From Halalkalibacterium halodurans (GTDB lineage Bacteria > Bacillota > Bacilli > Bacillales > Bacillaceae_D), in NCBI RefSeq assembly GCF_004376175.1, contig NZ_SNUY01000051.1:1-11500 (forward strand): 11,500 bases of DNA, written 5' to 3'. Below are positions 1-11,500 of the stretch, in pieces. Position 1 is the stretch's first letter. Every line of letters begins with the position of its first letter. The notes beneath the pieces were generated by a model. It saw only the letters and a list, made by a program, of their open reading frames with translations, made no database searches and was not told the origin of the DNA. The position numbers and the translations under genes were made by a program.

Positions 1-602
1 TGGAACTTCCGGTAAATGTAGCGTACTTTCAGCGATTGTGGATCTTCTTTAAATTGTTTTTTCTCTTTTTTGGTCATGGCGCTCAAGTTTTTTTGATAAT
101 AGGTACACATATCATTTTTGCACTTAAACACGTGAAAATCTTTTCGTTCTTTAATTTTTTCAAGCGGTTTAAGGCAGTGAGGACACTTAAGAATGGCCTC
201 TTTCTGATAACGACTTTTTTTATTGAAAACACACGAACACACCTTACACTGATATTGTCCTTTTCCTCCGTTATTTGCGTACAAATACGCAGAAGGAGCA
301 CCACACTTCGGACAACATAAGGTAGACGGTACGGGCGTAGAATTCGCTCGTCGCTGTACTGGTTTTAACGGTTTCCCTTTGGATTGAAGGTGTTCCGCTA
401 ATAAAAGCTGATAATCGAGCCTTTCTAGTTTTTCAATGATAGGTAAATCATCAATTTGAAGCTTTCGATAAGGCTGATTAACAGGAGCTTCTTTTGGTTT
501 ATCGAACATGCTTTTTCCAATCAAAAGAGTAAGCAAAGTTCGAATAATTTGTTCTTGATAGTTTATAAAAGTTAATAAATAGGTTATAATTTGAGGGTAC
601 AA
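1..602 (-). CDS. Partial (N-terminal ~200 aa) double zinc-ribbon protein, probably the N-terminus of an IS transposase; the C-terminus lies beyond the left window edge
   Basis: Hand translation of the minus strand gives an uninterrupted frame from 602 down to base 1. It is absent from the track because there is no stop inside the window. Translation: (TTG)YPQIITYLLTFINYQEQIIRTLLTLLIGKSMFDKPKEAPVNQPYRKLQIDDLPIIEKLERLDYQLLLAEHLQSKGKPLKPVQRRANSTPVPSTLCCPKCGAPSAYLYANNGGKGQYQCKVCSCVFNKKSRYQKEAILKCPHCLKPLEKIKERKDFHVFKCKNDMCTYYQKNLSAMTKKEKKQFKEDPQSLKVRYIYRKF... It contains two Cys4-type ribbons (CPKC..CKVC and CPHC..CKNDMC). An in-frame TAG at 653-651 bounds the frame upstream. The TTG at 602-600 follows AAGGAAGTGA, with GGAAG ending 7 nt upstream. 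The first ATG is at 509-507 and has only a weak SD. The transposase call rests on architecture only; I do not recognise the family. Confidence 0.6.
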   Translation of the reverse strand, partial: MYPQIITYLLTFINYQEQIIRTLLTLLIGKSMFDKPKEAPVNQPYRKLQIDDLPIIEKLERLDYQLLLAEHLQSKGKPLKPVQRRANSTPVPSTLCCPKCGAPSAYLYANNGGKGQYQCKVCSCVFNKKSRYQKEAILKCPHCLKPLEKIKERKDFHVFKCKNDMCTYYQKNLSAMTKKEKKQFKEDPQSLKVRYIYRKF

Positions 603-768
603 ATTGTCACTTCCTTTTCTGGAATTGGGTGTTGTGGTAACCTCAATTATCTACAGAATTTAAGGGGGTGGCAATTTTTTTGCTTATAAAGCCCTCTAAT
701 ATAGGATTTAATAACCTATTTTTATATAAAGTTTTGACAATACGACTTCTATCATGGGAGAGTTTCAT

Positions 769-1830
769 ATGAAAATCCTATTCACCTTTTACCTCGCAAC
801 CGGTGGTGTCGTTACTTTAAACCGCCATCGATATCATGCTTTACAAAGTGATGAATGTGAGTGTCATTTTTTATATTTAAAAAACGGCTCAGGACTAAAT
901 ACAATGGGCGATGCGAGAACTTATGTAACAAATGATGATGAAGACATTAAGGCACTCCTCTATGGGAAACAATACGATGTCATTGTCGTTACGTTAGATT
1001 TTTTGTTTGTGAACAGATTACGTCGCCTCGGATATAAAGGGAAAATTATTTTCGATGTGCAAGGGTTTGGCACGGGCATCAAAGAATTATTCGATAAAGC
1101 GAACGATCATATTACAGGGGAAGTAGATGCGATCTTGTCACCTAAAACACCCCATTTAGAGCAGATAATCGCACAACACTTCCCCTCTACTCCAGCCTTT
1201 CATTTTCACAACTGCATAACGTTTTCTATGTTTACTACTAATCCACAATCAAAGCCAAAACGAACGATTATCGGTTGGGTAGGCCGAATCGAAGAAAATA
1301 AAAACTGGAGATACTTCTTACAAATCGGTGAGAAGTTGCTTAAAGAGGATCCATCGCTAGAGCTTTGGATATTTGAAGATCCTAAAGCAGCAAACCCGAG
1401 CGAAAAAAAGCATTTTCACAGTGTGGTGAAAAAATTAAAGCTAAGAAGTCATATGCGTTCACTACAGAATGTTCCTTATGAACGAATGGCTGAATTTTAT
1501 TCTTTAATCGGTCGTTCCGGTGGCTTTCTTTGTTCTACCTCCAAAAAAGAAGGCTTTGGGTATGCCGTTCTTGAAGCAATGTGCTGCAAATGCCCAGTAG
1601 TATGTACCGATTCAGATGGAATTAAAAGCTTCGTCATCGATGAACAAACAGGTTTAATTATTCCTCACAACAACGTTCCCGCCTCTGTCAATAAAGCACA
1701 GCGATTGTTAAGGGATAAACAATTTCAAAATCAATTAACATCCAATGCACGAAATTATGTCCATGAACATTTTAGCCCTGAGTTGTATCGGGATCATTTT
1801 CAGCAGATGCTTCAGTTCATTGGACTATAG
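769..1830 (+). CDS. Glycosyltransferase, GT4 (GT-B fold, retaining) family
   Basis: The C-terminal half carries the classic GT4 E-x7-E signature (KKEGFGYAVLEAMCCKCPVVCTDSDGIKSFVIDEQTGLII). The N-terminus MKILFTFY...GG is typical of the family. I prefer ATG 769 (GGGAGAG SD ending 6 nt upstream) over the track start at 754. The stop is TAG, ending at 1830. Confidence 0.85.
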   Translation: MKILFTFYLATGGVVTLNRHRYHALQSDECECHFLYLKNGSGLNTMGDARTYVTNDDEDIKALLYGKQYDVIVVTLDFLFVNRLRRLGYKGKIIFDVQGFGTGIKELFDKANDHITGEVDAILSPKTPHLEQIIAQHFPSTPAFHFHNCITFSMFTTNPQSKPKRTIIGWVGRIEENKNWRYFLQIGEKLLKEDPSLELWIFEDPKAANPSEKKHFHSVVKKLKLRSHMRSLQNVPYERMAEFYSLIGRSGGFLCSTSKKEGFGYAVLEAMCCKCPVVCTDSDGIKSFVIDEQTGLIIPHNNVPASVNKAQRLLRDKQFQNQLTSNARNYVHEHFSPELYRDHFQQMLQFIGL

Positions 1831-1959
1831 CACTAAATTGATTTTTTTGTCCTGATCTCCTATATGAGTCCACCCCTTTTATTTAAAGGATGAATATAAA
1901 AAGTGAAGAAGGATCTAATTTCCTTTTTATCTCTGTATAAAAGGAGGGAGATCATTTTT

Positions 1960-2115
1960 ATGGCTCATACGAGACTACATGCATGTCGACAAAATATCCG
2001 ACGCACTGCACAAAGCATCAGATTATGTCGCACGTTACGTGCCGAAGTTCGTGCTGATTTAAGACAATGTCGTGAAGCCTTAAGCGAATGTCGACAACAA
2101 ACACAATCTTCATAA
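1960..2115 (+). CDS. Mini-protein A, 51 aa, Arg/Cys-rich heptad-repeat (predicted coiled-coil) protein of unknown function
   Basis: The SD AAAGGAGGGAG (1940-1950) ends 9 nt before ATG 1960. The track start at GTG 1903 has no SD. Product: MAHTRLHACRQNIRRTAQSIRLCRTLRAEVRADLRQCREALSECRQQTQSS. Cys residues sit at 9, 23, 37 and 44. L/I occurs three residues before most Cys, and Arg follows every Cys. It is a paralogue of the next ORF. Confidence 0.6.
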   Translation: MAHTRLHACRQNIRRTAQSIRLCRTLRAEVRADLRQCREALSECRQQTQSS

Positions 2116-2141
2116 TCCTTTTTCAGGAAAGGAGGAACTTC

Positions 2142-2315
2142 ATGAATCCAGAATTACGTGAATGCCGTGAACAGTTGAGACAACGAAGAAACCAATTACG
2201 TCAGTGTCGTCAAGGGCTTGCGGACGCGCGTGCGGCAAGAGCAGAGTGTCGTGAGAACTTAAGAGAGTGCCGCGAGCCGTATAATGTTGCAACGATTTTT
2301 AATATCAATGTGTAA
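2142..2315 (+). CDS. Mini-protein B, 57 aa, Arg/Cys-rich heptad-repeat (predicted coiled-coil) protein, paralogue of mini-protein A
   Basis: The SD AAAGGAGG (2128-2135) ends 6 nt before ATG 2142, which lies 26 nt after the stop of mini-protein A. Product: MNPELRECREQLRQRRNQLRQCRQGLADARAARAECRENLRECREPYNVATIFNINV. It reads as heptads ELRECRE/QLRQRRN/QLRQCRQ/GLADARA/ARAECRE/NLRECRE. Cys residues sit at 8, 22, 36 and 43. A terminator follows. Confidence 0.65.
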   Translation: MNPELRECREQLRQRRNQLRQCRQGLADARAARAECRENLRECREPYNVATIFNINV

Positions 2316-2325
2316 TCATTTTCTT

Positions 2326-2361
2326 AAGAGGGGAAACATCACATCCCCTCTTTCTTTTTTT
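2326..2361 (+). terminator. Rho-independent terminator closing the mini-protein bicistron
   Basis: Perfect 9-bp stem AAGAGGGGA (2326-2334) / TCCCCTCTT (2344-2352) with a 9-nt loop, running into a T-rich tail (TTTCTTTTTTT). It starts 11 nt after the stop of mini-protein B. Confidence 0.8.
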
Positions 2362-2501
2362 ATGTACCTCTCCTTTCTCTTCGGTATCTTCTACTGACGC
2401 CCAAAAGGGTGAAAACAAGGCGACTATTATGTACAAACCACCATGTTTTTCATAGACTAGTATGACTTTTATTAGGTGAATGCTAACCAGGAGAGAGGAC
2501 C

Positions 2502-4271
2502 GTGCTAAATGTTGACATTCTTTTGCTCTGTTGTGTCATTATCACGATGTTTGTTGCGTTAATTAAAGAGTGGTTCGTACCAGAATTAACAGTTTTTTTT
2601 GCTTTATCCTCTTTAGTGTTGTTTAATGTTTTAACTCCTGGAGAAGCGCTGAATGGATTTGCAAATACCGGCGTTCATACGGTGGCGTTGCTGTTCGTCA
2701 TTGCTGCCGCTGTTTCCAAAAGTGATGTACTTCATCAGTTAATGAAGTGTGTGTTGCATCAAACAACGAACCTTTCAACGATTCTGTGCCGATTGATGAT
2801 TCCCGTCAGTAGTCTATCAGCGTTTATGAACAACACACCGATCGTGACCATGCTTATTCCGACCGTACAACAGTGGGCGATTTCCAATAAGATTAATCCA
2901 TCAAAGCTTCTTATCCCCTTGTCCTATGCCGCCATCTTAGGGGGAACGATCACATTGATTGGGACCTCAGGTAACCTAGTAATCCACGGACTCATGCTCG
3001 ATAAAGGGATTGACGGCTTTTCCATGTTTGATTTTGCTTATTTCGGCATTCCTTTAACGATCGTAGGCATTCTTTACATGGTGCTACTGGGGCATCGCTT
3101 TTTACCAGATCGAGAGCACCATGTCGCCGAACTTCAGGATACGGAACAAAGCTACATGTTCCAATTCATCGTTGAAACGTCGTCACCATTAATCGGGAAA
3201 ACAATCAAAGAAGGCATGTTACGAAACCTCGATCAGCTCTTTCTTATTCAGGTTATTCGCGAAGGAAAACGGATCGTTCCTGCCCCTAATGACGAACCGA
3301 TTCATCCCGAAGATATTCTAATTTTTTCAGGAAGTGCCGACGGGTTAATCCAATTAAAAATGATTCCTGGCTTATCGTTATTATCCGATGGGAAATACCC
3401 GTCGTTACCGGAAAACCATGCCCTAGTGGAGGTTGTGGTCTCCAGCACATCATCCCTTGTCTCGAAAAAAATCAATGAGACGAATTTCCGCGAAAAATAT
3501 GAGGCAGCCATTGTGGCCGTACAACGAAAACATAAAAAAATCCGCTCAAGAATCGGTGATATTGTCATCAAACCTGGAGATACTCTTTTACTTCTGACAG
3601 GCAAACACTTCTTATCCAGGTGGTCCGATTCAGATGATTTTTATGTCTTATCGCCAATAAAAAAAATAGCCGTTCGTCCCGTTTATGAGCGCAGGATCGT
3701 GATCGGAGTGTTGCTAATGATCGTCCTAGGCTCTGCCTTTCAATTGCTGTCCATTTTCAAACTATGTCTCATCGGTGTCGCGATCTTAATCTTCTCTAAC
3801 GTTTTAACAATGGCTGATGTTAAAAAAGCGATCAATTGGAACGTTATCATTCTTATGGGCAGCTCCATCGGTATCGGAACCGCCGTCGAAAAAACAGGCT
3901 TGGCAACGCTCCTTGCCGGGGGTATTTCTTTCGTGCAAACAGCGGTAGGTTTAGCAGGAATCCTTGTCATGTTCTTTATTGTTACGCTCATTTTGACAGA
4001 AATCATTAGTAACTTAGCCACAGCAGCGTTTATGTTTCCAATTGGCTACTCTATTTCCTTACAGCTACAGCTTGATCCGAGCATGCTTGCCATGGTGACC
4101 GCGATTGCTGCTTCATGCAGCTTTCTTTCTCCGATCGGCTATCAAACTAACCTTCTCGTCTATGGTCCTGGAGGGTATAAATTTACAGACTATGTAAAGG
4201 TCGGCTTGCCCCTCACCATTTTATGTATGATCGTGACGATCGGATTAAGTATGTATAAATGGCTGATGTAA
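2502..4271 (+). CDS. SLC13/DASS-superfamily anion permease with two central TrkA-C (RCK-C) domains; context suggests a sulfate transporter
   Basis: 589 aa. Multi-pass hydrophobic N- and C-terminal halves flank two soluble repeats with the TrkA-C pattern (…VETSSPLIGKTIKEGMLRN…ILIFSGSADGL… and …VEVVVSSTSSLVSKKINETNFREKYEAAIVAVQRKHKKI…GDTLLLLTG…). The GTG start at 2502 follows AGGAGAGAGGA. The next gene, cysC, begins 23 nt after its stop. The substrate is inferred from neighbours only. Confidence 0.8.
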   Translation: MLNVDILLLCCVIITMFVALIKEWFVPELTVFFALSSLVLFNVLTPGEALNGFANTGVHTVALLFVIAAAVSKSDVLHQLMKCVLHQTTNLSTILCRLMIPVSSLSAFMNNTPIVTMLIPTVQQWAISNKINPSKLLIPLSYAAILGGTITLIGTSGNLVIHGLMLDKGIDGFSMFDFAYFGIPLTIVGILYMVLLGHRFLPDREHHVAELQDTEQSYMFQFIVETSSPLIGKTIKEGMLRNLDQLFLIQVIREGKRIVPAPNDEPIHPEDILIFSGSADGLIQLKMIPGLSLLSDGKYPSLPENHALVEVVVSSTSSLVSKKINETNFREKYEAAIVAVQRKHKKIRSRIGDIVIKPGDTLLLLTGKHFLSRWSDSDDFYVLSPIKKIAVRPVYERRIVIGVLLMIVLGSAFQLLSIFKLCLIGVAILIFSNVLTMADVKKAINWNVIILMGSSIGIGTAVEKTGLATLLAGGISFVQTAVGLAGILVMFFIVTLILTEIISNLATAAFMFPIGYSISLQLQLDPSMLAMVTAIAASCSFLSPIGYQTNLLVYGPGGYKFTDYVKVGLPLTILCMIVTIGLSMYKWLM

Positions 4272-4294
4272 CATGATCAAAAGGAGTGACTTAC

Positions 4295-4921
4295 ATGAAA
4301 TCAAACAGCCAAGATGCTGCCAATATCGTTTGGCATCCACAGCTCGTGACGAAAAAAGCTCGAAACCAATCAAATGGTCATAAAAGTATGATGATTTGGT
4401 TTACCGGATTATCCGGATCAGGTAAATCAACGATTGCCAATGCCCTACAATCTGAGCTATTTAAACGAGGCATTCAAGTGTATGTGTTGGACGGAGACAA
4501 TCTCCGTCACGGAATAAATACCAACCTTTCCTTCTCTATGGAAGATCGAAAAGAAAATATTCGCCGAACAGCAGAAGTAGGCAAACTTTTCGTTGATGCG
4601 GGTCTGGTCGTTCTGGCCGCGCTCATTTCACCAGTAGAAGAGGAGCGGCAACGGGCACGATCACGTTTTGCAGAGGACGAATTCCTTGAAGTGTATGTTA
4701 GCTGTACATTGCAAGAGTGTGAAAAGCGTGATCCTAAAGGACTTTACAAAAAGGCGCGTAAAGGGGAAATCCCTCAATTTACAGGGATTCATCAGCCATA
4801 TGAAGAACCGAAAAACCCTGACATTTGTATCGATACGACAGATCGTACGGTGGAACAATCAATGCAAATCATTCTGCCGATTATATTAGAAAAAATCGCG
4901 TGGAAGAAGGGAAAGCAGTGA
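4295..4921 (+). CDS. cysC: Adenylyl-sulfate (APS) kinase
   Basis: P-loop [11 protein letters not shown], followed by [18 protein letters not shown] and [18 protein letters not shown] motifs characteristic of APS kinase. I prefer ATG 4295 (AAAGGAGTGA SD) over the track start GTG 4286, which lies inside that SD. Confidence 0.93.
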
Positions 4922-6057
4922 CACTGAGCATTCCCCACGGTGGATCATTAATTGATCGCACGGTAACGTCCCTTGATTTGTCTTCACTTTCAGCAGAGAT
5001 TGAATTAGATTCGATCGCTTTCTCCGATTTAGAGCTCCTCGCAAACGGAGCCTATAGCCCGCTAACAGGGTTTATGAATAAAAAAGATTACGAGTCTGTG
5101 GTGAAGACTATGCGCTTAGCCGATGGAACCGTTTGGAGCCTACCGATCACACTACCAATAACGGAAGAAACGGCTGAGTCCTTACGTATCGGCGATCAGG
5201 TAAAGCTTACCTACAATCAGACTGACTACGGAGTCTTATACCTAAAGGAGCTTTATGTTCCAGATAAAACATCGGAAGCCATGCACGTTTTTCAAACGAC
5301 CGATCACGACCATCCTGGTGTTCAACGGTTGTTTAAACGCGGAGATGTTTACGCTGCTGGACCGATTCACCTTATCCAACATCCAGCGCGAAACGATCAA
5401 TGGGCACATTATTATCGTTCCCCAAAAGAGACACGAGCTGAGTTTTCAAGACGTCAATGGAACACCGTCGTTGGCTTTCAAACGCGAAACCCGGTCCATA
5501 GAGCCCATGAATATATTCAAAAATGTGCCCTTGAAAGCGTCGATGGTCTCTTGTTGCATCCACTTGTCGGTGATACGAAAAAGGATGACATCCCTGCTGC
5601 CATTCGGATGGAAAGCTATGACGTGTTGTTGAAACATTATTATGCGAAAGATCGCGTTTATTTATCGGTGTTCCCGGCAGCCATGCGATATGCGGGGCCG
5701 AGAGAAGCTGTTTTTCATGCCATTGTCCGAAAAAATTACGGTTGCACCCACTTTATTGTTGGACGCGATCACGCCGGAGTTGGTGATTATTATGGCACCT
5801 ATGATGCTCAACAAGTTTTCACTCAATTTCCTCAAGCTGAACTTGGGATTCACATTCTTCCGTTCGAGCATAGCTTCTACTGTAAAAAGTGTGGAAGCAT
5901 GGCGAGCGCGAAAACGTGTCCGCACAAAAAAGAACATCACCTCCATTTATCAGGGACAAAGGTTCGTGAAATGCTGAGATCCGGAGTAAAGCCACCGCCG
6001 GAATTTAGTCGCCCTGAGGTCATTGACGTGTTAATGAAAGGATTAAGGAACACGTAA
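4918..6057 (+). CDS. sat: Sulfate adenylyltransferase (ATP sulfurylase)
   Basis: The product starts [14 protein letters not shown], matching the Bacillus Sat N-terminus pattern (..PHGG.L..R). Other motifs: [19 protein letters not shown] and a C-terminal [18 protein letters not shown] 4918 overlaps the cysC TGA stop (GTGA at 4918-4921), implying translational coupling. The 31 upstream codons of the track ORF lie inside cysC and are discarded. Confidence 0.93.
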
Positions 6058-6088
6058 AAGCATCCTCCTCCAAGGGGGATGCTTTTTA
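6058..6088. terminator. Shared (bidirectional) terminator hairpin between convergent sat and topB
   Basis: GCATCC (6060-6065) pairs with GGATGC (6077-6082). It is preceded by AAAA and followed by TTTTT (6083-6087), so either strand reads hairpin plus U-tract. It overlaps the topB stop at 6086-6088. Confidence 0.7.
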
Positions 6089-8251
6089 TGACTCCACAGG
6101 TTGAAACCCTAGTTTCTTCTTTTCTTTATCCCAATACAACTTCGCATCAAAGGTGTCATCTCCTTTTTTTAACCCTTTGATCACGTTCGTTGCCTCACCT
6201 TGGAGCAGCTTTTTGACATTGGCTTGTGATAGACGTTTGCCTAGGATTGTTTTACTAATCGTGAACCGGCAGCTCTTTGCCTCATAATTCGTACAGCCAT
6301 AAAACTCTCCCCGATCTAGAAGTTTTCCATCGCAGGCAAGGCATGATCCTACATATGTCGGTCGCCTTTTTTTCCTCTTTTTCGTTTTCTCCTCGAGCGC
6401 TTCTTGATCAAAGGATGAAAAATCCCACGTATTCGCGCGCTGATGCGCCTCTTTAACCAAATGATCGGAAAGCTTTTTTACTTGCTCCATAAAGGCGTGA
6501 GCATCTGCTTGACCACGTCCGATCTCAAAAAGGCGCTGTTCCCATTTTGCTGTCATTTCTGGTGACGCAAGCAGGCTAGGGCCCAAAGCTTCGATGAGTA
6601 GCTTCCCTTTCTCTGTTGCATAGACGACATTTTTTTTGATTTCAATGTACTGCCGGTCTTTGAGCAATGTAATAATCCCTGCCCTTGTCGCCTCTGTCCC
6701 GAGTCCTTCTGTTCGCATCAACACTTTCTCAAGTTCATCATCTTCCACATGCTTTCCGACCGTCTTCATTAATGTGATCAGCTGACCTTCCGTATACCGG
6801 CTCGGTGGCTTCGTTTTGCCCTCACGTACATCAGCGTGCTTCACATCACCCGTCCACCCTTCCTCTAATGGGGGAATGTCCTCATCCTTGTCATGCTTTG
6901 ATAAACCGATGATTTGTTTCCATCCTTGGTCGAGGAGTTGCTTTCCTTTCGTTAAAAAGGTCGCTCTCTCGTCAACGAGGGTTTCCACTTCCGTGTATGC
7001 GATCTTCGCTTCTCGCATGTGGGCTGCAAGAAATTGGCGAACGATCAAATCATAGAGGAGTTGTTCATCCTTGGCTAACGTTTGAACTTTTGGGACATCA
7101 TCTGTCGGTATGATCGCATAGTGATCCGTCACTTTACTCTGGTTCACGTACCGCCGATCTTGAAGCAAGTTATCCCGATCGAGTGGGAATAGGGAGGCGT
7201 ATGCGTCCTCCTGTTTGAGTAGCTGCACAATTCGCTTAGCTGCCTTCCCTTCTTCGGCTGTTAAAAAGCTAGAGTCGGTCCGGGGATAGGAAATATGACC
7301 TTTAACATATAATTTTTGCGCCACATCGAGGGTTTTTTTCGGAGAAAAGGTAAATCGTTTATTTGCTGTTGCTTGCAAACTTGAAAGATTGAACAAGTAA
7401 GGTGGTTTGAGCGTTTTCGTTTCCTTTTTAACCTTTGTTACCTTTCCCTGTTTTCCACGACAGAAGGCGGCAATTGCCTCAGCCATTGGCTGATCAAATA
7501 AACGCGTCTCCCTGTCTTTATGCCAAATGCCTTCATACTCATGTCCTTGGACGCGAAACGTCGCTTTCACTTCCCAAAACGGCTTTGACTCGAACGCTTC
7601 AATTTCTTTCTCCCGTTTAACAATCAGCGCAAGGGTCGGTGTCTGTACACGCCCTGTTGAAAAAAGACTATCGACGCCTTTTTTCTTTAATAAAAGGGTA
7701 TAAGCACGCGTCACATTCATCCCAATTAACCAATCTGCGCACGAACGACTAAGGGCTTCATGATAAAGTGGTTCTGTTGATTCAGCTGATTTTAATTGGT
7801 GAAATCCACTAACCACAGCCTGCTTCGTTAACGATGACAGCCACAAACGGCTCGTCTTCTTCTTTACCCTGCATTGTTTTAAGATGAGACGAACGATCAG
7901 TTCCCCTTCACGCCCCGCATCACCAGCCATAACAATTTCTGTTACCTCCTTGCGATGGACGAGGGAGCGAATCACCTGAAATTGATCTTTTTTCCCTCTA
8001 GAGACCCTGTGGACAAATGATTGCGGAATCAATGGCAGCGCCTCAAGCGTCCACTTTTTCCAAGACGGATCGTACTGTTCTGGGGGACAAAGCTCACACA
8101 AATGACCCACCGCCCACGTAAAAAAAGCGCCTGCTGGAAACTGATCACATGGGGCGACCTCTACATAGCCACGCTTATTACGATGAGGAAATGGAGCCGC
8201 TAGCTTCATTCCTTGATCTGGCTTTTCTGCAATGACAACAACCGCTCCCAT
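6086..8251 (-). CDS. topB: DNA topoisomerase III (type IA)
   Basis: TOPRIM N-terminus (VVVIAEKPDQ…, AGDAGREGELI), type IA core motifs (GRVQTPTL) and the active-site Tyr context GHISYPRTDS. The C-terminal Cys4 ribbon is CLACDGK…YGCTNYEAKSC. I prefer ATG 8251-8249 (AAAGGAGA SD, 6-nt spacing) over the track start at 8299. Confidence 0.93.
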   Translation of the reverse strand: MGAVVVIAEKPDQGMKLAAPFPHRNKRGYVEVAPCDQFPAGAFFTWAVGHLCELCPPEQYDPSWKKWTLEALPLIPQSFVHRVSRGKKDQFQVIRSLVHRKEVTEIVMAGDAGREGELIVRLILKQCRVKKKTSRLWLSSLTKQAVVSGFHQLKSAESTEPLYHEALSRSCADWLIGMNVTRAYTLLLKKKGVDSLFSTGRVQTPTLALIVKREKEIEAFESKPFWEVKATFRVQGHEYEGIWHKDRETRLFDQPMAEAIAAFCRGKQGKVTKVKKETKTLKPPYLFNLSSLQATANKRFTFSPKKTLDVAQKLYVKGHISYPRTDSSFLTAEEGKAAKRIVQLLKQEDAYASLFPLDRDNLLQDRRYVNQSKVTDHYAIIPTDDVPKVQTLAKDEQLLYDLIVRQFLAAHMREAKIAYTEVETLVDERATFLTKGKQLLDQGWKQIIGLSKHDKDEDIPPLEEGWTGDVKHADVREGKTKPPSRYTEGQLITLMKTVGKHVEDDELEKVLMRTEGLGTEATRAGIITLLKDRQYIEIKKNVVYATEKGKLLIEALGPSLLASPEMTAKWEQRLFEIGRGQADAHAFMEQVKKLSDHLVKEAHQRANTWDFSSFDQEALEEKTKKRKKRRPTYVGSCLACDGKLLDRGEFYGCTNYEAKSCRFTISKTILGKRLSQANVKKLLQGEATNVIKGLKKGDDTFDAKLYWDKEKKKLGFQPVES

Positions 8252-8277
8252 AACCAATCTCCTTTTCCAAATCATTA

Positions 8278-8300
8278 GAAAAACTTGGCATACCGCCAAG
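8278..8300 (-). promoter_or_regulatory. Terminator-like hairpin in the topB leader (minus strand)
   Basis: On the minus strand this reads CTTGGC-GGTAT-GCCAAG followed by TTTTTC. It ends about 27 nt upstream of the topB ATG. The 6-bp stem is only moderately stable. Confidence 0.35.
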
Positions 8301-8375
8301 TCCTATAGCGAAAATCATTGTTTTGCTTATCTTTTATTCCTGAAATCGAAGTTAAGCACTCTATAGTGGAAAGAA

Positions 8376-8412
8376 ACTCGGCAATAGCCAAGGCTTTAAG
8401 TGTCAGCCGAGT
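8376..8412 (-). terminator. Candidate terminator or structured element downstream of the saccharopine-dehydrogenase-like gene
   Basis: ACTCGGC (8376-8382) pairs with GCCGAGT (8406-8412) across a 23-nt loop. On the minus strand it is followed by TTCTTTCC. It lies about 80 nt after the stop at 8494. The long loop and poor U-tract make it weak. Confidence 0.35.
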
Positions 8413-8493
8413 CTTAGTTCATTTATATAACTTCTAAACATTTTGTCTACTGCAAAAACGTTATCATTTCTTAATGTGGAACATACATTCCTA

Positions 8494-9624
8494 TTATGAA
8501 TGATTCTGCGAACAGATGCTAGTCTCATTTTGCACAAATTGCTTAGGTGTAGGTAGTGGATAGGAAAATTCCGTTCCTTTTAACGTTAATGAGATATGCT
8601 GATCGATAAATACTAGCTCAAAAAGTTCCTCAATATGAAACACCCCTTTCGGACAAGGGTGTTCGTAAAGAGCAAAAGCTACGGCTGATGCTACATGGGC
8701 TGTCATTAACGCTTCATTTTCCCCTGTGAACAGCGAGTAAACTTCCTCCTTCTCGTCCTTTCGTACACCTTTTACCTCGACCCTTACTCCATACTGTTCA
8801 GAGCCATAGGGAAAGGCGTTAAGCAAGGTGGTTAATACCTTCCGAACGGCTGGCAACGATAATAGCTTCGTAATGTGTAGTCGTCGCATCGTTGCCACGA
8901 CAGCTGTCACCAGCCGCGAATCAAAACATAACCGTGTTGAAACGGTCGGCAGATGTAATGTTCTTGCAAGAGTTTGCTGATCGGAGAATGGGAATCGATA
9001 GACCGAATGATTGCCGATCGCCTTACCGAACGAAACCTGTTTACGGTCTGTAAAGCTTTTAACTTGTCGCCAGTCGTTTTGGACCCTCACGTCAAATGAT
9101 TGATTAATCTGTTGAAACGTCCATTCCATCGCACCCTCTCCATGCTCATCACCAAGACCGAGTAATATGGAGATGTCCACTTGATGCACCTGTTCAAACA
9201 TACGAACCGCTTGCTCCACCAATAAGTTAGTTATCCCAGGTGCGAGCCCGACACTAATAACACCTGTATGCTTCACAGCGCCTCGATTTAACCCTCCTAG
9301 CTCTTTCAAGAACTTTCCATTAGCCGTAATGTCCAAATAATCAATTCCGTTTTTGGCACACAATCTAGCAAACTCTGTATGGTCTTGATCGATGCAAACG
9401 ATCACTAATTTTGGTTGGTTCAGCGCTTCAAATGCTTTCTTCGGCTGATGGATGTCCACTTGGAGCGGCTGTACCTCCCCATCTGTCTCTAGTGAAAAAC
9501 GATTCGCCTTTTCAAAATTTCTCCCCGCAGCATACACCCGGCCTGCATATCGCCTTGCGAGTAGGCGACAAATTGCGCGACCCACTTGACCATATCCCCC
9601 AATGACTACGATGTCCTCTCTCAT
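8494..9624 (-). CDS. Saccharopine dehydrogenase-like NAD(P)-binding oxidoreductase
   Basis: 376 aa. The N-terminal Rossmann motif IVVIGGYGQVGRAI is followed by the layout typical of Sacchrp_dh_NADP family proteins. The ATG follows TAAGGAGGAAAATCA. The substrate is unknown. Confidence 0.75.
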   Translation of the reverse strand: MREDIVVIGGYGQVGRAICRLLARRYAGRVYAAGRNFEKANRFSLETDGEVQPLQVDIHQPKKAFEALNQPKLVIVCIDQDHTEFARLCAKNGIDYLDITANGKFLKELGGLNRGAVKHTGVISVGLAPGITNLLVEQAVRMFEQVHQVDISILLGLGDEHGEGAMEWTFQQINQSFDVRVQNDWRQVKSFTDRKQVSFGKAIGNHSVYRFPFSDQQTLARTLHLPTVSTRLCFDSRLVTAVVATMRRLHITKLLSLPAVRKVLTTLLNAFPYGSEQYGVRVEVKGVRKDEKEEVYSLFTGENEALMTAHVASAVAFALYEHPCPKGVFHIEELFELVFIDQHISLTLKGTEFSYPLPTPKQFVQNETSICSQNHS

Positions 9625-9652
9625 TGATTTTCCTCCTTACACTTTTATAGAC

Positions 9653-9668
9653 TCTCGGCATTCGCCGA
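9653..9668. promoter_or_regulatory. GC-rich perfect palindrome CTCGGC-ATTC-GCCGAG in the leader or promoter region of the oxidoreductase gene
   Basis: 6-bp arms with a 4-nt loop, 29 nt upstream of the ATG at 9624. The same arm sequence recurs at 8377-8382/8406-8411, on the other side of the gene. Confidence 0.3.
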
Positions 9669-9708
9669 GCTTTGTGGTTCAAGGATTTTCCTCAAACCAA
9701 TTTATTTC

Positions 9709-9737
9709 ATCCCTCCTATTTTAGGTGGGATTTTTTA
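9709..9737 (+). terminator. Plus-strand intrinsic-terminator-like hairpin with no upstream plus-strand gene (orphan)
   Basis: ATCCCTCCT (9709-9717) pairs with AGGTGGGAT (9723-9731): 9 bp with one T:T mismatch and a 5-nt loop. It runs into TTTTTT (9731-9736). On the minus strand there is no U-tract after the hairpin. Confidence 0.5.
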
Positions 9738-9801
9738 ATGTTCATTTTTTAAAACTGGAAATTAATTATCAAAATATTTTCTCGAATTCGACAAGAAACA
9801 C

Positions 9802-9830
9802 TTGACTTTTCAAAAACACCACAATAATCG
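9802..9830 (+). promoter_or_regulatory. Possible sigma-A-type promoter for the transposase
   Basis: TTGACT (9802-9807) is followed after 15 nt by AATAAT (9823-9828), about 50 nt upstream of ATG 9879. The spacer is shorter than optimal, so this is tentative. Confidence 0.25.
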
Positions 9831-9878
9831 CCGGTGAAGGGATTATTTTCCCTTACTACTTGTGATTGAGGTGCCAAA

Positions 9879-11381
9879 ATGAAACCAACGTTTATTGCAC
9901 ACGAAACTTATCAAAACTTCGTTCTAAATCAGTTAAATGCCCATTATTCTGGCGGCATTCTTACCCTTGTTAATAAGGATTGGCCAGTAATTAAAAAGCT
10001 TTGGATAACTGATCTCTCTTCGGTAACTACATGGCTTGGTGATTCCTATTCCAAAAAGGGACCAAAGCCTCGTGACCCTGCTTCTATGATGCGTTCTTAT
10101 CTGCTTTCATTATTTGTTCAACCTACAAAAGGTATTACTCATTGGGTTGATCAACTTCGTCGCGTTCCGTTGTATGCAATTCTTAGCGGTTTTGAACCCG
10201 GTGACACACCAGGTGTTGGAACATTTGAAGACTTTTTCAAACGTTTATGGGCCTTCGAAAGCCCGAATGTTATGCCGAAGGTCAAACCTAAAAAGAAAAA
10301 GTCAAAAAAGAAAAAGAAGCCTAAAAAGGGTGAAAAAGCTGAACCTAAGAATCCCGGAATTGTTCGTAAACTCGTTGATCGGGCAATGCGTTATGGTTCC
10401 AAACAAAAACAACTGCCAGGAGACCGATTATTTGAGTTTTTTCAATCCCAATTTTTAGCGGTTTCTACGAAACTTGGTCTTCTTGGGGATCCCGAAGCTC
10501 TAGGTGTAGTTGGAGATGGGACACCAATTGAAACAGCTAGGTACCCGAGAAGTAAATCAACCTGTAATTGTAGTGCCCAAGGACTAACGAACTGTACTCA
10601 CCCACGCCAGTATTCACAACCCGACATCGACTCAGGCTGGGATAGTTCTAAGGAAAAGTACTTCAACGGATATCATCTCTACATGATATCCACTAGCGAT
10701 AGCCAATACGACTTACCGCTATATCCACGGCTGCATCCTGCTTCCCGGCATGATTCAGTCAGCCTAGTGGTTAGTTCAATTGAATTTTCGCAACGGTACA
10801 CCTTGGGCACGATTGATAAAATTCTTCTTGATGCAGCGCACGATGCTGAGGCCATTTATGAGCTACTTGAACATCAAAATGTGGAACCCTTCATCGATTT
10901 AAATGTTCGAACAAAGAAGAACTTTAGTACAGAAAGTGATATTCAAATATCTCCAACAGGTGTTCCAATCTGTCCGATTGGGAAGGAGATGAAGCCCAAC
11001 GGGTTTGACAAATCTCAAAATCGGCAAAAATGGCGTTGTCCACTTGCTTGCGGTACCAAAAATACATGCTCATCACCGTGTTCAAAAGCAAAATATGGTC
11101 GGACATTCCATACATTCAGAGAGGATAATCTACGATTATTTACCAAAACACCAAGGTCCTCTGAAAAGTGGAAACTTATATACAAACGAAGAACCTCTGT
11201 TGAACGTTCTAATAAAAGAGAAAAAATAGATTATCACTTGGAATCTGGACGCCACCGGTCAACAAAAATGTGGTACATTCGCCTATACGCCATAATGATG
11301 TGTCAGCACATCGATGCTTGGTACAGCAGTCAGAAAGAGCAGTTAAATATTGAAGAAATCATCTTTCCTAAAGCCGCCTAG
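9879..11381 (+). CDS. DDE transposase, IS4/IS5 superfamily, most similar in architecture to the IS1182 family
   Basis: 500 aa. The N-terminal InsH/DUF772-like segment is PRDPASMMRSYLLSLF…GTFEDFFKRLW. The catalytic triad candidates are D in VVGDGTPIE, D in LLDAAHDAEAIYELL, and E in the exact Y-x2-R-x3-E-x6-K signature YKRRTSVERSNKREK. A Cys-rich insert (CPIGK…RCPLACGTKNTCSSPCSKAKYG) lies between the second D and E, as in IS1182-type enzymes. The GAGGTG SD ends 6 nt before the ATG. Confidence 0.85.
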   Translation: MKPTFIAHETYQNFVLNQLNAHYSGGILTLVNKDWPVIKKLWITDLSSVTTWLGDSYSKKGPKPRDPASMMRSYLLSLFVQPTKGITHWVDQLRRVPLYAILSGFEPGDTPGVGTFEDFFKRLWAFESPNVMPKVKPKKKKSKKKKKPKKGEKAEPKNPGIVRKLVDRAMRYGSKQKQLPGDRLFEFFQSQFLAVSTKLGLLGDPEALGVVGDGTPIETARYPRSKSTCNCSAQGLTNCTHPRQYSQPDIDSGWDSSKEKYFNGYHLYMISTSDSQYDLPLYPRLHPASRHDSVSLVVSSIEFSQRYTLGTIDKILLDAAHDAEAIYELLEHQNVEPFIDLNVRTKKNFSTESDIQISPTGVPICPIGKEMKPNGFDKSQNRQKWRCPLACGTKNTCSSPCSKAKYGRTFHTFREDNLRLFTKTPRSSEKWKLIYKRRTSVERSNKREKIDYHLESGRHRSTKMWYIRLYAIMMCQHIDAWYSSQKEQLNIEEIIFPKAA

Positions 11382-11500
11382 TCAATTTTTAAAAAAATAA
11401 TGGCAATAGGTTTCTTTGTCATGCACATTTTTGAAAATACAATGAAAATAATGAGTGTGCAGGCCATTCCAATCCAATTTCCAGTAATTTTGGTTCATTT

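Follow-up and report, generated by a model that had tools for sequence, protein, structure and literature searches.

The locus

The window, meaning the whole stretch of DNA analysed, comprises 11,500 nucleotides of a Halalkalibacterium halodurans contig (NZ_SNUY01000051.1, positions 1 to 11,500). Two small genes, referred to as A and B, lie there between a GT4 glycosyltransferase gene and a sulfate uptake and activation operon. The relevant features are the following.

769–1830, plus strand: GT4 glycosyltransferase (Pfam Glycos_transf_1, E = 1e-27); its true start is probably the ATG of MKILFTFY, at 769
1868–1874, plus strand: box GTCCACC, a possible −35 region, with the core C(C/T)A(C/T)N in orthologous loci
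1892–1898, plus strand: box GAATATA, the probable −10 region, invariant in eight loci (GCATATA in lineage L022)
1909–1948, plus strand: 5′ UTR of A, with an SD-like AAGGATC (1909–1915), an anti-SD-like TTCCTTTTT (1920–1928) and the true SD (1940–1948)
1940–1948, plus strand: Shine-Dalgarno sequence (SD) of A, AAAGGAGGG, 11 nt 5′ of the A ATG
1960–2115, plus strand: mini-protein A, ATG start, 51 aa
2128–2136, plus strand: SD of B, AAAGGAGGA, 5 nt 5′ of the B ATG
2142–2315, plus strand: mini-protein B, ATG start, 57 aa
2326–2362, plus strand: intrinsic terminator of the A–B bicistron, a hairpin (2326–2352) followed by the U tract UUCUUUUUUU
2412–2459, plus strand: conserved box AAAACAAGGCGACTATTAT and then a sigma-K-like promoter, GTACA-N15-CATAGACTA, 5′ of the sulfate operon
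2502–6057, plus strand: sulfate uptake and activation operon (PAPS synthesis), outside the bicistron and included as context only
2502–4271, plus strand: SLC13/CitMHS-type (Na-sulfate-symporter-type) permease with two TrkA_C domains
4286–4921, plus strand: APS kinase
~4918–6057, plus strand: ATP sulfurylase

The tandem pair of open reading frames described in an earlier note on this DNA does exist, although the starts have been corrected to 1960 for A and 2142 for B. The span given there, 1940–2361, is correct, extending from the SD of A through the terminator. Every orthologous A–B spacer contains an AGGAGG-type SD, and that of B is kept in the alignment with strain C-125. The terminator has a 9-bp G+C-rich stem (dG −13.7 kcal/mol, z = −3.1), none of 200 shuffled sequences folds equally well, and its sequence is 100% identical in H. 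halodurans; a simple terminator scanner missed the hairpin because its loop is 9 nt long. With both strong SDs and the one common terminator located in the sequence, A and B are co-transcribed from a self-contained bicistron, as the note had proposed. Its statement that the proteins possess neither a signal peptide nor a transmembrane segment also holds. No Kyte–Doolittle 19-residue window reaches 1.6 in the C-125 orthologues, which are near-identical to the window proteins, and inspection of the window sequences agrees, with no signal-like N-terminus or hydrophobic stretch visible. At the gathering threshold, Rfam identified no RNA family in the window and no riboswitch 5′ of the sulfate operon.

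Architecture of the mini-proteins

The two proteins are paralogous, as had been supposed, and share 39% identity over 44 aa (BLASTP, E = 7e-8). A recount places the cysteines at positions 9, 23, 37 and 44 in A and 8, 22, 36 and 43 in B, which bears out the 14-14-7 spacing reported for both, and the arginine content of about one residue in five is likewise correct (11/51 in A, 12/57 in B). If cysteine is assigned to heptad position d, position a reads L, I, I, R, L, L in A and L, L, L, L, R, L in B, while position e reads R, A, R, R, R, R in A and is Arg in all six heptads of B. The pattern (L/I)-R-x-C-R-x-x is therefore real, but the claim that the proteins consist almost entirely of it is slightly overstated, as two of the six d layers in each are occupied by other residues (T and V in A; R and A in B). 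Such regularity is rare by chance: among 200,000 residue shuffles per peptide, all cysteines fell in one register in ~0.1% and were all followed by Arg in ~0.1%, and the two properties never coincided.

B additionally carries a C-terminal tail, C-R-x-P-Y-x-phi-[AT]-[TA]-[IM]-x-x-x-N, that is kept in 11 lineages, and the Tyr of its P-Y motif is invariant. In L007 the tail reads PYTIAAI, so that the tail Thr is replaced, though another Thr occurs one residue past the Tyr.

Homologues, selection and distribution

When 1.84 billion representatives were searched exhaustively with HMMER, only four true clusters emerged, all of A or B type. Synteny walking extended these to 20 distinct sequences in 12 lineages, representing Halalkalibacterium, Halalkalibacter, Metabacillus and metagenomes; A orthologues are found in 10 lineages. 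Degenerate-pattern scans of genome and metagenome contigs, based on the B alignment, added only Halalkalibacter lacteus and extra copies from the L007 species. One repeat locus returned by these scans, L016, proved spurious, and P0005, with its ECRAPFG repeats, was likewise judged unrelated. A plasmid origin was likewise rejected, as tblastn of B against PLSDB gave no match. A word-indexed search of a 15-billion-protein collection yielded no match for B and only the H. halodurans orthologue for A. B-type sequences are absent from that collection, and in one lineage the gene caller chose the wrong frame.

The earlier note recognised no characterised family, and comparison with the family and structure collections agrees. 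A has no match in Pfam-A 2025 or NCBIfam 20.0, and B produces only sub-threshold coiled-coil noise there (best ATG16, 15.6 bits against a cut-off of 33.7). PADLOC 2.0 gives no match for either protein, a profile search of PDB chains (2026 copy) gives a best E of 0.64, and Foldseek finds nothing in the PDB. On these searches, A and B are an uncharacterised family of a few spore-forming bacilli, encoded only beside one GT4 lineage.

Between the window and H. halodurans C-125, dN/dS is 0.07 for A and 0.10 for B; A compared with its other orthologues gives 0.16–0.49, and the other comparisons with unsaturated dS give 0.16–0.54, with one pair not estimable. Judged by these ratios, 0.07–0.5 overall against orthologues, A and B are genuine genes under purifying selection, as the note had assumed.

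The heptad architecture is conserved along with them. Across the 20 homologues, 84 of 85 cysteines occupy one heptad register. Position a is L, I, V or F in 108 of 129 heptads (84%), position e is Arg in 113/129 (88%), position c is Glu in 80/129, and position d is C, V, T or A in 113/129. Where d is not Cys it is mostly V, T or A, which is expected for a buried position. Length differences among homologues are whole heptads. For example, both A and B of L007 exceed those of other lineages by exactly one heptad (7 residues), and the single-gene forms possess 8–9 in-phase heptads.

In 10 lineages A and B are adjacent and in constant order, whereas L022 has a single mini-protein gene and L020 a chimera beside a broken A. 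All three checks that the note had suggested for homologues came out positive: the Cys register is kept, the genes occur as adjacent pairs, and the GT4 neighbour is common to all. The 14-14-7 ladder, which holds for the window pair, is not a universal rule, as the spacing is 21-7-7-7 in a second clade and different again in the single-gene lineages. Within every genome with an A–B pair, the partners are equal both in layer number and in Cys layers, with the pattern CxCxCC/CxCxCC in eight lineages and CxxCCCC/CxxCCCC in two (L007, L025). Type II A proteins are equally close, by score, to type I A proteins and to B proteins. Because of this, and because only one evolutionary transition is involved, the matched ladders may reflect descent by duplication and not co-evolution.

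Predicted fold and pairing

AlphaFold2 (AF2) models A as one uninterrupted helix (residues 2–50, pLDDT 95.6) and B as a helix spanning residues 3–55 (pLDDT 84.9), with values >93 to residue 40 and falling to 51–67 in the tail. The note's proposal of a coiled coil is thus consistent with the single predicted helices, the cysteine register, the conservation at a and e, and the whole-heptad indels, and this predicted fold is well supported. The parallel A:B pairing, the oligomeric state and the disulfides proposed for the pair are putative. A count of g–e′ charge pairs ranks B:B at least equal to A:B, and A:B above A:A; A:A would be repulsive, and A:B is not singled out over B:B.

The same Cys-layer architecture would also suit a thiolate metal-binding (Cu(I), Zn, Cd, Hg, As) or redox-sensing coiled coil, in the form of a 2–4-helix bundle that serves in storage, buffering or sensing, with the glycan linkage incidental or regulatory. 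According to Harbury-type rules and designed Cys coiled coils, Leu at a with small or beta-branched residues at d is compatible with trimers and tetramers, which would place 3–4 thiolates in each layer, and the Arg adjoining each Cys would stabilise thiolates. There is also a sub-threshold NCBIfam match to the nickel-binding Mua (E = 0.025, 14.7 bits against a cut-off of 75), although it probably reflects coiled-coil composition. We nonetheless consider this function unlikely. The proteins contain no His, Met or Cys-x-x-Cys motif and have no Pfam match to the DUF326/Csp or metallothionein families, and no conserved metal transporter, metalloregulator or redox enzyme is nearby, the GT4 being the only invariant neighbour. 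Moreover, the number of cysteines per chain varies from 3 to 6, and in L022 five consecutive d layers are V, S, T, V and A, replacements that would leave a coiled coil intact but break up a metal ladder.

Sequences upstream of the bicistron

Two boxes precede A at a constant distance from each other in nine loci. In L022 the second reads GCATATA, inside CATATAGTA, and lies only 16 nt from the SD, so there it can only be a −10; GAATATA is, by comparison of these loci, the probable −10 element of A and B. The GTCCACC box resembles the −35 of mother-cell sigma factors (xmA[C/T]A; PMC517825), with a spacing here that is 1–2 nt too long. By inspection, the arrangement GTCCAyy-N17/18-GAATATA matches none of sigma-A, B, D, F, G and H, and sigma-E/K only loosely: the −10 begins with A, not C, in eight of nine loci, so that there is no clean B. 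subtilis sigma-E/K consensus. A sigma-70 promoter scan gave nothing relevant for A and B.

Within the 5′ UTR of A, the pyrimidine tract TTCCTTTTT can pair with either purine tract. The SD is sequestered in the minimum free energy fold of four of six UTRs tested (window, C-125, L007, L021; z = −1.1 to −2.5). The L010 UTR folds an upstream hairpin instead (z = −2.5), and that of L007 has a different, longer hairpin at the corresponding place. With z-scores and covariation both weak, the case for alternative anti-SD pairings is a modest one.

The promoter also bears on a suggestion of the earlier note that A and B bind nucleic acids; they might then be RNA chaperones or SASP-like DNA binders of the forespore. 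The window proteins are ~21% Arg with net charges of +7 (A) and +4 (B), and under the sigma-G/F consensus GAATA can be read as a forespore-type −35. On inspection, however, no acceptable sigma-F/G −10 follows the GAATA box, and the linked gene encodes a GT4, with no nucleic-acid genes. The idea is further weakened because net charge varies from −2 to +8 among orthologues and because the Arg residues keep to heptad positions e and b, with Glu at c, f and g to offset them, and do not spread over the helix as a basic surface. This role is thus very improbable.

The glycosyltransferase neighbourhood and the sulfate operon

The GT4 gene lies directly upstream of the mini-protein gene or genes in all 12 lineages, and in the database search every GT4 of at least 49% identity with readable downstream DNA is followed by mini-proteins, except that of L023 (50%). 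The sulfate operon, in contrast, follows the pair in five lineages only (window, C-125, L010, L015, L026) and is missing downstream of it in L006, L018, L021 and L025. The earlier note had left undecided whether the neighbourhood was meaningful. It is the GT4 with its glycan cluster that is meaningful, and not the sulfate operon, which four lineages lack beside the pair.

Encoded in the clusters are sugar-nucleotide enzymes (rmlABCD-type genes in several), glycosyltransferases (GTs), sulfotransferases and PAPS synthesis. Sulfotransferases occur near the pair in some lineages where the sulfate operon does not follow, while none was found within ~5 kb of it in L018 and L021. In the stretches surveyed (20 kb in L015, 12 kb in C-125, 10 kb in L006 and 9 kb in L018), the sulfate permease is the only membrane protein, and up to 20 kb of cluster contained neither an initiating transferase for a lipid carrier nor a flippase, polymerase or ABC exporter. 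A 128-aa ORF after B in L006 and a Cys-rich 121-aa ORF in L024 have no family match. A defence-system context, prompted by a GT4-conflict Pfam match, was rejected when PADLOC found nothing.

The sulfate-activation operon appears to have a separate promoter, which on comparison with a published description (PMC517825) is sigma-K-like. Its GTACA and CATAGA elements and their 15-nt gap are kept in the window, C-125, L010 and L015, with a variable spacer sequence, and the same AAAACAAGGCGACTATTAT box and the GTACA and CATAGACTA elements are visible in the L026 sequence.

This arrangement is relevant to a further reading, in which A and B are Cys-codon leader peptides whose translation senses cysteine or Cys-tRNA and controls terminator read-through into the sulfate operon. 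Cys-containing ORFs do lie directly 5′ of sulfate genes, and the terminator starts 11 nt past the B stop codon. Such a role is scarcely credible, and is largely refuted by synteny, as the L006, L018, L021 and L025 pairs have no following sulfate operon. In addition, promoter-like elements specific to the downstream operon are conserved past the terminator, purifying selection acts on the amino-acid sequence beyond the Cys codons, those codons are dispersed with none in tandem, and no antiterminator partner was found for the 5′ arm of the terminator.

The GT4 lineage itself is linked to spore formers. Every named homologue is from an endospore-forming member of the Bacillales, and a 50%-identical GT4 adjoins a gene of the BMQ_0737 family of morphogenetic spore-coat proteins (NF052457, E = 2e-73) and also a gene with only weak CgeB-type GT signals (Glyco_trans_1_2; faint YkvP_N). 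These relationships bear on whether A and B could instead act in vegetative cells, as an adaptor that positions the GT4 and sulfotransferases, or as a ruler that sets the length, of an envelope glycan such as a sulfated secondary cell-wall polymer or S-layer glycan. The strict GT4 linkage and the lack of a clean sporulation consensus in the A/B promoter are in keeping with this role, and coiled-coil rulers such as WbdD are known in other glycan systems. It too has little probability, given that the initiating transferase, flippase, polymerase and ABC exporter are all missing from up to 20 kb, that the promoter of the PAPS operon is sigma-K-like, and that the GT4 lineage is confined to endospore formers, with relatives adjoining spore-coat genes.

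Small peptides beside a GT, with sulfotransferases and PAPS synthesis near many loci, might also be modified and released, either as glycocin-like S-/O-glycosylated peptides or as RaxX-like peptides that are Tyr-sulfated at the invariant P-Y Tyr of B. This is improbable, and this RiPP reading is disfavoured together with the leader-peptide and nucleic-acid-binder readings. No locus has a leader/core layout, double-Gly site, C39 peptidase-ABC exporter or immunity gene, and L018 and L021 lack a sulfotransferase within ~5 kb. The enzyme is a GT4, whereas glycocins use a GT2 S-glycosyltransferase. AF2 predicts one long helix and no disulfide-stapled helical hairpin, the heptads are conserved over the whole length, and the Cys spacings (14-14-7, 21-7-7-7) are asymmetric, while nested disulfides need symmetry.

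Comparison with known systems

The proposed role parallels CgeA-CgeB of the B. subtilis crust, in which the small crust protein CgeA is glycosylated by the adjacent CgeB (PMC13577073). The likeness would lie in a small, non-enzymatic surface protein encoded beside its modifying GT, and in cytoplasmic synthesis in the mother cell with no exporter. The acceptor in CgeA is a Thr in an exposed flexible segment (PMC13577073), and the tail of B is likewise flexible, conserved and Thr-containing. CgeA is, however, a 133-aa protein that forms a doughnut-shaped hexamer (PMC13577073), in contrast to the Cys-ladder helix of A and B. Neither has sequence similarity at E ≤ 0.6 to any chain in the 2026 PDB copy as a whole, which postdates the CgeA cryo-EM paper. 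CgeB does not belong to the GT4 lineage here, and glycosylation of A/B is only putative.

Disulfide cross-linking of spore surfaces has its own precedents. CotY/CotZ of B. subtilis, ExsY/CotY of the B. cereus group and CdeC/CdeM of C. difficile are made in the reducing mother cell and are disulfide-cross-linked after release; they are outermost-layer components associated with glycans. These proteins are 150–400 aa long, globular or lattice-forming, and have irregular cysteines, while the cysteines of A and B recur with strict periodicity along one face of the helix; neither A nor B matches any of these families in Pfam at E ≤ 1. The exosporium nap protein BclA of B. anthracis and B. cereus offers another likeness, as a fibrous oligomeric stalk with O-linked deoxy-sugar glycans that are supplied from the mother cell and are rmlACBD-dependent. 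BclA differs in being a collagen-like triple helix that has a head resembling C1q and a targeting motif at its N-terminus, whereas A and B are alpha-helical (as predicted), ~50 aa long and without similarity to it.

In terms of core geometry, A and B resemble designed peptides. The TRI, CoilSer and GRAND peptides and disulfide-stapled GCN4 variants have Leu-type heptads in which core cysteines give interhelix disulfides or thiolate metal sites, the likeness that the note had invoked. Designed examples usually have 1–2 Cys layers, while A and B are a natural, conserved pair with 4–5 layers, in which Arg invariably flanks the Cys, and have a partner enzyme encoded in the genome; their oligomerisation and metal binding are putative. 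Csp proteins (DUF326) have a dense Cys lining in a four-helix bundle, compared with the few, replaceable cysteines of A and B. Glycocins of the sublancin/glycocin F type need a leader, a double-Gly site, a C39-ABC exporter and a hairpin with two nested disulfides, none of which applies to A and B. RaxX-type peptides have a sulfated Tyr, a dedicated sulfotransferase, PAPS genes and a peptidase-exporter; here a Tyr is invariant in B, sulfotransferase and PAPS genes occur in many loci but not near the pair in L018 and L021, and no exporter is present.

The sulfate operon has a parallel in yitBA-yisZ of B. subtilis, a paralogous, sporulation-controlled second set of ATP sulfurylase and APS kinase genes that is expressed late in the mother cell and supplies PAPS there (PMC517825), and the operon here has a sigma-K-like promoter. 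That PAPS is thought to feed sulfolactate synthesis (yitCD), whereas here the PAPS genes sit with sulfotransferases and GTs and therefore point to sulfation of a glycan (or protein).

Proposed role

We favour a Cys-zipper coiled coil that serves as anchor or acceptor for a mother-cell-made, probably sulfated spore-surface glycan, a reading to which we give, as a whole, a probability of roughly 40%. A and B would be abundant micro-proteins made in the cytoplasm, each a single amphipathic helix, that associate in a parallel, in-register coiled coil, most likely as an A:B hetero-oligomer (a dimer or an A2B2 bundle). Its core would consist of Leu/Ile at a and, at d, Cys or else a residue that is small or beta-branched. 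As A and B have their cysteines in the same layers, thiols of neighbouring helices would face each other, and oxidation could then lock the bundle by a ladder of interchain disulfides, with the invariant Arg at e and Glu at c flanking the core and tuning thiol reactivity.

The pair would be a dedicated accessory of one GT4 lineage, whose exporter-less cluster in endospore-forming Bacillaceae may represent a late mother-cell pathway that makes an outermost spore layer bearing glycans, probably sulfated ones. There the coiled coil would form a protein stalk or anchor, and the flexible PY-x-phi-[AT]-T tail of B may be where the GT4 docks or attaches a glycan. The timing in sporulation, the location at the spore surface and the glycosylation of B are all putative. 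In the open literature searched, there was no report of sulfated spore-surface glycans in bacilli and nothing relevant on Cys-heptad spore proteins. A more specific version is doubtful: that 4–5 stacked interchain disulfides lock a heteromeric A/B stalk, which anchors or accepts a sulfated glycan, not described before, that coats the endospores of alkaliphilic bacilli and is made in the mother cell by the adjacent GT4, sulfotransferases and sigma-K-driven PAPS.

Implications

A and B illustrate how micro-proteins get missed. If the proposed structure is correct, they would be, as far as is known, the first natural family built as a multi-layer Cys-at-d coiled coil, a geometry so far explored mainly in designed peptides, and would provide a minimal model, amenable to genetics, for helices zipped by disulfides or thiolates. 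If the proposed role is also correct, the GT4, the sulfotransferases and the mother-cell-type PAPS operon would constitute a gene set pointing to sulfated endospore glycans. Since surface chemistry controls adhesion, dispersal and hydrophilicity, a new anchoring module of this kind would be of interest in spore biology and for spore display.

The A/B bicistron

Features of the bicistron in the window
1960–2115, forward strand: mini-protein A, 51-aa ORF
2142–2315, forward strand: mini-protein B, 57-aa ORF
2326–2352, forward strand: terminator, a single hairpin then a U tract, directly 3′ of B

The pair of Cys-heptad mini-proteins described in an earlier note holds up in its Cys ladder, Arg content, Shine-Dalgarno (SD) sequences and terminator, but its ORF coordinates are corrected here. 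An SD of the AAAGGAGG type lies ahead of each gene, and the terminator hairpin (ΔG −13.7 kcal/mol, z = −3.1) was equalled in 0/200 shuffles. Cys residues are found at 9/23/37/44 in A and 8/22/36/43 in B, and Arg accounts for 22% and 21% of residues, respectively. With Cys set at heptad position d, position a is Leu or Ile in 5/6 heptads of both proteins, while position e is Arg in 5/6 heptads of A and 6/6 of B. The description of both as "almost entirely" Cys-heptad repeats is slightly overstated, as two of the six d layers hold residues other than Cys. Residue shuffles placed all Cys in one register, or Arg after every Cys, in ~0.1% of cases each, and yielded both jointly in 0/200,000. The two proteins share 39% identity (E = 7e-8) and are paralogues.

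From position 768 on, the window is 95% identical to Halalkalibacterium halodurans C-125, relative to which A carries 12 synonymous and 4 non-synonymous changes (dN/dS 0.07) and B 14.5 and 6.5 (dN/dS 0.10). Values of 0.16–0.54 were obtained against more distant orthologues. Judged by sequence comparison, A and B are real genes. The alternative that they encode Cys leader peptides is largely refuted, since selection acts at the amino-acid level and synteny contradicts such a role.

Family extent

Neither protein gave a match above noise in Pfam, NCBIfam, PADLOC or PDB sequences, or by Foldseek against PDB, and no solved structure, curated family or paper covering them was found. Searched exhaustively by HMMER with an A+B profile, 1.84 billion cluster representatives yielded only four true clusters. 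Extended by synteny walking from these matches and from homologues of the upstream GT4 glycosyltransferase, the family comprises 20 distinct sequences in 12 lineages. These include the window strain, H. halodurans, Halalkalibacter lacteus (L015), Metabacillus sp. Hm71 (L020) and eight metagenome or SRA lineages (loci L006, L007/L018, L010, L021, L022, L025 and L026). B-type sequences looked up in a 15-billion-protein collection were all absent from it. In L025 (5390–5660), the public annotation translates the second ORF (71 aa, EINCVQY...) in an incorrect frame; a TTG in a different frame starts the actual B-type protein, which has the complete set of ECR heptads as well as the PY tail. The family is thus both rare and under-annotated. 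Two candidates, L016 5649–6164 and protein P0005, were spurious: tandem 21-nt DNA repeats in unrelated organisms happen to give ECRE-type heptads when translated in one frame, which calls for care when the family is searched for by pattern.

Heptad architecture and predicted fold

Among the 20 homologues, 84/85 Cys fall in one heptad register.

Residues at heptad positions
Position a: Leu, Ile, Val or Phe, 108/129 heptads
Position c: Glu, 80/129 heptads
Position d: Cys, 84/129 heptads; remainder mainly Val, Thr and Ala
Position e: Arg, 113/129 heptads

Length changes occur as whole heptads; for example, the L007 lineage has exactly seven additional residues in A and also in B. The single-gene forms (L020 and L022) have 8–9 in-phase heptads with Cys at some d layers only, and L022 carries V, S, T, V and A at five consecutive d positions, as would be expected if d is buried in the core. 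This architecture would also suit a metal or redox role, which lacks contextual support and is made less likely by the dispensable Cys layers of L022.

AF2 predicted the A monomer as one unbroken helix (residues 2–50, pLDDT 95.6) and likewise the B monomer (residues 3–55, mean pLDDT 84.9), with confidence dropping over the last 15 residues of B. The C-terminal tail of B-type proteins is conserved as C-R-x-P-Y-x-phi-[AT]-[TA]-[IM]-x-x-x-N, with an invariant Pro-Tyr and at least one Thr or Ser within five residues. Net charge ranges from −2 to +8 across the family, making a generic polycationic function unlikely and weakening the earlier suggestion of nucleic-acid binding. It is very probable that A and B are real helical coiled-coil proteins.

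In L020 (7084–7650), the A gene appears broken, with its start codon gone and its frame shifted. The 3′ half is in frame with the next gene, which encodes a 79-aa chimera of an A-type N-terminus (MAHNPLHNC) and a B-type PY tail, with 9 heptads and a terminal Cys-Cys.

Possible pairing of A and B

In ten lineages, the A and B genes are adjacent, in constant order, and 17–63 nt apart. Heptad-layer number and Cys layers match between A and B within every genome, following CxCxCC over successive d layers in eight lineages and CxxCCCC in L007 and L025. Matching layers would appose Cys only in a parallel, in-register assembly, and because their spacing is non-palindromic, an antiparallel A:B arrangement would misalign them; an A:B Cys zipper is argued for mainly on these grounds. 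A single evolutionary transition separates the two patterns, and type II A proteins score equally close to B proteins and to type I A proteins, so the layer match could be a heritage of duplication. In a simple count of g-e′ charges, B:B does at least as well as A:B, and two lineages have a single functional mini-protein gene. By coiled-coil rules, Leu at a with small or beta-branched residues at d is also compatible with trimers or tetramers. A parallel assembly with apposed Cys is slightly favoured overall.

The GT4 neighbour and its clusters

The GT4 gene (769–1830, forward strand) probably starts at 769 rather than 754. Mini-protein genes lie directly downstream of GT4 in 12/12 lineages, and in a database search the linked GT4s ranged from 96% down to roughly 46–50% identity to that of the window. 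Two further relatives are without mini-proteins: L024 (45% identity) has none nearby, and L023 (50%) is followed by a second GT4 and then the contig end. Of the GT4/sulfate neighbourhood noted earlier, the GT4 is invariant, but the sulfate operon is not general. Permease, APS kinase and ATP sulfurylase genes lie 3′ of the pair only in the window, C-125, L010, L015 and L026; other genes occupy this position in L006, L018, L021 and L025.

Further cluster content
Several GT2 and GT4 enzymes
UDP-GlcNAc 2-epimerase with FnlA/B-like dehydratase/reductases
rmlABCD-type genes
NTP-transferases
Pyruvyl transferase and methyltransferases
Sulfotransferases, up to four, of three Pfam families

The clusters examined showed neither an initiating lipid-carrier transferase nor a flippase, polymerase or ABC exporter, and the sulfate permease is the sole membrane protein in ~50 kb of cluster DNA examined. 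APS kinase is required only for making the sulfuryl donor PAPS, and the locus therefore resembles a cytoplasmic pathway for a sulfated glycoconjugate. A functional partnership of A/B with the GT4 pathway is likely. The missing export genes weaken a vegetative cell-envelope role. For RiPP, glycocin or RaxX-type peptides, leader, protease and exporter are all missing, and the fold prediction disagrees.

Several other observations concern these loci. The listed ATP sulfurylase ORF (4825–6057) takes a TTG within the APS kinase gene as its start; judging from the C-125 counterpart (379 aa, overlapping cysC by 4 nt), the true start is at ~4918. Many GT4 homologues of Priestia, Peribacillus and Bacillus swezeyi (42–47% identity, ~560–620 aa) are fused to a C-terminal Laminin_G_3/concanavalin-like domain (PF13385), suggesting that GT4s of this lineage can bring a carbohydrate- or protein-binding module of their own where mini-proteins are missing. 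Directly after B in L006, a 128-aa ORF (8264–8650, forward strand) with its own SD matched no family significantly, the sole hit being Ig/CBM-like and below threshold (E = 0.008); its product may also belong to the putative surface layer.

Window positions 1–767 are not homologous to C-125, which has a Sulfotransfer_1 gene upstream of GT4. A minus-strand ORF from ~558, running off the left end, has Cys-x2-Cys zinc-ribbon motifs (..CCPKCGAPS..YQCKVCSCVF..LKCPHCLKPL..) of a kind typical of IS transposase N-termini, suggesting an insertion or rearrangement beside the GT4 promoter region. With the transposase below, the glycan/sulfate segment would be flanked by mobile-element genes in this strain.

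9879–11381, forward strand: DDE_Tnp_1 (IS4-type) transposase, 500 aa (Pfam E = 1.4e-10)

Proposed placement at the spore surface

Glycan clusters without exporters are typical of spore-surface glycans made in the mother cell, and the clusters described here share this trait, pointing to a similar placement. Examples are sps/cge of B. subtilis and rml/BclA of the B. cereus group (PMC517825; PMC13577073). Placement is further suggested by the GT4 homologues, since all those named come from endospore-forming Bacillales, and by the 50%-identical GT4 of L023, which adjoins a BMQ_0737-family morphogenetic spore-coat gene (NF052457, E = 2e-73). Adjoining this is a gene with only weak CgeB-type GT signals (Glyco_trans_1_2; faint YkvP_N).

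Features relevant to placement
L023 1651–2379 and 1–558, reverse strand: spore-coat gene and weak CgeB-type GT gene
Window 2412–2459: sulfate-operon element after the A/B terminator, conserved box then GTACA-N15-CATAGA
L003 ~6455–6503; L010 ~2624–2672; L015 ~10167–10215; L026 downstream of B: same box and element

The box, AAAACAAGGCG(A/G)(C/A)TATTAT, precedes GTACA-N15-CATAGA ahead of the permease or APS kinase operon in the window, C-125, L010, L015 and L026. Sigma-K promoters have a five-base −35 with C at position 4, a 14–16-nt gap and a CATA-type −10 (PMC517825). The element fits this description and has the appearance of a sigma-K-type promoter preceded by a regulator site, the AAAACAAGGCG box being loosely SpoIIID-like (ACAAG core). 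Its position ahead of a sulfate-activation operon also argues for spore-surface placement, as does late mother-cell expression of the paralogous B. subtilis sulfurylase/kinase operon yitBA-yisZ (PMC517825). Finally, CgeA, a small protein of the crust whose glycosylation is carried out by the adjacent CgeB (PMC13577073), offers a direct functional precedent. Placement of A/B at the spore surface is tentatively proposed, at a little under even odds. The cluster of the L007/L008 species is bordered by a DUF1360 gene (L008 4030–4338, reverse strand).

The A/B promoter region has the form GTC(C/T)Ayy, 17–18 nt, G(A/C)ATATA, with both boxes kept across nine loci; in L022 the second is CATATAGTA, just 5′ of the SD. 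These boxes resemble mother-cell promoters only loosely. In the 5′ UTR (1909–1948), a pyrimidine tract, TTCCTTTTT, can pair with either an upstream SD-like AAGGATC or the true SD AAAGGAGGG, and may, on weak statistics, switch translation or stability or else stabilise the 5′ end. At the same position, L007 forms a longer, different hairpin.

Proposed mechanism

The compact bicistron, with its strong SDs, possible 5′ UTR structure and strong terminator, would allow A and B to be made in quantity and to assemble in parallel as a coiled coil whose core consists of Leu and Cys. Their thiols would be reduced within the mother-cell cytoplasm; oxidation at or after spore release would then zip the chains covalently by interchain disulfides, with the Arg flanking Cys tuning thiol reactivity and shielding the core. 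The assembled helices would act as a stalk or anchor, and the flexible PY-Thr tail of B would dock to the adjacent GT4 or receive a glycan from it, which other cluster enzymes would extend and sulfate. A role for B as glycan acceptor is proposed with low confidence, and the composite mechanism is given a confidence of roughly 0.4.

The distribution of A/B is narrow and their function is inferred. Small coiled coils are known, as are Cys-cross-linked spore-surface components adjoining their own glycosyltransferase. What is new here is that Cys occupies position d in several layers as a ladder accompanied by invariant Arg, that A and B are obligately paired, and that they are linked to a glycan cluster equipped for sulfation.
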